A DNA stretch of 64,000 nt from Anaerolineae bacterium (lineage in GTDB: Bacteria > Chloroflexota > Anaerolineae > VGOG01), in contig JBAWAP010000323.1 of the NCBI GenBank assembly GCA_049589355.1, forward strand, positions 24,539 through 88,538, read 5' to 3'. Both the position numbers and the translations under genes were made by a program. The notes below the pieces were generated by a model. It saw only the letters and a program-made list of their open reading frames with translations, made no database searches and was not told where the DNA came from. This document shows positions 1 to 64,000 of this stretch, one piece after another; positions within the stretch are counted from its first letter, which is position 1, and each line of letters opens with the position of its first letter.

Positions 1-2807
<2,807 letters not shown>

Positions 2808-2835
2808 CACAATAAGAGGCCACGTTGGAGGGGAG

Positions 2836-2872
2836 GGCGGTGATCGAGTTTAGTTCGGTCACCGCCTTTTTT
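2836..2872 (+). terminator. Rho-independent terminator after rpoC
   Basis: GGCGGTGA...TCACCGCC hairpin followed by TTTTTT. Confidence 0.6.
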
Positions 2873-2968
2873 CTTAGGCGACAGCATCTGACAGCGAACT
2901 CAGGGATTGAACGAATCCGTGCTGAAGCGCCCCAATTCGTTCAATCCATAGATTCGTTGTCATATTGT

Positions 2969-2997
2969 TTGACAAAAGCCTGGAAATGGCATATAGT
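2969..2997 (+). promoter_or_regulatory. sigma70-type promoter (TTGACA-17 nt-TATAGT)
   Basis: Consensus -35 at 2969-2974, 17-nt spacer, -10 at 2992-2997, about 60 nt upstream of the CSD gene. Confidence 0.6.
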
Positions 2998-3057
2998 AGA
3001 GGCACAGCTTACCCTGCCAGGAGGTCAAATCCTGGTTTGATATGGCAAGGAGGCAAA

Positions 3058-3423
3058 ATGTATTATTCAGACAAGATGCTCACTTGTGAGCAATGCGGAG
3101 CTCAATTTGTGTTCACCGTCACCGAACAGCGAGAAATGGCCGAGCGAGGGGCCGAGTTGTTCGAGCCCAAGTTCTGCCCTCGCTGCCGCGCTGCCGAAGA
3201 GCCTGGAGTTAAGCTCATTGGACGGGTGAAATGGTTCGACGCCATCAAAGGCTGGGGGTTCATTACTAAGGCCAACGGTGAGGACATCTTCGTTCACCGC
3301 ACCGGCATCGAGGGCTACGGTACCCTGCAAGACGGCCAGGAGGTGGAGTTCCAGATCGAACAAACCCCCAAAGGGCCCGCAGCGGTCCAGGTAGTCCCTC
3401 TGCCGACGGATGAGGAGAGTTAA
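3058..3423 (+). CDS. Cold-shock-domain protein with N-terminal zinc-ribbon
   Basis: C-terminal half is a canonical CSD (GRVKWFDAIKGWGFITKANGEDIFVH). N-terminus has CEQCG...CPRCR. Start set to ATG 3058 behind AAGGAGG, because the longer ORF from 2965 runs through the promoter. Confidence 0.85.
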   Translation: MYYSDKMLTCEQCGAQFVFTVTEQREMAERGAELFEPKFCPRCRAAEEPGVKLIGRVKWFDAIKGWGFITKANGEDIFVHRTGIEGYGTLQDGQEVEFQIEQTPKGPAAVQVVPLPTDEES

Positions 3424-3432
3424 GAACAACAG

Positions 3433-4860
3433 ATGCTGCGTACTAAGATCGTTTGTACCATCGGGCCAGCCAGCCATGCCCCTGAGATGCTGCGAGAGCT
3501 GATGCTGGCCGGCATGGACGTGGCTCGTCTGAACTTCTCCCACGGCGACCAATCCTACCACGGCGGGAACATCGAGCGCATCCGCGCCGTGGCTAGCGAA
3601 GTGGGGAAACCTATAGCCATCCTGACCGACCTCCAGGGGCCCAAGCTGCGGGTTGGGGAGATGGAGGGGGAAGGGGTCCTTTTGGTTTCGGGGGAGAAGG
3701 TGAGCCTGACTACACGGCCCATTGTAGGTCACGAGGCCTCTGGCGAGTTGCCCGTCCAGTATGCCCACCTTCCCCGAGACGTGGAACCCGGCGATCGCAT
3801 CCTCATTGACGACGGGCTGCTGGAGCTGGAGGTGCTCTCCACCGGGGAGACGGACATCGCCTGTCAGGTGATCACCGGAGGTTTACTCCAGACCAACAAG
3901 GGAATGAACCTGCCCCGCGCCTCTCACGCCATTCCGGCCATCACCGATAAGGACCGCCGAGACTTGTGCTTTGTGTTGGAGCAGCAAGTGGACTGGGTTG
4001 CCCTCTCCTTTGTGCGCCACTCAGGCGAGATACAGGAGCTGAAGGAGATGATTCGGGAGCTCTCAACCTCCGGCAGCCCCGTGCCTGTGGTGGCCAAAAT
4101 CGAGAAACCGGAGGCTGTGGACGACATTGATGCGATCATCGAGGCGGCGGACGCGATCATGGTGGCCCGTGGCGATTTGGGGATCGAGACCTCGCCAGAG
4201 GCTGTGCCCATAGTGCAGAAGATGATCATTGCCAAATGCAACGCTGTGGGCAAGCCGGTAATTACCGCCACCCAGATGTTGGATTCGATGATCCATAACC
4301 CGCGGCCTACCAGGGCTGAAGCCAGCGACGTGGCCAATGCCATCCTGGATGGCACCGATGCTATCATGCTCTCTGGTGAGACGGCGGTGGGTAAGTATCC
4401 CCTCGAATCCGTGCGGACGATGGTCAGGATCGCCGAGGAGGCTGAGCGGGGTGGAATGGAAGGCCTGGCTAGGCCCCGTCCGCCCCTTGGCCCGGTGACC
4501 TCCATTGCCGACGCCGTCAGCCATGCCGCCCGTGAGACGGCCTGTGATCTGGGGGCAGCGGCGATCATCACCCCCACTATCTCAGGCCACACTGCTCAGG
4601 TCATCTCTAAATATCGTCCTCGCTGCTCCATCATCGCCGTTACACCCAGCCCCAGGGTTCAGTGCCAGTTGGCCCTCTACTGGGGGGTTCGTCCGCTGCT
4701 GTCGAGGCGCGCGGAGAGCACCGATGAAATAATCGCTGGTGCGGTCAGGGCTGCTCAAGAGCATGGATTGGTAAAGCCAGGCGACGTGGTAGTGGTCACT
4801 GCCGGAGCGGCGAGCAGCGGCCCTGGCACGACGGACATCATGAAGGTGCAAGTCGTCTAG
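3433..4860 (+). CDS. pyk: Pyruvate kinase
   Basis: MLRTKIVCTIGPAS, NFSHG, MVARGDLG motifs. Full-length 475 aa. Confidence 0.95.
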   Translation: MLRTKIVCTIGPASHAPEMLRELMLAGMDVARLNFSHGDQSYHGGNIERIRAVASEVGKPIAILTDLQGPKLRVGEMEGEGVLLVSGEKVSLTTRPIVGHEASGELPVQYAHLPRDVEPGDRILIDDGLLELEVLSTGETDIACQVITGGLLQTNKGMNLPRASHAIPAITDKDRRDLCFVLEQQVDWVALSFVRHSGEIQELKEMIRELSTSGSPVPVVAKIEKPEAVDDIDAIIEAADAIMVARGDLGIETSPEAVPIVQKMIIAKCNAVGKPVITATQMLDSMIHNPRPTRAEASDVANAILDGTDAIMLSGETAVGKYPLESVRTMVRIAEEAERGGMEGLARPRPPLGPVTSIADAVSHAARETACDLGAAAIITPTISGHTAQVISKYRPRCSIIAVTPSPRVQCQLALYWGVRPLLSRRAESTDEIIAGAVRAAQEHGLVKPGDVVVVTAGAASSGPGTTDIMKVQVV

Positions 4861-4868
4861 GTCCTTGT

Positions 4869-4897
4869 TTGACAACGCTTCCACCCCGTGTTACAAT
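4869..4897 (+). promoter_or_regulatory. sigma70-type promoter (TTGACA-17 nt-TACAAT) for the tRNA gene
   Basis: -35 at 4869-4874 and -10 at 4892-4897, 11 nt before the tRNA 5' end. Confidence 0.65.
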
Positions 4898-4908
4898 GAA
4901 TTACCCGC

Positions 4909-4985
4909 GCCCCTGTAGCTCAATTGGAGAGAGCGTCTGACTTCGAATCAGCAGGCTGCAGGTTCGAGTCCTGCCAGGGGCGCCA
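4909..4985 (+). tRNA. tRNA-Arg (anticodon UCG), CCA encoded
   Basis: Hand-folded 77-nt cloverleaf. Acceptor GCCCCTG/CAGGGGC, D arm GCTC-AATTGGAGA-GAGC, anticodon loop CTTCGAA, T arm GCAGG-TTCGAGT-CCTGC, discriminator G plus CCA. One T:C mismatch at the base of the anticodon stem. Confidence 0.85.
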
Positions 4986-5029
4986 AAAGCTTCAACTCGC
5001 CCAAAACTCACCTTGCTTACAGAGATTTA

Positions 5030-5749
5030 ATGATGGAAGATTCTGGAGTGATTGAAGAGGCAGAACGGGTCATGGTCATCACGGCTCACCCCGACGATGC
5101 AGAGTTCAGCGTGGCCGGTGCGGTGGCCAAGTGGGCCCGGGAAGGCAAGACTGTCATCTACGTGATCTGCACTGACGGCAGCCGTGGCAGTAATGACCCC
5201 CAAGTGGAACCGGAACGTATGGTCGCCATTCGAAGAGCTGAGCAAGACGCGGCCGCCAGGCTTTTGGGAGTGGAGGAAATCGTCTATCTGGGTTACGAGG
5301 ACGGCACTCTTCGGCCCACCCTGGCCCTACGTCGGGATCTCACCCGGGCCATCCGCCGCTACCGGCCGGACGTCGTCGTTTGCCCAGACCCCACCTTCCG
5401 CTACGGCGATGGTTACCTGAATCACCCTGACCACCGCGCCGCTGGCGATGCTGCCCTGGATGCCGTCTTCCCTTCGGCCAGCACCCGCTACATCTTCCCA
5501 GAACTCCTGGCCGAGGGGTTGGAACCCCACACCGTGCGAGAGGTCTTACTCCGAGGAGCACCCTCACGGAACCTCTGGGTGGACATCAGCGACACCATCG
5601 GTCTCAAGATCGCAGCCCTCAAGAAGCACGAAAGTCAAGTAAGCCATATTCAGGATTTGGAGGAAGGGATCCGAGCCTGGGCCCGGGAGGAGGCGACGGG
5701 GCGGGATATGACTTACGCCGAGTCTTTCAAGCGCATCATCCTGGGTTGA
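5030..5749 (+). CDS. PIG-L/LmbE-family N-acetylglucosaminyl deacetylase
   Basis: VITAHPDDAEF and HPDH zinc-deacetylase motifs. 239 aa. Confidence 0.8.
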   Translation: MMEDSGVIEEAERVMVITAHPDDAEFSVAGAVAKWAREGKTVIYVICTDGSRGSNDPQVEPERMVAIRRAEQDAAARLLGVEEIVYLGYEDGTLRPTLALRRDLTRAIRRYRPDVVVCPDPTFRYGDGYLNHPDHRAAGDAALDAVFPSASTRYIFPELLAEGLEPHTVREVLLRGAPSRNLWVDISDTIGLKIAALKKHESQVSHIQDLEEGIRAWAREEATGRDMTYAESFKRIILG

Positions 5750-5766
5750 GATTAGAGGTGTAACCT

Positions 5767-7119
5767 ATGCAGCCCGTGAAAATCGTCTTTATCGGTGCCG
5801 GCAGCATCTCGTTCGGGCCGTCCCAGATCCAGGATTTCGTGCTGGAGCCGGCCCTTAGCGGCAGTACAGTGGTGCTGGTGGACACCAACCCCGAGGCCCT
5901 CGACCTGATGACGCGCTTTGCCCAGCGCCTCAACCAGACGCTGGACGCTGGCCTCACCATTGAGGCTACCACCGACCGCTGGCAAGCCCTGCCTGAGGCC
6001 GACTTCGTCATTACCTCGGTGGCGGTGGACCGCGTGGCGACGTGGAAAAAGGACTTCGAAATCCCCCTCAAGCACGGCATCCAGCACGTCCTGGGCGAGA
6101 ACGGCGGCCCCGGCGGGCTCTCGCACACGCTACGCAATGTCCCCTTGCTTCTCGGCATCGCCCGCGATATGGAGAGGCTTTGCTCCAAAGCCCTGCTCCT
6201 CAATTTTACCAACCCTGAAAGCCGCATCTGCCTGGCCCTCGATCGTTACACCGATATCGCTTACGCTGGACTGTGCCACGGGCTGACGATGGGGCTGGAG
6301 ATGGTCAGCGACATCACCGGCATCGAGGTTGCTGATTTGCAGGGCAAGGCCGCTGGGCTGAACCACTTCTGCTGGTTCCTGGACCTCCGCCGCCAGAGCA
6401 CGGGCGAGGACGTCTACCCGCTGTTGCGGGAGCGCGAGCCGTACTATGAACCATCAGGCCCGCACCAGGAGTCCCACATCCTCTGCCGCCGTCTGTTCCG
6501 CACCTTTGGCCTCTTCCCCTACGCTGGCGATGACCACACCGGGGAGTACCTGCCCTATGCCCATGAGTTCTGCGGCACCGATGGCCCTCCGTGGGAGTTC
6601 TGGGATACTACTTTCAGCAGCTTCGCCAGACGGGTACGGGAGATCGCCGACGGCGTGCGCCCGGTGCCCGAGGTATGGGATCGCGCCCCGACTCCTGATG
6701 ATTACGCACCAGAGAACATTGACGGCCTGGGACTATTCCCCTCCGGAGAATACACTGTGCTCATCATTACGGGGGTGGCCGACAACCGCGACAACTACAT
6801 CCCGGCGCTAAACATCCGCAACGATGGCTGTATTGAGAACCTGCCTGACTGGGCCGTGGTCGAGATCCCGGGCATGGCCTCGGCCGACGGATTGCGGGGC
6901 CTCCACATGGGCGCCCTGCCTGATGCGTGCGTTGCTCCCCTGCTCACGCAGGTTTATGTGCAGAGCCTGGCCGTTGACGCGGCGGTGAAGGGCTCGCGGG
7001 AGCTGGCCTTGCAGGCCATGCTGATTGATCCGGTGATCCAGTCCTGGGAGGCTGCCGAGAAGACGCTGGACGAGCTGCTCGAAGTCCACGCCAGATACTT
7101 ACCGCAGTTCACGACGTAG
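5767..7119 (+). CDS. Glycoside hydrolase family 4 (NAD-dependent alpha-glucosidase/galactosidase type)
   Basis: N-terminal KIVFIGAGSISFG Rossmann motif and GLCHG motif. 450 aa. Confidence 0.8.
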   Translation: MQPVKIVFIGAGSISFGPSQIQDFVLEPALSGSTVVLVDTNPEALDLMTRFAQRLNQTLDAGLTIEATTDRWQALPEADFVITSVAVDRVATWKKDFEIPLKHGIQHVLGENGGPGGLSHTLRNVPLLLGIARDMERLCSKALLLNFTNPESRICLALDRYTDIAYAGLCHGLTMGLEMVSDITGIEVADLQGKAAGLNHFCWFLDLRRQSTGEDVYPLLREREPYYEPSGPHQESHILCRRLFRTFGLFPYAGDDHTGEYLPYAHEFCGTDGPPWEFWDTTFSSFARRVREIADGVRPVPEVWDRAPTPDDYAPENIDGLGLFPSGEYTVLIITGVADNRDNYIPALNIRNDGCIENLPDWAVVEIPGMASADGLRGLHMGALPDACVAPLLTQVYVQSLAVDAAVKGSRELALQAMLIDPVIQSWEAAEKTLDELLEVHARYLPQFTT

Positions 7120-7149
7120 AAAGGAGGAGGTCAGATATGCATGTATAGT

Positions 7150-7184
7150 CAATATCCAATATCCAGCATCCAATATCCAATATC
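7150..7184. repeat. Five tandem heptamers (CAATATC x4, CAGCATC x1)
   Basis: Read directly. Lies between the GH4 stop and the RBS of the SBP gene. Confidence 0.9.
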
Positions 7185-7203
7185 TAAGCAAGGAGGAACC
7201 CAA

Positions 7204-8736
7204 ATGTGCAAAAAACGAATACTCTTCATCGTGACACTGTTACTGGCATTGGCTCTGGGGGTGAGCGCGGCCAACGGTGCTCCGCCGGCCCAGGGGGAAT
7301 TGACCTACACAGTTAAGCTAGGTGACAACCTCTGGACCCTGGCGGAGAAGTACCTGGGCAGCGGCCCGGCCTATTGGGCCATCGTCGGCGCTACCAACGC
7401 CACATATAAGGATGATCCGAGCTTCGCCTACATCGCAAACCCCAACTTGATCCATCCCGGTTGGAAGCTCCTCATCCCCAGCGCCGAGGAAGCGGAAGCG
7501 TACATTGCGCTCGCCAAGCCCGCTCCTGTCACTCTCCTCTGGGCTTTCTGGGGCAGCCCAACGGAGGCGGAAACCCATAGGAAGGTGGCAGACGCTTTTA
7601 CGGCCGAACATCCCCATATCACAATCGAGACCATGGTCGAGCCATGGAGCGACTACTTCACCAAGGTCCAGACCCTTTGGGCCAGCGGTGACGCGTCGGT
7701 GATTCCGGACGTGCTCTTCCTGTGGCCTACGCCTCGCTACGCCGCCGATGGCGTGCTGGAAAACCTCGACCCCTGGATTAAGAAAACCGGCTATGACCTG
7801 AGCGACTACTGGCCGGCACTGCTGGAATCGGCCATGTACAACGGCAGCGTCTACGGCCTGCCCCGCGACATCAGCGTGGAGGCGCTCTACTACAACAAAG
7901 ACATCTTCGACGAGGCTGGCGTGTCGTATCCCACCGATGACTGGACCTGGGACGACTTCCTGGCGGCCGCCGAGAAGCTGACCGTGGTCGAGGCCAGTGG
8001 TCGGGTGAAGCGCTATGCCCTGGGCATGGAGGGCGGCAAGTATCAGTTGTGGATCGGCCAAAACCGGGGCGGCATTCTGGACGACATGCGCAACCCATCC
8101 AAATGTACCTTGACCGAACCGGCGGCCATGCAGGCCATCAAGTTCTTCGCCGACCTGATGAACAACAACTACGCCATGCGTGATGCCGACCTCAGCCAGG
8201 CCGGTGGCGATGCTGCCGTCTTCCAGAGCGGCCAGGTTGCCATGATCATCCAGAACTCCAGCCGGGTGTCGGCTTTTAACCAGGCTGGCCTGAACTATGA
8301 CGTGGCCATGGTGCCCATCCCCAAGGGCGGCCAGCGGTCGGCCTCCGCCGGCGGCGCAGCCTGGGTGATGAGCAGCGCCAGTGACAACAAGGAGGCAGCC
8401 TGGACTTTCCTGAGCTGGCTGCAGAGCAAGGACGGCGGTCAACACCTCTATACCGCCTCCGGGGAGATCTTCCCGGCCCTCAAGTCCACCGCTCGCTCCG
8501 ACGACTTCCTCAAATCCGGCCAGCCGCCCAAGAATCGCCAGGTCTTCCTCACCGAGGGCGAGAACGCCAAGGTGGGACGGTTTGGCTACTTCCCCGAGTG
8601 GGACGAACTGGAGGAGTCCATCATCCTGCCTGGCCTGCAGCGCATCTGGGCCGGGGAGGCTACCCCCGAACAAGCTGTGCCGGAGATCTGCAAACAGGTA
8701 GACGCCTTCCTGAAGGAGCACGGCTATCCAAAGTAA
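7204..8736 (+). CDS. ABC sugar transporter substrate-binding protein with N-terminal LysM domain
   Basis: ATG 7204 follows AAGGAGG. Signal peptide MCKKRILFIVTLLLALALGVSA. LysM module (YTVKLGDNLWTLAEKY...IHPGWKLLIP) followed by a family-1 SBP body. Confidence 0.85.
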   Translation: MCKKRILFIVTLLLALALGVSAANGAPPAQGELTYTVKLGDNLWTLAEKYLGSGPAYWAIVGATNATYKDDPSFAYIANPNLIHPGWKLLIPSAEEAEAYIALAKPAPVTLLWAFWGSPTEAETHRKVADAFTAEHPHITIETMVEPWSDYFTKVQTLWASGDASVIPDVLFLWPTPRYAADGVLENLDPWIKKTGYDLSDYWPALLESAMYNGSVYGLPRDISVEALYYNKDIFDEAGVSYPTDDWTWDDFLAAAEKLTVVEASGRVKRYALGMEGGKYQLWIGQNRGGILDDMRNPSKCTLTEPAAMQAIKFFADLMNNNYAMRDADLSQAGGDAAVFQSGQVAMIIQNSSRVSAFNQAGLNYDVAMVPIPKGGQRSASAGGAAWVMSSASDNKEAAWTFLSWLQSKDGGQHLYTASGEIFPALKSTARSDDFLKSGQPPKNRQVFLTEGENAKVGRFGYFPEWDELEESIILPGLQRIWAGEATPEQAVPEICKQVDAFLKEHGYPK

Positions 8737-8739
8737 AAG

Positions 8740-8826
8740 CCCTCACCATCCCCCCAGTCCCCTTCCTCTCCCAGATCTGGGAGAGGAAGGGGATGCCGAG
8801 TGGAGCGAGGCGGGGGATGGAGAGGG
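8740..8826. repeat. Nested palindromic element
   Basis: Inner perfect palindrome CCCCTTCCTCTCCC-AGATCT-GGGAGAGGAAGGGG (8759-8792). It is enclosed by CCCTCACCATCCCCC / GGGGGATGGAGAGGG (14/15 complementary). Confidence 0.85.
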
Positions 8827-8841
8827 CCTGTGGATCTGATC

Positions 8842-9873
8842 ATGACCCTCCCACCACATAGGTCTTCATTCCCCAAAGACGTGAGCAAGACTTCCGAAGA
8901 CTTCGGCGAGCTCAGTCGAGCCGTCTCTAAAGCTTCGGAAGTTTATCGTCGCCGTTGGTGGGCCAGGTGGCGGCCCGATCAGCAGTGGGAAGCGTACCTC
9001 TTCCTGTTGCCCAGTTTCGCTGGCTTTCTGATCTTCGTCGCCATCCCTGTCATCGCGGCCCTGGCCCTGAGTTTTGTTCGTTGGAACCTTTTGACCCCTC
9101 CAACTTTTGTCGGCACAGCCAACTATACGCAACTGCTGACCCAGGACCGTATCTTCCACAGGGCGTTCTGGAACACTGCCTATTTCACCGTCACTATCGT
9201 GCCGCTGCAACTGATTCTCGGCCTGTCGCTGGCAGTGGCTCTTAACCAGGCGATCCGTGGCATCACCCTCTATCGTTTGATCTACTTCATGCCTGTCGTC
9301 ACCACCATTGTGGCCGCGGCCCTGGTCTTCCAGTGGATGTTCAACCGCAATTTTGGCCTTGTCAGCGCCATGATCTGGAAGCTGGGGGAGCTAACGGGGC
9401 TTCCCATCAGTCCGCCGGACTGGTTGAGCAGCACCTCTTGGGCAAAGCCGGCCGTAGTGATCCTCACCCTCTGGAAGAACACTGGCTTCACCATGGTGAT
9501 CTATCTGGCGGGGCTGCAGGCCGTCCCGGAAGAATTTTACGACGCCGCCAAGGTGGACGGCGCCAACGCCTGGCAGCGCTTCCGCCGCATCACGATGCCG
9601 ATGATTAGCCCGACGACTTTCTTCTTGCTCGTTATTCAGATGATCGGCGCTTTCCAGCTCTTTAGCGAGCCCTACGTCATGACCCGGACTCAGGGTGGCC
9701 CGCTACAGGCTACCTTGACCATCGTCTACTACATCTACCAAAACGCCTTTCAATTTGGTAGCATGGGCAAAGCCTCGGCCATGGCCTGGGTGTTGTTTAC
9801 CCTGATTTTCACTTTCACCTTTATCCAAACCCGTCTGCAACGACACTGGGTCCACTACGAAGCGGGGGAGTGA
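8842..9873 (+). CDS. ABC sugar transporter permease (MalF-like)
   Basis: Multi-TM protein with EAA loop (DAAKVDGANAWQRFRRITMP). Start uncertain (ATG 8842 or GTG 8881), because the ORF start at 8800 lies inside the palindromic element. Confidence 0.85.
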   Translation: MTLPPHRSSFPKDVSKTSEDFGELSRAVSKASEVYRRRWWARWRPDQQWEAYLFLLPSFAGFLIFVAIPVIAALALSFVRWNLLTPPTFVGTANYTQLLTQDRIFHRAFWNTAYFTVTIVPLQLILGLSLAVALNQAIRGITLYRLIYFMPVVTTIVAAALVFQWMFNRNFGLVSAMIWKLGELTGLPISPPDWLSSTSWAKPAVVILTLWKNTGFTMVIYLAGLQAVPEEFYDAAKVDGANAWQRFRRITMPMISPTTFFLLVIQMIGAFQLFSEPYVMTRTQGGPLQATLTIVYYIYQNAFQFGSMGKASAMAWVLFTLIFTFTFIQTRLQRHWVHYEAGE

Positions 9874-9879
9874 CGAGGT

Positions 9880-10779
9880 ATGGGAGATAGTGCGCTTCCA
9901 TCTGATGTGAGGCGAACAGGGGCTCAGAGGATTTCGGATCTTCCATTCCGCAATCCACAATCCGCAACCCGCAATCTGGCATTGCACGCCATCCTGATCG
10001 CCGGCAGTGTAGTTACGTTGCTGCCCTTTGTGTGGATGCTCAGCACTTCCCTGAAGGAACCGCGGGAGATCTTCACCTACCCACCCGTCTGGATCCCCAG
10101 CCGCATCGCCTGGGAAAACTACGCCACCACTGTTTCGATCATGCCCTTTGGCCGCTTTTATTTCAACAGCCTGGTGGTGGCCACCAGTGTCACCTTCCTG
10201 CAGATCCTCACCTCCTCCCTGGCCGCTTTCGCCTTTGCCCGGCTGCGCTTTCGGGGACGTAATGTGCTTTTTCTGCTTTACCTGGCCACGTTGATGATCC
10301 CGTTCCAGGTGACGATGATTCCTAACTTTATCCTCATCCGCCTGCTGGGATGGTACGATTCCTACCAGGCCCTTATCTTGCCTCCAGCCTTCTCGGCCTT
10401 CAGCACTTTTTTGCTGCGCCAGTATTTCCTGGGCATTCCTATGGACCTGGACGAAGCGGCCCGCATGGATGGCGCGTCCTCTTTGCGAATATGGTGGCGG
10501 ATCATCATGCCTCTAAGCGGCCCAGCCATTGCTGCCCTGGCCGTTTTCATCTTCCTCGGCTCCTGGAACGATTTCCTGTGGCCGTTGGTCATCACCACCT
10601 CGTTGAAGATGCGCACCCTGCCTGTGGGCCTCAGCGCATTTCAGGGCCAGTACAACGTGCAGTGGCACCTGCTGATGGCTGGCTCCGTCATCGCCATGCT
10701 GCCGGTGCTCATCATCTACGCCGTTGGCCAGAAATGGATCGTGCGAGGCATCACCCTTACGGGCATGGGTGGGCGCTGA
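9880..10779 (+). CDS. ABC sugar transporter permease (MalG-like)
   Basis: Six TM segments and EAA loop (DEAARMDGASSLRIWWRIIMP). The N-terminal tail is encoded by tandem heptamers CAATCCA/CAATCCG/CAACCCG/CAATCTG (9944-9978). Confidence 0.85.
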   Translation: MGDSALPSDVRRTGAQRISDLPFRNPQSATRNLALHAILIAGSVVTLLPFVWMLSTSLKEPREIFTYPPVWIPSRIAWENYATTVSIMPFGRFYFNSLVVATSVTFLQILTSSLAAFAFARLRFRGRNVLFLLYLATLMIPFQVTMIPNFILIRLLGWYDSYQALILPPAFSAFSTFLLRQYFLGIPMDLDEAARMDGASSLRIWWRIIMPLSGPAIAALAVFIFLGSWNDFLWPLVITTSLKMRTLPVGLSAFQGQYNVQWHLLMAGSVIAMLPVLIIYAVGQKWIVRGITLTGMGGR

Positions 10780-10783
10780 AACA

Positions 10784-10821
10784 TAAGACTTCCGAAGTCT
10801 GCCAGACTCCGGAAGTCTTAT
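10784..10821. repeat. Palindrome pair of the GACYTCSGARGTC family
   Basis: TAAGACTTCCGAAGTCT-GCC-AGACTCCGGAAGTCTTA immediately after the permease stop codon. Confidence 0.85.
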
Positions 10822-10867
10822 TAGCCGACTTTGGCTTTAGCCTGCGAATGGGAATTCGCAGGCTTTT

Positions 10868-11878
10868 CTATTTCTTCTCGATAAGCAGGCGATAGATCTC
10901 TGTCGGCTGGGCGCCGAAACGAAACTTGTATTCCTCGTCGCCGCGCAAAAAGTCGAATTTCGCCCGGCCCAACTCGATGGCCCACTGGATGCAGTAGGCC
11001 AGGAGGACGATGCCAGGGCTTAGCCAGGCGTGCTTTTGGGGATCGTACCCAGAATTATAGACCAGAATGGAATCACGGTAGTCGAAGTTCAGCATGGTGG
11101 CCGCCTTCTCCCCATTGATTTCCATGAAAGCCAACTGCAACCATCCAGCCTCGTGCAAGACTTGGGCTGCGGCGTGGAAGAAACCCTCCATCCGGGCGTC
11201 CATGAACTCGTCCTTGTCAACGTCGCTCTTCTGATGCAGTTCAATGAAAGCTTCCATCTCCGCTGCCAGGTCGTGCTCTTCGTTCATGATGTACCAGTTG
11301 ATCTGCCCGCTGTCCTCGGCCTTGCGGAGCTTGCGGCGGATCTCATGGCGTTGTTTCCCGTCCAAGGAACTCAGGTATTCATCCCAGGTAGATGGCAGGA
11401 AGATGATAGGGCAGACATCTTCCACCTCTGTCTGGACCTGGTAACCCCGAGCCGTGGCCATCTCGACCAGGAGCTGGTGGGTGGGGGAGGCAGCCGGGAT
11501 GTTGCACAGGTCGGCCAGGTCCCAGGTGGGCGCTTCATTGCTCCCCAGCCAATCCAGCAAGGCACTGTAAACTCTCTCCTCCTGGCCGCTGGCGGCGATA
11601 ATATCCAGGTAGTCGGACACGTCGCGGCAACCCACGATGGACAGGGTCTTCAGCCCATTGTCCGAGGTGGTCAGGTACAGGGGGGCGATGCCTGAGAGAT
11701 GGCTGCCATCGCGCACGGCGATCAGGTAGAGCTCGCCCTCGCCCAGGTGCTCCCACCAGGTACTTTGCCATTCCCAGGTCAGGAAGATGGTATCGGATGC
11801 GCTATCGCGCAGGAGGGGATTCCATTCTTCGCGCAAAGCTGTGAAGCCGGCGGCGTCGGTGTATACCTGGGTTGTCAT
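10868..11878 (-). CDS. CelD/BioF2-like GNAT acyltransferase (Acetyltransf_6 type)
   Basis: 336 aa. C-terminal FDFLRGDEEYKFRFGA signature typical of this family. Confidence 0.6.
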   Translation of the reverse strand: MTTQVYTDAAGFTALREEWNPLLRDSASDTIFLTWEWQSTWWEHLGEGELYLIAVRDGSHLSGIAPLYLTTSDNGLKTLSIVGCRDVSDYLDIIAASGQEERVYSALLDWLGSNEAPTWDLADLCNIPAASPTHQLLVEMATARGYQVQTEVEDVCPIIFLPSTWDEYLSSLDGKQRHEIRRKLRKAEDSGQINWYIMNEEHDLAAEMEAFIELHQKSDVDKDEFMDARMEGFFHAAAQVLHEAGWLQLAFMEINGEKAATMLNFDYRDSILVYNSGYDPQKHAWLSPGIVLLAYCIQWAIELGRAKFDFLRGDEEYKFRFGAQPTEIYRLLIEKK

Positions 11879-12339
11879 TTTAGCTCCAGAATCAACTGGC
11901 AGTACGGGTCGCCCCTGGCAATAGAGCGGGGCAACGTCAGGGTCATTTCAGTGTGGCTGATCATGCCGTGATCGCCCTGCATGGCGATGTCGCACAGCCG
12001 GGACAGTTCATCCGGCGTGGCCCCTAGTCGTTTCCAGGCCGTGACTAGGGTGCAGTAGTGGAAGCGGACCTCACCCCGGGTCTCTCCTGCTTCAATCGCT
12101 TCCTTGTCGAAGATCTCTTGCCGGCCGGGTTGCATCTGGTGGGCGATGAAATCGGCTGGGGTGGCCAGGGAGCCCATTTGCTGGCCTTTGGTCTGGCCGT
12201 ACCGGTAGATGGCCCGGCTGGCCAAGCGCTCAGCCTCTTCCGGACCTAGAGCTGCCTCCATCTCCTTGAGCAGGAAAAAGAGGTACGTGGCCCGATCCTC
12301 GATGGCGCTGCGCACAGCTTCGGTTGTTTCGTTGGGCAT
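11875..12339 (-). CDS. Small conserved protein, possibly L-2-amino-thiazoline-4-carboxylate hydrolase-like
   Basis: 154 aa, 4-nt overlap with the downstream GNAT gene. C-terminal GDPYCQL resembles ATC-hydrolase family ends. Recognition is weak. Confidence 0.35.
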   Translation of the reverse strand: MPNETTEAVRSAIEDRATYLFFLLKEMEAALGPEEAERLASRAIYRYGQTKGQQMGSLATPADFIAHQMQPGRQEIFDKEAIEAGETRGEVRFHYCTLVTAWKRLGATPDELSRLCDIAMQGDHGMISHTEMTLTLPRSIARGDPYCQLILELK

Positions 12340-12357
12340 GCTTTGTCTCCTCTCGGG

Positions 12358-12996
12358 TTATGGCTGGTCTCTGTTGGGGGCCAGTATCACACCTTGTTTC
12401 TGCAGCGCCAGGATCAGGGCCTTATACCCGACAAAGTGGATGGCCTGGATGCCCAGCGCTGCCGTGGCCGACACGTTCGGCTCGTAATCGTCCACAAAGA
12501 TCGTTGCCTCAGGGGCCGTACCCAGGCGTTCCAGCGCTAGCCGGAAAATGACCGGGTCGGGCTTGGCCAGGCCCACCACTGCTGAGATCACCTCTACGTC
12601 GAACAACCCATTCAAGCCGTAGCGTTCGCGCAGCAGCCGGGGAAGGACATCACTGGCATTGCTCAGCAGCCCCGTGCGATACCGCCGCCGCAGTCGTCGG
12701 ACCAGGTCTGCCATCCGTCGGTCGGTCTTGGCGTCGCGGAACAGCGCTTGCGCAAAGTCACGGATCGCCTCGGGTGTGTGAAAGCCCAACCGGGCGCCGG
12801 TCCGCCGCCAGTATTCCTCATCGGTGATGGCCCCCACTTCGGCCAGCCGCCAATCGGCCGATTGCCATAGCATCTCAGTCAAGCCCCCAGGTTGCAATCT
12901 CAGGCGGGATTCCTGTTCCTGGAACGAATCTATCTGGCGAAAGTCCACCATCACTCCGCCAAAGTCGAAGATGATCGCTTCGATGTCTGATGCCAT
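12358..12996 (-). CDS. HAD-superfamily hydrolase (subfamily IA)
   Basis: IFDFGGVM motif I, LSN motif II, FVDD motif IV. Start set to ATG at 12996 (MASDIEAIIFDFGG). Confidence 0.8.
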   Translation of the reverse strand: MASDIEAIIFDFGGVMVDFRQIDSFQEQESRLRLQPGGLTEMLWQSADWRLAEVGAITDEEYWRRTGARLGFHTPEAIRDFAQALFRDAKTDRRMADLVRRLRRRYRTGLLSNASDVLPRLLRERYGLNGLFDVEVISAVVGLAKPDPVIFRLALERLGTAPEATIFVDDYEPNVSATAALGIQAIHFVGYKALILALQKQGVILAPNRDQP

Positions 12997-13085
12997 GTGT
13001 GCTCCACCTGGATTATACACGAATCTCATTCCCATGCAAATCATGCTGGGCAGGGTAGCGTCACTTTGGGCTACCCTGGTTTATC

Positions 13086-13114
13086 TTGACAAAACAACCG
13101 CTTTAGCTTATCAT
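13086..13114 (+). promoter_or_regulatory. sigma70-type promoter (TTGACA-17 nt-TATCAT)
   Basis: Read directly, 35 nt upstream of the GTG start at 13150. Confidence 0.55.
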
Positions 13115-13149
13115 TACAGGCGATTGCTTGGGTTGCCGCAGGAGGGGTA

Positions 13150-13701
13150 GTGGGTAAACGATTTGAGATCCGCCTGGCCGGGGCAGGAGGGCAGGGGATG
13201 ATCCTGGCGGGTTTGATCCTGGCCGAGGCGGCGGCGATCTACGACGGCAAGAATGCCAGCCAAAGCCAATCCTACGGCGCTGAGGCCCGCGGAGGCGCTA
13301 GCAGGTCGGAGGTGATTATCTCCGATAGCGAGATCGTCTATCCCAAGGTGACCAACGCTGACTTGCTCCTCTGCATGAGCCAGGAGGCCTGTGACAGGTA
13401 TTCCCACGAGTTGAAAGAGGACGGCGTCCTGATCGTGGATTCTGTTAACGTGGAACGTGTGCCCACTGGCCGAGCCTATCAGGTGCCCATCACCCAAATC
13501 GCTGAGGAGGCGACAGGGCGGCGGATCACGGCTAACATGGTGGGGTTAGGTTTGGTTGTAGGGCTGACGGGCGTGGTCTCTAAGGAATCCATACAGACTG
13601 CCGTCTCGGCCCGGGCACCCAAGGGTACTGAAGAGATGAACCTGAAAGCTCTGGCGGCCGGGCTTGAGAAGGCTGAGGAACTGAGGATAGCGCGGGGCTG
13701 A
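13150..13701 (+). CDS. 2-oxoacid:ferredoxin oxidoreductase gamma-subunit-like protein (stand-alone)
   Basis: RLAGAGGQGMILAG...QSYGAEARGG pattern of the POR/KOR gamma domain. 183 aa. No alpha/beta subunits nearby. Confidence 0.7.
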   Translation: MGKRFEIRLAGAGGQGMILAGLILAEAAAIYDGKNASQSQSYGAEARGGASRSEVIISDSEIVYPKVTNADLLLCMSQEACDRYSHELKEDGVLIVDSVNVERVPTGRAYQVPITQIAEEATGRRITANMVGLGLVVGLTGVVSKESIQTAVSARAPKGTEEMNLKALAAGLEKAEELRIARG

Positions 13702-13776
13702 ATCCCCGCGCTGATAGAGCGAAGCCCCTACGAGGCTGCAAATGACCAGCCCGAAGGGCTTTGCCCTTTCAGCCCG

Positions 13777-14037
13777 ATGGCTTCAGCCTCGGGCTTACTG
13801 GGTGTGAGGTTGGCCGAAGTGGCTGCTTCAACCGATGAACTGGATTTAGCTCCCTATGCCGGGCGGTGGATAGCCATCGTGCGGGGGCGAGTGGCGGGGG
13901 TTGGCCTCTCACCTGAGGAAGCCCGGCGCCTGGCTAAGCGCAATCGGCCCAGGGAGGAACCAGTGATTGTCTTCGTGTGCGCTGAGGGGGAGCACAAGGG
14001 GCAACGAGTAACGAGTAACGAGGGCTCCACTTATTGA
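13777..14037 (+). CDS. Small hypothetical protein (resembles DUF5678-type)
   Basis: 86-aa ORF (LAPYAGRWIAIVRGRVAGVGLSPEEARRLAKRN). The C-terminal tail is read from a heptamer repeat. Coding status is moderate. Confidence 0.4.
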   Translation: MASASGLLGVRLAEVAASTDELDLAPYAGRWIAIVRGRVAGVGLSPEEARRLAKRNRPREEPVIVFVCAEGEHKGQRVTSNEGSTY

Positions 14038-14050
14038 CTCGTTGCTCGTT
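14003..14050. repeat. Heptamer-tandem hairpin (AACGAGT x3 / inverted CTCGTT units)
   Basis: AACGAGTAACGAGTAACGAGG...ACTCGTTGCTCGTTG. The same word family recurs at 53452-53486. Confidence 0.85.
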
Positions 14051-14067
14051 GACTCATCAACTTACCA

Positions 14068-15567
14068 ATGATCGAACTCATCCCTAGGGGGTCAATTGTA
14101 GAACAAGTCTGCGTCTTCTTGCGGGAGCGCTCCGTCAAAGCTTATCTGGTAGGCGGCTGTGTGCGGGATTGGCTGCTGGGGTGCTCCAGCCATGACATAG
14201 ATTTCGCTGTGGCGGGCGATGCCGTAGAGCTGGCTCGCCGGGTGGCTGATCGAGAGGGTGGCGCTTTCGTGCTTTTGGACCAAGAACGCTGCACGGCTAG
14301 AGTGGTGACCAGAGGGGAAGACGGCCAGCGCCTCTTCATTGACTTTGCCCGGCTGCAAGGGGATGACATCATCACCGACCTCTCCAAACGGGATTTCACC
14401 GTTAATGCCATTGCTGTTGCTGTGGAGGCAGACACAGGGTCTCGCATCATAGACCCTTACAGTGGGCAACGCGACCTGCAGCTTGGCCTGGTACGAGCTG
14501 TCTCCGAGATGGCTTTTCTCGATGATCCCTTGCGCACCCTGCGAGCAGTGCGCCTGGCCGCCGAGATGGAGGCCAGCATCGAGCAGGGGACCGTGAGGCT
14601 GCTCCGTCAAGCCGTTCCTTTGATAGCCAACGTCTCTGCCGAAAGAGTGCGCGACGAGCTGAGCAAGATCCTGGCCTTACCAGGGGCACCACAGAATTTG
14701 CGCTATCTGGACGAGTTTGGCCTGCTAGTTGTCATAATACCTGAGCTGGAAACGCTGAAGGGGGTAGAGCAATCGGCCCCTCACTACCTGGACGTCTTTG
14801 AACATTCGCTGGAGACGGTGAGATGGCTGGAGCAGGTAGTTGATGTTGTGGAGGGATACGATGGAGAAGAGGTGGCGGATGGTGCACTGTCCCTGATTCC
14901 TCTTCTTTTGTCTCCTTTCTCCTTTCAGCTTAGCGCTCATCTGTCACAGCTCATCTCTGGTGACCGCACTCGCCTGACGGTGCTGAAGTTGATGGCCTTG
15001 CTGCACGATTTGGGCAAGCCTGCCACCAAAAGCGTTGATGATGAAGGGGTTATACATTTCTACGGCCATGAGGGGGAAGGGGTAGGGGTGGTGGGGGCCA
15101 TTCTCAGGCGCCTGCGCTTCGGTGGGAACGAGGTGGCCCTTGCCAAAACCATCGTGGCCAACCACATGCGCCCCTCCCTTTTGGCCGACCAGGAGGTGGT
15201 CACCAAGCGCGCCGTTTACCGTTTCTTCCGCGACACGGGAGATGCCGGCGTGGACACCTTGCTTTTCTATTTAGCCGATCACCTGGCGACCTGGGGGCCC
15301 AATCTCAGGATGGCTCGCTGGCAGAGGCGGGTGGAGTTCGTGGCCTCGATGCTGGCCGATTATTATGAGCGTCACCATAAGGTCATCTCCCCACCCAAGC
15401 TGATCAGCGGCCACGACCTCATGGAGGAGTTTGGCCTGCAGGAGGGGCCCCGCATTGGCGAGCTTCTGGAGGCGGTGCGGGAGGCTCAGGTGGAGGGGGA
15501 GGTGAGGACGAGGGAGGAGGCGCTGGCGCTGGTGAAAGAGCTGCTGACTCAAGGGGGACTTGCTTGA
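14068..15567 (+). CDS. cca: CCA-adding tRNA nucleotidyltransferase with HD domain
   Basis: GGCVRDWLLG...DIDF polymerase-beta motif and HD-domain LLHDLGK. 499 aa. Confidence 0.85.
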   Translation: MIELIPRGSIVEQVCVFLRERSVKAYLVGGCVRDWLLGCSSHDIDFAVAGDAVELARRVADREGGAFVLLDQERCTARVVTRGEDGQRLFIDFARLQGDDIITDLSKRDFTVNAIAVAVEADTGSRIIDPYSGQRDLQLGLVRAVSEMAFLDDPLRTLRAVRLAAEMEASIEQGTVRLLRQAVPLIANVSAERVRDELSKILALPGAPQNLRYLDEFGLLVVIIPELETLKGVEQSAPHYLDVFEHSLETVRWLEQVVDVVEGYDGEEVADGALSLIPLLLSPFSFQLSAHLSQLISGDRTRLTVLKLMALLHDLGKPATKSVDDEGVIHFYGHEGEGVGVVGAILRRLRFGGNEVALAKTIVANHMRPSLLADQEVVTKRAVYRFFRDTGDAGVDTLLFYLADHLATWGPNLRMARWQRRVEFVASMLADYYERHHKVISPPKLISGHDLMEEFGLQEGPRIGELLEAVREAQVEGEVRTREEALALVKELLTQGGLA

Positions 15568-15914
15568 TCCCACATCCCGGTGATGGTGCGAGCTAGCCGC
15601 TCCCCGATAAGACCGGTTGTTCCGAAGGCCAAAGGGAACCAAAGAGGAACGCCAAGGAAAGTGGGATTGGCATAGTACCAGACGCCAAAGTGCACGAACA
15701 CTGCCTCCGCTAGCGAGCCCAGCACGGCGATGACCAGGAAGAAGCTCAGATCGAGTCGGTCGTGCCAAAGAGCCAGCGCTGCCAGGCACTCCACCAGCAC
15801 GACCACGAACAGAAGCAGGTTATTCCTCCACAGCAGCGATACTGAAGCTACGAGCAGAGAGAAGGTCGCGAGTTCCCTTACAAGCTCGGTCCATAGTTGT
15901 TTCGAATGCTTCAT
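15549..15914 (-). CDS. Small integral membrane protein
   Basis: About four hydrophobic segments. Start set to ATG at 15914 (MKHSKQLW). 3' end overlaps the cca stop by 19 nt. Confidence 0.5.
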   Translation of the reverse strand: MKHSKQLWTELVRELATFSLLVASVSLLWRNNLLLFVVVLVECLAALALWHDRLDLSFFLVIAVLGSLAEAVFVHFGVWYYANPTFLGVPLWFPLAFGTTGLIGERLARTITGMWDQASPP

Positions 15915-15974
15915 GCCTCGGTGCTCCGTACAATTGATCGCTCTGGTCACTTCGCTGGAGTTTGGATAAAGCTG

Positions 15975-16074
15975 AGAAACCAGGTTTTTCTGCTACATTG
16001 TGCTTTCCAGGGCATTGGAGCTGCTTGCCACTGGTACGTGTTGGATACAAAAAGGTTGTAAAAACCTGGTTTCT
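15975..16074. repeat. 100-nt element closed by a perfect 15-bp inverted repeat
   Basis: AGAAACCAGGTTTTT (15975-15989) and AAAAACCTGGTTTCT (16060-16074) flank 70 nt. That 70-nt interior contains CTTTCCAGGGCATTGGAG, which is shared with the element at 31500-31601. Confidence 0.8.
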
Positions 16075-16150
16075 GACCACTTCTCTGAGTTTGTCCAAAG
16101 GCCAGGCCTTGAAACCGCGATTATTTTACCAGAAAAGACAGGAGTAGGCA

Positions 16151-17083
16151 ATGCCGAGCAAAACGCCCACGATAAGTGAGAAGCTGTCTGCCTGGGTGGC
16201 TCTTTCCCGGCTGCCTTTCCACTCTGTGGGGGTGCTGCCGTTCATCCTGGGTGGGGTGCTGGCCTGGCGGCTAGGAGGGGCTTTCCGTTGGGATGTCTTC
16301 GCCTGGGGCACGCTGGGCGTGGTGCTCGTTATGCTGGCCACCTACTACGCCGGGGAATACTGGGACTACGCCGAGGATTCCCTCTCCGCTCGTTTGACTC
16401 CCAGCCGCTTCGCTGGGGGCTCCCGAGTGTTGCAGCGCGGTCTTTTGCCGCGCCGCGCCCCGCTGTGGGCCTCGCTAGTCAGCCTGCTGTTGGCCATCGG
16501 AGTGGCGTTGACTCTGCAGTTAGGCTATCGGACAGGGCCGTGGACCATCCCCTTCGCCGCCCTGGGCCTGCTGGCTGGATTCTTTTACTCCACGCGGCCA
16601 GTGCGTTGGGTGAGCACGGGTTGGGGCGAGTTGTGGATCGCTTTCTGCTACGGCTGGCTGCCGGTGGCGGTGGGCTGTTACTTGCAGGTGGGAGAGATAG
16701 CGCAGCTTGTTCACTGGCTGGCGATCCCCATCGGTCTCACCATCTTCAACGTGATCTTGCTCAACGAATTCCCCGATTACCCAGCCGACTTGGAGGCAGG
16801 GAAGGCCAACCTGATGGTGCGATGGGGACGAGAGCGAGCCTCCCGCCTCTATGGCCTCATCAGCCTGGGGAGCTGGGTGGCAGTGCTGCTCTCCCTGGGT
16901 CACGGCGTGCCCACGCGGGCTCTGTGGTTCTATCTGCCCATCCTGACCCTCTCGCTGATCCTGGTCGTGCTTGTGCTAGGCGGGCGCTGGCGGGATCGGA
17001 CCACCCTGGAGAAGCTCTGTGGCGCCAACCTGATGGTGAACCTGGGCACCACGGCGGCCTACATCTTTGCCTTTGTGGGTTGA
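16151..17083 (+). CDS. UbiA-family aromatic prenyltransferase (MenA-like)
   Basis: About 9 TM segments. Asp-rich motifs GEYWDYAEDS and NEFPDYPAD. 310 aa. Confidence 0.8.
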   Translation: MPSKTPTISEKLSAWVALSRLPFHSVGVLPFILGGVLAWRLGGAFRWDVFAWGTLGVVLVMLATYYAGEYWDYAEDSLSARLTPSRFAGGSRVLQRGLLPRRAPLWASLVSLLLAIGVALTLQLGYRTGPWTIPFAALGLLAGFFYSTRPVRWVSTGWGELWIAFCYGWLPVAVGCYLQVGEIAQLVHWLAIPIGLTIFNVILLNEFPDYPADLEAGKANLMVRWGRERASRLYGLISLGSWVAVLLSLGHGVPTRALWFYLPILTLSLILVVLVLGGRWRDRTTLEKLCGANLMVNLGTTAAYIFAFVG

Positions 17084-17142
17084 GCATACGGACATTGAGC
17101 ACAGGTGCTCGGCACTTTAGTGCTACCTCACGGATTGATCGT

Positions 17143-18435
17143 ATGGGCGAGTGGTTGCAGGAGTGGGGAAAAAGACCAAAGCGCAAGGTGCGTACCTATT
17201 GGTGGCCACCGAGTCTGTTCCTCCGACAACTGGGGAGTGCACTGTACGTGGGTGCGCTGGCGCACTGGAGGGAGTTGCCGCGCTGGATTGTCACCTACGG
17301 CTTCAAGTGTCTCCCCGGGACTGCCGGGTCGTGGGGACAGGGTTGCATCGGCTTTCCGGCCCACCCGGTCTGGGAGATGACGACGGCCTGCAACCTGCAC
17401 TGCATCCACTGCCACGCCTCCGGCGGCAAGCCCGCAGCCGACGAACTGACCACCGAGGAGGCCAAGCGCCTGTTCGATCAACTGGCCGAGGTGAGCGAGT
17501 TTCGCATGGTGGCTTTCACCGGCGGCGAGCCGCTGGTGCGCGGCGACCTCTTCGAGCTGTTGGCCTACACCCAGGCCCTGGGCTTCACCAATACCCTGGC
17601 CACTAACGCCACCCTCATTGACGATGAGGTGGCCCGTGACCTGCGCCGCTACGGCGTGGCGATCGGTGCCGTGAGCCTGGACGGCTTCGATGCCGCCACC
17701 CACGACTTTGTGCGTGGTCAGCTTGGTACCTTTGAAGATACCCTGCGGGGGATACGCGCCCTGCGCCGGGCCGGCATCCCGCTGCACATCAACATCACGG
17801 CCATGGAATACAACATGGATCAGTTGGAGCCGCTAATGGACCTCGTGGATGAACTGGGGACGGCAATCCTCATCATGTACCAACTGGTGCCGGTGGGGCG
17901 AGGGCGGGGCATCGGGGAAGCAGCTCTGGACCTGAGCGCCAACGAGCGACTGATCCGCTTCATGGCCCAGGCCCAGAGCGTCATCCGGGCCGTCATGGAG
18001 CCAGTGGCGGGCCCCCAGTATTGGCCCTTCTTGCTGCAACGGGCTGGCATCAAAAGCGGCCCGCTCCTGCGTCTGGCAGAGACGGTCTTTCACGGGTGTT
18101 CGGCGGGCCGGGGCTTCGTCTACATCAAGCCCAACGGCGAGGTCTGGCCCTGCCCTTTCATCGAGGTGAGCTGCGGCAACGTGCGCGAAACACCGTTCGC
18201 CGAAATCTGGGCCACTGCTCCCATCTTCGAGGATTTGCGAAAGCGGGAGCAACGCCTGAAAGGACGCTGCGGCAAGTGCGAGTATAGGCGGCTCTGCGGC
18301 GGCTGTCGGGGGCGGACCCTGGTCACCACCGGCGACTATCTGGCTGAGGATCCCTCTTGCTTTATCCATCGCCCTGACGATCAGACCTCAGAGGTTTCGC
18401 AAACCTCGGAGGTCTCCGAACAGGAAATCCAATGA
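17143..18435 (+). CDS. Radical SAM / SPASM-domain enzyme
   Basis: CNLHCIHC cluster motif. C-terminal Cys-rich SPASM region (CPF...CGKCEYRRLCGGC). Start set to ATG 17143, because the 715-aa ORF from 16288 is an out-of-frame overlap with the UbiA gene. The C-terminal tail DQTSEVSQTSEVSEQEIQ is encoded by a palindrome (18384-18414). Confidence 0.85.
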   Translation: MGEWLQEWGKRPKRKVRTYWWPPSLFLRQLGSALYVGALAHWRELPRWIVTYGFKCLPGTAGSWGQGCIGFPAHPVWEMTTACNLHCIHCHASGGKPAADELTTEEAKRLFDQLAEVSEFRMVAFTGGEPLVRGDLFELLAYTQALGFTNTLATNATLIDDEVARDLRRYGVAIGAVSLDGFDAATHDFVRGQLGTFEDTLRGIRALRRAGIPLHINITAMEYNMDQLEPLMDLVDELGTAILIMYQLVPVGRGRGIGEAALDLSANERLIRFMAQAQSVIRAVMEPVAGPQYWPFLLQRAGIKSGPLLRLAETVFHGCSAGRGFVYIKPNGEVWPCPFIEVSCGNVRETPFAEIWATAPIFEDLRKREQRLKGRCGKCEYRRLCGGCRGRTLVTTGDYLAEDPSCFIHRPDDQTSEVSQTSEVSEQEIQ

Positions 18436-19403
18436 TTACCTCTGTGCAGCTCATCCCCTTACTGGAACCCATCCGCCCACAACTGGAGCGGGTGGAGTGC
18501 CTGTTGCATGAAACACTGACGAAGGTCGAGGAGCCGATCAGTTCAAGGCTACGCCACTCGCTGGATGGCGGCAAACGTCTGCGGCCAGCGCTGGTGATCC
18601 TCACCGGGCAGATTTTCGCCTCTTCTACCAAGCCTTTCTACAACCTGGCGGCGGCAGTTGATATGCTACACACCGCCACGCTGATACACGATGACTTGCT
18701 GGATGAGGCCCCCTTGCGACGGGGTCGTGAGACACTGCACACGATATGGCCGGCAGGGGCGACCGTGCTGGCCGGCGACTACCTCCTGGGCCAGGCCATA
18801 TCGCTGATAGCAGAGCTGGAGCATCCTCGTGTCTTCAAGGTCTTGGGCGAAACTCTCTGCACCTTGTGCACCGGAGAGATAAGGCGGATGGTGGTCGCCG
18901 GGGGAGAACGTAGCCGCGAGGGATATTACCGTAGCATCGAGGCCAAGACTGCCTCGCTGTTCGCCGCCTCAACGGAGATGGCAGGCGTCCTCGCCGGGGC
19001 AGAGGAGCGGCAGATCGCGGTTCTGCGTCGTTTCGGTCGAGAGTTGGGGATGGCCTTTCAGGTCGTGGACGATGTGCTGGACTTCATCGGCGACGAGGCG
19101 CAGTTGGGTAAGCCGGCTGGCAGCGATTTCCGCCAGGGCCTGATGACATTGCCCATCCTCTACTATCTGGAGATGACAGAGGACGATGGCCCTGTCCACG
19201 CTGTGCTAGCTGGCCAGCGGGACGAGGAGCACGTGCGAGCGGCGATAGAGGCCGTTCGCTCTTCGGGAGCCATTGAGGCTTCGCTGGCGGAGGCACGAGC
19301 CCACGCCAGGCGAAGCCAGGAGGCACTGATGACCTTGCCCGACAACGCCTCGCGCCATACGCTGTGTTCTCTGGCCGAATATGTGGTGGAGCGAAGGTGG
19401 TGA
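18432..19403 (+). CDS. Long-chain polyprenyl diphosphate synthase
   Basis: DDLLDE and DDVLD Asp-rich motifs. ATGA overlap with the preceding gene. Confidence 0.9.
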   Translation: MITSVQLIPLLEPIRPQLERVECLLHETLTKVEEPISSRLRHSLDGGKRLRPALVILTGQIFASSTKPFYNLAAAVDMLHTATLIHDDLLDEAPLRRGRETLHTIWPAGATVLAGDYLLGQAISLIAELEHPRVFKVLGETLCTLCTGEIRRMVVAGGERSREGYYRSIEAKTASLFAASTEMAGVLAGAEERQIAVLRRFGRELGMAFQVVDDVLDFIGDEAQLGKPAGSDFRQGLMTLPILYYLEMTEDDGPVHAVLAGQRDEEHVRAAIEAVRSSGAIEASLAEARAHARRSQEALMTLPDNASRHTLCSLAEYVVERRW

Positions 19404-19424
19404 GAAACGAGGAATTTGCCCATT

Positions 19425-19453
19425 TTGACCTAAATTCAGTGCTGGGTTATAAT
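19425..19453 (+). promoter_or_regulatory. sigma70-type promoter (TTGACC-17 nt-TATAAT)
   Basis: Read directly, 15 nt upstream of ATG 19468. Confidence 0.55.
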
Positions 19454-19467
19454 ACACCAGGACATTC

Positions 19468-20190
19468 ATGGAGATACAAGCGGCTGTCGCCAAAGTGCAC
19501 AAATACGCCACCAGCGAAAGTGGCGATACCTTAGAAATGATCGAGCGGCCCCACGGTGGGCTCTCTCTGGTGCTGGCCGACGGGCAACGCTCGGGCAAGG
19601 CAGCCAAGACTATTAGCAACTTGGTGGCCCGCAAGGCTATCTCGCTCTTGGCCGAGGGGGTTCGGGATGGCGCGGCAGCCCGGGCAGCCCACGATTATCT
19701 CTATGCTAATCGTGGAGGCAGGGTCTCGGCTACTCTGAACATCGTCTCGGTGGATTTGGTCACCCAAACCGTGGTCATCTCACGGAATAGCCACTGCCCA
19801 GTCATCGTCGCTGACCATCACGGGGTGCGGACCTTGGATGCGCCCAGCCAGCCGGTAGGCATCTACCCCGGGACCAAACCGGTCATCACCGAGCTGCCCA
19901 TTGTCCCTCACACCTGGCTAGTCGTTTTCACCGACGGGGCGCTGGTTGCCGGGCAGCGCTATGGGGAGCGGCTGGATATGGTTCAGCTTGTCTCCGACTT
20001 CTTGGCTGGCGGGAAAAGGGATGCCCAGGCTATGGCCGACGCTATCCTGGAACGGGCTGTAGAGCTGGATCGGGGACGGCCATCGGATGACATAAGCGTT
20101 CTGGTGATGGCTATTCTGCCCAGGGTACAAGAGGACAATGTGCGGCGGATGACGGTTAGCTTCCCAATTGACAAATGGGACAAAAAGTGA
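19468..20190 (+). CDS. PP2C/SpoIIE-like serine phosphatase
   Basis: 240 aa. SGDTLEMIE...LADGQRSG...VVFTDGAL pattern of SpoIIE-type phosphatases. Confidence 0.55.
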   Translation: MEIQAAVAKVHKYATSESGDTLEMIERPHGGLSLVLADGQRSGKAAKTISNLVARKAISLLAEGVRDGAAARAAHDYLYANRGGRVSATLNIVSVDLVTQTVVISRNSHCPVIVADHHGVRTLDAPSQPVGIYPGTKPVITELPIVPHTWLVVFTDGALVAGQRYGERLDMVQLVSDFLAGGKRDAQAMADAILERAVELDRGRPSDDISVLVMAILPRVQEDNVRRMTVSFPIDKWDKK

Positions 20191-20240
20191 CATAATAGGC
20201 TTACTACGCGGGCAGGGTGATGCCCTGAAAAGAGAGAAAC

Positions 20241-22916
20241 ATGGGATTAGAAAGAGAAGCTGTGCTGAAGCGGATTGTGGAAGGGGGCGGTCCGGAGGGC
20301 CTTGATCTATCGGGCCAGGACCTGGCGGGGATTGACCTCAGCGGGTTTGATCTTCATGGCGTTATCTTGGCCAGGGCCGATCTTCGGAAAGCCGATTTGA
20401 GGGGGGCGAATCTGCGGGGAGCAGACCTCTCTCGGGCTATCTTGCAGGGGGCTGATCTGCGCTGGGCCGACCTTTCCCAGGCTAACCTGTGCTGGGCAGA
20501 TATGGAGAATGCGAACCTGCGAGGAGCGGACCTCGATGGCGCCGATATGGAGGGCACTGAAGTCGCCGGGTATCTTACGGAAAAGGAGTTAGCAAGAGGC
20601 GGTAGAGGAGAGGAGCCCCCTCCCGCTTCTCCCCGGCGGCAGTCGGGAGCATTGACCACGCTGGCTATCCTGATATTTGCTCTGGCTGTGGCAGACCTGC
20701 TTTGTGTTTGGGGATGGCTCTACAAAGCCTCTTACTTCGATGAGTTCGGCCTCCCTTGGAGCCTCGGTCTCAACCTGCTATCCCTGGATTACCTCCTTCG
20801 AGGCGGACAGGTCCTCGGGATTAGCTTGGGATTCCTCCTGACGCTGCTCGTGCTCTTTTTCTACGTACTTTTGATGGTGAGCGTCATCGCGTTCATATTT
20901 TCCGTGTTCGCCTATCTAGGCGACCGTATCCTCCCTCGGGTAGAGGCTTCTTCGATTCGCCGAAGTGTCATGGTAATACTGCTTCTGGCCTGTCTGGTCA
21001 GTTGGGCACTGATCTTGCCCCGCCTCATCCCCCTTGGCGGCTGGCTAATCAAGGAGGGAATCTCAGCGAAGGAAGGCTTTCAGGTTTTTCGAGGGTTCCT
21101 CGTTACCTCCTCTATCGTCAAGAAAACACTCTTTCTCGCTTTCTTAGCGGTCTGTCTGATTCCTTTATGGATTCTCTACCGGCTTTTCTGCCAGGGGCTG
21201 CAGAGGGCAAGGTCCCCGTTTCTGTGGTTGGGGAATGCCTTGACTTTCCTGAAGAGGGCTCGCCTTTTTGACCAATTTCGCCCCTTGACACCCTGGGAAC
21301 GGCGTTTGGGCTTGCTGGCAGTGGCGGTCATTGTCATCGCCATTCCTACCTTTCTGACTCAGGCTGGGAGGCTGCGTGCCCAGGAGGACATGTGCGACGG
21401 AGGCTCGCTTCCCCTGGTCAGCTTCTACGAGAAAGGGTTGTTGGAAACGTCCTCGCTACAGACGGAGGAAACAGAAGGGCAGTTTTGCTTGCGGCTTCTG
21501 CTGTTTAGAGACGGCAATTACTACGTGTTCTATCCATACCAGACCCACGAGGTCGAGGAGAGGTGGCAGCCCAGCTTGTACGAGATCTCCGCTGAGCAGG
21601 TGGATTTCATCAAACTGAAGGAGCGCACGGATTGTTTGACGTGTCGTGATGATGTCTTTCCCGCAGAGGAGCCAACTCTGATCATCTCGGCTGTGCCTAC
21701 CAGTACTGCAACGCCGACCGAGGTGCCGACCGAGACGCCGACCGAGACGCCTACCGCCACGGCCACGCCTGGGACACCCACTGCCACGAGCACGTCAGTG
21801 GCACCCACTGCCACATTCACGCCGGAGGTGCCTACTGCCACAGATACACCCATGCCGCCTACTCCAACAAATACGCCTGTGCCACCTACAGACACGCCGC
21901 AACCGACTCCAACGCCTATCCCACCGACGGCGACGAACACGCCGCCCGTAGGTCCTACGCCACTGGAGCCGGGGTGCAGGGACAAGTATGAGCCTGACGA
22001 CATCGTGGGGCAGCAAAAGCTTATAGCCTTGGGCGAGACTCAGACCCGCAGCTTCTGCCCTGAGAACGATTTCGACCTGGTAGAATTCCCGGTCAAAAAG
22101 GATCGGTGGTACCACGTCTATACCCACGATTTGGCCATGGGCGTGGATACGATGATCTCTGTCGGGTTGGTGCCGAAAATCGCTCGCTATTGTGATCCCT
22201 CCAATTGTGCCAACGACGATATCGCGCCAGGGAACCTGGCCTCGGCCATACTCTTCCAGGCTGACGTTGATGGCACTGCTTTGGTGTCCATTGACAATCG
22301 CTACCAACATGGACCTGACAAGACATACCAGATCACCGTTATGGAAATTGTGCCCACGCCCACGACTACGCCAAGCATTACCCTGACGCCGACCCCGACC
22401 CCGACCCGCACTCCTACACCTACCATCACCGTCACCCCGTCGCTTACTCCGGGCTACGATCTGTATGAACCCAACAACTCCTTCTCGACTGCTTGGCTGA
22501 TAAACTCCAGTGAAAAGTTCTTCGCCTATATAGACCCGGGTTCTGATCTGGACTACTTCCGGTTCAACGTCCAGAACGCCGATTACCAGATCACGGTGTG
22601 GTTGACGATCCCCGATCCTGGGAAAATGCTCTATGGTGTTGACCTCTACGACGCCGATTACAGTCGCATGGGTACGAAGGCGAACCAGGCCGGCGAGAGC
22701 TCTATCAGCTTCACCCACGATCCCGCAGCAACGGGTAGGTACTACGTAAGAGTGTACAGCATCCAAAGTCGCTTCGATCCTAGCAAGGCCTATGAGTTGA
22801 TGGTTGTCTTCGACAAGGCCTCGACGCCTACTCCTCCACCTACCTCGACGCCGACCAGCACTCCTACTCCAACCAACACGGCTATACCCAGCCCGACACC
22901 AACGGTAATAGAGTAG
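20241..22916 (+). CDS. Pentapeptide-repeat membrane protein with PT-rich linkers and two PPC-like beta domains
   Basis: N-terminal ADLRGANLRGADLSRAILQGADLRWADLSQANL repeats and about 8 TM segments. Three Pro/Thr linkers. Domains begin YEPDD and YEPNN. Confidence 0.75.
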   Translation: MGLEREAVLKRIVEGGGPEGLDLSGQDLAGIDLSGFDLHGVILARADLRKADLRGANLRGADLSRAILQGADLRWADLSQANLCWADMENANLRGADLDGADMEGTEVAGYLTEKELARGGRGEEPPPASPRRQSGALTTLAILIFALAVADLLCVWGWLYKASYFDEFGLPWSLGLNLLSLDYLLRGGQVLGISLGFLLTLLVLFFYVLLMVSVIAFIFSVFAYLGDRILPRVEASSIRRSVMVILLLACLVSWALILPRLIPLGGWLIKEGISAKEGFQVFRGFLVTSSIVKKTLFLAFLAVCLIPLWILYRLFCQGLQRARSPFLWLGNALTFLKRARLFDQFRPLTPWERRLGLLAVAVIVIAIPTFLTQAGRLRAQEDMCDGGSLPLVSFYEKGLLETSSLQTEETEGQFCLRLLLFRDGNYYVFYPYQTHEVEERWQPSLYEISAEQVDFIKLKERTDCLTCRDDVFPAEEPTLIISAVPTSTATPTEVPTETPTETPTATATPGTPTATSTSVAPTATFTPEVPTATDTPMPPTPTNTPVPPTDTPQPTPTPIPPTATNTPPVGPTPLEPGCRDKYEPDDIVGQQKLIALGETQTRSFCPENDFDLVEFPVKKDRWYHVYTHDLAMGVDTMISVGLVPKIARYCDPSNCANDDIAPGNLASAILFQADVDGTALVSIDNRYQHGPDKTYQITVMEIVPTPTTTPSITLTPTPTPTRTPTPTITVTPSLTPGYDLYEPNNSFSTAWLINSSEKFFAYIDPGSDLDYFRFNVQNADYQITVWLTIPDPGKMLYGVDLYDADYSRMGTKANQAGESSISFTHDPAATGRYYVRVYSIQSRFDPSKAYELMVVFDKASTPTPPPTSTPTSTPTPTNTAIPSPTPTVIE

Positions 22917-22922
22917 ATTGCC

Positions 22923-24083
22923 TTGCTGAGAGTTTTCGGCTCAAAGGACAGAAAGCAGAGAGGGGGAGCTAAGAAAGTGGGACGCAATTTCTCGAAACTG
23001 GCGCTAGCTTTGGGAATCTTCACGGCTGTCTTTCTCAAGTCAGGGGACCGTGTGGCTACAGACCTGGTGGAGGCAACGGCGGGCAGAGTGTACGCATCGC
23101 TTGATTGTGCCTCTGCGTCGTGGGAGCAGGGTGACGACACGGAGGGTCTCACTATCTACGCCCTGGCGAGCCATCCAGGCAGTCCTAAGGTCTATGCGGG
23201 CGTTTGGGGGGACGGGGTCTATCGCGCGGTCAGCGGTGAGAATTCTTGGTGGCTGACCTCTTTAGGGTCTCCCATCGAGATCGCTTCCCTGGCCATTGAT
23301 CCCATCAGCCCTGCTGTTGTCTACGCGGGAACAAAGGGGGATGGCATCAAAAGGAGTGCCAATGGCGGTGATAGTTGGGGGGCAGTAACGGGCCTGGAGG
23401 GCCAGGATGTCTGGTCCCTGGCGATCACCTCCACAGTCGCTTCCATCTATGCCTACGCCGGTACCGCAGGGGAAATCTACACTAGCACCAACGGGATTAA
23501 CTGGGGCCTTGCTGGAGGCGCTGAGATTGGCACAGAGAAGCTCTACGCCCTCGCCGTTGATCCCGAGGACAGCAGAACCGCTTACGTGGGCACGAAGGGA
23601 AAAGGGGTCTATCGGACGACCGATGGTGGCCTTACCTGGACGCCGAGCGGTCTGTCCCCAATGACCGCTCGGGCACTGGCTATCCACCCCAACGACAGCG
23701 AGACCATCTATGCTGGCACACAGCAATTTGAACAATCTAACCACGGGATTTTCAAGAGCACCGATGGTGGGGCCTCGTGGCCTTTAAGTGGATTAGACAA
23801 ATACGATGTCTTAGCCATTGCCATCAACCCTCGCAACCCCGATTTTGTATATGCAGGAACATCCGGGGATGGTGTCTGGATAAGCTACAATGGGGGCCAC
23901 AGTTGGCACAGAATGCCCGGCCTGACAGGTGGCGCTAGCCGGGTCTACTCGCTGGCCCTTTTTACCCCTCAGGGGGAGGACGATTGCCAGGTTCTCTATG
24001 CTGGGACCACCGATGGCGTGTGGGCTCGTACCGTCATGTCCATTCATGTCCTTTACCTGCCTCTTGTTTATAATAAGAGGTAA
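22923..24083 (+). CDS. BNR/Sortilin-type beta-propeller protein
   Basis: Repeated x-DGG-x-(T/S)W units (TTDGGLTW, STDGGASW, ANGGDSW, YNGGHSW). The TTG start is uncertain. Confidence 0.7.
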   Translation: MLRVFGSKDRKQRGGAKKVGRNFSKLALALGIFTAVFLKSGDRVATDLVEATAGRVYASLDCASASWEQGDDTEGLTIYALASHPGSPKVYAGVWGDGVYRAVSGENSWWLTSLGSPIEIASLAIDPISPAVVYAGTKGDGIKRSANGGDSWGAVTGLEGQDVWSLAITSTVASIYAYAGTAGEIYTSTNGINWGLAGGAEIGTEKLYALAVDPEDSRTAYVGTKGKGVYRTTDGGLTWTPSGLSPMTARALAIHPNDSETIYAGTQQFEQSNHGIFKSTDGGASWPLSGLDKYDVLAIAINPRNPDFVYAGTSGDGVWISYNGGHSWHRMPGLTGGASRVYSLALFTPQGEDDCQVLYAGTTDGVWARTVMSIHVLYLPLVYNKR

Positions 24084-24114
24084 TTTGCGGGGCAATAGAC
24101 TCAACAGGTGGCCG

Positions 24115-24459
24115 ATGCGCATTGCTGTAGTAGGCCCTTGTGCCTCGGGAAAGACAGCTCTGGCCGAGCGCCTTCAGAATCTGGGCTACGAGGCTCACGA
24201 GTGTACCCAAGAGCACTCCTACGTGCCAACGATGTGGCAGAAGATCTCCAAGCCGGATGTCCTGATCTATCTGGACGCCAGCCTCCCAGTTGTTGCCGAG
24301 CGCCGGTCCGCTGACTGGAGCGAGGAGTACCTGGCCAAACTAAACCTTCGCCTTTCCCATGCTCGCCAGCACTGTGACCTTTACATTCAAACCGACGAGT
24401 TGAGCGAAGAGGAGGTTCTGGAGAGAGCCCTCGATTTTCTGGAAGGAGGGGGCAGGTGA
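24115..24459 (+). CDS. Small P-loop NTPase/kinase-like protein
   Basis: Walker A GPCASGKT near the N-terminus. Start set to ATG 24115, because the longer ORF overlaps the preceding gene. Confidence 0.55.
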   Translation: MRIAVVGPCASGKTALAERLQNLGYEAHECTQEHSYVPTMWQKISKPDVLIYLDASLPVVAERRSADWSEEYLAKLNLRLSHARQHCDLYIQTDELSEEEVLERALDFLEGGGR

Positions 24460-24525
24460 GGGTAGGCTCTCCATGGAAGAATTCATCCCCTCCCCCCACG
24501 AGGGGGAAAAGTCAGGTGCAACCAC

Positions 24526-24870
24526 ATGAACATTGAAGATTACCACTTTGGCCGGATCGTAATTGACGGCAGGCTCTACACATCCGATGTCATCGTTTTT
24601 CCCGATCGCGTCAAGGATGGCTGGTGGCGAAACGAGGGCCACGAGCTATGCCCAGCCGACCTGTGGGAGGTCGTCCAAGAGAAGCCGGAAGTGCTGGTGG
24701 TGGGCACTGGCCACTCGGGCTTGATGAGGGTCCTGCCGAAAGCGGAGGAGTATCTGGAGCAACAGGGCATCAAGTTGATGGTCGAGAGGACGGCCGAAGC
24801 TTGCCAAACGTTCAATCGGCTCTGCAGCTCTGGGGAGAAGGTTGTGGCCGTCCTTCATTTGACCTGTTGA
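24526..24870 (+). CDS. Mth938-domain (DUF498) protein
   Basis: 114 aa. YHFGRIVIDGRLYTSDVIV...PEVLVVGTGHSG pattern. Confidence 0.65.
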   Translation: MNIEDYHFGRIVIDGRLYTSDVIVFPDRVKDGWWRNEGHELCPADLWEVVQEKPEVLVVGTGHSGLMRVLPKAEEYLEQQGIKLMVERTAEACQTFNRLCSSGEKVVAVLHLTC

Positions 24871-24881
24871 GGCTGACTATA

Positions 24882-24932
24882 GACCTCCGAGGTTTTGGTA
24901 ACTGAGGTTCGTAAACCTCGGAGGTATTTTTT
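24882..24932 (+). terminator. Rho-independent terminator built from a GACCTCCGAGGT palindrome pair
   Basis: GACCTCCGAGGTTT...AAACCTCGGAGGT followed by ATTTTTT. Confidence 0.7.
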
Positions 24933-24947
24933 GGGGGGATCGGCCAT

Positions 24948-24976
24948 TTGACAGATGAGGGGCAATGGGCTATAAT
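24948..24976 (+). promoter_or_regulatory. sigma70-type promoter (TTGACA-17 nt-TATAAT)
   Basis: Perfect consensus hexamers upstream of secD. Confidence 0.65.
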
Positions 24977-25095
24977 CTACTGCGTTTGTCACTGAAGTCT
25001 GAGAACTTGTCTGAAAAGTAGCGGGCTGGGCTCCCACGCGATCTGCTGGTTTTTCAGACGAGCTCTGAGTCCATGGGAGGGGAGGAAAGTCGCTT

Positions 25096-26595
25096 TTGAG
25101 AGAGAGAAATGTTGGCTTATTGATTGGCATCATAGTTCTGGCCCTGGCGGCTATCTGGGTGGACTTGCCGACCAACCCGGGCCTTCACATTCACCTGGGC
25201 CCCATCAACTTCGATAAGGACATCAGGGTTCACCAGGGGTTGGACCTGCAGGGAGGCTTGCAGGTGCTCCTGGAGGCGGATCTGGCCGAGGGCGAAGCCA
25301 TTGATCCTGGCGCTATGGATGCAGCCAAGGTCATCGTCGGGAACCGCGTTGATGCCCTGGGCGTGGCCGAGCCCCTGGTCCAATCGCAGGGCGAACGGCG
25401 GATCATCGTCGAGCTGCCGGGGGTGAAAGATCCTGAGTTGGCTATTGCCACCATCCGTGAGACAGGTCTCTTGGAGTTTGTTGATGGGGGCAGTACGTTC
25501 TTGCCTCCGGACACGGTGGTCAGAACCACCGTCGGCGGTCTGGAGAGCGCGGAGACAGTGCCCACGGCTGCTCCTACAGAAGTAGTGACCCCAACAGTGG
25601 GGATCACGGGCACGTCCACTGTTGGTCCTACAGGTGAGGTTACCTCCACGGCGGAGGCTACAGTTGCCGTCACTCCTACAGTGCCGGTTCCTACCGGACA
25701 GGTTTACACCACGGTTATGACGGGCAAGGAGTTGGAGACAGCCAACGTTGCCTTGGATCAGTATGGTAAGCCGGAGATTCAGTTCAGCCTGAAGTCTGAA
25801 GGGGCCAGTACTTTCGCTACCTTCACCAGCCGGAACGTGGGGAAGTTTCTGTGCATTGTTCTAGACAAACAAGTCATCTCCTGCCCACGGATTCAAACCG
25901 CTATCACCGAGGGCCAAGCTCGTATTACCGGTGAGTTTACTTTGGAGGAAGCGCGAAGTCTGGCTATCCAGTTGCGTTACGGCGCTTTGCCGGTTCCCCT
26001 GAGAGTGGAGACGACTCGCACCGTCGGCCCTACCCTGGGCCAGGACTCGGTGCGGAAGAGCACCACCGCTGGGGCCATCGGGCTGAGTATCGTCTTCCTC
26101 TTTATGCTCGTCTACTATCGGTTCCCTGGCTTTCTGGCCGACCTGGCCCTGGCCATCTATGCCCTTCTCAACTTTGCGATCTACAAATTTGGCCTGCCGC
26201 CACTCTTTGGTTACGTCACCTTGACCCTGCCCGGTATCGCTGGCTTTTTGCTCTCCACCGGCATGGCTGTAGATGCCAACATCCTCATCTTCGAGCGGAT
26301 GAAAGAGGAGTTGCGGGCCGGACGCAGTCTGGGAGCAGCCATCGAGGCTGGCTTTAGCCGTGCCTGGACCTCCATCCGCGACTCTAATATTTCCACCATC
26401 ATCACTTGTGCTATTCTATTCTACTTTGGCTCCACCTTTGGAGCCAGCATGGTCAAGGGTTTCGCTCTCACCCTGATCATCGGTGTGAGTATCAGTATGT
26501 TCACCGCCGTCACGATCACCCGCACCTTCGTTCGCCTCGCCTTCGATGCGTTCGGCGACACTCTGCGGGATAAAAGATGGCTTTTGGGAGTGTAG
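25096..26595 (+). CDS. secD: Protein translocase subunit SecD
   Basis: Periplasmic P1 domain plus a C-terminal 6-TM bundle (GIAGFLLSTGMAVDANILIFERMKEE). Contains a T/P/V-rich low-complexity insert. The TTG start is uncertain. Confidence 0.9.
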   Translation: MRERNVGLLIGIIVLALAAIWVDLPTNPGLHIHLGPINFDKDIRVHQGLDLQGGLQVLLEADLAEGEAIDPGAMDAAKVIVGNRVDALGVAEPLVQSQGERRIIVELPGVKDPELAIATIRETGLLEFVDGGSTFLPPDTVVRTTVGGLESAETVPTAAPTEVVTPTVGITGTSTVGPTGEVTSTAEATVAVTPTVPVPTGQVYTTVMTGKELETANVALDQYGKPEIQFSLKSEGASTFATFTSRNVGKFLCIVLDKQVISCPRIQTAITEGQARITGEFTLEEARSLAIQLRYGALPVPLRVETTRTVGPTLGQDSVRKSTTAGAIGLSIVFLFMLVYYRFPGFLADLALAIYALLNFAIYKFGLPPLFGYVTLTLPGIAGFLLSTGMAVDANILIFERMKEELRAGRSLGAAIEAGFSRAWTSIRDSNISTIITCAILFYFGSTFGASMVKGFALTLIIGVSISMFTAVTITRTFVRLAFDAFGDTLRDKRWLLGV

Positions 26596-26604
26596 GAGAC
26601 AACC

Positions 26605-27555
26605 ATGTTTAACATTATCGGCAAACGCTACTGGTATTTTCTGATTTCAGCCCTGCTTATCGTTCCAGGTCTGATAGCAATGACCTACTCCACCATCACC
26701 TATGGCACACCGGTGAGGCTGAGCATTGATTTCACCGGCGGCAGCCTGATGGTGATCAAATTTCAGCAGCCCGCTACAGAGGGTGCTATCCGCGACGTCT
26801 TCATGAGCTATGGCTTCACTAACCCTGTAATACAGCATTTGGGTAAGCCAGAAGACAACACCTGGCAGGTGCGTGTAGGGTTCACTGATCTGGAGACGGT
26901 GGACAAGATCAAAGCATCGTTGGCGGACCAGATTGGTCCTATTGATGAGGCCAGCTCTAGCTTCAGCACTATCGGCCCGGCCGTGGGGCACGAGGTGACC
27001 CGGTCTGCTGCCGTGGCGGTGGTCATCGCTTCGTTGCTGGTAGGAGCGTTCATCATCATCACCTTCCGCCGCGTCCCCAACGCCTTCCGCTACGGCGTCA
27101 GCGCTATCTCGGCCATGGTCCACGATATCCTGGTTGCCTTGGGGTTCGTCTCCATTATGGGGCTTCTCTTCAACTGGGAAGTGGATGCCCTCTTTCTGAC
27201 GGCCATCCTGACCGTCATTGGCTTTTCGGTGCAGGATAAAATTGTGGTCTTTGATCGCATCCGTGAGAACACGCCCAAGCGACGGGGTGAGCCTTACGAG
27301 ACCATCGTCAACCGCAGCATCCTGGAGGTCATTCACCGCTCCCTGACCACTCAGCTCAACGCCATGTTCGTGATGATTGCCATCTTGCTCTTCGGTGGAG
27401 CCAGCATTAAGCAGTTCATCGCCGTGATGTTGGTCGGGATGGTCACCGCCACCTACTCATCAATTTTCATCGCCGTACCGCTGTTAGTCGTTTGGGAAAA
27501 GGGCGAGGCGGGTCAATTCTTCCGCAACCTGCGAAGGCGAGAGGCAGCGGCCTAG
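26605..27555 (+). CDS. secF: Protein translocase subunit SecF
   Basis: IDFTGG motif and a C-terminal 6-TM bundle. Directly follows secD. Confidence 0.9.
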   Translation: MFNIIGKRYWYFLISALLIVPGLIAMTYSTITYGTPVRLSIDFTGGSLMVIKFQQPATEGAIRDVFMSYGFTNPVIQHLGKPEDNTWQVRVGFTDLETVDKIKASLADQIGPIDEASSSFSTIGPAVGHEVTRSAAVAVVIASLLVGAFIIITFRRVPNAFRYGVSAISAMVHDILVALGFVSIMGLLFNWEVDALFLTAILTVIGFSVQDKIVVFDRIRENTPKRRGEPYETIVNRSILEVIHRSLTTQLNAMFVMIAILLFGGASIKQFIAVMLVGMVTATYSSIFIAVPLLVVWEKGEAGQFFRNLRRREAAA

Positions 27556-27625
27556 GGAATCAGTTTGTGGCTCATCGGTTGTCATGCAGATGTAGGCTGG
27601 TTCCAATGCAAGCAGAGGGTGAAAA

Positions 27626-29545
27626 ATGAAGAGGACGAACCTTCGGAGGGTTGCTCTGGCTGCCCTGAGCCTTTGGCTCATGCTGGCAGCCATTTCTCTT
27701 TCTGGGTTACCCGTTTTGCCGGCGGGTGCCCAGGACGGTGTGACGCTGGAACTGGTGGCCCAACTCAGGGGGACAACTTATGCCGTCCACGTGATTGGCA
27801 ACTATGCCTACATCGGCGAGGGGCCAAGGCTGGTCGTCCTGGACATCTCCGACCCGGCCAACCCCACGGAGGTGGGCCGCACCGACGTGCTACACGGCGT
27901 TGTGTGGGGTGTTCACGTGGTGGGGGATTACGCCTACGTTGCCGCTGGGCCTGATGGCCTGCGGGTCATCTCGGTCGCTGACAAGGCCAACCCTATTGAG
28001 GTTGGCTTTCTCGACACCCCTGGCTGGGCCTATGGCGTTCACGTCGTGGGGGACTACGCCTACGTTGCCGATGAAGAAGGTGGCCTGCGGGTCATCTCGG
28101 TTGCCGACAAGGCCAGTCCCACCGAGGCTGGCTTCTTCAATACGCCCGGTGTAGCGTACGGCGTTCAGGTAGTGGGGGATTACGCCTACGTCGCCGATTA
28201 TGGCGCTGGTCTGCGGGTCATCACCGTTGCGGACAAGGCCGACCCAACCGAGGTAGGTTTCTTCGACACCGATAGCCTGGCATGGGGCGTTCGCGTCGTG
28301 GAGGACTATGCCTACGTCACCGATTATCTGGAGGGCCTTCGAATCATCTCGGTTGCCGACAAGGCGAATCCCACTGAGGTCAGCTTCTTTGACACATCTG
28401 GCTATGCTTATGGCGTTCACGTGATGGGCGACTATGCCTACGTAGCCAACGCCGCTGGCCTATGGGTCATCTCGGTTGCGGACAAGGCGAACCCCACCGA
28501 GGTCAGCTTCTTCGACACGCCAGGCTCGGCGTATGGCGTTCATGTTGTGGGGGACTACGCCTACGTCGCCGATAGGTGGGAGGGTCTGCGGGTCATCTCT
28601 GTAGCTGACAAGGCGAACCCCACCGAGGTGGGCTACTTCGACACGGCTGGCCAGGCAGAGGGCGTTAACGTCGTGGGGGACTACGCCTACATCGCCGGTT
28701 GGAGAGCTGGCCTGCGGGTCATCTCGATTGCGGACAAGGCGCACCCCACCGAGGTTGGCTACTTCGACACGCCTGGCTCGGCAGAGGGCGTTCACGTGGT
28801 GGGGGACTACGCCTACGTCGCCGATTGGGATCAGGGACTTCGGGTCATCTCGGTTGCGGATGAGGCTCACCCCACCGAGGTTGGCTTCTTCGATACGCCC
28901 GGCACGGCAAGGGGAGTTCACGCCGTGGGGGACTACGCCTACGTCGCCGATGGCGGCGAGGGCCTACGAGTCATCTCGGTGGCTGACAAGGCCAACCCCG
29001 CCGAGGTTGGCTACTTCGATACGTCCGGCACGGCATACGGCGTTCACGTCGTCGGTGACTACGCCTACGTCGCCGATGAGAGAGGGGGCCTTCGGATCAT
29101 CTCGGTGGTGGATAGGGCCAACCCGGCCGAGGTTGGCTTCTTCGACAGGGCAGGCGCTGCAGATGGCGTTCACGTGGTGGGGAATTACGCCTACGTCGCT
29201 GATTCCGATGAGGGCCTTCGAGTCATCTCCGTTGCCGACAAGGCAAATCCCACTGAGGTCGGCTTCTTCGACACGTCTGGCTATGCTTATGCCGTTCACG
29301 TCGTGGGGAACTACGCCTACGTCGCCGATCATAGGGAGGGCCTTCTGGTCATCTCCGTTGCTGACAAGGCTAACCCCACCGAGGTGGGCTCCTTCGACAC
29401 GCCTGGCAGGGCGGTGGGCGTTCAGGTGGCAGGGGACTACGCCTACGTCGCCGATTTGGATGGTGGGCTGGTCATCCTGCGCATCATCAGGGAGCTGCCT
29501 TACACGATCTGCCTGCCCCTTGTCCTCAAAAACTACGGCCCGTAA
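27626..29545 (+). CDS. Secreted LVIVD-repeat beta-propeller protein
   Basis: Signal peptide followed by about 14 tandem 42-aa units GDYAYVAD-x3-GLRVISVADKANPTEVGFFDTPG (126-bp DNA period). Confidence 0.85.
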   Translation: MKRTNLRRVALAALSLWLMLAAISLSGLPVLPAGAQDGVTLELVAQLRGTTYAVHVIGNYAYIGEGPRLVVLDISDPANPTEVGRTDVLHGVVWGVHVVGDYAYVAAGPDGLRVISVADKANPIEVGFLDTPGWAYGVHVVGDYAYVADEEGGLRVISVADKASPTEAGFFNTPGVAYGVQVVGDYAYVADYGAGLRVITVADKADPTEVGFFDTDSLAWGVRVVEDYAYVTDYLEGLRIISVADKANPTEVSFFDTSGYAYGVHVMGDYAYVANAAGLWVISVADKANPTEVSFFDTPGSAYGVHVVGDYAYVADRWEGLRVISVADKANPTEVGYFDTAGQAEGVNVVGDYAYIAGWRAGLRVISIADKAHPTEVGYFDTPGSAEGVHVVGDYAYVADWDQGLRVISVADEAHPTEVGFFDTPGTARGVHAVGDYAYVADGGEGLRVISVADKANPAEVGYFDTSGTAYGVHVVGDYAYVADERGGLRIISVVDRANPAEVGFFDRAGAADGVHVVGNYAYVADSDEGLRVISVADKANPTEVGFFDTSGYAYAVHVVGNYAYVADHREGLLVISVADKANPTEVGSFDTPGRAVGVQVAGDYAYVADLDGGLVILRIIRELPYTICLPLVLKNYGP

Positions 29546-29616
29546 GCCTGTGAATAGAGTTCGCAGGCTGGGAGCCAAAGCACGCCGAGGCGTGTTCTCC
29601 TATATGGGCCTACACG

Positions 29617-29647
29617 CGGGGTTGAGAAGAGTCTCAGCCCCGTTTTT
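29617..29647 (+). terminator. Rho-independent terminator
   Basis: CGGGGTTGAGA...TCTCAGCCCCG followed by TTTTT. Confidence 0.6.
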
Positions 29648-29651
29648 CGTT

Positions 29652-29680
29652 TTGACGCCCAAGACTTTATGTGCTATGAT
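29652..29680 (+). promoter_or_regulatory. sigma70-type promoter (TTGACG-17 nt-TATGAT) for thiI
   Basis: Read directly. Followed by a structured ~90-nt leader. Confidence 0.5.
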
Positions 29681-29772
29681 AGAAGGGAGGGTATGGCCGG
29701 AGTGCAGGCGCAAGCCTGCGGGGGCGGACTTGCGTCCGCACTCCAGGGAGTTTTTCCGTCTGAGGATAGAGC

Positions 29773-30891
29773 ATGGGATTGATCGTGATTCGCTACGGCG
29801 AGATTGGTTTGAAGGGCAAGAACAGGCCGTACTTCGTCAAGCGGCTGCGCAAGAACATCAGAGACTGCCTGAAAAAGAACGGCATGACGGGTGAGGTGCA
29901 CAGCGTCGGGCAGCGCATCTATGTGCAGGTCGAGGACGTGGAGCGGGCCGTCGAGAAGCTGCGGGACGTGTTCGGCGTGGTTTCGCTGAGCCCGGCTCAG
30001 GAGGTTCCGGCCGACATTGAGGCCATCAAGGCAGAGGCCCTGAGTATGGCCGAGCAAGCTGGCCTGGATGAGACGCGAACTTTCCGAGTGCAGAGCCGCC
30101 GGGCCGACAAGTCTTTTTCCCTGATCTCGCCTGAGATCAACCGCCTGGTCGGCGCTCACGTTCAGAAGGCGGCTGGGGCGCGGGTTGACCTCTCCGACGA
30201 GGCTGACCTCACCATCGGCGTCGAGGTGCGTCGGGGCCACGCGCTGGTCTTTGGTCAGACGGTGGCTGGGCATGGGGGATTGCCCTTGGGCACCGAGGGT
30301 CGAGCAGTGGCTTTGATCTCCGGCGGCATTGACTCGCCTGTGGCCGCCTGGCTGATGATGAAGCGGGGGTGTGGGGTGATCCCCATCCACTTTCGCCAGA
30401 GCGAGGTGGAGATGGCGAAGTTCATGGACAACTGTGAGGTCTTGTCTCGCTACGCCTACGGCTGGGACATCCTCCCCATCGTGCTGGATCACCAAGAGGT
30501 TTTTGGCGAAACCTACGAGAAGCTCCGACGCGTCGGTGCGGAGCGCTGGGCCTGCATCTTCTGCAAGCGGACCCTGCTCCAAAAAGCCTGCCAAATCGCC
30601 GATCAGCACAAGGCCAAGGCCCTGGTCATGGGGGACTCGCTGGGCCAGGTGGCCAGCCAGACTCTGGATAATCTGGAGGTCATCTCCTACGGCATCGAAA
30701 AGCCGATCCTGCGCCCTCTCATCGGCCTGGACAAGACGGAGGTCACCGCCCTGGCGCGGCGCATCGGCACCTTTGAGATCTCCACCCGGGAAGCCAGGTC
30801 TTGTCCCTTCTTGCCGCCCGACCCGCTGACCAAGGCCAGTTTGCCAAAACTAAGGGCTGTCATGGAGAAGATGGAAGACAGTGAAGCGTGA
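29773..30891 (+). CDS. thiI: tRNA 4-thiouridine synthase
   Basis: THUMP N-domain and PP-loop SGGIDS. 372 aa, with no rhodanese domain. Confidence 0.9.
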   Translation: MGLIVIRYGEIGLKGKNRPYFVKRLRKNIRDCLKKNGMTGEVHSVGQRIYVQVEDVERAVEKLRDVFGVVSLSPAQEVPADIEAIKAEALSMAEQAGLDETRTFRVQSRRADKSFSLISPEINRLVGAHVQKAAGARVDLSDEADLTIGVEVRRGHALVFGQTVAGHGGLPLGTEGRAVALISGGIDSPVAAWLMMKRGCGVIPIHFRQSEVEMAKFMDNCEVLSRYAYGWDILPIVLDHQEVFGETYEKLRRVGAERWACIFCKRTLLQKACQIADQHKAKALVMGDSLGQVASQTLDNLEVISYGIEKPILRPLIGLDKTEVTALARRIGTFEISTREARSCPFLPPDPLTKASLPKLRAVMEKMEDSEA

Positions 30892-30957
30892 GACGTGATG
30901 CGTGAAGACGTGAAGTGTGTTGCGTGTTCCGTGACGCAGTACGCAATACGCAGCACG
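30881..30957. repeat. Heptamer-tandem hairpin (GTGAAGC/GTGAGAC/GTGATGC... facing CGCAGTA/CGCAATA/CGCAGCA)
   Basis: Read directly. Begins in the last codons of thiI. Confidence 0.8.
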
Positions 30958-30971
30958 GCTCAGGATGAACC

Positions 30972-31493
30972 ATGGGAAAAGTCGAAGAACCCCTGCCAGT
31001 GAAGTTGATAGCTAGCATGTTTGCAGGCAGCGGGGAGCTGCTGGAGGAGGCCAGGGTCAGGTTAAGTCAGGAGTTCGGCCCCATTGATTATGAAAGCGAA
31101 CTCTTGCCCTTTGACCATACCACCTACTATGTGGCGGAGTTCGGGGAGAACCTGAAGCGGAGGTTTGTAGCCTTTGCGGAGCTTGTGCACCCAGGCAAAC
31201 TGACGGAAATCAAGCTGCTGACCAACGCTTTGGAGATGGAATGGGCTGTGGAAGGAAAGCGGCGGATCAACATTGACCCTGGCTACGTCTCCCACTCTAA
31301 GCTGGTCTTGGCCACCACCAAGGATCACGCCCACCGTATCTATCTGGGTCAGGGCATCTACGCCGAGGTGACCCTGCACTTTCGCGACGGCACCTTCCGT
31401 CCCTGGCCGTGGACCTATCCCGACTACGCCAGCCCGCCTCTCATTGCCATCTTCAACCAGATCCGGGGGCTTTACGTGAAGCAATTGCGGTAA
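30972..31493 (+). CDS. Conserved hypothetical protein (resembles DUF4416)
   Basis: 173 aa. PVKLIASMF...INIDPGY...KLVLATTKDHAHRIYL pattern. Family recall is moderate. Confidence 0.5.
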   Translation: MGKVEEPLPVKLIASMFAGSGELLEEARVRLSQEFGPIDYESELLPFDHTTYYVAEFGENLKRRFVAFAELVHPGKLTEIKLLTNALEMEWAVEGKRRINIDPGYVSHSKLVLATTKDHAHRIYLGQGIYAEVTLHFRDGTFRPWPWTYPDYASPPLIAIFNQIRGLYVKQLR

Positions 31494-31499
31494 GCATTC

Positions 31500-31601
31500 A
31501 GACCCTTGGGGTTTTTCCAGGCGAAACTGGGGCCCTGATCTTCCACGGCATTGAGAAATACAATAGAGCCCGCATTTTTGGCGACAAAACCCCAAGGGTC
31601 T
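31500..31601. repeat. 102-nt element closed by a perfect 16-bp inverted repeat
   Basis: AGACCCTTGGGGTTTT (31500-31515) and AAAACCCCAAGGGTCT (31586-31601) flank 70 nt. That interior contains CTTCCACGGCATTGAG. The element lies between convergent genes. Confidence 0.8.
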
Positions 31602-31614
31602 CATAGTGAGAGAG

Positions 31615-32820
31615 CTATTCCTTCGCCACCAACTCCACCTCGGTGACTATGCTCTGGTAGTCCCAGCCTGAGGCGTAGATTCTGATGGAGATAAGGTGAG
31701 CAGGCTTGACGTCCCCCAGGATTTCGATCAGGTTGCCCGATTCGTAGGAATACCAGACATTGCGGGGAATCTCCATGCCGTTGATGATGAGGTAGTTATC
31801 AGGGTTTTCATAGTAAAAGCCCTGAACCCAGTGATTAGGATTTCCGTAGGCGTCTTGGTAGTCCAAGCGGACGATGATGGGGTACTCGGAGTGTAATGTT
31901 CCGCCGCCGGACAGGCTTTGGTAGAGGAGCATGACGGAGAGGCGAAGTTCCAGGGCCCCATAGTCGCGGATGTCCTTATCTATGGTTTGGATGATGCCCG
32001 TCTCTCCGTGGTGGATGTTCCCCCCCAAGCGCTGGAAGAGCACTGCCTGGCGAGCGCCGCTGGTGATGATCTCCACCCGGCCGCTGGCCTCGTTGGGGTC
32101 ATCCCGGTCATCATAAGAGACCCAGCCCTTTTCCAGGGGCTCTCTGAAGTCACCGTTACCGATGATGTTTCGCTCCGCTGGCAGGGGACCTAGGGGCTCT
32201 CTGCCGATTTCCACCGTTGTCCTCTCTCCCCGCCCCAGTTCTACCGTCTTCCCCATGGCTGTGACCTTTGCTCGTCCGTCGCGCACGGTCAAGTGGAATT
32301 CCTCGCTGCTCACTTCTATCGAGTAGCTCCCGTCCTCCTCCAGCTCGACTGCAGCGTGGGGGGTTCGCACCAGGAAGTCCAGGGGGGATTTCATTGGTGG
32401 CGCCACGCCGATTCTGACTCTCCCGCCCGTCACTTCCAGGACGATGGTGTCGGGCTTGGGGCTGAAGTCGAATCTGGGTGACTGCGTCTTCAGGATGACC
32501 ACTTGGGTCTTGTTGTAGAGTTGCAGCGTGCTATCCTTGAAAAACTCCAGGAAAGCTTGCGATGTGGCATCGGTAGTGATGGTGGATCCTTCCAATACAT
32601 CGTCCTTGGTGCCTGTTACAGCAAAGGGCACACTAGCGTTCGGCTCCTGCACCTGAACGGTGCCCTTAACGGCCGCCAGGGACGTCTTGTGGACCTGGGT
32701 GGCATTGATAAGGTACCAACGGATGCCAAGGGGGATGCTCACCGCCAGGAAGCAGAAGATGGCGAAGGCAATGGAGAGGGTTATCCAGGCCAGCCTCGCA
32801 GGGTTCTTTCTCAGACTCAT
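31615..32820 (-). CDS. Membrane-anchored protein, possibly with a FecR-like domain
   Basis: N-terminal TM anchor followed by beta-rich extracytoplasmic domains. 401 aa. Family assignment is weak. Confidence 0.4.
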   Translation of the reverse strand: MSLRKNPARLAWITLSIAFAIFCFLAVSIPLGIRWYLINATQVHKTSLAAVKGTVQVQEPNASVPFAVTGTKDDVLEGSTITTDATSQAFLEFFKDSTLQLYNKTQVVILKTQSPRFDFSPKPDTIVLEVTGGRVRIGVAPPMKSPLDFLVRTPHAAVELEEDGSYSIEVSSEEFHLTVRDGRAKVTAMGKTVELGRGERTTVEIGREPLGPLPAERNIIGNGDFREPLEKGWVSYDDRDDPNEASGRVEIITSGARQAVLFQRLGGNIHHGETGIIQTIDKDIRDYGALELRLSVMLLYQSLSGGGTLHSEYPIIVRLDYQDAYGNPNHWVQGFYYENPDNYLIINGMEIPRNVWYSYESGNLIEILGDVKPAHLISIRIYASGWDYQSIVTEVELVAKE

Positions 32821-32821
32821 T

Positions 32822-33766
32822 CTATCTCCACAGCCAGATCAGTCTGGCTCTCCTCTCGTCTAGCCGGTTCAGCCCTGCTTCGTGGGCCAGGCGCACCGCT
32901 TCCGCGTACTCTTCGGAGGTGATGCGGCGGTTCAGAGAAGGCAATTCGTGCCCTTTGTAGCAGGGGTGGTACTGGTCCATAAGGTTAAGGTAAGTGTTGG
33001 TGGAGACCTCTTGGGCCAGAAACTTTACGATCTCGGCCGTGCCGGCCAGCCCCTCAGGGAGTACCAGGTGGCGCACCAGCAGCCCTTGCAAAGCCACTCC
33101 CCGCTCGTCCAAAACCAAATCCCCTACCTGGCGGTGCATTTCTTTCATCGCCGCCTGGTTTATGGTCGGGTAGTTCTTTACCTTCGAGTAGCGCAGGGCT
33201 ACATCGGCGTCGGCGTACTTCATGTCGGGCATGTAGATGTCCACGATGCCGTCCAACAGGGCCAGGGTCTTCAGAGAATCGTAGCCGCCGGTGTTGTAGA
33301 CCAGGAGCAGGCGCAGGCCAGCCTCGGCGGCGATGAGCAGCCCGGCCAGAATCTGGGGCACCACGTGGGTGGGGGAGACGAAGTTGATGTTGTGGCAGCC
33401 CAGGTCTTGCAGGTGCAGCATCATGGCGGCCAGTGCCTCTGGCTCCACCTCTCGCCCCTGGCCCAGTTGGCTGATCTCGTAGTTCTGGCAGTACTGGCAG
33501 TTCAGGTTGCACCAGGCGAAGAAAATCGTCCCGGAGCCGCCCCGGCCGACCAGGGGCGCTTCCTCCCCGAAGTGGGGGTTGTAGCTAGAGACGAAGGCTC
33601 GCTCCCCCGTGCGGCAGACGGCCCCCTTGGCGCTCTCCCTGCGGTTCACGCCGCACTCCCTGGGGCAAACATCGCACGCCTCCAGTCGCTGATACGCCTC
33701 CTTGACCCGCTCCCTCAGCTCGCCGGAGCGGAGGAGTTTGAGGTATGCGGGTTCGAAATTCCCCAT
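32822..33766 (-). CDS. Radical SAM enzyme, PflX/YjjW-like activase family
   Basis: CNLNCQYCQN cluster motif. The ATG at 33766 overlaps the stop of the upstream gene (TGATG). Confidence 0.8.
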   Translation of the reverse strand: MGNFEPAYLKLLRSGELRERVKEAYQRLEACDVCPRECGVNRRESAKGAVCRTGERAFVSSYNPHFGEEAPLVGRGGSGTIFFAWCNLNCQYCQNYEISQLGQGREVEPEALAAMMLHLQDLGCHNINFVSPTHVVPQILAGLLIAAEAGLRLLLVYNTGGYDSLKTLALLDGIVDIYMPDMKYADADVALRYSKVKNYPTINQAAMKEMHRQVGDLVLDERGVALQGLLVRHLVLPEGLAGTAEIVKFLAQEVSTNTYLNLMDQYHPCYKGHELPSLNRRITSEEYAEAVRLAHEAGLNRLDERRARLIWLWR

Positions 33767-34401
33767 CACGTCAAGTTTCCCGCTTCTTTTCTAGCCGTCT
33801 GCTTTAAGTGCTCCCAGAGCGCCGTCACCTCTAGTCCCAGAGCTTTGGCGTGCCGCTCCACGTAGCTTTCATCGAAGCTGGCTTTCAAGGCTGGGTCTTC
33901 ACCCAGGTAGATGAAGACCAGGATGCCGTAGATATCCTCCTCGTGTCGGCGCGAGCGGCCTTCTACCCAGGCCATCAGCTTGCCTACGATGACGTCCTCT
34001 GGTCGTGCGAGCCAGGCCTCGAATTGTGCCCCGCTTGGATCCTCGACGGTGCGTTGAACTCGGCGAGTCAGGGCTTCACGATAGCGGGGATCCATGGTTA
34101 GCGGCACCAGGTCCACCTTCTGTCCTCGCTCAGTGTCAATCAGGTTGAACAGGATTCCGAGGCGAATGGAATCCCGCATCTGCTCAGGGTCGGCGTAGTA
34201 GCGCGGGGGCGGATAGCGCTTCGCTAAAGCCAGAATGTGAGCTTCCTGGAGGTCCACGACGATGTCAATGTCGTAGGTCACCCTGGTGCTGCCATAAGCT
34301 GCTGCGGCGAAACCGCCGATGATCACATACGGCGCACCGATCTCCTCCAGCGTCTGTAAGGCATCGAAGTAGAAGCTGGGAATAGCCTCTCGATCAGTCA
34401 T
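33766..34401 (-). CDS. Nucleotidyltransferase-fold protein (TA/defence-type)
   Basis: IIGGFAAAAYGSTRVTYDIDIVV (G-S...DxD) minimal nucleotidyltransferase signature. 211 aa. Confidence 0.65.
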   Translation of the reverse strand: MTDREAIPSFYFDALQTLEEIGAPYVIIGGFAAAAYGSTRVTYDIDIVVDLQEAHILALAKRYPPPRYYADPEQMRDSIRLGILFNLIDTERGQKVDLVPLTMDPRYREALTRRVQRTVEDPSGAQFEAWLARPEDVIVGKLMAWVEGRSRRHEEDIYGILVFIYLGEDPALKASFDESYVERHAKALGLEVTALWEHLKQTARKEAGNLT

Positions 34402-34609
34402 TGGAGCTCACTTCCTTCAATACCAGCAAATTGATCTCTCGTCGTGAGAGGTGTGGGTATTGGTGGCGCAATCGTCCTCGGACGATGTTCATGGCCAAGG
34501 CTTGAGCCTCCAGCATGGTGCGCACTCGCTTCGCCGCTGGCACTCGCGCCAGCAGTCGCAATTGATCAAGGTCCAAAGGTCCCCAAGGGCTCGCCCTTGT
34601 TTCTGTCAT
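34394..34609 (-). CDS. Small partner protein of the nucleotidyltransferase
   Basis: 71 aa from ATG 34609 (MTETRASPWG...). Overlaps the nucleotidyltransferase start by 8 nt. The longer ORF start lies in the relic copy in another frame. Confidence 0.5.
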   Translation of the reverse strand: MTETRASPWGPLDLDQLRLLARVPAAKRVRTMLEAQALAMNIVRGRLRHQYPHLSRREINLLVLKEVSSND

Positions 34610-34746
34610 CACTTGCTCCTGCGGTTTACGCCGCACTCCCTGGGGCAGACATCGCACGCCTCCAGCCGCTTATATGCCTCCTTGACCCGCTCCTTCAGCT
34701 CGCCGGAGCGGAGGAGTTTGAGATATGCGGGTTCGAAATGGGTCAT
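34609..34746 (-). pseudogene. Relic 5' fragment (45 codons) of the radical-SAM gene
   Basis: 34621-34746 matches 33641-33766 with about 7 substitutions over the ~117 nt up to the codon-3 divergence. Encodes MTHFEPAYLKLLRSGELKERVKEAYKRLEACDVCPRECGVNR and then stops. Its TGA overlaps the next ATG. Confidence 0.85.
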
Positions 34747-34814
34747 TTCACTTCTCGCTCGGAATTTCGCTGAGACCGGCCTAGCTGTGGGCTAGGACGG
34801 AAGTAGCGAACCTG

Positions 34815-35918
34815 TCAAGACATGATCTGCTTCTCACAGTACTCTTCAAAAGTCCCAAAGGGGACCGGGTCTTCTTGAAAGAAATGTCCTAGGAAGCTGA
34901 GTACTTTCTCGCGCACATCTGACTTTGGTTCAACCAATGTCAGGGTTGGACGCCATGGGTTGTTGGCAATAGCGCGTTTGAATAGCCACTTTGCCTCAAT
35001 GTCCGCATCTGGAAAAGAATACCCGATTACAGTGAGGGTATCCGCTCTCTCAAGGAAGTGCTCAGCACGATGCCACATACCGACCAGTTCTGGTATATCC
35101 ATCTGTTTTAGCAAAGTGGGGGGCACCAACACAGGGACCAGATGTGCATTTCCACATGACAGACACGACTGGTCAGATATTTGTCGGTATCTTCGGAAGT
35201 AGGCAAGGAACAACCGCTGGCAATGCGGACAGCGCGCCCAATTGAGTGATCCATGAAGCTTCAAGAGGTCAACATCTTCTTTCCTTCTTTGCTTGGAAAG
35301 CAGCCTTTCATACCCTGGACAGTTTTCCACCTCTGCAAACTCAATGTTGTAATCGCCCAGTATCCCATGATTGTTTATTGACATAGCTTGATCCAAGAAG
35401 AGATCATAGTTAAAGGTGATCATGCAATTGATCTCATCAACATGCATAATGTAATCAACAAGTTTGTCGTAACAATTTCGATTGTGGTCAAGAGTTCCAT
35501 CTTCGAGTCTTCTAAGGCAGTCAGAGTAGTATATGAGCGTTGTCTGCTCTAATGTCGTGAAGATGAATTCATGGAGCGCATCTTGCAAGCCTTCAAAAGG
35601 CAGCCAGGTTTCACGATGTCGCAGCCCCAAATCCACGAAGGAAAGCAGATCTTCGATGTTGACAGAAGGGATGTCGAATGGTCTCCAGATATGGTCAGGG
35701 CCAAGTGCGTCCTCAGTATACGTTTCCAATCTGCTGCCGTAGAGCCTGTCTATAAGTTGTGCTACCATTCTAAACTTTCGTGTTGACACGTCGTAGGCGT
35801 CAGGAAACGGAAGTAGCCAGAAGCCCTCGGACAAGAAGTCCTTTGTTAGTGGTGCCCCCACGTGTTTAGACGCACCAGCTCCAAAGACATATATGTTTAC
35901 CTTTGAGCCATTGATCAT
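34815..35918 (-). CDS. SIR2-family (SIR2_2-like) protein with Zn-ribbon
   Basis: N-terminal IYVFGAGAS NAD-binding motif, LKLHGSLNW catalytic-His motif, CPHC...CLSCG. Visibly lower GC than the flanks. Confidence 0.75.
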   Translation of the reverse strand: MINGSKVNIYVFGAGASKHVGAPLTKDFLSEGFWLLPFPDAYDVSTRKFRMVAQLIDRLYGSRLETYTEDALGPDHIWRPFDIPSVNIEDLLSFVDLGLRHRETWLPFEGLQDALHEFIFTTLEQTTLIYYSDCLRRLEDGTLDHNRNCYDKLVDYIMHVDEINCMITFNYDLFLDQAMSINNHGILGDYNIEFAEVENCPGYERLLSKQRRKEDVDLLKLHGSLNWARCPHCQRLFLAYFRRYRQISDQSCLSCGNAHLVPVLVPPTLLKQMDIPELVGMWHRAEHFLERADTLTVIGYSFPDADIEAKWLFKRAIANNPWRPTLTLVEPKSDVREKVLSFLGHFFQEDPVPFGTFEEYCEKQIMS

Positions 35919-35933
35919 GTTGTAGCGTCTCCT

Positions 35934-36056
35934 TTAATGCCTGCGCTTCTTGCGCGGACGAGCCGTAAACTGGGACGGCTGGGTCGATCCTCCCGATTGC
36001 GCGATTCTTCGCGTCCGTTCCCTCTGGTAATCGCGAATCTCTTTCGCCAGTGGATG
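35934..36056 (-). repeat. Direct repeat R1: relic gene 3' end (...HPLAKEIRDYQRERTRR...RPRKKRRH*)
   Basis: About 89% identical (13/123 mismatches, hand count) to 36233-36355. No usable start codon. Its stop lies 15 nt before the SIR2 ATG. Confidence 0.8.
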
Positions 36057-36067
36057 GCGACTAGAAT

Positions 36068-36117
36068 CACTGAAGCCACTGACAAACACTGAGCACACTG
36101 ATTCAGTGTCTTCAGTG
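36068..36117. repeat. Heptamer-type hairpin (CACTGAA units / TTCAGTG)
   Basis: CACTGAAGCCACTGACAAACACTGAGCACACTGATTCAGTGTCTTCAGTG. Confidence 0.8.
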
Positions 36118-36120
36118 TTT

Positions 36121-36189
36121 TCACCAATTCACCGGCGCTCTCCTTATCCTCCAGCGCCGCTCCCAATACTGGACGCACTTGTTTTGCCT
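36121..36189 (-). pseudogene. Relic 3' end of a DEDD-exonuclease gene
   Basis: 84% identical (11/69 mismatches) to the 3' end of the intact exonuclease gene (37154-37222). In-frame translation RQNKCVQYWERRWRIRRAPVNW* compares with RQNKYVQYRDRQWRIKRVPVNW*. Confidence 0.8.
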
Positions 36190-36232
36190 CGAAGGCGGCC
36201 CAAGGATGTTGTTGGAAGTAGGGATTTACCGC

Positions 36233-36355
36233 TTAATGCCTCCGTCTTTTGCGCGGGCGAGCGGTAAACTGCGACGACTTGGCCGATCCTCCCGATTGCA
36301 CGATTCTTCGCGTCCGTTCCCTCTGGTAAGCGCGAATCTCTTTCGCCAGTGGATG
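36233..36355 (-). repeat. Direct repeat R2: second relic copy of the same gene 3' end
   Basis: Encodes ...ILSRHPLAKEIRAYQRERTRRIVQSGGSAKSSQFTARPRKRRRH*. An in-frame TGA lies upstream and there is no start codon. Confidence 0.8.
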
Positions 36356-36451
36356 ACGGGAGAGAATCCGCAGGTGGGTGATGGAAACGATGATTCTCTC
36401 AGTTCACCAGCCGCTTAATCTCCAGCTTCGGCGCGCCAAAGTCACGGTGGG

Positions 36452-36754
36452 TTATCGCAGTCTCTTTCCTTTCGTCTTGATCTCCCAGGCCAGGGGGTGC
36501 TCGTCGCAAAACTGCTCAGGACGGAAGCGGACTGGCTCAATCCGGGGGTCACTGCGCAGCAAGGCATCCACGATCTTCTGGTGGTCTTCCAGCCAGTCGC
36601 CGGTGAAATCCCCTGAGATCAGAGCGACATCAATGTCACTGTCAGGACGAACCGTTCCCTCAGCATGGGAGCCATACAGATAGGCCGATACCAGACGAAG
36701 GCCTGAGCCTTCGACCTCCTCCAAGAAGCGAGTAACTGCTTTTTCAACATCCAC
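36452..36754 (-). CDS. MNT-type minimal nucleotidyltransferase
   Basis: LYGSHAEG...DSDIDV signature. 100 aa. C-terminus is HPLAWEIKTKGKRLR. Confidence 0.75.
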   Translation of the reverse strand: MDVEKAVTRFLEEVEGSGLRLVSAYLYGSHAEGTVRPDSDIDVALISGDFTGDWLEDHQKIVDALLRSDPRIEPVRFRPEQFCDEHPLAWEIKTKGKRLR

Positions 36755-37019
36755 CTGTGATTACTCCATCCTGTTCTTCAGTCGTTGTGGTGGACATTTT
36801 AGGCGAGGACGATTCCTGTCGAGCCTGGGTTACTAGCCGTTCCAGAATGGCAGAGGCAGCCAGGATGGCATCCTCTGGCTCTTCCTCGCGGTTCAGCAGA
36901 TTGTCTATGATGAGCTCCATTTGATCGAATGAGGTGATGTCCACCAGAACGGCTTTTGCCTCGCCACCTTCGTAAACGATGGGAAAGCGGTCTCGGATCC
37001 AGAAAGTCGTTTCGGCCAT
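36744..37019 (-). CDS. Small partner protein (Phd/YefM-like antitoxin fold suspected)
   Basis: 91 aa. Overlaps the MNT start by 11 nt. PIVYEGGEAKAVLVDITSFDQMELIIDNL pattern. Confidence 0.5.
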   Translation of the reverse strand: MAETTFWIRDRFPIVYEGGEAKAVLVDITSFDQMELIIDNLLNREEEPEDAILAASAILERLVTQARQESSSPKMSTTTTEEQDGVITGGC

Positions 37020-37153
37020 GATTCATCTCCTGCTTTTAATCGTTACGCCAGATGTGGCGCAGCTTATCCTTACTGCGGCCAGCACATCCACGATCTTGAT
37101 TACGTATATTGTACCACAATCAGCATCACAACGAAAGGGGAAAGCCGCATCCC

Positions 37154-37687
37154 TCACCAGTTCACCGGCACCCTCTTGATCCTCCACTGCCGGTCCCGAT
37201 ACTGGACGTACTTGTTCTGCCTGCCAAATTCGTAGAGCTGCCTGGTGATCTCCACGTCCTGTTGGCAGTAGTCGAAAAGCTCCTGCATCTTGCCCTGACG
37301 CCACCAGCGGATGGCCTGCATCCCGTCGGCTGACTTCGTTGTTCCTAGAGTGGCGCTGGCCAGAGCGTCGAGGCTCAGGCGGAAGCCCAGGGTTCGGTAG
37401 ACATCATCCAGTATGTCCACCGTGGGGAACTGGCGGAGGGGATAGTCGGTGTAGGCCCTCAGCACCTCGTAGTCGAAGCGTACCACGTTGAAGCCTACCA
37501 CGAGATCCGCCGCCTTCAACTCCTCGATGAGCTCGGCTACGTTGTCTTCGGTGTAGTGGTGATACTCGCCATCGGCGGTCGAATAGGTCACCGCCACCGA
37601 CAGGCTCAGGTGCCGAATGTTGTGCCGGCCTCCCACTTCCTGAAAGCTCCGCCGGGTCTCCAGGTCGAAGAAGACGATGGTCTTCAC
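37154..37687 (-). CDS. DEDDy-type 3'-5' exonuclease (RNase H-like fold)
   Basis: FFDLET (Exo I), GFNVVRFD (Exo II), YCQQD (Exo III). 177 aa. 4-nt overlap with the upstream SNF2 gene. Confidence 0.75.
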   Translation of the reverse strand: MKTIVFFDLETRRSFQEVGGRHNIRHLSLSVAVTYSTADGEYHHYTEDNVAELIEELKAADLVVGFNVVRFDYEVLRAYTDYPLRQFPTVDILDDVYRTLGFRLSLDALASATLGTTKSADGMQAIRWWRQGKMQELFDYCQQDVEITRQLYEFGRQNKYVQYRDRQWRIKRVPVNW

Positions 37688-39714
37688 GTTAATAGCTCCT
37701 CCACCAGCGCCCTCATTTCCTCCACTCGACTTCTGGCTGCGAGATTGATCTCGTCAATGTCGGTATCGAACATCGCGGCGAAGAGCTGTTGCTTGCCGTA
37801 GATCACCTCCAGCACCCGCTCCTCGATGGTGCTCCCCACCACCAGATTGATGACGTTGACGGGGTTCTTCTGACCGATGCGATGAGCCCGCCCGATACGC
37901 TGCTCCAGCTTGGCTGGGTTCCAGGGTAGGTCCACATTGATGACGAAGTCCGCAGCCTGCAGGTTCAGGCCCAGGCCGCCAGCATCGGTGGAGATGAATA
38001 TCCGGCAGTCGGGGTCCTCGGAGAAGCGGTCAATGATCCGCTCCCGCTGCGTGATGCTCAGGCCGCCGTGCATCCGCACCATGTCCACGGGCAAGCCCAC
38101 CAGAGCTTCCTCCACCAATCGCGTCATCCGCTCCCACTGGGTGAAGATGAGGACCTTGTGCCCGTTGTTCAAGGCCATGTCCTCGACGATCAGGGGAAGC
38201 TCGGCCAGTTTGCTGGAGGCTCGCACGCCGCCGTCGGTCACCAGTTGGGCCGCGTCGCAGATCTCCCTCATCTCGGTGATGAGCTCTAGCAGCCGCCCCA
38301 TCATCTCCGGCGTCCACTCCTCCCTGGGGACGTTGAACATGCTGCGCAGTTCGTTTTCCCTGGGGATGTAAAGCCGCTCCTGCGCCCGCTCCAGCTCCAG
38401 ATAGTAGTAGTTATCAATGCGCTCTGGCAGGTCATGAAGTACTTCGTCCTTGCGGCGGCGCAGGAAAATGGGGGCGATCTTGCGCTTGACCTTGTCCAGG
38501 CCCCGATAGCCGATGATGGCTCCCCATTCGTCGCGAATCACGTGTTCGACCATGAACTGCCAGGCGGGGCCCAGCAGCCGCCGGTCCAGAAACTGGACGA
38601 TGGAGTAAAGCTCGTCCAGCCTGTTCTCCAGGGGCGTGCCCGTCAGCACGTAAGCGTACTCTGAGGTGAGGTTCTTGATGAGCTGGGTGGTCTTGGCCCG
38701 CCAGTTTTTTATGCGCTGTGCTTCATCCAGGACGATCAGGCCCGGCTCCAGGCTGCGAATTAAGTCGAAGTCCCTGAGCACCAGCTCGTAGTTGAGGACG
38801 GTGAAGGTGCTGTCCTCGGCGTAGAGCTTTTCACGCTTCTTCTTTGCCCCCGTCATGACCGTCACGCTCTCGTCGGAGAAGCGTTCGATCTCCTTGGCCC
38901 ACTGGAGCTTCAGCGAGGCCGGGCAGATGATCAGCACTCTGGAGAGCTTGCCCTGCTGTTTGAGGAAAATCGAAGCGGCAATGGCCATTATGGTCTTGCC
39001 AAGGCCCATGTCGTCCCCCAACAGCGCGCGCCGGGTGAAGGTCAGGAAGAGGGTGCCCAGCATCTGGTAGGGATAGAGGGGGAGCTTGAGGACATCAATC
39101 TCCAGTTCTCCGGCCTTGACCTGCTCCATGAGCCGCCCCATCTCCGCTTCCCGTTCCGCCTGGCGCGCCAGGTCGCGGGCAGACTCCCAAACCTCGTCCC
39201 CGATCTGGGTTCGCCCACCCGCCTGGGCAACTTCTTCCTCGAACTCCCTCAGGGTCTCTTCGAGGGTGTGAGGATCGTCTTTCTTGAGCTTGCCCTCCTT
39301 GGTGAAGTAGTGGCTCACCGCCCGGCGGACGGGCTTCTCCAGCGAGGGATCGAAACTGGCTCTGATCACCGTCTGGTCGTCGTAGGCCAGGGTGAGGACG
39401 ACCTTGTGGGCCTTCTCCTCGGCCAGCTTTGCCCGCTGGCGCTTGAACTCCTGGGGGTGCTCCCGCTCCAGGTGGATGAGCACCGCCTCAATGTGCTTGC
39501 AGGTGCCCAGGCCGTTGGACTCGTAGTCGGGGCAGGAGCAGCGGTTCTCCAGCTCGAAGGGGTTGCGGATCTCCACGTCGTAGGTGTAACCGCTGGCGCT
39601 TTTGATCTTGTAAAGCGAAAGCAGCTCCCCTGGGTTGGTGTTGGTGATGCGGTAGCGGGGCAGTTCGCGTCGCGCCCGCTCTCGGCGGACCTCGATCTGA
39701 CATTGCTTGGACAT
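37684..39714 (-). CDS. SNF2-family helicase with N-terminal SWIM zinc finger
   Basis: CSCPDYESNGLGTCKHIEAV SWIM motif. DDMGLGKT, DEAQRIKN and QRIGRAHRIGQ helicase motifs. 676 aa. Confidence 0.9.
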   Translation of the reverse strand: MSKQCQIEVRRERARRELPRYRITNTNPGELLSLYKIKSASGYTYDVEIRNPFELENRCSCPDYESNGLGTCKHIEAVLIHLEREHPQEFKRQRAKLAEEKAHKVVLTLAYDDQTVIRASFDPSLEKPVRRAVSHYFTKEGKLKKDDPHTLEETLREFEEEVAQAGGRTQIGDEVWESARDLARQAEREAEMGRLMEQVKAGELEIDVLKLPLYPYQMLGTLFLTFTRRALLGDDMGLGKTIMAIAASIFLKQQGKLSRVLIICPASLKLQWAKEIERFSDESVTVMTGAKKKREKLYAEDSTFTVLNYELVLRDFDLIRSLEPGLIVLDEAQRIKNWRAKTTQLIKNLTSEYAYVLTGTPLENRLDELYSIVQFLDRRLLGPAWQFMVEHVIRDEWGAIIGYRGLDKVKRKIAPIFLRRRKDEVLHDLPERIDNYYYLELERAQERLYIPRENELRSMFNVPREEWTPEMMGRLLELITEMREICDAAQLVTDGGVRASSKLAELPLIVEDMALNNGHKVLIFTQWERMTRLVEEALVGLPVDMVRMHGGLSITQRERIIDRFSEDPDCRIFISTDAGGLGLNLQAADFVINVDLPWNPAKLEQRIGRAHRIGQKNPVNVINLVVGSTIEERVLEVIYGKQQLFAAMFDTDIDEINLAARSRVEEMRALVEELLT

Positions 39715-39898
39715 TGCGCTTGTGATTATACCCTAGGCCCAACAAAAGTGCAAGGAAAGATTGGGAGATTTGGAAGGTTGTCATTTTCGCTTCCTGGTAG
39801 TATAATATCGTCCAAATAGGAGCAGGTATGGTAGCAGTTGCTCCCGAATCGCCGGCATCGTGGGCCGATGCGTGCAAACGGTAGAAGAGGTAACGAGA

Positions 39899-40669
39899 AT
39901 GCAGAACGTGCTGTTAGGGAATACAGGTCTGAAGGTGTCTCGGCTGGCTTTTGGCACCGCCTATCTGGGGCTACTGAGTGACCGACTCTCTCCGGAAGAT
40001 GGGGCAGCGTTGCTGCTTCAGGCGCTGGATCGAGGCATCGCGTTCTGGGACACTTCGGATGATTACGGCACCCATCCGCACGTGGCCCACGCCCTGCGTC
40101 AGGTACCACGGGAGCAAGTGGTGATCGCCAGCAAGACCTACGAACCGGAAGGGGCGGTGGAGCACATTCTGGCAGAACTGGGCACGGACTACCTGGACAT
40201 TCTCTTTGTCCACTGCGTCGGTTTGAGTTGGGCCGATGCGGCCCGAGATTGCCTCAGACTGTGGCAACAAGACAAGGCTCAAGGCCGGGTGCGAGCGCTG
40301 GGCTTCTCTACCCACAGCGCCCGGGTGGCCTGGTTGGCTGCGGAATGGCCCGAGGTGGAGGTGTTGTTGGTGCCTGTCAACGCCACCGGCATCTGCACAC
40401 CCGAATCAGGCATCGAGGATGGAGGCGTAGAGGAGATGCTGGAAGCAGCCCAACGAGCGTGGGAGGTGGGGAAAGGGGTCGTAGCTATGAAAGTGCTGGG
40501 CTGTGGCGCCCTGGCTGTTGATGCAAAGGCAGCCATTTCCTTCGCCGCCCGGCTTCCCTACGTGCACAGCCTGTGCATCGGCATGCGTAACCTGAGGGAG
40601 ATAGAGGATAACGTCCGATTGTTGAGCCTCGCGGCACGGCAGGGAAACGCCATCCAAAAGGCCATCTGA
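39899..40669 (+). CDS. Aldo/keto reductase
   Basis: LGNTGLKVSRLAFGT...FWDTSDDYG pattern. Start set to ATG 39899. Confidence 0.8.
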   Translation: MQNVLLGNTGLKVSRLAFGTAYLGLLSDRLSPEDGAALLLQALDRGIAFWDTSDDYGTHPHVAHALRQVPREQVVIASKTYEPEGAVEHILAELGTDYLDILFVHCVGLSWADAARDCLRLWQQDKAQGRVRALGFSTHSARVAWLAAEWPEVEVLLVPVNATGICTPESGIEDGGVEEMLEAAQRAWEVGKGVVAMKVLGCGALAVDAKAAISFAARLPYVHSLCIGMRNLREIEDNVRLLSLAARQGNAIQKAI

Positions 40670-40711
40670 ACAGGATGCTTGTCATAACATCCGATTAGGA
40701 AAGGAAATGCC

Positions 40712-42487
40712 ATGTTGAAGACTCACACCTGTGGCGAGCTAAGGGCTGAGCATGTGGGCCAGGAAGTGACCCTGGCCGGCTGGGTAAACCGCCGCCGCGA
40801 CCACGGCGGGTTGATATTTCTTGACTTGCGGGACCGAGAGGGGATAGCTCAGGTGGTCGCTAACCCTGAGGTCTCGGCGGAGACTCACGCCACGGCCTCC
40901 CAGGTGCGGGGCGAGTACGTGCTCCGCGTTCAGGGCCTGGTGCGCCGCCGTCCCGAAGGGCTGGCCAACCCGGACATGGCCACGGGCGAGATCGAGGTGG
41001 TGGCCAACTCGGTGGAGATACTCAATCTGGCTGAGACGCCGCCCTTCTACATCAACAGAGATGACGAAGTGGACGACGCCCTGCGCCTGCGATACCGCTA
41101 TCTGGATCTGCGCAGGAGACGCATGCAGAGGAACCTCGTCCTCCGCCACAAGGTGGTTAAGTTCATCCGAGATTACCTTGATGAGCAGGGCTTCGTCGAG
41201 ATCGAGACGCCTATCCTCATCAAGAGCACTCCTGAGGGGGCCCGTGACTACGTGGTGCCCAGTCGCGTCCACCCGGGCAAATTCTACGCTCTGCCCCAAT
41301 CGCCTCAGCAGATCAAACAACTCCTCATGGTGGCCGGTTTTGAGAAATACTTCCAAATCGCCCGCTGTTTCCGCGACGAGGACCTGCGAGCCGATCGGCA
41401 GACGGAGTTCACCCAACTGGACATCGAGATGTCCTTCGTGGATCGCGAGGACGTCTTGCAGCTCACCGAGGGTCTGTTCACCGCTCTGGTGGAAGCGCTG
41501 TCCGCCGAGACGGGAGTAAGCATCTTACACGAGCCCTTCCCCCGCCTTTCGTATCGAGAGGCCATGGAGCGCTACGGCAGCGACAAGCCCGACCTGCGTT
41601 TCGGCCTGCCTCTGATCGCTCTCTCCGATCTGGTGGCCGAGAGCGAGTTTCGCGTCTTCCGCGAAGTGGTGGCTGAAGGGGGGCAGGTGAAGGGTATCCG
41701 CGTCCCCGGCTGCGCCGGCTACAGCCGCCGCCAGTTGGACGAGCTGGGTGAGTTCGTCAGGAAGCGCGGGGCCAAAGGGCTGGTCTGGCTGCTGGTTGAG
41801 GCGGGCCTGTCGGTCCGGTCACCCGTGGCCAAGTTCCTGTCTCAGGCGGAGATCGAGGGCATCCTGGCTCGGGCGGAGGCGGAGGCAGGCGATTTGATCC
41901 TCATCGTCGCCGACGAGCCTAAGGTGGTGGCCGAGGCTTTGGGAGGCTTGAGGCTGGAGATGGGCCAGCGGTTGGGCCTGCGGGACGATAGTCTGCTGGC
42001 CTTTGCCTGGGTGCTGGACTTTCCTCTCTTGGAATGGAACGAGGAGGACGGGCGCTGGAATGCCATGCATCACCCCTTCACCTCAGCCATGGATGAAGAC
42101 TTGGCTTTCCTGGAGACCGAGCCAGGCAAGGTGCGGGCCAAGGCGTACGACATCGTCTGTAACGGCTGGGAGATCGGTGGGGGCAGCATCAGGATTCACC
42201 GCCGCGATCTGCAGGAAAGGATGTTTCGTGCCCTGGGACTTTCCAAAGAAGAGGTGCAGACCCAGTTCGGCCATCTCCTGGAGGCTTTCGAGTACGGGGC
42301 TCCGCCTCACGGTGGCATTGCTCCGGGCATAGATCGCCTGGCGATGCTCCTGGCTGGCGAGCACAACATCCGCGAGGTGATGGCCTTCCCTAAATCACAG
42401 CAAGCTGAGGATCTTACGTTCGGGGCCCCATCGTTCATATCGGAGCGACAGTTGGCAGAGTTGCATTTGCGATTGGCGGGTGATTAA
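40712..42487 (+). CDS. aspS: Aspartyl-tRNA synthetase
   Basis: OB-fold N-domain. Class II motifs ([31 protein letters not shown]). 591 aa. Confidence 0.95.
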
Positions 42488-42540
42488 CCTTAAAATTTTG
42501 GGGACATGGCTTCTAGCCGTCCAAAACAGCTAGTTTGAAT

Positions 42541-42569
42541 TTGCCTTTTTTTGTACTTTGTGGTAAGAT
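42541..42569 (+). promoter_or_regulatory. sigma70-type promoter (TTGCCT-17 nt-TAAGAT)
   Basis: Read directly. Drives the non-coding unit upstream of mgsA. Confidence 0.5.
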
Positions 42570-42575
42570 ATTGGT

Positions 42576-42760
42576 GAAAATACCCTGCTGTGTTCGTGAT
42601 GCGTAGCGAGAGTTTTGAGCCAACACCTAATGTAAAGGGAATTGGAACTCTGGAGGGGATGCGTTAGCCATAATAGGCGAGGCAGAACCAATAGGTAGAT
42701 TCCCATCTGCGAAAGCAGGTTCAAAACACTGGTAGCACACGGCACAGCGGGGAGTCTTGT
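42576..42760 (+). ncRNA. Candidate 6S-like structured RNA (alternatively a cis-regulatory leader of mgsA)
   Basis: No credible ORF. CCCTGCTGTG (42583-42592) pairs with CACAGCGGGG (42743-52). AGTTTTGAGCC pairs with GGTTCAAAAC, and GGGAAT pairs with ATTCCC. An unpaired central region of about 15/14 nt remains. The unit sits between a promoter and a terminator. Confidence 0.45.
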
Positions 42761-42767
42761 AAAAGAG

Positions 42768-42795
42768 CCACCAGGTCTTACCTGGTGGTATTTTT
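42768..42795 (+). terminator. Rho-independent terminator
   Basis: CCACCAGG-TCTTA-CCTGGTGG followed by TATTTTT, 12 nt before the mgsA ATG. Confidence 0.75.
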
Positions 42796-42806
42796 ATAAG
42801 AGGATC

Positions 42807-43181
42807 ATGAGTGTGAAGACCATAGCTTTGATTGCTCACGATGGCAAGAAGGCCGACCTGGTGGCCTTTGCCACTTTCAATCGCGAAAAACTAACAGAAT
42901 ATCACCTGGTAGCCACAGGCACCACCGGCAAACTCTTGAAGGAGAAAGTGGGCCTTGAGGTGGAGTGTGTCCTGTCAGGTCCATACGGGGGTGATGCTCA
43001 GATCGCCGCCCGGGTAGCTGAAGGGGCAATAGATGGCGTTTTCTTCTTGGTAGATCCCCTGGATAAACACCCCCATGACCCTGACATTCAAACCCTCTTA
43101 CGGGCTTGCAATGTGCATAACGTGCCTATCGCTACTAACGTTGCCACCGCCGACCTGATCATTTCTAACAATGTCTTGTGA
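42807..43181 (+). CDS. mgsA: Methylglyoxal synthase
   Basis: IALIAHDGKKADLV...ATGTTG...GGDAQI motifs. 124 aa. Confidence 0.9.
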   Translation: MSVKTIALIAHDGKKADLVAFATFNREKLTEYHLVATGTTGKLLKEKVGLEVECVLSGPYGGDAQIAARVAEGAIDGVFFLVDPLDKHPHDPDIQTLLRACNVHNVPIATNVATADLIISNNVL

Positions 43182-43206
43182 ACGAATGCTGCATTAGGAG
43201 GCGTAC

Positions 43207-44040
43207 ATGCTGAGGGAGAGGGTTGCCGAAGACATCTACGTCTTCACTAGCGAGCTCTATGCTCAAGTTACGGCTGGAGCCATCTTGACCTCGCAAGGGG
43301 TAATTGTTATTGATACCTTGCTCTTTCCTCAAGAAACAGGCGAGCTCTTGCACCTTGTGCGGCGAAGGAGCAAAAACGGGATACGCTATGTGATCAATTC
43401 CAATTCCCACTCCGATCACGTTTACGGCAATTATCTCTTTAATGGGGCTAAGGTGATAGCCCATCAACTCTGCCGCCAGGCTCTGCAGAAGCATGGCGAG
43501 AAAGACCTGGATGCTGCCAAGGAGCAGATCCCCGATCTGTCCGAGGTACAACTGCGTTTGCCATCCATCACCTTCACCGAGGAGTTGACCCTTCGACTGG
43601 GCAACAAAACCCTGCGGTTGATGCATACGCCAGGTACCACGCCCGATTCGATAGTGGTCTACGTGAGGGAGGACAAAGTGCTCTTCGCTGGCGACACTGT
43701 TATGCCTGTGCCCTACATAGTGGATGGTGATCGGCTGCAGTTGATGGAATCTTTGCGAGCCATCGGAAAGCTGAGCCTAGATAACATTGTGCAGGGACAC
43801 GGTGGGGTAATCCTGCGAGGCGAGATCAAGGGGACCCTGAGGAGCAGCATTGTTTACTTGGAGACCATCTATGAGAGGGTGCGGGAGAAGGTAGAGGCCG
43901 GGGCGCCACGAGATGAGCTCAGGAAGATAGGTATCGAGAGTTGTGGCAAGTCTCGTATCCCCCTAGATGGCTTGGTGCAGAACTTGCACCAGGCCAACTT
44001 AATGGCGCTCTACGATCAGTTGGTCTCTGGGAAGAGATAA
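43207..44040 (+). CDS. MBL-fold metallo-hydrolase
   Basis: NSNSHSDHVYGN (HxHxDH-type motif, first His replaced). 277 aa. Confidence 0.7.
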   Translation: MLRERVAEDIYVFTSELYAQVTAGAILTSQGVIVIDTLLFPQETGELLHLVRRRSKNGIRYVINSNSHSDHVYGNYLFNGAKVIAHQLCRQALQKHGEKDLDAAKEQIPDLSEVQLRLPSITFTEELTLRLGNKTLRLMHTPGTTPDSIVVYVREDKVLFAGDTVMPVPYIVDGDRLQLMESLRAIGKLSLDNIVQGHGGVILRGEIKGTLRSSIVYLETIYERVREKVEAGAPRDELRKIGIESCGKSRIPLDGLVQNLHQANLMALYDQLVSGKR

Positions 44041-44047
44041 AAAGCGC

Positions 44048-44148
44048 GTCATTGCGAGGAACGCAGTGACGAAGCAATCTCTAGCCTCCAGCACGGAGGG
44101 GATTGCTTCGCGGAGTTTACCCTGAGGCATCGAAGGGCTCGCAATGAC
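44048..44148. repeat. 101-nt nested palindromic element (GTCATTGCGAG...CGAAGCAATC type)
   Basis: GTCATTGCGAG/CTCGCAATGAC outer stem, CGAAGCAATC/GATTGCTTCG middle stem, CCTCC-AGCAC-GGAGG tip. Confidence 0.85.
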
Positions 44149-44167
44149 AATCCGGGGGAGGCCAGCG

Positions 44168-44737
44168 ATGAAGGCCGTGGACGAGATTTTGGCTGCTATT
44201 TCCGCCTTGAGCGAAGCCGAAAAGAGAGAGCTTTTTGAAAAGCTTGCAACTATCGAGGAATCCGAGGCCCTAGGTGGATCGTCTGAAGCTCGAAGACCCA
44301 AGTTGGCCTTCGATGCTGGTCAATTGGAAGGCCAGCCCGATTATGTGTTGGTCTTCGATGGGGGAAGCCTTGGCAATCCGGGCCCTGGCTATGGCAGCTA
44401 CGCCTTGATCAGGGCCAGCAATGGCCAGAAGCGGGTGGTGCGGCTTGATTTCGGCGGGGCAATGACCAACAACGAGGCGGAGTACGACACGCTGATCGCT
44501 GGCCTGAGTGACCTGGTCCAGAGACTAGCGGAGGCCAAACAGAGCCCCTCGGAATTCTCGATTGAAGTGACGGGCGATAGCTACTTAGTTATCAATCAGG
44601 TGAGCGGAGTCTGGAAGGCTAAAGATGAGCGGATGAGGGCACGGCGTAACCAGGTACGGGAGCTGCTTAATCGTTTCGCCGGTTACCGGTTAGGGATTCA
44701 ACCCCGCCAGGAGAGCGTGAGAGTATTGGGGCATTAA
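44168..44737 (+). CDS. RNase HI-type ribonuclease with a short N-terminal helical extension
   Basis: FDGGSLGNPGPGYGSY...NNEAEYDTLIAGL...GDSYLVINQ motifs. Start set to ATG 44168, because the earlier ATG lies inside the palindromic element. Confidence 0.75.
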   Translation: MKAVDEILAAISALSEAEKRELFEKLATIEESEALGGSSEARRPKLAFDAGQLEGQPDYVLVFDGGSLGNPGPGYGSYALIRASNGQKRVVRLDFGGAMTNNEAEYDTLIAGLSDLVQRLAEAKQSPSEFSIEVTGDSYLVINQVSGVWKAKDERMRARRNQVRELLNRFAGYRLGIQPRQESVRVLGH

Positions 44738-44738
44738 T

Positions 44739-44767
44739 TTGACAAATCGCCGTTTCTGTGTTATATT
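44739..44767 (+). promoter_or_regulatory. sigma70-type promoter (TTGACA-17 nt-TATATT) of the T-box leader
   Basis: Read directly. Confidence 0.6.
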
Positions 44768-44774
44768 CTCTTAA

Positions 44775-45108
44775 AAGCGATGATGGAGACGAGTAGGTGA
44801 GGGGTAACGCCCAGAGAGTCCAGGTGAGGTGGGAACTGGATGCGGGAACCTCGCCGAAAATCCCTCCGGAGCTGTCAGCCGAATGGTTGGTAAATTGGTA
44901 GATTGGTAAACTGGTAGGTTGGTGACAAATGAACCAATTTACCAGTTTACCAGTTTCCCAATGTACCAACCTAGTAGACCTGACCGGGTTCGTCCTCCGT
45001 TACGCGGACGGGGGTATGAACACGTACCCCACAGAGTGGGCGGCAATGCCAAGTAGGGTGGTACCGCGGGAGTTTGAGCTCTCGTCCCTTAGGGATGAGG
45101 GTTTTTTG
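44775..45108 (+). promoter_or_regulatory. T-box riboswitch leader with terminator
   Basis: Stem I base AAGCGATGATGGAGACGAGTAG (K-turn/S-turn), AGAGAG bulge, and T-box sequence AAGTAGGGTGGTACCGCGGG (45051-45070). Terminator CTCGTCCC-TTA-GGGATGAG plus TTTTTT (45081-45107). Confidence 0.88.
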
Positions 45109-45126
45109 TTTACGGGTGAAGAGGTC

Positions 45127-45600
45127 ATGTCGCAGGTGGTCATTCGTCGGGCAACCCCGGACGACGTAGGCGGAATCTTACCTCTCTGGAACGAGCTGAT
45201 GGATTATCACGCAGCGCTGGATGCGCGGTTTCAGCCTGCGCCCGGTGCAGAGGAAAACTGGGTAGATATCCTCCTCGATTTGCTTCAGGATGATGATGCC
45301 TGTGTCCTGGTGGCCGATGCTGGGGGCAAGCTGGTCGGCTTCATCATTGGCCTGGGGCGGGAAAACCTTCCGGTTCTGCTGCCGTCTAAATATGGCCTGG
45401 TCACTGACATCTGCGTGGACCCAGGGTGGCGCCGACAAGGCATCGGCGGCCGCCTCTTCGAGGCCCTAAAGGTCTGGTTTAGAGCGAAGGGACTCTTTGT
45501 CATCCAGCTCAGTGTGGCCCACCGCAACCCCGTCTCCCAGGCCTTCTGGCGGGCGATGGGATGCGAGGATTTCATGGATCGCTTGTGGTTTGAGCTTTAG
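45127..45600 (+). CDS. GNAT-family N-acetyltransferase
   Basis: RRQGIGGRLF acetyl-CoA motif. 157 aa from ATG 45127, because the longer ORF from 44929 runs through the T-box leader. Confidence 0.8.
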   Translation: MSQVVIRRATPDDVGGILPLWNELMDYHAALDARFQPAPGAEENWVDILLDLLQDDDACVLVADAGGKLVGFIIGLGRENLPVLLPSKYGLVTDICVDPGWRRQGIGGRLFEALKVWFRAKGLFVIQLSVAHRNPVSQAFWRAMGCEDFMDRLWFEL

Positions 45601-45668
45601 AAACTCTCTTGAAGGTGCTCCAAGCGGACGCTAGTCCACCGCGAGCTCGGCAAAAACGGAGGTGAATC

Positions 45669-46379
45669 GTGACCGAGTTGCTCTATCTGACCGATTGCTA
45701 TTTGAGGGAGTTCGACGCCACGGTGGTGGCGGCTGAGGGCGACCAGGTGGCCCTGGATCGCACGGCCTTCTATCCCGGCGGCGGAGGGCAGCCGGCCGAT
45801 GGGGGCAGGATGCTGTGGGATAACGGTGAGTCCCGGGTCATCAAGGTCAAGAAGCAGGAAGACCAAGTTTGGCACGGGCTGGACGTCGAGCCGCCGCCTG
45901 TTGGCACGCCGGTCAGGGGTGTGTTGGACTGGGAGCACCGCTACAAGCTAATGCGCACCCACACGGCGCTGCACATCCTGTGCGGCGTTATCTGGCGCGA
46001 CTACGGGGCCCTGGTGACGGGAGGGAACATGGAGCCATTGGCGGCTCGGATGGACTTCGAGCTGGAGCACATGAGCGCCGACTTCGCCCAGGAGGTGGAG
46101 GAGAAGATCAACGCTGAGGTAGCCGCCGCCCGGCCGGTCAAAATCTGCATCTTGCCTCGGGAGGAGGCCTTCCAAATCCCTGATCTCATCCGCACCAAGA
46201 TCAACCTTCTGCCGGAGAGCATCCGGGAGGTGCGCGTCGTGGAGATCGAGGGTCTCGACATCCAGGCCGACGGCGGCACCCACGTGGCCAACACCCGCGA
46301 GGTGGGGACGATCCACGTGGTGGGTCACGAGAGCAAAGGCCGCATCAACAAGCGGCTGCGGATTGCGTTGGGAGAGTGA
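45669..46379 (+). CDS. AlaX-type aminoacyl-tRNA trans-editing deacylase homolog
   Basis: HTALH (HxxxH) present, followed by DGGTH where CxxxH is expected. N-terminal beta-barrel plus editing-core layout. 236 aa with a GTG start. Confidence 0.75.
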   Translation: MTELLYLTDCYLREFDATVVAAEGDQVALDRTAFYPGGGGQPADGGRMLWDNGESRVIKVKKQEDQVWHGLDVEPPPVGTPVRGVLDWEHRYKLMRTHTALHILCGVIWRDYGALVTGGNMEPLAARMDFELEHMSADFAQEVEEKINAEVAAARPVKICILPREEAFQIPDLIRTKINLLPESIREVRVVEIEGLDIQADGGTHVANTREVGTIHVVGHESKGRINKRLRIALGE

Positions 46380-46438
46380 TGATGGAAGGGGGCTTCACTC
46401 GTTGGCTTATCAAGTCATTGAGAATGGCTCAGCCATAA

Positions 46439-46531
46439 GGTGCAACGCACTTGTTCACACGATTTCAATGGCTCGCTTGACCAGATTGCACTTCGAATCC
46501 GCTTGATTCTGTGGCAAAAGTGCGTTGCACC
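46439..46531. repeat. 93-nt element closed by a perfect 14-bp inverted repeat
   Basis: GGTGCAACGCACTT (46439-46452) and AAGTGCGTTGCACC (46518-46531) flank 65 nt. Lies in the AlaX-ileS spacer. Confidence 0.75.
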
Positions 46532-46586
46532 TGAGCAGATACGTCATTGACTCGTCAACTCATCTCTGATCGCAGGAGGAACAATC

Positions 46587-49500
46587 ATGTTCAAAGAAGT
46601 ACCTAGCAAAGTCAACTTTCCTGAGATGGAGGAGGGCGTCCTCCACTTCTGGAAAGAGAACAAAATCTTCGAGAAGAGCCTGGAGGTGCGCCAGGATGCC
46701 CCTCGCTACGTCTTCTATGAGGGGCCTCCCACGGCCAATGGCCTGCCCGGAACTCACCACGTGCTGGCCCGGGTCTTCAAGGATCTGTTCCCCCGCTATA
46801 AGACAATGCGTGGCTACTTTGTGCTGAGGAAGGGGGGCTGGGACACGCATGGCCTTCCCGTGGAGCTGGAGGTCGAGGAGGAGCTAAATCTCAACAGCAA
46901 ACAGGCCATTGAGGACTACGGCGTAGCCGAGTTTAACGCCCAGTGCCGGGAGAGCGTCTTTCGCTACGTTAAGGAGTGGGAGGAACTGACCGACCGCATC
47001 GGCTTCTGGATTGACATGGAGGATCCCTATGTCACCCTGAAGAATGAATACATCGAATCCGTGTGGTGGATCCTCAAGCAGTTCTCGGATAAAGACCTCA
47101 TCTACCAAGGCTATAGGGTCGTGCCTTATTGTCCGCGCTGCGGCACGCCCCTGTCAGATCACGAGGTGGCTCTAGGCTACGAAGAGGCCGAAGACCCATC
47201 CATCTACGTCAAGTTCCCCCTGAGGGATGAGCCCGGGACCTACTTTCTAGTCTGGACTACCACTCCTTGGACCCTGCCTGGCAACGTGGCCTTGGCCGTC
47301 CATCCCCAGGTCGAGTATGTCATGGTGGAACAGGAAAGGGAAGGCGAGAAGGAGCGGCTGATCCTGGCCAAAGAGTTGCTGGGCGAGGTACTGGAGGGCG
47401 CCTACGAGGTTGTACGAAGCGTGCCAGGTAGGGAGTTGGTTGGGATGCACTATCAGCCCCTGTTCACCTTCTTACCGGTGGAGAAGGACTGTTGCTATGT
47501 AGTCCCTGGCGACTTCGTGACCACCAAGGAGGGCACGGGCATCGTGCACATTGCCCCGGCCTTCGGTGCAGAGGACCTGGAGGTGGGCCAGGATTATGAC
47601 CTGCCTGTGCTACATACCGTTGACCTGCGCGGTGCTTTCATTGACGAGGTCACCCCCTGGCGAGGACTCTTTGTCAAAGACGCCGACCCCCTGATCATCG
47701 AGGATTTGGAGGGTCGCGGACTGATGTACAAGGTGGGGACTTACCGCCACGTCTACCCTTTCTGCTGGCGGTGCGAGACGCCTCTTTTATATTACGCCAA
47801 GGCTACCTGGTACATTGAAACCACCCGTTACCGGGATGAGCTTGTGAATCTCAATCGCCAGATCAATTGGTACCCGGAGCACATCCGCGATGGCCGCTTC
47901 GGCAACTGGTTGGAAAACAACGTAGACTGGGCCCTGGGCCGCGAGCGCTATTGGGGAACGCCCTTGCCTATCTGGGTTTGCGAGGAGTGCAGGCGGCAGG
48001 AGTGCATCGGGAGCGTCGAGGAACTGCAATCCAAGGTTACAGGTTCCAAGTTCCAGGTTCCGGGTTCTGATGAAAACCTGCAACCTGCAACCTGGAACCT
48101 CGAACAATTGGATCTCCACCGTCCATATATTGACCAAGTTACTTACCTCTGTCCAGACTGCGGTGGTGCAATGCGGCGTGTGCCTGAGGTCATAGATGCC
48201 TGGTTTGACTCAGGGTCTATGCCTGTAGCTCAGTGGCACTACCCCTTCGCCAATCGGGAGATGTTCGAGGAACAGTTCCCGGCCGATTTCATCTGCGAGG
48301 CCGTGGATCAGACCAGAGGGTGGTTCTATAGCTTGCACGCTATCTCCACCCTGCTGTTCAACGAGCCCTGTTACAGAAACTGTGTCTGCCTGGGTTTGGT
48401 CCTGGACGCCGAGGGCGAGAAGATGTCCAAGTCCAAAGGCAACGTGGTAGATCCCTGGACGGTTGTGGATGCGCACGGTGCCGATGCCCTGCGCTGGTAC
48501 CTGTATACCGCCACGCCGCCAGGCAACGATCGCCGCTTCTCCGTTGAGCTGGTGGGCGACGTAATCCGAACTTTCATGCTGACCTTGTGGAATGTGTACT
48601 CTTTCTTCGTGACCTATGCCAACATTGATGGCTGGCAACCAAGCGGTAGATTCGTAACCGGTAAATTAGTGAATTCGGATGTAGACGAGTCTACGAATCC
48701 CGAATTTACGAATCCCGAATCCACGAATCCCGAGTTTACGAGTCTACCCGCCCTTGATCGCTGGATCCTCTCAGAACTACATCTCCTTATCCAGTGTGTC
48801 ACCAATGCTCTGGAAAGCTACGACGTGACTGGAGCGGCCCGACCTTTCCAGCGCTTCGTTGATGACCTCTCCAATTGGTATGTGCGTCGCAGCCGACGAC
48901 GCTTCTGGAAGGGCGAGGAGGACGAGGACAAGGCGACCGCCTACTCTACCCTCTACGAGTGCCTGACCACCCTGGCCAAGTTGCTGGCCCCGTTCATGCC
49001 CTTCATCGCCGAGGAGATGTACCAGAACCTGGTGAGGAGTGTTGACGGGACAGCGCCGGAAAGCGTCCATCTCTGCGACTACCCCCAAGCCCGCGAGGAG
49101 GTCATAGACCAGGAGCTGGTGGAGGATACGCGGCTGGTCATGCGCCTGGTGAGCCTGGGGCACGGAGCCCGCAACCAGGCCGGGCTCAAACTGCGCCAAC
49201 CCCTGGCCCAGGCCCTGTTCAGGGTGCGGAGCGAAAGCGAGGCCGAGTCCCTGCGCCGTCTGGCCGATCAGGTACTGGATGAGCTTAACGTTAGGGAATT
49301 GGTCCTCTTGGAGGATGCCGGCCAAGTGGTTGACTACCGCGTAACCCCTGTGTCGCGTCTCTTGGGCAGCAGGTATGGTGCTCTCTTCCCCAAGATCCGG
49401 ACAGCTTTGGCCAAGCTGGATCACGCTGAGCTGGCCCGGCACGTGCAGGCTGGCGAGAGCATCGCTCTGGAGGTCGAAGGGCAGACTGTTGACCTTCTGC

Positions 49501-49868
49501 CTGAGGAGTTGGAAGTGCGAACCGAGGCTAAAGAGGGCTACGCTGTAGTCGAGGAGGCTGGCTACCTGGCGGCCATCAGCACTACTCTAGATGAGGATCT
49601 GATCAAAGAAGGCCTGGCCCGGGAGCTGGTGCGGCGCATCCAGACCATGCGCAAGGAGGCTGGCTTCCGCATCGAAGATCGCATCACCACCTACTACCAG
49701 GCTGGCCCGGCCCTGTGGGAGGTGGTGGAGAACCTCGGCCAGTACATCAAGGGAGAGACGCTCTCCACAAAGTTGATCGAAGGTGAGCCGCCAGCCGAGG
49801 CCCATGCTCAGACCTTCGAAATCGAGGGTGAGGAGATCACCTTGGGCCTGGTAAGGTTTGAGCTTTGA
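46587..49868 (+). CDS. ileS: Isoleucyl-tRNA synthetase (type 2 architecture) with two repeat-encoded inserts
   Basis: PTANGLPGTHHVLAR (HIGH region), KMSKSKGN, CP1 editing domain. 1093 aa. Confidence 0.95.
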   Translation: MFKEVPSKVNFPEMEEGVLHFWKENKIFEKSLEVRQDAPRYVFYEGPPTANGLPGTHHVLARVFKDLFPRYKTMRGYFVLRKGGWDTHGLPVELEVEEELNLNSKQAIEDYGVAEFNAQCRESVFRYVKEWEELTDRIGFWIDMEDPYVTLKNEYIESVWWILKQFSDKDLIYQGYRVVPYCPRCGTPLSDHEVALGYEEAEDPSIYVKFPLRDEPGTYFLVWTTTPWTLPGNVALAVHPQVEYVMVEQEREGEKERLILAKELLGEVLEGAYEVVRSVPGRELVGMHYQPLFTFLPVEKDCCYVVPGDFVTTKEGTGIVHIAPAFGAEDLEVGQDYDLPVLHTVDLRGAFIDEVTPWRGLFVKDADPLIIEDLEGRGLMYKVGTYRHVYPFCWRCETPLLYYAKATWYIETTRYRDELVNLNRQINWYPEHIRDGRFGNWLENNVDWALGRERYWGTPLPIWVCEECRRQECIGSVEELQSKVTGSKFQVPGSDENLQPATWNLEQLDLHRPYIDQVTYLCPDCGGAMRRVPEVIDAWFDSGSMPVAQWHYPFANREMFEEQFPADFICEAVDQTRGWFYSLHAISTLLFNEPCYRNCVCLGLVLDAEGEKMSKSKGNVVDPWTVVDAHGADALRWYLYTATPPGNDRRFSVELVGDVIRTFMLTLWNVYSFFVTYANIDGWQPSGRFVTGKLVNSDVDESTNPEFTNPESTNPEFTSLPALDRWILSELHLLIQCVTNALESYDVTGAARPFQRFVDDLSNWYVRRSRRRFWKGEEDEDKATAYSTLYECLTTLAKLLAPFMPFIAEEMYQNLVRSVDGTAPESVHLCDYPQAREEVIDQELVEDTRLVMRLVSLGHGARNQAGLKLRQPLAQALFRVRSESEAESLRRLADQVLDELNVRELVLLEDAGQVVDYRVTPVSRLLGSRYGALFPKIRTALAKLDHAELARHVQAGESIALEVEGQTVDLLPEELEVRTEAKEGYAVVEEAGYLAAISTTLDEDLIKEGLARELVRRIQTMRKEAGFRIEDRITTYYQAGPALWEVVENLGQYIKGETLSTKLIEGEPPAEAHAQTFEIEGEEITLGLVRFEL
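48033..48105. repeat. Heptamer hairpin inside ileS (AGGTTCC units facing GGAACCT/GCAACCT units)
   Basis: AAGGTTACAGGTTCCAAGTTCCAGGTTCCGGGTTC...GAAAACCTGCAACCTGCAACCTGGAACCTCGAAC. Translated as KVTGSKFQVPGSDENLQPATWNLE. Confidence 0.85.
48645..48748. repeat. Heptamer hairpin inside ileS (ACGAATC/CCGAATT units)
   Basis: GGTAGATTCGTAA...TTACGAGTCTACC outer stem (12/13) and inner palindrome GTAGAC-GA-GTCTAC. Translated as GRFVTGKLVNSDVDESTNPEFTNPESTNPEFTSLP. Confidence 0.85.
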
Positions 49869-49895
49869 AGTTTGGAGTTTGAAGTTTAGAATGAT

Positions 49896-49924
49896 TTGCT
49901 TTTTTGATGACAATCGAGTAGAAT
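49896..49924 (+). promoter_or_regulatory. sigma70-type promoter (TTGCTT-17 nt-TAGAAT)
   Basis: Read directly, upstream of the DksA/TraR-like gene. Confidence 0.5.
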
Positions 49925-49963
49925 ACACTTCAAGTCGGCCTGATAGTGAATTAGGAGGGGGTT

Positions 49964-50308
49964 GTGATGGGTAGGGCTGATGAATCGTTCAGAAAGCGGC
50001 TCGAAGAGGAGCGCAGAAGCCTGATAGCACAACTGGAGCGGTTGGGTGTGACGGAGCAGGAAAACCCTGGCTACAGCACCCACATAGCCGATGATGCTAC
50101 CGAGGTTTACGAAAACGCTAAGAACCACGCATTACGTCAGAATCTACAGCGTCTCCTGGGCCGAGTGAACGATGCCCTGACGAAATTTGATAAAGGCACC
50201 TATGGGCTGTGCGATGACTGCGGCGGAAGTATAGATCGGGCACGTTTGAAGGCTCTTCCTTACGCCACCCTGTGCATCCAGTGCCAGCAGCAGCGCGAGA
50301 GATCATAG
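49964..50308 (+). CDS. DksA/TraR-family C4 zinc-finger protein
   Basis: CDDCGGSIDRARLKALPYATLCIQC. 114 aa. Confidence 0.8.
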   Translation: MMGRADESFRKRLEEERRSLIAQLERLGVTEQENPGYSTHIADDATEVYENAKNHALRQNLQRLLGRVNDALTKFDKGTYGLCDDCGGSIDRARLKALPYATLCIQCQQQRERS

Positions 50309-50367
50309 AGAACCTGTACCGAGCCTGTCGAAGAGGGGGAGTTTACCTTTTGCTTCGTGAGAAGTGG

Positions 50368-50859
50368 ATGAGGTTCCTCTTGCCAGGGGTCGCCATTCTC
50401 ACCCTGGTGATTGACCAAATCAGCAAGCGGGTGGTGATGACCGGCCTGAGGCTAGGCGAGTCCTGGAATCCCATGGCTGCTCTAGAGCATTGGGTGAGCC
50501 TGACTTACGTGACTAACACGGGGGCCGCCTTCGGTCTGTTTCCCGATCACGGGGTTCTGTTCATGATCATCGCCATGGCGGTGGTAGCGGTCATTGTCTT
50601 CTACTACCGCTACTTGCCGGGCGATCGGTGGTTGATTCAGGCTAGCCTGGGGCTGCAGTTGGGCGGAGCTCTGGGCAACTTGCTGGATCGTCTGTGCTAT
50701 GGCCGCGTCATAGACTTTATTGACTTCAAGATCTGGCCCATCTTCAACCTGGCCGACAGTGCCGTCGTGGTGGGAGTGGTGATACTGGCCTATCATCTCC
50801 TACGAGGTGAGAGCTTCCATGCTAAAGGTTCGGAGGTACCCAGCAAATTCAATCTGTGA
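50368..50859 (+). CDS. lspA: Lipoprotein signal peptidase (signal peptidase II)
   Basis: DQISK, NTGAAFG and FNLADS motifs. Start set to ATG 50368 (start uncertain). Confidence 0.85.
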   Translation: MRFLLPGVAILTLVIDQISKRVVMTGLRLGESWNPMAALEHWVSLTYVTNTGAAFGLFPDHGVLFMIIAMAVVAVIVFYYRYLPGDRWLIQASLGLQLGGALGNLLDRLCYGRVIDFIDFKIWPIFNLADSAVVVGVVILAYHLLRGESFHAKGSEVPSKFNL

Positions 50860-50912
50860 TGCCTCTTTGTATGGGCTGATGGAGGTTCATCAGGAGTTAA
50901 GCATACGCAATT

Positions 50913-51497
50913 ATGAATAAGGAGAGGGATACGAGCCCCTCTAACATGAGACGGGGTATTATTGTCTCGTTGTTGATAGCCGCGCTAGTTGTGTTAGCTG
51001 ACCAATTAACTAAGTCTCTGATCATTAGGTACTTGGATTGGGGGGAGACTTGGAACCCAATCCCATCTTTGAGATGGTTGGTCAATCTTACGCCCGTAAT
51101 TAACGAGGGCGGGGTTTGCGGCTATTTTCAAGGCTCTGGGTTGCGTTTCATCATAGTTGGTATTGTTGTTATTGGAGTCATGCCCATCTTATGGCGCTCT
51201 TTGCCCGTCAATCGAGCTTTGATAAGAGTGAGTCTTGGTCTGCTATTGGCAGGTGCAGTAGGAAACCTCCTCGATCGCTGGCGCTTTGGTTACGTCATTG
51301 ATTTTATTTCCGTTGAGTCAATATCTTGGCCTGCTTTTAACATCGCCGATAGTGCTAATGTAATAGGAACCTTAATTCTCGGCTATTATCTGCTCCATGA
51401 GCAGGAAGAAGAGAAGGGAGAGGGAGCACAGCTCAGAGCATCGTGGAAATTCATCGTGCTGGCGTTGGGAGTAGGGCTTTTGGCATTCTACTTTTGA
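50913..51497 (+). CDS. Second signal peptidase II paralog (low GC)
   Basis: ADQLTKSLI, GNLLDRWRFGYVIDFI and FNIADSA motifs. The NTGAAFG motif is replaced by NEGGVCGYF. GC is visibly lower than in lspA. Confidence 0.75.
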   Translation: MNKERDTSPSNMRRGIIVSLLIAALVVLADQLTKSLIIRYLDWGETWNPIPSLRWLVNLTPVINEGGVCGYFQGSGLRFIIVGIVVIGVMPILWRSLPVNRALIRVSLGLLLAGAVGNLLDRWRFGYVIDFISVESISWPAFNIADSANVIGTLILGYYLLHEQEEEKGEGAQLRASWKFIVLALGVGLLAFYF

Positions 51498-51648
51498 GTG
51501 ATCAGGTTGCGATAAGGCAACGAGAAAGCGGCGGTCGTCGCGGAAGGTCCAGAAGCCTGGAGGCACTGCAAAAAATTGAGTGGGGGAAGTGGGGGCTCTC
51601 TCCATTTCCCCCTTTTGTTTTTAATAGTCTCGTGAGACTGGAGCCAGG

Positions 51649-52650
51649 ATGATGACAGGGCAAATCATTAGACTCCTAGCGGCCGAAGGCGGCCAGCGTT
51701 TGGACAAGTACATTGTCAACGAGATTTCCGAGCTCTCCCGTTCCATGGTGCAGAGGCTCATTAAGGAGGGACGAGTGACCGTGGGCGGCGAGGCGACCAA
51801 GCCGAGCTACCCGGTACAGGAGGGTGACGAGATCGTGGTGCGCGTGCCGCCGCCAGAGCCCACCGAGGTCAAGCCAGAGGCAATCCCCTTGGATATCGTC
51901 TACGAGGACGAAGACATCATCGTAGTGAACAAACCGGCGGGGATGGTGGTGCACCCTGCCTACGGCCACCGTACAGGGACTCTGGTCAACGCCATCTTAG
52001 CCCATTGCCCGGGCCTGGCTGGGATAGAGGGTGACGGCTCGACTGAGCCTGTCCTGAGCGTAGCCGAAGGGCTCGCCGAAGTCCTGCGGCCGGGCATCGT
52101 CCACCGCCTGGACAAGGATACCTCAGGCCTGATCATCGTGGCCAAGAATGATTCGGCCCGTCGGCACCTCCAGCACCAGTTCAAGCGTCGGGAGGTGAAG
52201 AAGGTTTACGTAGCTTTGTTGGAGGGACGCCTGGAGCCAGCGCGGGGTGTCATTGAGGCTCCCATTGGGCGGGACAAGAAGCGCCGCAGGCGCATGGCCG
52301 TGGTGGAGGGGGGGCGTGAGGCCCGCACCGAGTACCGGGTCGTGGAGTATTTTGGTGATAAGGTGAGCAAGGTGTCCCGTCCCTACACCTTGGTGGAAGC
52401 CGAGCCCAAGACCGGCCGCACCCATCAAGTGCGCGTCCACTTTGCCTCCATCGGCCACCCCCTGGCTGGGGACTCCGTCTACGGCTTCCGCAAGCAGCGG
52501 CTGAGTGACTTGCGACGTCAATTCCTCCACGCTCGAACCCTCGGTTTTCGCCTGCCCGGCAGCGACGAGTACATCGAGCTCTCGACCGACTTGCCTGACG
52601 ATCTCAGGGTGGTGTTGGAGGAGTTGAGGCGTTCCTCAGTTCCTCGTTGA
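51649..52650 (+). CDS. rluD: 23S rRNA pseudouridine synthase, RluD family
   Basis: S4 domain and HRLDKDTSG catalytic motif. Carries an insert EGDGSTEPVLSVAEGLAEVL just before the catalytic motif. Confidence 0.9.
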   Translation: MMTGQIIRLLAAEGGQRLDKYIVNEISELSRSMVQRLIKEGRVTVGGEATKPSYPVQEGDEIVVRVPPPEPTEVKPEAIPLDIVYEDEDIIVVNKPAGMVVHPAYGHRTGTLVNAILAHCPGLAGIEGDGSTEPVLSVAEGLAEVLRPGIVHRLDKDTSGLIIVAKNDSARRHLQHQFKRREVKKVYVALLEGRLEPARGVIEAPIGRDKKRRRRMAVVEGGREARTEYRVVEYFGDKVSKVSRPYTLVEAEPKTGRTHQVRVHFASIGHPLAGDSVYGFRKQRLSDLRRQFLHARTLGFRLPGSDEYIELSTDLPDDLRVVLEELRRSSVPR

Positions 52651-52675
52651 CTTGTCTGCCGCTTTGTGATAGAAT
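52647..52675 (+). promoter_or_regulatory. sigma70-type promoter (TTGACT-17 nt-TAGAAT) of the vapBC-like module
   Basis: Overlaps the rluD stop. The spacer sequence is nearly identical to that of the promoter at 54520. Confidence 0.55.
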
Positions 52676-52705
52676 GGGCACATCCGCAAATGGGGGTGAG
52701 AAACG

Positions 52706-52987
52706 ATGAGCACAGTCGTGACTTTGGAGTTGCCAGATAGCGTATATCAGCCACTGGTGAAAATAGCGGAGAAAACGGGTAAGCCACTGGAGGAGTGGAT
52801 TCTGGCGCAGCTTTGGGCCCGCGTGCCACGGGTGGTGCTGTCTGAGCGGGAACGCGCTGAAGCTATGGCGCGGCTGATGGGGCACGCGGGCGCAGTTAAT
52901 TTAGGCCATCCGACAGGCGCGGACAACGAGAGCATTGACGTTGATCTGGCGCAGGAATACAGTAGCATGCACGAGGTGCAGTCGTGA
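52706..52987 (+). CDS. Antitoxin of a PIN-toxin module
   Basis: 93 aa. 4-nt overlap with the downstream PIN gene. Confidence 0.6.
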   Translation: MSTVVTLELPDSVYQPLVKIAEKTGKPLEEWILAQLWARVPRVVLSERERAEAMARLMGHAGAVNLGHPTGADNESIDVDLAQEYSSMHEVQS

Positions 52988-53382
52988 TGTTGCTGGATAC
53001 GTCGGGGCTGTTGTGTTTCCACCACGCTGCTGAACCACAACACGAGGAGGCGGTGACCTTCTTTCATGCCGCGCCCGCTCGTATTACTCACAGTTATGTG
53101 CTGGCAGAGTTTGTTGCTCTGGCCGTGGCGCGCCGTCTGCCTCGTCAAGCGGCATTGGCATTTGTGGCCGAGTTGCAAGACAACCCACTGGTCCAGGTTG
53201 TCTATGTAGACGAGCCTTTGCACCGAGAGGCTCTTGTGCTCCTGCAGCAACGCCTGGACAAGACGTGGACCCTGTGTGATGCGGTAAGCTTCTTGCTGAT
53301 GCAGCAGCGAGGCATCGTCGAAGCCCTAACTACTGACGCTCACTTCGAACAGGCGGGCTTCATACGGTTGCTACACCCTTGA
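52984..53382 (+). CDS. vapC: PIN-domain toxin (VapC-like)
   Basis: MLLDTSGLL start with the conserved Asp, plus later acidic residues (VLAEF, TTDAHF). 132 aa. Confidence 0.75.
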   Translation: MMLLDTSGLLCFHHAAEPQHEEAVTFFHAAPARITHSYVLAEFVALAVARRLPRQAALAFVAELQDNPLVQVVYVDEPLHREALVLLQQRLDKTWTLCDAVSFLLMQQRGIVEALTTDAHFEQAGFIRLLHP

Positions 53383-53495
53383 CACAATGACGTTCGGCGC
53401 CTCGTAGGCCAAAAAGTTGGTGAAGCAAACGCCTCGCCTCCATCCTCAGGACCTCGTTACTTGTTGCTCGTTGCCTCGTTACTCGGAGCACCAAG

Positions 53496-54509
53496 ATGCA
53501 CAAAGCATACTTCAGAAAAGCCTTGCTCCAAGAGAGGGCCAACGGCCAAGTACGCTGCCTGACCTGCGAGCGGCGGTGCGAGGTAGCGGAGGGCGGCCTG
53601 GGCTGGTGTCGCACCCGGCAAAACGAGGACGGCACTCTTTACACTCTCATCTACGGTAACGTTTCGTCCCTCTCAGCCAACCCCATCGAGAAGAAGCCCC
53701 TCTATCATTTCTACCCCGGCAGCGTGGCCCTGACGGCCGGCAGTTGGAGCTGCAACTTCAACTGCCCCTGGTGCCAGAACTGGAACATCTCCAAATTTCC
53801 GCCTCGCCCTGGACGCTACATGTCCCCAGAGGATTTCATCGCCGAGACAGTGCGCCGTGGCTGTCAGGGCACCTCCATCAGCTTCAACGAGCCCACCCTC
53901 TCCCTGGAATGGTCTCTCGACGTGTTCGAGCTTGCCCGCCAGCGGGGCCTCTACAACACCTACGTGACCAACGGCTACATGACCCCTGACGCGCTGGAGC
54001 TGCTGATCGAGGCGGGTCTGGATGCCATGAACGTGGACATCAAAGGGGACGCGGCGGCGGTCAAAAAGCACTGCGGGACCGACGTGGAGAAGGTCTGGCG
54101 GAACTGCCGGGAGGCCAAGAAGGCGGGGGTGCACATTGAGGTCACTACCCTGGTGATACCGACCGTCAACGACGACGAAGGGGTTTTGCGGGGCATCGCC
54201 AGGCGCATCCGCGAGGAGCTGGGCGCCGATACCCCCTGGCACTGCAGCGGCTACTACCCCGCCTACAAATTCACCGTCCCGCCCACGCCGCTGCACACCC
54301 TGGAGCGAGCCCACGACCTCGGCAGGGAGGAGGGGCTGGACTTTATCTATGTGGGCAACGTACTGGGGCATCCGTACGAGCACACCTATTGTCCGGGGTG
54401 CGGGGAGTTGCTGATCCGGCGGCGGGGATTGAGCGTGAGCCAGAATAGGTTGGAGGACAAGAAATGCCCCCAGTGCGGGCTGACCATTCCGGTGGTGATG
54501 GGCACTTGA
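53496..54509 (+). CDS. AmmeMemoRadiSam-system radical SAM enzyme
   Basis: CERRCEV...GWC N-terminal Cys motif, NPIEKKPLYHF, and CNFNCPWCQNW cluster. 337 aa. Confidence 0.8.
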   Translation: MHKAYFRKALLQERANGQVRCLTCERRCEVAEGGLGWCRTRQNEDGTLYTLIYGNVSSLSANPIEKKPLYHFYPGSVALTAGSWSCNFNCPWCQNWNISKFPPRPGRYMSPEDFIAETVRRGCQGTSISFNEPTLSLEWSLDVFELARQRGLYNTYVTNGYMTPDALELLIEAGLDAMNVDIKGDAAAVKKHCGTDVEKVWRNCREAKKAGVHIEVTTLVIPTVNDDEGVLRGIARRIREELGADTPWHCSGYYPAYKFTVPPTPLHTLERAHDLGREEGLDFIYVGNVLGHPYEHTYCPGCGELLIRRRGLSVSQNRLEDKKCPQCGLTIPVVMGT

Positions 54510-54519
54510 TGGTCGAGCA

Positions 54520-54548
54520 TTGACTTGTCTGCTGCCTTGTGCTAAAAT
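54520..54548 (+). promoter_or_regulatory. sigma70-type promoter (TTGACT-17 nt-TAAAAT)
   Basis: TTGACTTGTCTGCTGCCTTGTGCTAAAAT compares with TTGACTTGTCTGCCGCTTTGTGATAGAAT at 52647. Confidence 0.55.
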
Positions 54549-54592
54549 AGGTCAAGGGAAGGCTAGTCGGAGTGGGTAGAAAGGAGAGAGGT

Positions 54593-54892
54593 ATGGAAAG
54601 AATTGCACTGAGAACTCAATTCTCCACCGGGGTTAATTGGGATGAAGTCCGCAAGGTTCTGAGCAGCGCGCTGCGTAACGAGACTGAGCTGGCCAACGCG
54701 CGACGCACTTACTTTGAACGCGCTTGCCGTGCTTTTGAACAGCAATACCAGATGTCTTCTGAAGAGTTTATGCAGCAATTTGAATCAGGCGCGCTGGGTG
54801 ACGATGCCGACTATTTTGATTGGTATGCGGCCAAACGTGGCCTCGACCTGTGGGAGCGACGCTTTCACATCTTGTCAGGAGTCCAGGTTTGA
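54593..54892 (+). CDS. Small antitoxin-like protein
   Basis: 99 aa from ATG 54593 behind AAGGAGAGAGG. Its stop overlaps the TTG start of the next ORF. Confidence 0.45.
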   Translation: MERIALRTQFSTGVNWDEVRKVLSSALRNETELANARRTYFERACRAFEQQYQMSSEEFMQQFESGALGDDADYFDWYAAKRGLDLWERRFHILSGVQV

Positions 54893-55122
54893 ACGCCCGC
54901 GATTACTACCTGAGCCTGCAACATGCCATCCACATTGCACCGCACGTGCTCCGTTCAGACGTGCGGTTTGAGGAAATTGATGTCAACGAGTGCTACGTGC
55001 GCGGCATCCTCACGCTGACAGGCGGCTTCGAGCTGCACATTGCAGAATACGTTGTCACCGAGCCGGTCCTGACGCGCCCCAAGTATCGGTATCACTTGCA
55101 TACCTCTGTGTGTGGCACATAG
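54889..55122 (+). CDS. Short toxin-like ORF (resembles DUF6516-type), probably C-terminally truncated
   Basis: LNARDYYLSLQHAI...RPKYRYHLH and then a premature-looking stop. Family recall is uncertain. Confidence 0.35.
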   Translation: MNARDYYLSLQHAIHIAPHVLRSDVRFEEIDVNECYVRGILTLTGGFELHIAEYVVTEPVLTRPKYRYHLHTSVCGT

Positions 55123-55237
55123 AGATCCTGGTTGGTCCACCGCAGGTGTTGATGGCAAGGTCAACTGGAGAATTTCGCGCCCCTGGCCGAATGGCACGGC
55201 TATGGATGTTACGGTCATGTATCTGTGAAATGGCAGT

Positions 55238-55266
55238 TTGACATGCTTATCTACTGGGGGTATAAT
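55238..55266 (+). promoter_or_regulatory. sigma70-type promoter (TTGACA-17 nt-TATAAT)
   Basis: Perfect hexamers, 50 nt upstream of the HTH gene. Confidence 0.65.
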
Positions 55267-55316
55267 GTAACCAATTCTGTGACTTCACCTTGGAGACTTT
55301 CGCAAGAAGGCATACG

Positions 55317-55640
55317 ATGGGCAAAAACAGAAAACCAACACTTAAAGTCGAAGCATATGGACTGACAAGAGCCCGAGAGGACATTGGACTCACCCCCGCA
55401 GAACTGGCTGAGTTGACCGGCAAGCGAACCCATTACTTTTACATGCTGGAATCCCTGAAGCGATCGCCCAGTTCGGACCTGCAAGATGCCATCCTTGAGC
55501 ATCTCCCTGGGTATGACTGGGATGACCTCTTCAGATTTGTGATTGTGTTGCCAGAGAATCCCCCAACCGATACTCTATACATCGAACTGAGAAACGACGG
55601 CCGGCGGAAGATCTTACTTTCCCGCAAGACCCAAGCGTAG
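55317..55640 (+). CDS. Small HTH (XRE-like) regulator
   Basis: AREDIGLTPAELAELTGKRTHYFYMLE helix-turn-helix. 107 aa. Confidence 0.6.
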   Translation: MGKNRKPTLKVEAYGLTRAREDIGLTPAELAELTGKRTHYFYMLESLKRSPSSDLQDAILEHLPGYDWDDLFRFVIVLPENPPTDTLYIELRNDGRRKILLSRKTQA

Positions 55641-55772
55641 ATCAAAGGTGTCCGGAGCTATCTTGATCGCGAGCGCCTGATCACCGTCCCGATCCACCTC
55701 CAAACTCTGGAACCCAGGGGGATATATGTTGGAAAGCAACGGTAGAAACATGGCGCAGGCCGGAACAAGCTG

Positions 55773-58700
55773 ATGATCGTCAACAATCATCAACTCTTCT
55801 CCCATACCTACCTCGCACGGCTGCAAGCCGATCCCACACACGACGAAGCGGCCGCGCCCATAGGCCAAGGGTTGCGTGACTGGATGCCCTTCCGCGATAC
55901 CTCCTCGCTCCGGTCGCTGATTGATTCCTGGGTCGGCCCGGTGCTCGACTTCCTGAAGTTCCACCACGTGCTGGCTGATGACTCTCCCCACATTTGCCTG
56001 CTCTACACACGCCGGGGCGATGAAACGCCTGTCGGCCTATGCTACGTCGTCCCACCTGGCCAAGATGGTTCGACAGGCTCACCACGTGGCTTGAATGACA
56101 CAACCAAAGGCCAACATCCGATGGCCCAAGCGGTCCTAGCTCTGCGCACTCGCGACCTGCGCTGGGGGATGCTGACTGACGGCGCGCGCTGGCGGCTGGT
56201 TGACGCCCAGGCCCTGCGCCGCTACGAGCATTACGTCGAGGTGGACCTGGACGAACTAGCCCGCAGCGACGACCCCACACCCTTGCGCCTCTTCTACGCT
56301 TTCTTCCACCGCAGCGCCTTCACGCCCGCTCATTCCCCCGCCAGCGGGGGGACCGAGGGGGGTGGTGAGAGCGGGCTGGATCGGCTGGTGGCGGCCTCGA
56401 TCCGAGCGACGAAGGCGGCTGAGGATCACCTCAAGGCGCGGGTCAGCCACAACGAGGGCATCATGGCCCAACTGTGCCTGGGGCTGGTGCGTGCCGATGG
56501 GCGAACTTGCTACACCGACACAGAACGGGACGCTATCTACCGCGACGCCACCTATCTCCTCTACCGCATACTTTTCATCCTCTATGCCGAAGCCCGGGGC
56601 CTCTTGCCGGTGAACAACCTGGCCTACCGCGCCGTGAGTCTGGCCGAGTTAGTCAAGACCGCCCACGACTACAAGTTGCGTGGGATGCCCGACCCTCAGG
56701 CGACGATGCTGTGGGAACGGCTGAAGCGGCTATGCAATGCCATCTACGAGAGCGACCCGGTGCTGGGCATTCCCGCTTATAACGGCGGCCTCTTCGACGA
56801 TGCTGACAAGCCTTACCTGCGTGACGGCCACATCGCCGATATGTATCTCACCGAGGCCCTCTTCGACCTGGCCTACATGCCCGACAAGGTGCCAGGCACT
56901 TCCGAAGTGCCTGGCACCTCCTACCGCCCCATTGACTACCGCGACCTCTCCGTGCGCCACATGGGCAGCCTCTATGAGGGGATGATCGAGTACAAGCTTC
57001 ACATCGCCGAGGAGACGCTGTGGGCGCGGCGGGACGGCAAGGGCAACGTGCGCTTTCTGCGCAGCGGCCAGGACGGGGCACCCCGCAAGACCGATGTGGA
57101 GATCGAGCCGGGCCAGGTCTACTTCTCCCAGAGCCCCGGCGAGCGACGCGCCACCGGCACCTACTACACCCCGGAGTACATCGTGGACTACATCGTGCGC
57201 CAGACGGTGGTGCGGGGGCTGGAGGAACGACGCGCTCCACTGGAGGAGAAGCTGGCCGGCTGGCTGGAGGAGATCGCCGTCACGACCGACCCCGCCGAGC
57301 GGGCTCGGATGCAGCGCACTGCTGACGAGGAACTGCTGCGCTTCGTCAAGGAGCAGGTGCTCACTTTCCGTGTCTGCGACATAGGAATGGGCAGTGGTCA
57401 CTTCCTGGTCAACTCGGCCCATCAGATCGCCAACTCTATCATGGAAACCCTGCACCTGACCCCGTGGGGGCCTGTCCTGAGCGGAGTCGAAGGAAACGAC
57501 GCGGTTGACGCCGACCCGGCAACCTGGCGGCGGCAGGTAGTGGAGCGCTGTCTGTACGGGGTGGACCTGAGCTTGATGGCCGTGGAGCTAGCCAAGCTGA
57601 GCCTGTGGCTGGCCAGCGTGGCCGAGGGCAAACCCCTGTCTTTCTTGGATCACCACCTGCGTCAAGGCAACAGCCTCATCGGTGCCCGGCTGGAGGACCT
57701 GGCCGAGGTCCTGGCGGGCGTGGCTTCCACTCGTCCGTCGCGCCAGGAGCGCAAAGCACGGGAAGCAGGGCAACTTTCAATGCTAGATGACCCGGCTTTC
57801 AGCCAACACGTAACGGCAGCGACTGATCTGTTGGCTCAGATCTCGGCCCGGGTGGTTGAGAGAGTGGAGGACATCAAGGCCCAGGAGGCCGACTATGAAC
57901 AGGTGCGCGCTGAGTTGGAGCCCTACCGGCGGCTGGCCGATCTTTGGACTGCGCGTCACTTCGGTGTGGATGTGGATGAGCAGCAGTTGAGAGCCATTTC
58001 CAGGTACCTGGTCAACGGCGCTGTCAGTCCAGTGCCAGAATACGAGCGAATTCTAACACGGACTCAAGAACTAGCCCACGACCGAAGCTTCTTCCACTGG
58101 GAACTCGAATTTCCCACGGTCTTCCTCGATCAGTCTGATCAGCTACTGGAAGACAGAGCAGGGTTTGATGCAGTGGTTGGAAATCCACCTTATTCGTTAG
58201 ATCTGACTCAACAGGAGAAACACTACTTCAAGAAAACGTATCCCAGTCTGTTCTTCAAGATAAACCTCTTTGCCGCATTTGTTGAGAGAGGACTAGAACT
58301 GTCGAGAAGCCCCACCGGATGCTTGTCGTTGATCATCCCTAATCTGTTACTTGGCAACAGATCGTTGAGAGACTTGCGTGTGAAACTGGCGACTGACAAT
58401 ACCATTCGCGCCCTGCACAACCTTGGCGATGGTGTTTTTGAGGAAGCCGAAGTGCCCACGCTAGTATTTGTTGTGCAAAAGCAGCTCCCTCTGCCAGACC
58501 ACGAAGTTGTTGTTGGTTCTGGGGCATTGACTGGTGGAAACCTGGATGCTCAGCGCATTCGTCAGAGCTCGATTCTAGTTACACAAGAGCAGGTGTTTAA
58601 TCTGTCGTCAACGCGTGAGATAGACATCATCACCCGCCTCATGGCGAGATGCGACTTGTTCCAAGATCATCTTGACATTCATCAGGGCGTGATTACCGGT

Positions 58701-59888
58701 GATGACTCTCGTTTCCTTGCTGATGCGCCTAGAGGATCACATTGGAAACCAACTCTCACTGGCAAAGACATCGACCGTTACATAACGGACTACCCCACTC
58801 TGTACGTTGACTACCAGCCTGCTTTGCTTGCGGCGCCAAGGGAAATTGCTATCTTCGATGTTCCCGAAAAGCTATTGATGCGACGCACTGGAGACAGACC
58901 ACTAGCGTCTTACGACGACCGACAGACCTTTAATCTTCATACTTTGTACTCCATTCGTAAAGAGAATAGCTCACTCCTCAGCTTGAAATACTGTCTTGCA
59001 CTCATAAATTCCTCTCTGATGGCTTGGATTTACAAGACACTCTTGCCTACTGAAATTGGTCGCACTTTCGCGGAAATCAAGATAGTACACATTCGGCAAC
59101 TTCCCATCAGCCGCATTGCCTTCACCACGCCTCTTAATGAGCGCACGGTACTGGTACAGGAAAGTGTTGCGCTTTACATCGCAGGTAAGCAAGAAGCGTT
59201 GCTTGCGTCTGTGTCAGAGTGGCTCACAACCCAACCAGGGCGAGCCGACGTTGTCCACGACCTGCTGGCTCACCTGGCGCAGCAGATGATTGACCTCAAC
59301 AAAGAGCGCCAGCGATTGGAGCGTGAGGCCAACCTGTTCCGCTTCGTGGATCGCGATACGTCCTGCGTGAAGCTGGATGAGGCCCTGGGCGGGCCGTTGG
59401 GTGCCGGCGAAATGGTAGGCAATTTATCTGCCGTCCACCACAACATTGAGGGCTTGCGCCTCACACAAGAGGATAATGGCCGCTGGCTCCTGGAGGTGCG
59501 GGCCAAGCTACGCGACCCGGAGAGCGACTGGCGGGAGCATCAGCGCGATAAGGAAGGCAACTTCATCCGTCAGTGGCTGCCGGCCTACCGCCTGCCGCTG
59601 GACAAGGCGACCGGCCGCTTCTATCACTACGCCTTTGCCCACTTGGGCGGCTTCGCCGGGGCCGGCAAGTTCCCCGGCGGCTCCACCCGCACCACGCTGG
59701 AGAAGCTCAAGGCGACGAAGGTGCCTAAGCTCGTGTCGGTGGACTTGGCCCCACTGACCGTGCTAGACGCCGAACTGACCGAGGTGCGCCGCAAGATCCG
59801 CCTCACCGATGACTTGATTGACCAGATCGTGTACAGGCTCTATGGGCTAACCGAGGAGGAGATTGCGATTGTGGAGGGGCGGGGGTGA
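55773..59888 (+). CDS. Large type IIG / PglX-like N6-adenine DNA methyltransferase
   Basis: GTYYTPEYIVDYIV, DIGMGSGHFL (motif I), VVGNPPYS (motif IV), N-terminal LTDGARWRLV. The C-terminal YRLYGLTEEEIAIVEG is typical of Eco57I/TaqI-like enzymes. 1371 aa. Confidence 0.85.
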   Translation: MIVNNHQLFSHTYLARLQADPTHDEAAAPIGQGLRDWMPFRDTSSLRSLIDSWVGPVLDFLKFHHVLADDSPHICLLYTRRGDETPVGLCYVVPPGQDGSTGSPRGLNDTTKGQHPMAQAVLALRTRDLRWGMLTDGARWRLVDAQALRRYEHYVEVDLDELARSDDPTPLRLFYAFFHRSAFTPAHSPASGGTEGGGESGLDRLVAASIRATKAAEDHLKARVSHNEGIMAQLCLGLVRADGRTCYTDTERDAIYRDATYLLYRILFILYAEARGLLPVNNLAYRAVSLAELVKTAHDYKLRGMPDPQATMLWERLKRLCNAIYESDPVLGIPAYNGGLFDDADKPYLRDGHIADMYLTEALFDLAYMPDKVPGTSEVPGTSYRPIDYRDLSVRHMGSLYEGMIEYKLHIAEETLWARRDGKGNVRFLRSGQDGAPRKTDVEIEPGQVYFSQSPGERRATGTYYTPEYIVDYIVRQTVVRGLEERRAPLEEKLAGWLEEIAVTTDPAERARMQRTADEELLRFVKEQVLTFRVCDIGMGSGHFLVNSAHQIANSIMETLHLTPWGPVLSGVEGNDAVDADPATWRRQVVERCLYGVDLSLMAVELAKLSLWLASVAEGKPLSFLDHHLRQGNSLIGARLEDLAEVLAGVASTRPSRQERKAREAGQLSMLDDPAFSQHVTAATDLLAQISARVVERVEDIKAQEADYEQVRAELEPYRRLADLWTARHFGVDVDEQQLRAISRYLVNGAVSPVPEYERILTRTQELAHDRSFFHWELEFPTVFLDQSDQLLEDRAGFDAVVGNPPYSLDLTQQEKHYFKKTYPSLFFKINLFAAFVERGLELSRSPTGCLSLIIPNLLLGNRSLRDLRVKLATDNTIRALHNLGDGVFEEAEVPTLVFVVQKQLPLPDHEVVVGSGALTGGNLDAQRIRQSSILVTQEQVFNLSSTREIDIITRLMARCDLFQDHLDIHQGVITGDDSRFLADAPRGSHWKPTLTGKDIDRYITDYPTLYVDYQPALLAAPREIAIFDVPEKLLMRRTGDRPLASYDDRQTFNLHTLYSIRKENSSLLSLKYCLALINSSLMAWIYKTLLPTEIGRTFAEIKIVHIRQLPISRIAFTTPLNERTVLVQESVALYIAGKQEALLASVSEWLTTQPGRADVVHDLLAHLAQQMIDLNKERQRLEREANLFRFVDRDTSCVKLDEALGGPLGAGEMVGNLSAVHHNIEGLRLTQEDNGRWLLEVRAKLRDPESDWREHQRDKEGNFIRQWLPAYRLPLDKATGRFYHYAFAHLGGFAGAGKFPGGSTRTTLEKLKATKVPKLVSVDLAPLTVLDAELTEVRRKIRLTDDLIDQIVYRLYGLTEEEIAIVEGRG

Positions 59889-60092
59889 AACATTCCCTAT
59901 CTTCGAAGACCCACTGATTTGAATGGTGACCATGACAAAGTCTTCCGTGGTGCCCATATATTGTGGTATCCTCGGCCATGAATACAACATATAGTATGCA
60001 CGAGAAATTCTGTCATCCTTGGACTCCAAATCAGTGGTAGTCTGATCTTGTAAGTCTATTAACGCGTAAGTGTTCGTCCCAAGGAGAAAGCT

Positions 60093-61931
60093 ATGAATCT
60101 ACCCAGTGAAGGGGATCTTTTCACCCCGAAATCGGCAATCCTGGATAGCCTATTACCTGACATTTGCCGGCACAAGATTGCCCTGCCTGAATTCCAACGT
60201 CCATGGGTTTGGGAACCAGAGATGGTACGCGACCTACTGATCTCTGTTGCCTACCGTTACCCAGCAGGTAGTTTGCTGACCATGCCTGTCAGTGGAGACA
60301 GCTTCGCTCTGCGCCCTTTTGAAGGGTGTAGTGACAAGCTGCGAGACAAGCCGAACCTAGTCATCCTGGACGGTCAACAACGACTGACTAGCCTCTACCA
60401 GTCTCTTTATTGGCGAGATGGAGTTCACTATAAACAGCACAAGTACTACTTTTATCTGGATGTAGCAATATTGATGGCCGACCGGGATGGCATAGACGTG
60501 GGCGATCCGTATTTTGACCAGGCACTGTTCTACGTGCGAGAAGAGAAGAATGGCCGCCGGGTGCGTTACGACGGCCTGCGGCCGATGTACGAGTTGACGA
60601 CTGCTGAGGACGAACTTCGAGCCGGCGCGTTGCCCCTCGGCTGCATCTTTGATAATGATGCACTGACCAAGTGGAAAGAGGAGTACCTCTATCGCCAAAC
60701 GACCGATTTGGCGCGTTACCGGGAACTCAATCGGGAATGGGACCGACTTGTACATGCATGGATAACCCGTATCCGCACGTACCGCTTTCCGGTTGTGGAA
60801 CTGGACGATTCCATGCCCCTGGGAGCGATATGTCACATTTTCGAGAAACTCAACAGTACGGGTGTTCCTTTGGATGTCTTTGACCTTTGCAACGCTATCC
60901 TTTGGGCACAGGGCTTCCATCTCAACCATCGCTGGGCTGCCACAGAAAAGGAACTGAAGGAAGCCCTGCCCATGCAACCGCTTTCCGGCACTTATTTCTT
61001 GCAGGGTTTGTCTCTGCTTGACTCTATGGACCGCAAAAGAGCCAATCCAGACCGGGAGATTGCGGTCACTTGCCGCAAGCAAGACCTCATGGCTATGAAG
61101 CGCGAAACGGTTGAAAAATGGTGGGATCCCCTTGTAAAAGGCTACGGGGAAGCTGCCAAATTCATGGCCGACCAGGGTATCATAGCCACACGCATTCTGC
61201 CTTACTCCACGTTGATTACCCCGCTCTCGGCTGTTTTCGCCGATCTGATACGGCACAAAGGCACTGCCCATATAGGCGCTACGTGGCCACAAATTGAGCG
61301 CTGGTACTGGTGCAGCGTATTCAGCCAGCGGTATAGCAGCCAGATTGAGACTGCCTCAGCCCGGGATTTTGAGCATGTCCTCAACTGGATTGACGGCGGG
61401 GAACCTCCCGATGTTGTGCGCACCTTTGGCTTTCGCTCCGACGCCCTGCAAGAGATCACCTCTATCCGCAACGCCATCTACAAAGGAGTGCTCTGCTTGC
61501 TGACGCGCGGGGGGGCCAAAGACTTTGGCGGCGGAGGTAAACTCTCAACGCACCTCTTCTACGCGACCAACCAGGATCACCACCACATTTTCCCCACCAA
61601 TGCACTCAAGCGACTGGGTATTCAAGACCGACGTGTTGACACTATCGTCAACAAAACACTGATCAATTACGCAGTCAACCGCAGCATTGGTGGCAGACTA
61701 CCCTCCGAGTACGTGAGAGATTGGCGGGGTAGGTTAGGCGCTGCCCTTTTCGACAGCATTTTGGAGACGCATAGGGTTGATTCCGCTTCCTTGAGCAATG
61801 ATAACTGGGAACGTTACTTGCTCGATCGGCGGGAGAAGCTTCGGCAACTGATTGCCTCAGCCTGTGGTGGCAATATCCAACCCTTCTCTGACATTGCTGA
61901 CCTTGAGGTTGAGGATAACGAAGAAGTGTGA
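60093..61931 (+). CDS. DUF262/DUF1524 (GmrSD-like) type IV restriction-type protein
   Basis: DGQQRLTSL (DUF262) at the N-terminus. HHIFP...VNKTLINYAVNRSIG (His-Me/DUF1524-like) at the C-terminus. 612 aa, with lower GC than the flanks. Confidence 0.8.
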   Translation: MNLPSEGDLFTPKSAILDSLLPDICRHKIALPEFQRPWVWEPEMVRDLLISVAYRYPAGSLLTMPVSGDSFALRPFEGCSDKLRDKPNLVILDGQQRLTSLYQSLYWRDGVHYKQHKYYFYLDVAILMADRDGIDVGDPYFDQALFYVREEKNGRRVRYDGLRPMYELTTAEDELRAGALPLGCIFDNDALTKWKEEYLYRQTTDLARYRELNREWDRLVHAWITRIRTYRFPVVELDDSMPLGAICHIFEKLNSTGVPLDVFDLCNAILWAQGFHLNHRWAATEKELKEALPMQPLSGTYFLQGLSLLDSMDRKRANPDREIAVTCRKQDLMAMKRETVEKWWDPLVKGYGEAAKFMADQGIIATRILPYSTLITPLSAVFADLIRHKGTAHIGATWPQIERWYWCSVFSQRYSSQIETASARDFEHVLNWIDGGEPPDVVRTFGFRSDALQEITSIRNAIYKGVLCLLTRGGAKDFGGGGKLSTHLFYATNQDHHHIFPTNALKRLGIQDRRVDTIVNKTLINYAVNRSIGGRLPSEYVRDWRGRLGAALFDSILETHRVDSASLSNDNWERYLLDRREKLRQLIASACGGNIQPFSDIADLEVEDNEEV

Positions 61932-61945
61932 AATGGCAGGAAGAA

Positions 61946-62056
61946 GACCTGACTGACCAGATCGTGTACAGGCTCTATGGGCTGACGGAGGAGGAGATCG
62001 CGATTGTGGAGGGGCGGGCGCCAGGGTCATACCCAGAAGAGGAACGATCAGAATGA
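61946..62056 (+). pseudogene. Relic 3' end of the methyltransferase gene
   Basis: 61955-62018 matches 59820-59883 (3 mismatches in 64 nt). In-frame DQIVYRLYGLTEEEIAIVEGRAPGSYPEEERSE*, whose TGA overlaps ATG 62053 of the next gene. Confidence 0.85.
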
Positions 62057-63753
62057 CGGAGCAAGAGTTGCGTACCCTCATTGCCGGAGGGGAAACACCA
62101 ACGGTGGAGTTCAAGAGTGACCACGGACCACTGCCTGACACCGAACTGCTGGAGACCGTGATCTGCCTGGCCAACGGGCAAGGTGGTACACTGCTGGTAG
62201 GCGTAGAGGATGACGGCCGTGTGACTGGTCTGCACTCCCATCACCGAACCCATCCAGGTGCATTGGCGGCCTTGATTGCCAACCGGACAGTACCCCCGGT
62301 GACCGTTGAAGCCGCGTTTGTGGATCTCCCCGAGGGGACTGTGGCCGTTGTCGTTGTGCCTCCCGCTCGCCAACCGGTGGCGACCAGCGATGGCAGGTTG
62401 CTCATTCGTTATGTAGACACGCGGGGGCGACCCGGTTGCCGTCCCTTCTACCCGCACGAAATGGCGAGCTGGCGCGCCGACCGGGGCATGGCCGACATGT
62501 CGGCGCTGCCAGTGCCGGGTACCGGCTGGGAGGATCTGGATCCGCTGGAACTGGCGCGTCTGCGCCGGATGGTGCACGAATTCCACGGCGATGTGGCACT
62601 GCTGGAGCTGGATGACGACCAGTTGGCCCAGGCGCTGGGCCTGGTGCAATCCCACCAAGGGTGCCTACAGCCAACATTGGCCGGACTGTTGCTGGTGGGA
62701 ACAGAGGAGGCCCTGCGCCAGCATGTTCCCGCTCATGAGGTCGCCTTCCAGGTGTTGCGGGGCACGGACGTGGCAGTCAACGAGTTCCGCCGCTGGCCAC
62801 TGCTGCGGATGTTGGAATGGGTGCTGGAATCGTTCCAGGTGCGCAACGAGGAGCGGGAGTTGAGCATCGGCCTGTTTCGAGTCGGTGTGCCTGCCTACGA
62901 CCCGCGCGGCTTTCGTGAGGCAGTGAACAACGCACTCATCCACCGGGACTATGCTCTGTTGGGAGCTATCCACATTCAGATGCACGATGATTATGTTCGC
63001 ATCAGCAATCCTGGTGGTTTTGTGGAAGGGGTGAGACTTGACAACCTGCTGGTGACCGAGCCGCGCCCTCGTAACCCTCGCTTGGCCGACGCTTTCAAAC
63101 GAATAGGCCTAGTGGAACGCACCGGCCGTGGCGTGGCCATCATCTACAATGGCCAGTTGCGCAACGGCCGTCTGCCGCCGGACTACAGTTTGAGCACCGA
63201 GGCAAGCGTCAGCGTCATACTCCCCGGTGGTCCGGCCGATCTGGATTTCGTTCAGTTGGTGGTCACCGAGGAAAACCGCCGTCAGCGGCCTTTGGGGGTG
63301 AGCGAATTGTTGGTGCTGGCTCACGTGTGGTGCGAGCGGACTATAGATACTGCCACCGCAGCCCGGCTCATCCAACGGGATGAAGCCCAGGCCCGGGCTG
63401 TGCTGGAAAGCTTGGTAGAGACCGGTCTGCTCGAAGGGCGCGGAGCTAAACGAGGCCGCACATATCTGCTCAGCGCCGGCGTGTACCGTGCCCTGGGCCG
63501 GCCTGCCGCGTACGTCCGCGCCCGGGGTTTTGAGGCGGAACAGATGAAGCAGATGATCTTGCAGTACGTGCGTGCCCACGGCCGCATCGCTCGGCGTGAG
63601 GTGATGGAGCTGTGCCGGATCAATGAGAATCAGGCGGGGTACCTGCTCAAGAGGCTAGCCCAGCAGGGCCAGCTTCTGCTGGTGGGCAAGGGGCGCTCGG
63701 CCTACTACGAGAGCGCCAAGAGCGCCCGTAAGACTCGGAATAACTCGGAATAG
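62053..63753 (+). CDS. AlbA_2 (Schlafen-like) / HATPase_c_4 putative DNA-binding ATPase-regulator
   Basis: N-terminal GETPTVEFKSD AlbA_2 signature, central ATPase-like region, C-terminal winged-helix-like tail. 566 aa. Confidence 0.7.
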   Translation: MTEQELRTLIAGGETPTVEFKSDHGPLPDTELLETVICLANGQGGTLLVGVEDDGRVTGLHSHHRTHPGALAALIANRTVPPVTVEAAFVDLPEGTVAVVVVPPARQPVATSDGRLLIRYVDTRGRPGCRPFYPHEMASWRADRGMADMSALPVPGTGWEDLDPLELARLRRMVHEFHGDVALLELDDDQLAQALGLVQSHQGCLQPTLAGLLLVGTEEALRQHVPAHEVAFQVLRGTDVAVNEFRRWPLLRMLEWVLESFQVRNEERELSIGLFRVGVPAYDPRGFREAVNNALIHRDYALLGAIHIQMHDDYVRISNPGGFVEGVRLDNLLVTEPRPRNPRLADAFKRIGLVERTGRGVAIIYNGQLRNGRLPPDYSLSTEASVSVILPGGPADLDFVQLVVTEENRRQRPLGVSELLVLAHVWCERTIDTATAARLIQRDEAQARAVLESLVETGLLEGRGAKRGRTYLLSAGVYRALGRPAAYVRARGFEAEQMKQMILQYVRAHGRIARREVMELCRINENQAGYLLKRLAQQGQLLLVGKGRSAYYESAKSARKTRNNSE

Positions 63754-64000
63754 TCGCGTACAAACACGGATTCCGAGTTTATGTGGCCTTTCAAACGCAA
63801 TGGTTAACATTCCTTAGAGTTAACATATGGAATGGCAGCCTGTCTTCAAGGGCGTCTCGCCCCGCGAAGTCTACGAACGCGGCGGGTATGGCGATGAACC
63901 TCCCAGAGGATTGAGCGACCGGGACGTTATCGAGATCGTGGAGAAGTCCTTGCGGCGCATGCGCTGCAACTGATGCAGGAACTGCCTTGCAATAACAGAT

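Follow-up and report, generated by a model that had tools for sequence, protein, structure and literature searches.

The locus described here raises the question of why a tRNA-sensing riboswitch should stand directly ahead of the gene for a GNAT acetyltransferase, with a homologue of the AlaX editing proteins and the isoleucyl-tRNA synthetase gene (ileS) following behind. It lies within a 64,000-nucleotide stretch of DNA from an Anaerolineae bacterium (the window), and all of the features that we discuss are on its + strand. The T-box leader that a preliminary description of this DNA had placed at the head of the locus is real, and its promoter, T-box sequence and terminator are where they had been put. 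The Rfam covariance model RF00230 matches positions 44771-45092 at 97.3 bits (E 3.9e-20; gathering score 93 bits) and is covered in full (model positions 1-219), with stem I, an interrupted stem II, stem IIA/B, stem III and an antiterminator. Upstream is a sigma-70-type promoter (44739-44767; TTGACA-17-TATATT with an extended -10 TG) that agrees with the consensus at 11 of 12 positions and has an equivalent ahead of the T-box in two relatives, L018 and L022. The covariance-model alignment places the T-box sequence (AGGGTGGTACCGCGGGAG / AGGGUGGUACCGCGGGAG) at 45055-45072, including the UGGU bulge through which it pairs with the 3′-terminal ACCA of the tRNA, and it has the antiterminator use CUCGUCCCUU. 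The intrinsic terminator (45076-45111) consists of a 13-pair stem at 45076-45104 and then TTTTTTGTTT; the 5′ arm of this stem shares sequence with the antiterminator's 3′ arm, and this genuine, full-length T-box can therefore adopt one structure or the other but not both. The tip of stem II is extended by an 87-nt repeat hairpin (44885-44971; 39-nt arms, 85% complementary), seen in the alignment as an insertion of 86 nt without counterpart in the model; in L002 and L062 the corresponding place is taken by a different repeat hairpin. The Rfam scan of the whole window returned no T-box besides this one.

The identity of the sensed tRNA had been left ambiguous by a hand alignment of stem I, which agrees in its layout with the covariance-model alignment and which allowed either AAU or AUC as the specifier. 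AUC (Ile) is the right one of the two. It occupies 44860-44862 on the 3′ side of the specifier loop (GAAAAUCC, 44856-44863), as positions 2-4 of the bulge when counted from its 3′ end, in keeping with the standard TBDB rule. Across 42 leaders that we compared, AUC was present in all 37 in which the loop could be read (it was not locatable in five), preceded by A or G and followed by C or A, and the closing helix of the loop covaries (GGAG/CUCC versus GGAA/UUCC). AAU was rejected as the specifier, since two leaders would then read GAU whereas AUC is invariant. The UGGU sequence is found in 41/42 leaders, and the bulge fits the discriminator A73. Because every readable leader has AUC within varying flanks, and because UGGU fits A73, we conclude that the switch is specific for tRNA-Ile.

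The gene order behind the switch is as first described. The GNAT gene (45127-45600; 157 aa; PF00583, Acetyltransf_1, E 1.3e-15) comes first and starts with the ATG at 45127, not 45128. Its stop codon is followed after 68 nt by alaXM (45669-46379), which encodes a 236-aa AlaXM-type editing-domain protein (NCBIfam NF040865, 300.3 bits against a cut-off of 300 bits), and after a further 207 nt by ileS (46587-49868; TIGR00392, 960 bits), which encodes an IleRS2-type enzyme with a DUF5915 C-terminal domain. The linkage is also kept elsewhere: 41 other genomes of Chloroflexota, mostly Anaerolineae, show T-box > GNAT > (AlaXM) > ileS in this order. We based our conservation counts on 61 loci recovered with a GNAT profile, 41 of which have a T-box motif directly upstream of GNAT; a near-full-length AlaXM is encoded at 31 of the T-box-GNAT loci, and an IleRS lies downstream in nearly all of those whose contig reaches far enough. 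The homologous leaders of relatives score 94.7-118.3 bits in Rfam, at or above the gathering score, with the leader of L035 (77.4 bits) falling below it. Each locus tested in this way has exactly one T-box, which invariably heads the locus and in no case stands immediately upstream of ileS, and the earlier claim that ileS has no second T-box upstream thus holds here and in the relatives. GNATs that are linked to a T-box group in a single clade (support 97/96), and the downstream ileS genes belong to two lineages only ~40% identical, both with DUF5915, yet their position is still kept. The arrangement is specific to Anaerolineae-type Chloroflexota, and we did not find it in the searchable literature.

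We consider it probable, at roughly 80%, that a class I transcriptional T-box attenuator for tRNA-Ile heads a GNAT-alaXM-ileS unit and that it combines homeostatic control of ileS with lineage-specific accessory genes. According to this model, charged tRNA-Ile would leave the terminator free to form, halting transcription ahead of the first gene. With a build-up of uncharged tRNA-Ile, its A73-CCA end would pair with the UGGU bulge and stabilise the antiterminator, and RNA polymerase would read on into a polycistronic message for GNAT, AlaXM and IleRS. The core purpose of the switch would then be the usual one of keeping isoleucyl-tRNA synthetase under homeostatic control, with GNAT and AlaXM as accessory genes of the Anaerolineae lineage that have been held in the unit across a deep clade. 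Being kept inside the transcription unit, both would be switched on along with ileS by any drop in the charging of tRNA-Ile.

How closely the accessory genes are tied to isoleucine is a separate matter. Some relatives have T-box > GNAT > ileS without AlaXM (L011, L023, L027, L032, L039), and others have T-box > AlaXM > NUDIX > ileS (L064-L066 lack GNAT). Each gene is therefore missing from relatives in which both the T-box and ileS are present, so neither is indispensable to the operon, and the locus is most simply read as an ordinary T-box for ileS to which accessory genes have been added. It is quite possible that they are pure hitch-hikers, which came to lie upstream of ileS, behind its ancestral T-box, in an early ancestor of the Anaerolineae and persist by inertia, their functions (generic acetyltransferase, ordinary Ser/Gly-tRNA-Ala editing) having no tie to isoleucine. 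Their patchy absence would fit such a history, as would the unrelated genes that gather in the same slot in relatives (Fic, NUDIX, a sugar nucleotidyltransferase, a GxxExxY protein, a reversed ilvE and a PIN-domain gene with an adjacent small ORF), and T-box > ileS is already known in Dehalococcoides, another of the Chloroflexota (PMC2494555). Three observations argue the other way. Across a clade whose members are down to 36-50% identity, GNAT has stayed in first place after the switch. In L012, which falls inside that clade, GNAT follows a different terminator-bearing, attenuator-like leader and overlaps leuA, a pairing that, judged from gene context, appears to be an independent link to branched-chain amino acids. 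The third observation concerns AlaXM itself, which resembles other AlaXM proteins (Pyrococcus horikoshii PH0108, PDB 2e1b; PDB 9iuw) in its length, its two-domain layout and its Gly-rich FYPGGGGQP, HxxxH and GGTH motifs. The zinc-ligand Cys of CxxxH, however, is replaced by Asp201 (GAC, 46269-46271): 30/31 orthologs have DGGTH, while HTA[LM]H is kept in 31/31, and the five PDB homologues aligned over the site retain Cys (CGGTH or CCGVH). The near-fixation of this substitution suggests a specialised subfamily, which differs further in that the window gene would be under tRNA-Ile rather than tRNA-Ala control.

It is unlikely, in our judgement, that the T-box controls only GNAT and alaXM and that ileS in the window has a promoter of its own in the spacer ahead of it (46380-46586). 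This spacer is ~10 times longer than those of the closest relatives (about 20-95 nt in close relatives, ~15-25 nt in, for example, L005, L008, L021 and L034, or else filled by a Fic gene); ~185 nt of it are unique to the window genome and include a 15-bp perfect inverted repeat (46438-46452 / 46518-46532). Several relatives also have opposite-strand genes between the accessory genes and ileS. We found, however, neither a T-run behind the hairpin nor a promoter-like site in the spacer, nor any other + strand promoter-like or terminator-like site between the T-box terminator and ileS. Moreover, the only strong + strand promoter in L018 and L022, where a reversed ilvE intervenes, is that of the T-box, with no + strand promoter or terminator found ahead of ileS. 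Given the lack of such intergenic sites and the short spacers of close relatives, we infer that transcription reads through into alaXM and ileS in the window genome. The strong spacer hairpin and the ~185 unique nucleotides might still conceal a promoter that departs from the consensus, a weak terminator or a site of processing.

The GNAT itself was modelled with AlphaFold2 (pLDDT 93.4), and a fold search placed it nearest to BH1408, AAC(6′)-I and the polyamine and thialysine acetyltransferases. Its closest folds and profiles are, taken together, small-molecule amine or amino-acid-analog acetyltransferases (AAC(6′)-I, polyamine, thialysine, ArsN1, PPT). We compared it with BH1408 (PDB 4e0a), AAC(6′)-Ig/Ih/Iy, the polyamine acetyltransferase DpA and the thialysine acetyltransferase SSAT2, and it shares with these the single-domain fold (TM-score 0.79-0.85 for BH1408, AAC(6′)-I and DpA; 0.77 for SSAT2), an acetyl-CoA motif, here RRQGIGG, and an acidic character (pI 4.8; 4.5-6.5 in most orthologs). 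It differs in that identity is only 17-25% and in that it has no usual general-acid Tyr, the catalytic Tyr position being held by Trp (AFWRAMG). No curated GNAT subfamily was matched at or above its cut-off, so the substrate class amounts to a resemblance. One speculative and tentative suggestion is that the GNAT acetylates, at the expense of acetyl-CoA, a small amine or amino-acid-like compound that is harmful or abundant when isoleucine charging fails, perhaps a near-cognate amino acid, an isoleucine antimetabolite or an IleRS-directed inhibitor, and that the Asp-variant AlaXM stays an aminoacyl-tRNA deacylase. The NCBIfam model NF040702 ('isoleucine--tRNA ligase, N-acetyltransferase domain-containing') attests to organisms in which IleRS is fused to a GNAT domain, and the GNAT > ileS order here echoes that fusion, but the window GNAT does not match NF040702 at E <= 0.05 and the IleRS proteins here have no GNAT domain, which makes it a different GNAT.

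The acetyltransferases MccE and RimL N-acetylate processed microcin C and aminoacyl-adenylate analogs. By analogy, an inhibited IleRS might raise uncharged tRNA-Ile and thereby induce both more of the target and a detoxifier, with the GNAT N-acetylating an IleRS-directed inhibitor or isoleucine antimetabolite. We regard this inducible defence as improbable. It would suit a protein whose nearest folds and profiles modify antibiotics, polyamines and amino-acid analogs, whose acidity is expected for cationic substrates, and whose homologue in Chloroflexia outgroups lies 4 nt behind an MFS transporter gene. In addition, the IleRS2 predicted to be co-transcribed carries the non-canonical signature motif GTHH (46749-46760), of a class described for IleRS2 and tied experimentally to up to 1000-fold mupirocin resistance (PMC10485003). 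However, G/AXHH occurs in about half of all IleRS2 and is therefore not special to this operon (PMC10485003), mupirocin has no amine to acetylate, and the GNAT shows no specific similarity to MccE or RimL, with no PF13302 match and neither protein among its top PDB matches.

Least probable of all is an aminoacyl-tRNA modification or quality-control module, in which the GNAT would acetylate (mis)charged tRNA, as ItaT, one of the GNAT toxins that acetylate Ile-tRNA, does with Ile-tRNA-Ile (PMC7367177), and the AlaX-like protein would deacylate the product or mischarged tRNA-Ile. The conserved linkage of GNAT, deacylase homologue and synthetase behind a tRNA sensor is in its favour, and the altered AlaXM ligand could signal a changed specificity, but the likeness to tRNA-acetylating toxins that had been proposed breaks down beyond a GNAT fold and similar size: the gene is chromosomal, vertically inherited and T-box-led with no antitoxin gene beside it, the protein is acidic where a tRNA-binding surface should be basic, TacT, AtaT and ItaT are absent from its 60 best PDB profile and 50 best fold matches, relatives have either partner without the other, IleRS retains its own CP1 editing motifs (WTTTPWT), and acetylating Ile-tRNA during isoleucine starvation would deepen it.

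We therefore return to the tRNA-Ile attenuator controlling ileS together with its accessory genes. The ileS genes of Bacillus subtilis, Staphylococcus aureus and Dehalococcoides have class I transcriptional T-box leaders, and the switch described here matches these in its full stem I (GA motif, AG bulge, distal loop and AUC specifier loop), in stems II, IIA/B and III, in a T-box sequence with a UGGU bulge, in the competition between terminator and antiterminator, and in the predicted presence of ileS in the controlled unit. It departs from them in the 87-nt repeat hairpin within stem II and in the GNAT and AlaXM genes that lie between the switch and ileS. The mechanism of the switch is ordinary, but the gene arrangement has been kept across ~40 Anaerolineae species.

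The ileS operon of the window is best explained as an ordinary isoleucine T-box operon that carries two lineage-specific, co-induced accessory genes, a reading to which we assign a probability of roughly 0.8. An Rfam scan of the whole window returned three matches at or above the gathering score, among them a full-length T-box RNA (RF00230; 44771-45092, +; model positions 1-219, 97.3 bits against a gathering score of 93, E 3.9e-20), so that the T-box placed here in the preliminary description is real. The score lies barely above the cut-off because of an 86-nt insertion in the stem II loop. The tip of stem II is occupied by an 87-nt hairpin of octamer-like repeats (GGTAAATT / GGTAGATT ...; 44885-44971, +), and two of the related loci from other genomes used for comparison (L002 and L062) have a different repeat hairpin in that position. 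The core elements all align to the RF00230 model. They comprise the GA motif and AGUA (5' side of stem I), an AGAGA bulge, a GGUG distal loop, the GAA...specifier loop and stem IIA/B, and the Rfam alignment places the T-box sequence AGGGUGGUACCGCGGGAG, with its UGGU bulge, at 45055-45072 (+). The leader is preceded by a near-consensus promoter with a TG element (TTGACA-17-TATATT; 44739-44767, +) and ends in a terminator (45076-45104, +) with a 13-pair stem followed by the T-run TTTTTTGTTT. The 3' arm of the antiterminator, CUCGUCCCUU, is also the 5' arm of the terminator, and the two structures are therefore mutually exclusive. This is the RNA and the predicted mechanism of a textbook T-box, for which a response to uncharged tRNA is expected from the sequence.

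The surroundings of the operon are themselves conserved in part. A gene for an RNase H-like protein (RVT_3 / RNase H, 197 aa; 44144-44737, +) stops 2 nt short of the T-box promoter, and a 6S RNA (RF00013, 74.4 bits; 42579-42757, +) is encoded between aspS and mgsA. L002, L014, L018, L022, L029, L062, L064 and L065 also have a 6S RNA gene, some 80-1200 nt ahead of the T-box promoter. The gene string of the window, which runs aspS - 6S - mgsA - metallo-beta-lactamase-fold - RNase H-like - T-box operon - dksA-like - lspA, is syntenic in its closest relatives (L001-L007, L015 and L062). Beyond the operon, two LspA-like (signal peptidase II) ORFs stand in tandem at 50272-51497 (+), downstream of the DksA/TraR-type zinc-finger gene, and clear tblastn counterparts in the relatives are seen for the first only.

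The preliminary description had offered either AAU or AUC as the specifier. In the window the specifier loop has GAAAAUCC on its 3' side, and the CUCC that comes next is paired with GGAG. We compared 42 leaders, that of the window included; the specifier loop was readable in 37, and in the other five it was not located within the upstream sequence examined. The readable loops follow the pattern [G/A][A/G]A[A/G]AUC[C/A], with AUC present in all 37, preceded by A or G and followed by C or A, and the helix that closes the loop covaries (GGAG/CUCC versus GGAA/UUCC). AUC, an isoleucine codon, also sits in the window leader where the standard TBDB rule places the specifier codon, at positions 2-4 from the 3' end of the bulge. 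The UGGU bulge of the T-box sequence recurs in 41 of the 42 leaders and implies that the tRNA discriminator base is A, in keeping with tRNA-Ile (A73); bacterial tRNA-Asn has G73. An asparagine specifier was rejected on both counts: AAU would become GAU in that frame in L022 and L041, with AUC constant, and UGGU implies A73. Of the two codons, then, AUC is retained and AAU dropped, and the switch of the window is predicted to read tRNA-Ile.

The T-box transcript would most simply continue into ileS. A sequence scan of the + strand found no promoter-like or terminator-like site in the intergenic sequence from the T-box terminator to the end of ileS. The spacer between ileS and the preceding gene, which encodes the AlaX-type tRNA editing-protein homolog AlaXM, is 207 nt long (46380-46586, +), and both of its ends match the spacers of close relatives. 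Nothing in any locus compared corresponds to its central ~185 nt, which contain a perfect 15-bp inverted repeat (46438-46452 / 46518-46532) with a 65-nt loop and no T-run. The same spacer is only ~20 nt in close relatives such as L005; the window spacer still has ~10 bases from the beginning and ~25 from the end of a Fic gene that stands here in L002, L003, L062 and L063, and may have arisen when a gene was replaced or deleted. A decayed Fic gene is a weak candidate, as only the extreme ends match and an internal 30-aa resemblance has an E-value of 0.92. Given the lack of a promoter-like site in the spacer, co-transcription of GNAT, alaXM and ileS is the simplest reading. That the T-box serves GNAT alone was suggested by loci in which a reversed ilvE or PIN-domain gene precedes ileS, and was dropped on the layout of two of them. 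In L018 and L022 the ilvE gene (7193-8245, -, and 4573-5661, -, respectively) has its own - strand promoter and meets its neighbour at convergent stop codons, spaced 2-17 nt from each other and with no intervening terminator; on the + strand, neither locus shows a promoter or terminator ahead of ileS, and the T-box promoter is the only strong one. T-box read-through may thus reach ileS in these loci, the transcript running antisense across ilvE.

The linkage proposed from the window holds well beyond it. Among 61 loci with GNAT relatives, drawn from one-genome-per-species contigs, the T-box stands directly upstream of GNAT in 41. Layouts were established by tblastn of the window proteins against the loci together with Rfam scans, and each tested locus has exactly one T-box, which heads the unit and never lies directly before ileS; no second T-box before ileS was found at or above the gathering score or at E <= 0.01, loci with intervening genes included. 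The commonest layout is that of the window, T-box, GNAT, AlaXM, ileS. AlaXM is missing from L011, L023, L027, L032 and L039 (T-box, GNAT, ileS), and GNAT from three Anaerolineae loci recovered through AlaXM homologs, in which a T-box with an AUC specifier is followed by AlaXM, a NUDIX hydrolase and ileS (L064 4718-9406, L065 4722-9357 and L066 90-4725). Six loci carry a fused double GNAT (L034, L037, L038, L041, L046 and L048). The position before ileS is variously taken by a Fic gene (L002, L003, L014, L060, L062 and L063), a reversed PIN-domain gene with an adjacent small ORF of no family match (L017 and L028), a sugar nucleotidyltransferase (L035 and L060), a GxxExxY protein (L023) or a reversed ilvE, for a branched-chain aminotransferase (L018, L022, L024, L029 and L030). 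The ileS genes themselves form two lineages of ~40% identity, both with DUF5915, and the gene position is kept regardless. Maximum-likelihood analysis groups the T-box-linked GNATs in one clade of 42 rows (support 97/96), 40 of them T-box-linked, with L035 and L060 falling just outside. Its named members are all Chloroflexota, two records giving no phylum. More distant GNAT homologs, from other phyla, lack a T-box and sit among unrelated genes, and the outgroup neighbourhoods examined show no common theme.

The first gene behind the switch encodes a GNAT acetyltransferase of 157 aa (45127-45600, +; PF00583, E 1.3e-15, 58.1 bits against a cut-off of 20.7). The gene call of the preliminary description is borne out except for its start, the ATG lying one base earlier, at 45127. 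The Pfam match, an acetyl-CoA motif (RRQGIGG) that fits R/Q-x-x-G-x-G/A, and the fold of an AlphaFold2 model (pLDDT 93.4, pTM 0.88) together place the product in the GNAT superfamily. The nearest folds (TM-scores ~0.7-0.85, identity 17-25%) are the uncharacterised BH1408, AAC(6')-Ig/Ih/Iy, the polyamine acetyltransferase DpA, AAC(3)-I, SSAT and thialysine acetyltransferase. Profile matches in PDB and NCBIfam fall in the same group of proteins and further include RimI, ArsN1 and phosphinothricin acetyltransferases, and no subfamily cut-off was reached among the curated NCBIfam profiles. An invariant Trp occupies the usual position of the general-acid Tyr (AFWRAMG). The protein is acidic (pI 4.83), as are most single-domain orthologs (4.5-6.5). 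A fused double GNAT tops a profile search of 1.84 billion representatives; among the best 150 of 37,094 profile matches the longest proteins (315-333 aa) are double GNATs and none is a GNAT-IleRS fusion. An association of this kind has a precedent in the NCBI family NF040702, an IleRS with a GNAT domain, the model of which does not match the window GNAT.

The second accessory gene encodes the AlaXM homolog (236 aa; 45669-46379, +), whose match to NF040865 is marginal (300.3 bits against a cut-off of 300). Its Gly-rich motif (FYPGGGGQP) and its HTALH motif are intact. The AlaXM family has HxxxH and CxxxH zinc motifs, and the window protein has the first and not the second, which reads DGGTH (Asp201, GAC 46269-46271, +). 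DGGTH recurs in 30 of 31 AlaXM orthologs from related loci. Five solved homologs have Cys at the Asp201 site (the archaeal AlaRS structures 2ztg, 3wqy and 2zze, the AlaXM-like 9iuw, and 3kew); a sixth, 2e1b, aligned over residues 1-113 only, short of this site. As judged from these alignments, DGGTH has become fixed in place of a motif that defines the AlaXM family. Asp can ligate zinc, so the variant may well still be active.

The ileS product (1093 aa; 46587-49868, +) matches TIGR00392 with 960 bits and carries a C-terminal DUF5915 domain (PF19302, 158 bits). It scores 924 bits against the MupA model, below the MupA exception cut-off, its best PDB match is the T. thermophilus IleRS (1ile), and it is classed by sequence as IleRS2, the eukaryote-like bacterial type. 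The protein also contains a repeat-like in-frame insert (…TGKLVNSDVDESTNPEFTNPESTNPEFTSLP…) encoded at about 48645-48750. Its class-I signature motif is GTHH (46749-46760, +) and not HxGH; at the aligned position the T. thermophilus enzyme has HVGH and an engineered P. megaterium IleRS2 mutant (8c8w) has GVHH. The G/AXHH motif, carried by about half of IleRS2 sequences, raises the Ki for mupirocin up to 1000-fold in IleRS2 (Brkic et al., PMC10485003).

What the two accessory proteins contribute can be graded. GNAT and AlaXM may plausibly, if only tentatively, serve a specific function related to isoleucine. The only member of the GNAT clade without a T-box, in an unclassified low-GC relative (L012 1300-3793), ties this GNAT independently to branched-chain amino-acid metabolism: the gene overlaps the start of leuA (2-isopropylmalate synthase; NF002086, 762 bits) and has a different leader upstream, with a promoter of its own, a Leu-rich ORF of 48 codons and a terminator hairpin (about 1562-1600); this leader may be a leader-peptide attenuator for GNAT-leuA. 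That GNAT and the Asp-variant AlaXM are, in Anaerolineae, dedicated accessories of isoleucyl-tRNA synthesis, induced by uncharged tRNA-Ile, we consider doubtful. As such accessories, the GNAT would N-acetylate a small amine and so render it harmless, candidate substrates being a near-cognate amino acid, an isoleucine antimetabolite or an IleRS-directed aminoacyl-adenylate mimic, and the re-tooled AlaX-fold deacylase would clear tRNA that is mischarged when isoleucine is scarce. In its widest form, which also draws on the NCBI family of GNAT-IleRS fusions, this reading would imply a recurrent module of acyltransferase, deacylase and synthetase governed by tRNA sensing.

A related proposal holds that the GNAT defends IleRS by N-acetylating an inhibitor directed at the enzyme or an isoleucine antimetabolite. 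The distribution of the signature motif provides context here, though for this proposal only and from a sample that is small and phylogenetically non-independent: GXHH is found in 14 of 15 IleRS of the window lineage that adjoin a GNAT, canonical HxGH in L019 and in the GNAT-less L064-L066 (HVGH in these three), and the sole member of the second IleRS lineage read directly, that of L018, has GVHH. Membership of the MccE/RimL group was not indicated, the window GNAT having no PF13302 match and neither MccE nor RimL appearing among the best 60 PDB matches, a result that counts against family membership and not against an analogous activity.

The toxin-like tRNA acetylation suggested in the preliminary description, as compared with TacT, AtaT and ItaT, is not upheld, while the isoleucine specificity and the conserved linkage stand. 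None of these toxins is among the best 60 PDB profile or best 50 fold matches. The TacAT, AtaRT and ItaRT systems are two-gene modules with a small antitoxin, whereas the window GNAT has no antitoxin gene beside it and no room for one, being flanked by the T-box leader upstream and by a 68-nt ORF-free spacer and then AlaXM downstream; a basic tRNA-binding surface would be expected of such toxins, and the window GNAT is acidic. With its acetyl-CoA motif and its nearest folds and profiles, these features indicate that it works like a small-molecule N-acetyltransferase, a putative assignment, and not like a tRNA-acetylating toxin.

T-box control of ileS is known from Firmicutes, Actinobacteria, Deinococcus and Dehalococcoides (PMC2494555), and we found no description in the searchable literature of a T-box controlling a GNAT or an AlaX-type protein. 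T-box regulons serve to assign function, since a gene behind an isoleucine T-box is expected to act in isoleucine supply or charging, and here an uncharacterised GNAT clade and an AlaX protein with an altered metal ligand lie behind such a switch across dozens of Anaerolineae species. If the two are only passengers, they would represent a clean case in which genes have built up between riboswitch and target, and would caution against regulon-based annotation. If they act on isoleucine-related substrates, they would constitute a new accessory activity of an aminoacyl-tRNA synthetase, a detoxification or trans-editing coupled to tRNA-Ile charging, and would give the GNAT clade a testable function.

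What the first reader, a model, noticed from the sequence alone, without database searches (positions are those of the whole stretch)
59811..62056. A GmrSD-like DUF262 gene is inserted into the methyltransferase 3' end, and the displaced tail still carries the ATGA coupling to the downstream gene
The last ~64 nt of the 1371-aa methyltransferase (59820-59883, ...DQIVYRLYGLTEEEIAIVEGRG*) recur at 61955-62018 with 3 mismatches. The second copy reads on in frame (…IAIVEGRAPGSYPEEERSE*). Its TGA (62054-62056) overlaps the ATG (62053) of the AlbA_2/ATPase gene.

This implies the ancestral arrangement was methyltransferase and AlbA_2 gene translationally coupled. A ~2.07-kb, visibly lower-GC segment now separates them. 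That segment carries only the DUF262/DUF1524 gene plus an AT-rich 200-nt leader. It also supplies a replacement C-terminus to the methyltransferase.
Basis: seen in the sequence. Interest (0 to 1): 0.72.

Follow-up and report, generated by a model that had tools for sequence, protein, structure and literature searches.

The report
Defence gene inserted at methyltransferase tail
A type IV restriction gene (GmrSD/BrxU-like) was inserted at the very end of the methyltransferase gene of a BREX-like phage-defence locus, duplicating the gene's last 76 bases, and the same scar recurs at such methyltransferase genes in many bacteria and archaea, sometimes as whole arrays of defence-type genes.

Summary
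Bases 59808-59883 recur at 61943-62018 (76 nt, 92% identical), and in the 64-nt core the three mismatches are all synonymous. The copies bracket a 2,059-nt lower-GC segment that carries one intact GmrSD/BrxU-like gene.

A related locus (L091-L093) is the uninterrupted state: methyltransferase, 60 nt, then an AlbA_2 gene 87% identical. Its single tail aligns to both window copies, so the insertion reading is supported.

The ATGA-coupling inference is not supported. In the uninterrupted relative the methyltransferase stops at ...EGRA, 60 nt before the AlbA_2 ATG. No homologue among those examined has the read-through extension.

The locus is BREX-like: a PglX-like methyltransferase, a variable region, then DUF4007, a BrxF-like gene and a BrxC/SspC-like gene; relatives add PglZ and BrxL.

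Orphan methyltransferase tails, always on the same strand, also delimit other cassettes in relatives and in distant phyla (HNH, ATP-grasp, HEPN, PIN, RhuM, dCTP deaminase). One locus has eight orphan copies. No integrase was found where checked, the orphan boundaries vary, and the tail shows no extra DNA-level conservation.

The best reading is recombination-driven insertion with long target duplication, reiterated at the methyltransferase end. The mechanism is inferred, not shown.

The parts
55773..59888 (+). PglX-like N6-adenine DNA methyltransferase, 1371 aa (Eco57I methylase domain plus TaqI_C specificity domain); first gene of a BREX-like locus
   Evidence: Pfam. PADLOC best hits are DrmMI, type IIG and PglX. 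Homologues at 54-68% identity sit upstream of DUF4007 / BrxC-like / PglZ / BrxL genes.
58193..59233 (+). Variable low-GC stretch of the methyltransferase gene that includes the TaqI_C specificity domain (GC 0.485, GC3 0.52); no nucleotide homology in any relative although both flanks align
59808..59883 (+). Tail copy 1: the last 76 nt of the live methyltransferase reading frame (...DDLIDQIVYRLYGLTEEEIAIVEGR)
59885..60033 (+). 149-nt AT-rich piece (GC 0.43), unique among all sequence fetched here and absent from the closest GmrSD locus L088; it contains the methyltransferase stop codon (59886-59888)
60034..60092 (+). Leader and ribosome-binding site of the GmrSD gene, shared with L088, where it directly abuts a methyltransferase tail
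   Evidence: blastn window 60034-61926 = L088 85-1977, 94%
60093..61931 (+). GmrSD/BrxU-like type IV restriction enzyme gene, 612 aa, full length relative to homologues (DGQQR and DHHHIFP motifs present)
   Evidence: Pfam GmrSD_N E=2.8e-25. Homologues of 611-625 aa cover 98-100%. The model matches BrxU 7P9K, E=1e-15.
61932..61942 (+). 11-nt junction between the native GmrSD stop codon and the orphan tail
   Evidence: Homology to L088, L089 and L090 GmrSD ends at 61926-61932; tail homology starts at 61943.
61943..62018 (+). Tail copy 2: the displaced (orphan) methyltransferase tail. It is closer to the tail of the uninterrupted relative L091 (3 differences in the 65-nt core) than copy 1 is (7 differences).
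61928..62056 (+). Possible 42-codon ORF containing the orphan tail: a GTG that overlaps the GmrSD stop, and a TGA that overlaps the AlbA_2 ATG. Probably fortuitous.
   Evidence: Read from the sequence; not conserved in L091 or L099/L100.
62053..63753 (+). AlbA_2 (Schlafen-like) / HATPase_c_4 / wHTH protein, 566 aa; the resident gene that was displaced downstream
   Evidence: Pfam. Homologues at 78-87% identity lie next to live or orphan methyltransferase tails.
63806..63826 (+). AACATTCCTTAGAGTTAACAT, an operator-like motif that recurs in intergenic spots of related loci
63828..64000 (+). Start of decayed remnants of an older module: the C-terminal half of the 107-aa ORF, followed beyond the window in L007 by an internally deleted second AlbA_2 (41 aa), then DUF4007, a 156-aa BrxF-like gene and a BrxC/SspC-like gene

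Best explanation
The window holds the variable region of a BREX-like defence locus. Its order is a PglX-like methyltransferase, accessory genes, then DUF4007 (BrxA-like), a BrxF-like gene and a BrxC/SspC-like gene; relatives continue with PglZ and BrxL.

Shown: a single-gene cassette encoding a GmrSD/BrxU-like type IV restriction enzyme lies between the methyltransferase and an AlbA_2 gene that are adjacent in a relative. It is bracketed by a 76-nt direct duplication of the methyltransferase 3' end. The methyltransferase frame stays intact, and the old tail sits as a non-functional orphan in front of AlbA_2.

Inferred: the insertion was made by general recombination and not by a dedicated recombinase. 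One route is homology-facilitated illegitimate recombination anchored in the conserved methyltransferase gene. The other is Campbell-type integration, or double crossover, using tail copies as portable homology. The outcome is an 'insertion with long target duplication'.

Inferred: selection keeps only events that leave ...LYGLTEEEIAIVEG and the downstream operon intact. This would explain why the scars run to the gene end and why the cassettes are tight and, in the window, free of predicted terminators.

Repeating the process at the methyltransferase-proximal end pushes older modules downstream, each behind its own orphan tail. The functional result is a type IV enzyme that targets modified DNA layered onto a methylation-based BREX-like system, as with BrxU in pEFER.
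For: Repeat and anatomy.

Empty site: L091-L093 show MTase-AlbA_2 adjacency, and L091's one tail aligns to both window copies.

Foreign composition of the insert: GC3 0.60 against mostly 0.72-0.83 in host genes.

Independent assembly L007 is identical across both junctions.

The same cassette occurs elsewhere. The L088 GmrSD (94%) sits directly behind a methyltransferase tail with the same leader, and is followed by a 30-nt orphan tail remnant fused in frame (...EIAIVEGRA*) in front of a different AlbA_2 gene. The L089 GmrSD (80%) lies 57 nt behind another such tail.

Second clean filled/empty pair: L009 equals an L006-like locus plus a [167 aa + HNH] cassette, with a ~165-nt duplication that spans the last 43 nt of the gene and ~115 nt of intergenic DNA.

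Nested series consistent with methyltransferase-proximal insertion: L006 is M|107aa-AlbA_2'|tail|..., and L009 is M|HNH|tail|107aa-AlbA_2'. AlbA_2(566) follows a live tail in L091, an orphan tail behind GmrSD in the window, and an orphan tail behind an ATP-grasp cassette in L100.

The ATP-grasp cassette is flanked by tails on both sides in L005 and L094, collinear over 2.5 kb.

Arrays in other phyla: L067 has 8 orphan copies after its live tail, L056 has 4 copies in all, Halorubrum L055 has 3, Methanothrix L022 has 3 and Treponema L077 has 3, with HEPN, PIN, AlbA_2, RhuM, dCTP-deaminase and SLOG/PRTase genes between them. Every copy is on the methyltransferase strand.

Against a dedicated recombinase: no integrase in the insert or among the neighbours checked. 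Orphan lengths run from 30 to ~290 nt with different left boundaries. Third-codon identity in the tail is not elevated (0.65 against 0.68).

Precedents: RM and type IV genes inserted with 46-423-bp target duplications and no mobility genes (PMC2853133). Sequential displacement by homology-facilitated illegitimate recombination (PMC5361080). GmrSD-type genes embedded in BREX loci (PMC8565348; PMC12839542).
Against: No experiment or read-level data were available. The recombination route cannot be told from sequence alone. The two window copies share lineage-specific states (AGG CTC), while the 3' end of copy 1 (ATT...CGGGG) matches the L088 tail. Simple target duplication, crossover within the tail, and later gene conversion all fit this pattern.

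The polarity is inferred from parsimony across about ten loci. Relative to L088, the window could equally be described as having gained [tail + AlbA_2].

In L101/L102 an 81%-identical GmrSD sits at the far end of the variable region, next to DUF4007 and with no tail beside it, so not every move leaves this scar.

The survey was anchored on the tail motif, so it cannot say whether methyltransferase ends are preferred over other gene ends.

Most related loci are metagenome contigs or MAGs.
Confidence: 0.75

Rival explanations
1. Reverse polarity, or a recombinant locus. The resident arrangement was MTase-GmrSD (as in L088). The piece [tail + AlbA_2(566) + 107-aa ORF ...] then came from an L091-like donor, by homologous crossover between the donor's live tail and an orphan tail already present behind GmrSD.
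For: L088 and L089 show GmrSD directly behind a methyltransferase tail in relatives, and L088 already carries an orphan tail remnant behind GmrSD. AlbA_2 and its tail are collinear with L091. Tails flank the same cassette in different neighbourhoods.
Against: This needs the [tail-AlbA_2] module to have entered behind different cassettes (window, L100, L094) on separate occasions. Methyltransferase-proximal insertion explains all the architectures as a nested series. GmrSD, not AlbA_2, is the compositional outlier. The 30-nt remnant in L088 cannot be ancestral to the 76-nt copy in the window.
Confidence: 0.15
2. Site-specific, integron-like capture. The tail is an attachment site recognised by a recombinase encoded elsewhere, and the cassettes move as circles.
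For: Arrays of tightly packed single-gene or few-gene cassettes are separated by a reiterated ~45-290-nt element, all in one orientation.
Against: No integrase or transposase lies in the insert or beside the arrays examined. Orphan left and right boundaries differ from event to event. There is no excess synonymous-site conservation in the tail. Each array carries the signature of its own methyltransferase lineage and not a common site. A degenerate tail pattern has only one match in 2.9 million viral contigs.
Confidence: 0.05
3. Copy 2 is what remains of a second, tandem methyltransferase gene that decayed by deletion.
For: Decayed methyltransferase genes exist, for example L048 with an internal deletion.
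Against: L091 has a single methyltransferase whose tail is contiguous with AlbA_2. Among close relatives the orphans are all only 30-130 nt of the extreme 3' end, in at least 7 loci, which random decay would not give.
Confidence: 0.04
4. Assembly artefact or chimeric contig caused by the repeat.
For: The source is a metagenome-type contig and no reads were available.
Against: The copies differ at 6 of 76 positions, so they would not collapse or misjoin. L007 from a different assembly is identical over 8.6 kb. The left junction is reproduced in another sample, L088.
Confidence: 0.01

Closest known systems
Insertion with long target duplication of restriction-modification genes (Nobusato et al. 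2000; Furuta, Abe and Kobayashi 2010, PMC2853133)
   Same: A restriction gene unit (type IV examples were reported) sits between long direct repeats (46-423 bp) that occur once in an 'empty' relative. The insert has no mobility genes and a deviant GC content. The mechanism is unknown and thought to be recombinational.
   Different: Here the duplicated target is the 3' end of another defence gene (a PglX-like or type IIG methyltransferase). The event is reiterated at the same place, giving arrays of up to eight orphan copies, in both Bacteria and Archaea. The cargo is mostly not RM genes (HEPN, PIN, AlbA_2, RhuM, ATP-grasp, dCTP deaminase).
Sequential displacement arrays: T6SS effector-immunity modules in Vibrio (Kirchberger 2017, PMC5361080). 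From memory, not checked here: orphan cdiA-CT/cdiI and Rhs tip modules.
   Same: New modules enter next to a conserved upstream gene. The older module is pushed downstream and keeps a 3' fragment of the conserved gene. Homology-facilitated illegitimate recombination is proposed for the event, with homologous recombination spreading the arrays.
   Different: In those systems the displaced fragment encodes a polymorphic toxin tip and the retained gene is its immunity partner. Here the conserved tail is not polymorphic, the methyltransferase protein is essentially unchanged, and the modules are independent defence genes.
BrxU, the GmrSD-family type IV enzyme embedded in the pEFER BREX locus (Picton 2021, PMC8565348); nuclease effectors embedded in BREX loci (PMC12839542)
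   Same: A DUF262 plus HNH-type enzyme sits inside a BREX-type operon. The structural model's best match is BrxU. The two systems probably give complementary protection.
   Different: brxU lies between brxC and pglX, whereas here the gene follows pglX. Sequence identity to BrxU is only ~17%. The passages I searched in those papers do not mention an insertion scar or tail duplication. The core here uses DUF4007/SspB-like and SspC-like proteins together with a methyltransferase.
Integron gene cassette arrays
   Same: Compact, mostly promoter-less, co-oriented cassettes are separated by a reiterated element, and entry seems polarised toward one end.
   Different: There is no IntI integrase, no attC-like imperfect palindrome, variable repeat boundaries, and the repeat is a piece of coding sequence.

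Membership tests
Insertion with long target duplication (criteria of Furuta 2010) | Direct repeats longer than 30 bp flank the insert | tested here: met
   76 nt, 92% identical
Insertion with long target duplication (criteria of Furuta 2010) | The repeated sequence occurs once at the homologous site of a relative that lacks the insert | tested here: met
   L091 9860-9935 aligns to both window copies, with collinear flanks. The relative is ~82% identical in DNA and not the same species.
Insertion with long target duplication (criteria of Furuta 2010) | Insert shorter than 20 kb with no transposase, integrase or prophage genes | tested here: met
   The 2,059-nt insert holds one ORF, which is GmrSD.
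Insertion with long target duplication (criteria of Furuta 2010) | The cargo is a restriction or modification gene | tested here: met
   The cargo is a type IV (GmrSD/BrxU-like) enzyme. Furuta's first screen required both R and M genes, but their second screen lists type IV cases.
GmrSD / BrxU type IV restriction enzymes | N-terminal DUF262 (ParB-like NTPase) domain with the DGQQR motif | tested here: met
   PF03235 E=2.8e-25 over residues 29-270. DGQQR is invariant in 38 homologues.
GmrSD / BrxU type IV restriction enzymes | C-terminal DUF1524 / His-Me (HNH) nuclease domain | tested here: inconclusive
   No Pfam DUF1524 hit even at E<=10. D495, H496-H498 and N520/N529 are invariant. The model aligns to BrxU over 657 columns at E=1e-15, and Cas9 HNH domains give only weak matches (E 0.2-0.8).
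GmrSD / BrxU type IV restriction enzymes | Cleavage of modified (glucosyl-hmC or hmC) DNA | not testable with these tools
   Needs biochemistry or phage assays.
BREX (the system around the finding) | PglZ and a BrxC/PglY-type ATPase in the same operon | tested here: inconclusive
   The window ends at 64000. Its extension L007 shows DUF4007/SspB-like, a BrxF-like gene (weak, E=3e-4) and the start of a gene 85-86% identical to the 5' end of the BrxC/SspC-like (~1380-aa) genes of L001 and L006. PglZ and BrxL are seen only in the related loci L094 and L099.
BREX (the system around the finding) | PglX-type N6-adenine methyltransferase | tested here: met
   Eco57I plus TaqI_C domains. PADLOC PglX hits are weaker than the DrmMI and type IIG hits.
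Integron cassette array | IntI tyrosine recombinase and attC sites | tested here: not met
   No recombinase among the neighbours checked. The repeat is coding sequence with variable ends.
Integrase-borne island targeting a gene's 3' end | The element carries its own integrase and has a fixed att core | tested here: not met
   The insert is a single gene, and orphan boundaries differ between events.

The most novel reading that the evidence does not exclude
The 3' end of Eco57I/TaqI_C-class methyltransferase genes (type IIG enzymes and PglX-like BREX methyltransferases) may be a general, recombinase-free landing pad for defence genes. Each capture would duplicate the last ~45-290 nt of the gene, so that co-oriented arrays of defence cassettes punctuated by orphan tails build up in both Bacteria and Archaea. 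The tails would then serve as portable homology that lets cassettes be exchanged between loci. If this is so, orphan methyltransferase tails are a simple sequence tag for finding cassette boundaries and new defence genes. Candidates are the unannotated 250-, 444-, 288- and 420-aa ORFs in L067, L056 and L055.
Probability: 0.45. Interest if true: 0.7.

Novelty: new variant of a known kind. Interest (0 to 1): 0.55.

Why it matters
The finding gives a base-resolved example, with an empty-site relative, of how one defence system (BREX-like) acquires a second, complementary one (type IV restriction) without breaking its own methyltransferase gene or operon.

The wider pattern suggests that defence islands can grow by reiterated, homology-assisted stacking at a conserved gene end, with no integrase or transposase. 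It also offers a practical marker: orphan ...LYGLTEEEIAIVEG tails could be used to delimit cassettes and nominate uncharacterised defence genes.

It links the older, poorly understood phenomenon of 'insertion with long target duplication' to present-day defence-island biology.

Tried and rejected
The wider survey therefore rests on 80 genome-contig loci plus look-ups.
- A degenerate tail pattern in viral contigs gave one hit only, so phages are not obvious vehicles.
- The tail peptide against plasmids hit only haloarchaeal megaplasmids. The two regions I inspected added nothing.
- Rfam (E<=0.1) and the promoter/terminator scan of the region found nothing on the + strand. There is no known RNA element and no predicted terminator between the methyltransferase and AlbA_2.
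- I tested whether the tail is a DNA-level site through excess synonymous conservation. The result was negative.
- I tried to polarise donor and recipient from the few variable sites in the two copies, L088 and L091. The result was ambiguous.
- The 794-aa 'Eco57I (weak)' ORF in front of GmrSD in L101 looked like a long displaced methyltransferase fragment. It has no significant similarity to the window methyltransferase (best blastp E=0.1) and no tail, so I dropped it.
- Pfam did not confirm DUF1524. I settled family placement by structure prediction instead.
- The idea that the orphan tail is an N-terminal extension of AlbA_2 is rejected. It is in a different frame, and homologues 74-87% identical, where inspected (L091, L099/L100, L094, L101), start at the same ATG.

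Full report
**1. The observation**

The sequence and the repeat finder show a direct repeat, 59808-59883 and 61943-62018. It is 76 nt long and 92% identical. The longest exact repeat in 55000-64000 is 30 nt, against at most 16 in 50 shuffles.

Copy 1 ends the 1371-aa ORF 55773-59888, which carries Eco57I methylase and TaqI_C domains. Copy 2 lies 11 nt after the stop of the 612-aa GmrSD_N protein (60093-61931). It reads on to a TGA that overlaps the ATG (62053) of a 566-aa AlbA_2/HATPase_c_4 protein.

The segment between the copies has GC 0.524. GmrSD GC3 is 0.60, against 0.72-0.83 in most host genes sampled (one is 0.66).

A separate assembly, L007 (Logan, SRR28022779), is 100% identical to window 55381-64000 and extends 2 kb further. 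An assembly artefact is therefore very unlikely.

**2. What the genes are**

The methyltransferase family (54-68% identity) heads loci that continue with three conserved genes:
- DUF4007, which is SspB-like in PADLOC and BrxA-like according to PMC12839542;
- a 156-aa protein with a weak BrxF match;
- a ~1380-aa SspC/BrxC-like ATPase.

L094 and L099 also have PglZ, and L094 has BrxL. L007 shows that the window's own contig has DUF4007, the 156-aa gene and the start of the ATPase right after AlbA_2. The methyltransferase is therefore the PglX-like first gene of a BREX-like system, and the finding lies in a variable region between it and the conserved core.

The 612-aa protein is full length relative to homologues. 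Pfam sees only DUF262. A confident model (pLDDT 88.9) has BrxU 7P9K as its best match over the whole chain (E=1e-15), followed by SspE and then weak (E 0.2-0.8) Cas9 HNH-domain matches. The residues D495, H496-H498 and N520/N529 are invariant.

**3. The uninterrupted state exists**

The closest AlbA_2 homologue (87% identity, P0242) lies in L091-L093 directly after a homologous methyltransferase. The order there is MTase, 60 nt, AlbA_2, a 107-aa ORF, a second AlbA_2, DUF4007 and the 156-aa gene.

By blastn, window 61943-63780 is one collinear block with L091 9860-11728 (81%), and window 59233-59883 aligns with L091 9285-9935 (83%). L091's single tail therefore matches both window copies.

Downstream of AlbA_2 the window contig keeps decayed remnants of the same 107-aa ORF and of the second AlbA_2. 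The window is thus an L091-type locus plus a 2,059-nt insertion with a 76-nt duplication.

**4.

In L091 the methyltransferase ends ...EGRA-TAG, 60 nt before the AlbA_2 ATG, and the spacers are not alignable. In L099/L100 an orphan tail again precedes this AlbA_2 type, but the tail frame does not end on the ATG. None of 25 homologous C-termini extends more than 6 residues beyond ...VEG. The read-through ...APGSYPEEERSE and its ATGA overlap are best seen as an accident of a displaced, no longer translated tail.

The insert is also composite. L088, whose GmrSD is 94% identical, has a methyltransferase tail joined directly to the 59-nt leader (window 60034-60092). The window has an extra, unique 149-nt AT-rich piece (59885-60033), and this piece happens to provide the stop codon.

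**5. The scar is recurrent**

Close relatives show the same scar:
- L005 has three genes, including an MvdD-like ATP-grasp, between the live tail and an orphan tail.
- L006 has the 107-aa ORF and an AlbA_2 gene before a degenerate orphan tail.
- L009 is L006-like plus a [167 aa + HNH] cassette. Its ~165-nt duplication spans the last 43 nt of the gene and ~115 nt of intergenic DNA, giving a second filled/empty pair.
- L094 has three orphan tails, and its ATP-grasp cassette plus both flanking tails is collinear with L005 over 2.5 kb.
- The L088 GmrSD is fused in frame to a 30-nt orphan remnant (...EIAIVEGRA*) in front of a different AlbA_2 gene.

The architectures nest: M|107-AlbA_2'|t|... in L006, M|HNH|t|107-AlbA_2' in L009, M|AlbA_2 in L091, M|GmrSD|t|AlbA_2 in the window, and ATP-grasp|t|AlbA_2 in L100. 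This is what insertion at the methyltransferase-proximal end with displacement of older modules predicts.

**6. The pattern reaches beyond this family**

A genome-contig scan with the C-terminal 140 aa returned 80 loci. Across all 88 loci then held, including the window and the look-ups, 18 had two or more tail copies.

Among the non-redundant loci there are 120 tail copies. Of these, 54 end an ORF of at least 400 aa and 35 have fewer than 60 open codons upstream. All 103 tail hits in the 80 scan loci, additional copies included, lie on the methyltransferase strand. Five of 35 loci with a live tail and at least 3 kb of downstream sequence contain copies of their own last 120 nt.

Examples, with cassette annotations:
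- L067 (Anaerolineales, type IIG with an HSDR_N domain): 8 orphan copies. Between the orphan tails lie two ORFs with no Pfam match, an ORF with a weak (sub-threshold) HEPN_Swt1 hit, and one segment holding PIN_12, a 171-aa ORF, AlbA_2 and TPR genes.
- L056: HEPN_LA2681.
- L055 (Halorubrum): a SLOG/DprA-like gene and a PRTase-like gene.
- L022 (Methanothrix): a dCTP-deaminase-like gene.
- L077 (Treponema): PIN and RhuM.

Each array carries the sequence signature of its own methyltransferase lineage. Duplicate lengths range from 30 to ~290 nt and run to, or beyond, the gene end.

**7. Mechanism**

The following is shown:
- insertion plus duplication;
- no recombinase in the insert or among the neighbours checked;
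- variable orphan boundaries;
- no excess synonymous conservation in the tail (third-position identity 0.65 against 0.68);
- no known RNA family and no + strand terminator.

From these I infer general recombination and not site-specific recombination. There are two non-exclusive routes. The first is homology-facilitated illegitimate recombination anchored in the conserved methyltransferase gene, as proposed for T6SS arrays (PMC5361080). The second is single or double homologous crossover using tail copies as portable homology, which would explain the same cassette sitting between tails in different neighbourhoods.

Selection for an intact ...VEG C-terminus and for read-through to the BREX core would filter the junction positions. 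Long repeats would be lost by deletion. The few informative sites in the two window copies do not discriminate between the routes.

**8. Relation to what is known**

The single event meets the published criteria for 'insertion with long target duplication', which was described for RM genes including type IV (PMC2853133). GmrSD-type enzymes embedded in BREX loci are known: brxU lies between brxC and pglX in pEFER (PMC8565348; PMC12839542).

My searches did not turn up a description of reiterated use of a methyltransferase gene's 3' tail, or of arrays of defence cassettes delimited by orphan tails in both domains. I therefore rate the finding as a new variant of a known kind, of moderate interest.

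**9. Limits**

- Most related loci are metagenomic.
- The survey was anchored on the tail motif, so preference for methyltransferase ends over other gene ends is untested.
- Polarity rests on parsimony.
- In L101/L102 a related GmrSD sits at the other end of the variable region with no tail beside it.

Noticed in passing
window 58193-59233: A variable stretch of the methyltransferase gene, including the TaqI_C specificity domain, is a compositional island (GC 0.485, GC3 0.52). It has no nucleotide homology in any relative although both flanks align at 73-86%. This looks like a swap of the specificity domain, independent of the GmrSD insertion.
   Followed up: partly
window 59885-60033: A 149-nt AT-rich piece (GC 0.43) lies between the methyltransferase tail and the GmrSD leader. 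It is unique among all sequence fetched and absent from L088, and it supplies the methyltransferase stop codon. Without it the protein would end ...GRGGSLIL* as in L088. Its origin is unknown, and the consensus scan found no promoter in it.
   Followed up: partly
window 56887-56919: A perfect 16+16-nt palindrome (AGGTGCCAGGCACTTC-C-GAAGTGCCTGGCACCT) lies in frame inside the methyltransferase gene and encodes KVPGTSEVPGTS. Several homologues lack 7 of these residues. A near-identical hairpin occurs intergenically after GmrSD in L089, and a similar one in L090. It may be a REP-like palindromic element that tolerates in-frame insertion.
   Followed up: partly
window 63806-63826; also L091 11839 and 13960, L005 8205, L008 12132, L009 12258: A conserved ~21-nt motif, AACATWYYTWGMGTTAACAT (two GTTAACAT-like half sites), recurs in intergenic positions ahead of the 107-aa ORF, DUF4007 or other genes of these loci. 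It may be an operator or promoter element of the system.
   Followed up: no
window 63828-64000, continuing in L007 8448-8794: Decay products of an older module are present: the C-terminal half of the 107-aa ORF, and a second AlbA_2 gene reduced by an internal deletion to a 41-codon fusion of its first 15 and last ~26 codons.
   Followed up: yes
L088 1977-2012: In the closest GmrSD locus the enzyme's native stop is lost, and the ORF runs into a 30-nt orphan methyltransferase tail (...EEAGEIAIVEGRA*). The next gene's ATG follows the TAG directly. A recombination scar has become coding sequence.
   Followed up: partly
L007 8848-10657; L094 11844-21174: The defence system combines a PglX-like methyltransferase with DUF4007/SspB-like and SspC-like proteins, which are typical of type 4 BREX and Ssp systems, plus PglZ and BrxL. 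It has no PAPS reductase. I did not check whether this arrangement is already classified.
   Followed up: partly
L035, L042, L049, L053, L071, L086 (tail at about position 10000 of each): These loci hold isolated methyltransferase tail fragments (35-73 aa) with no methyltransferase homology within 10 kb upstream. Orphan tails can outlive the gene they came from.
   Followed up: partly
window 50272-50859 and 50913-51497; 52706-53382: Two tandem signal peptidase II (lspA) paralogues lie here, and a small ORF plus a PIN-domain gene pair (VapBC-like) lies just upstream of the defence locus.
   Followed up: no
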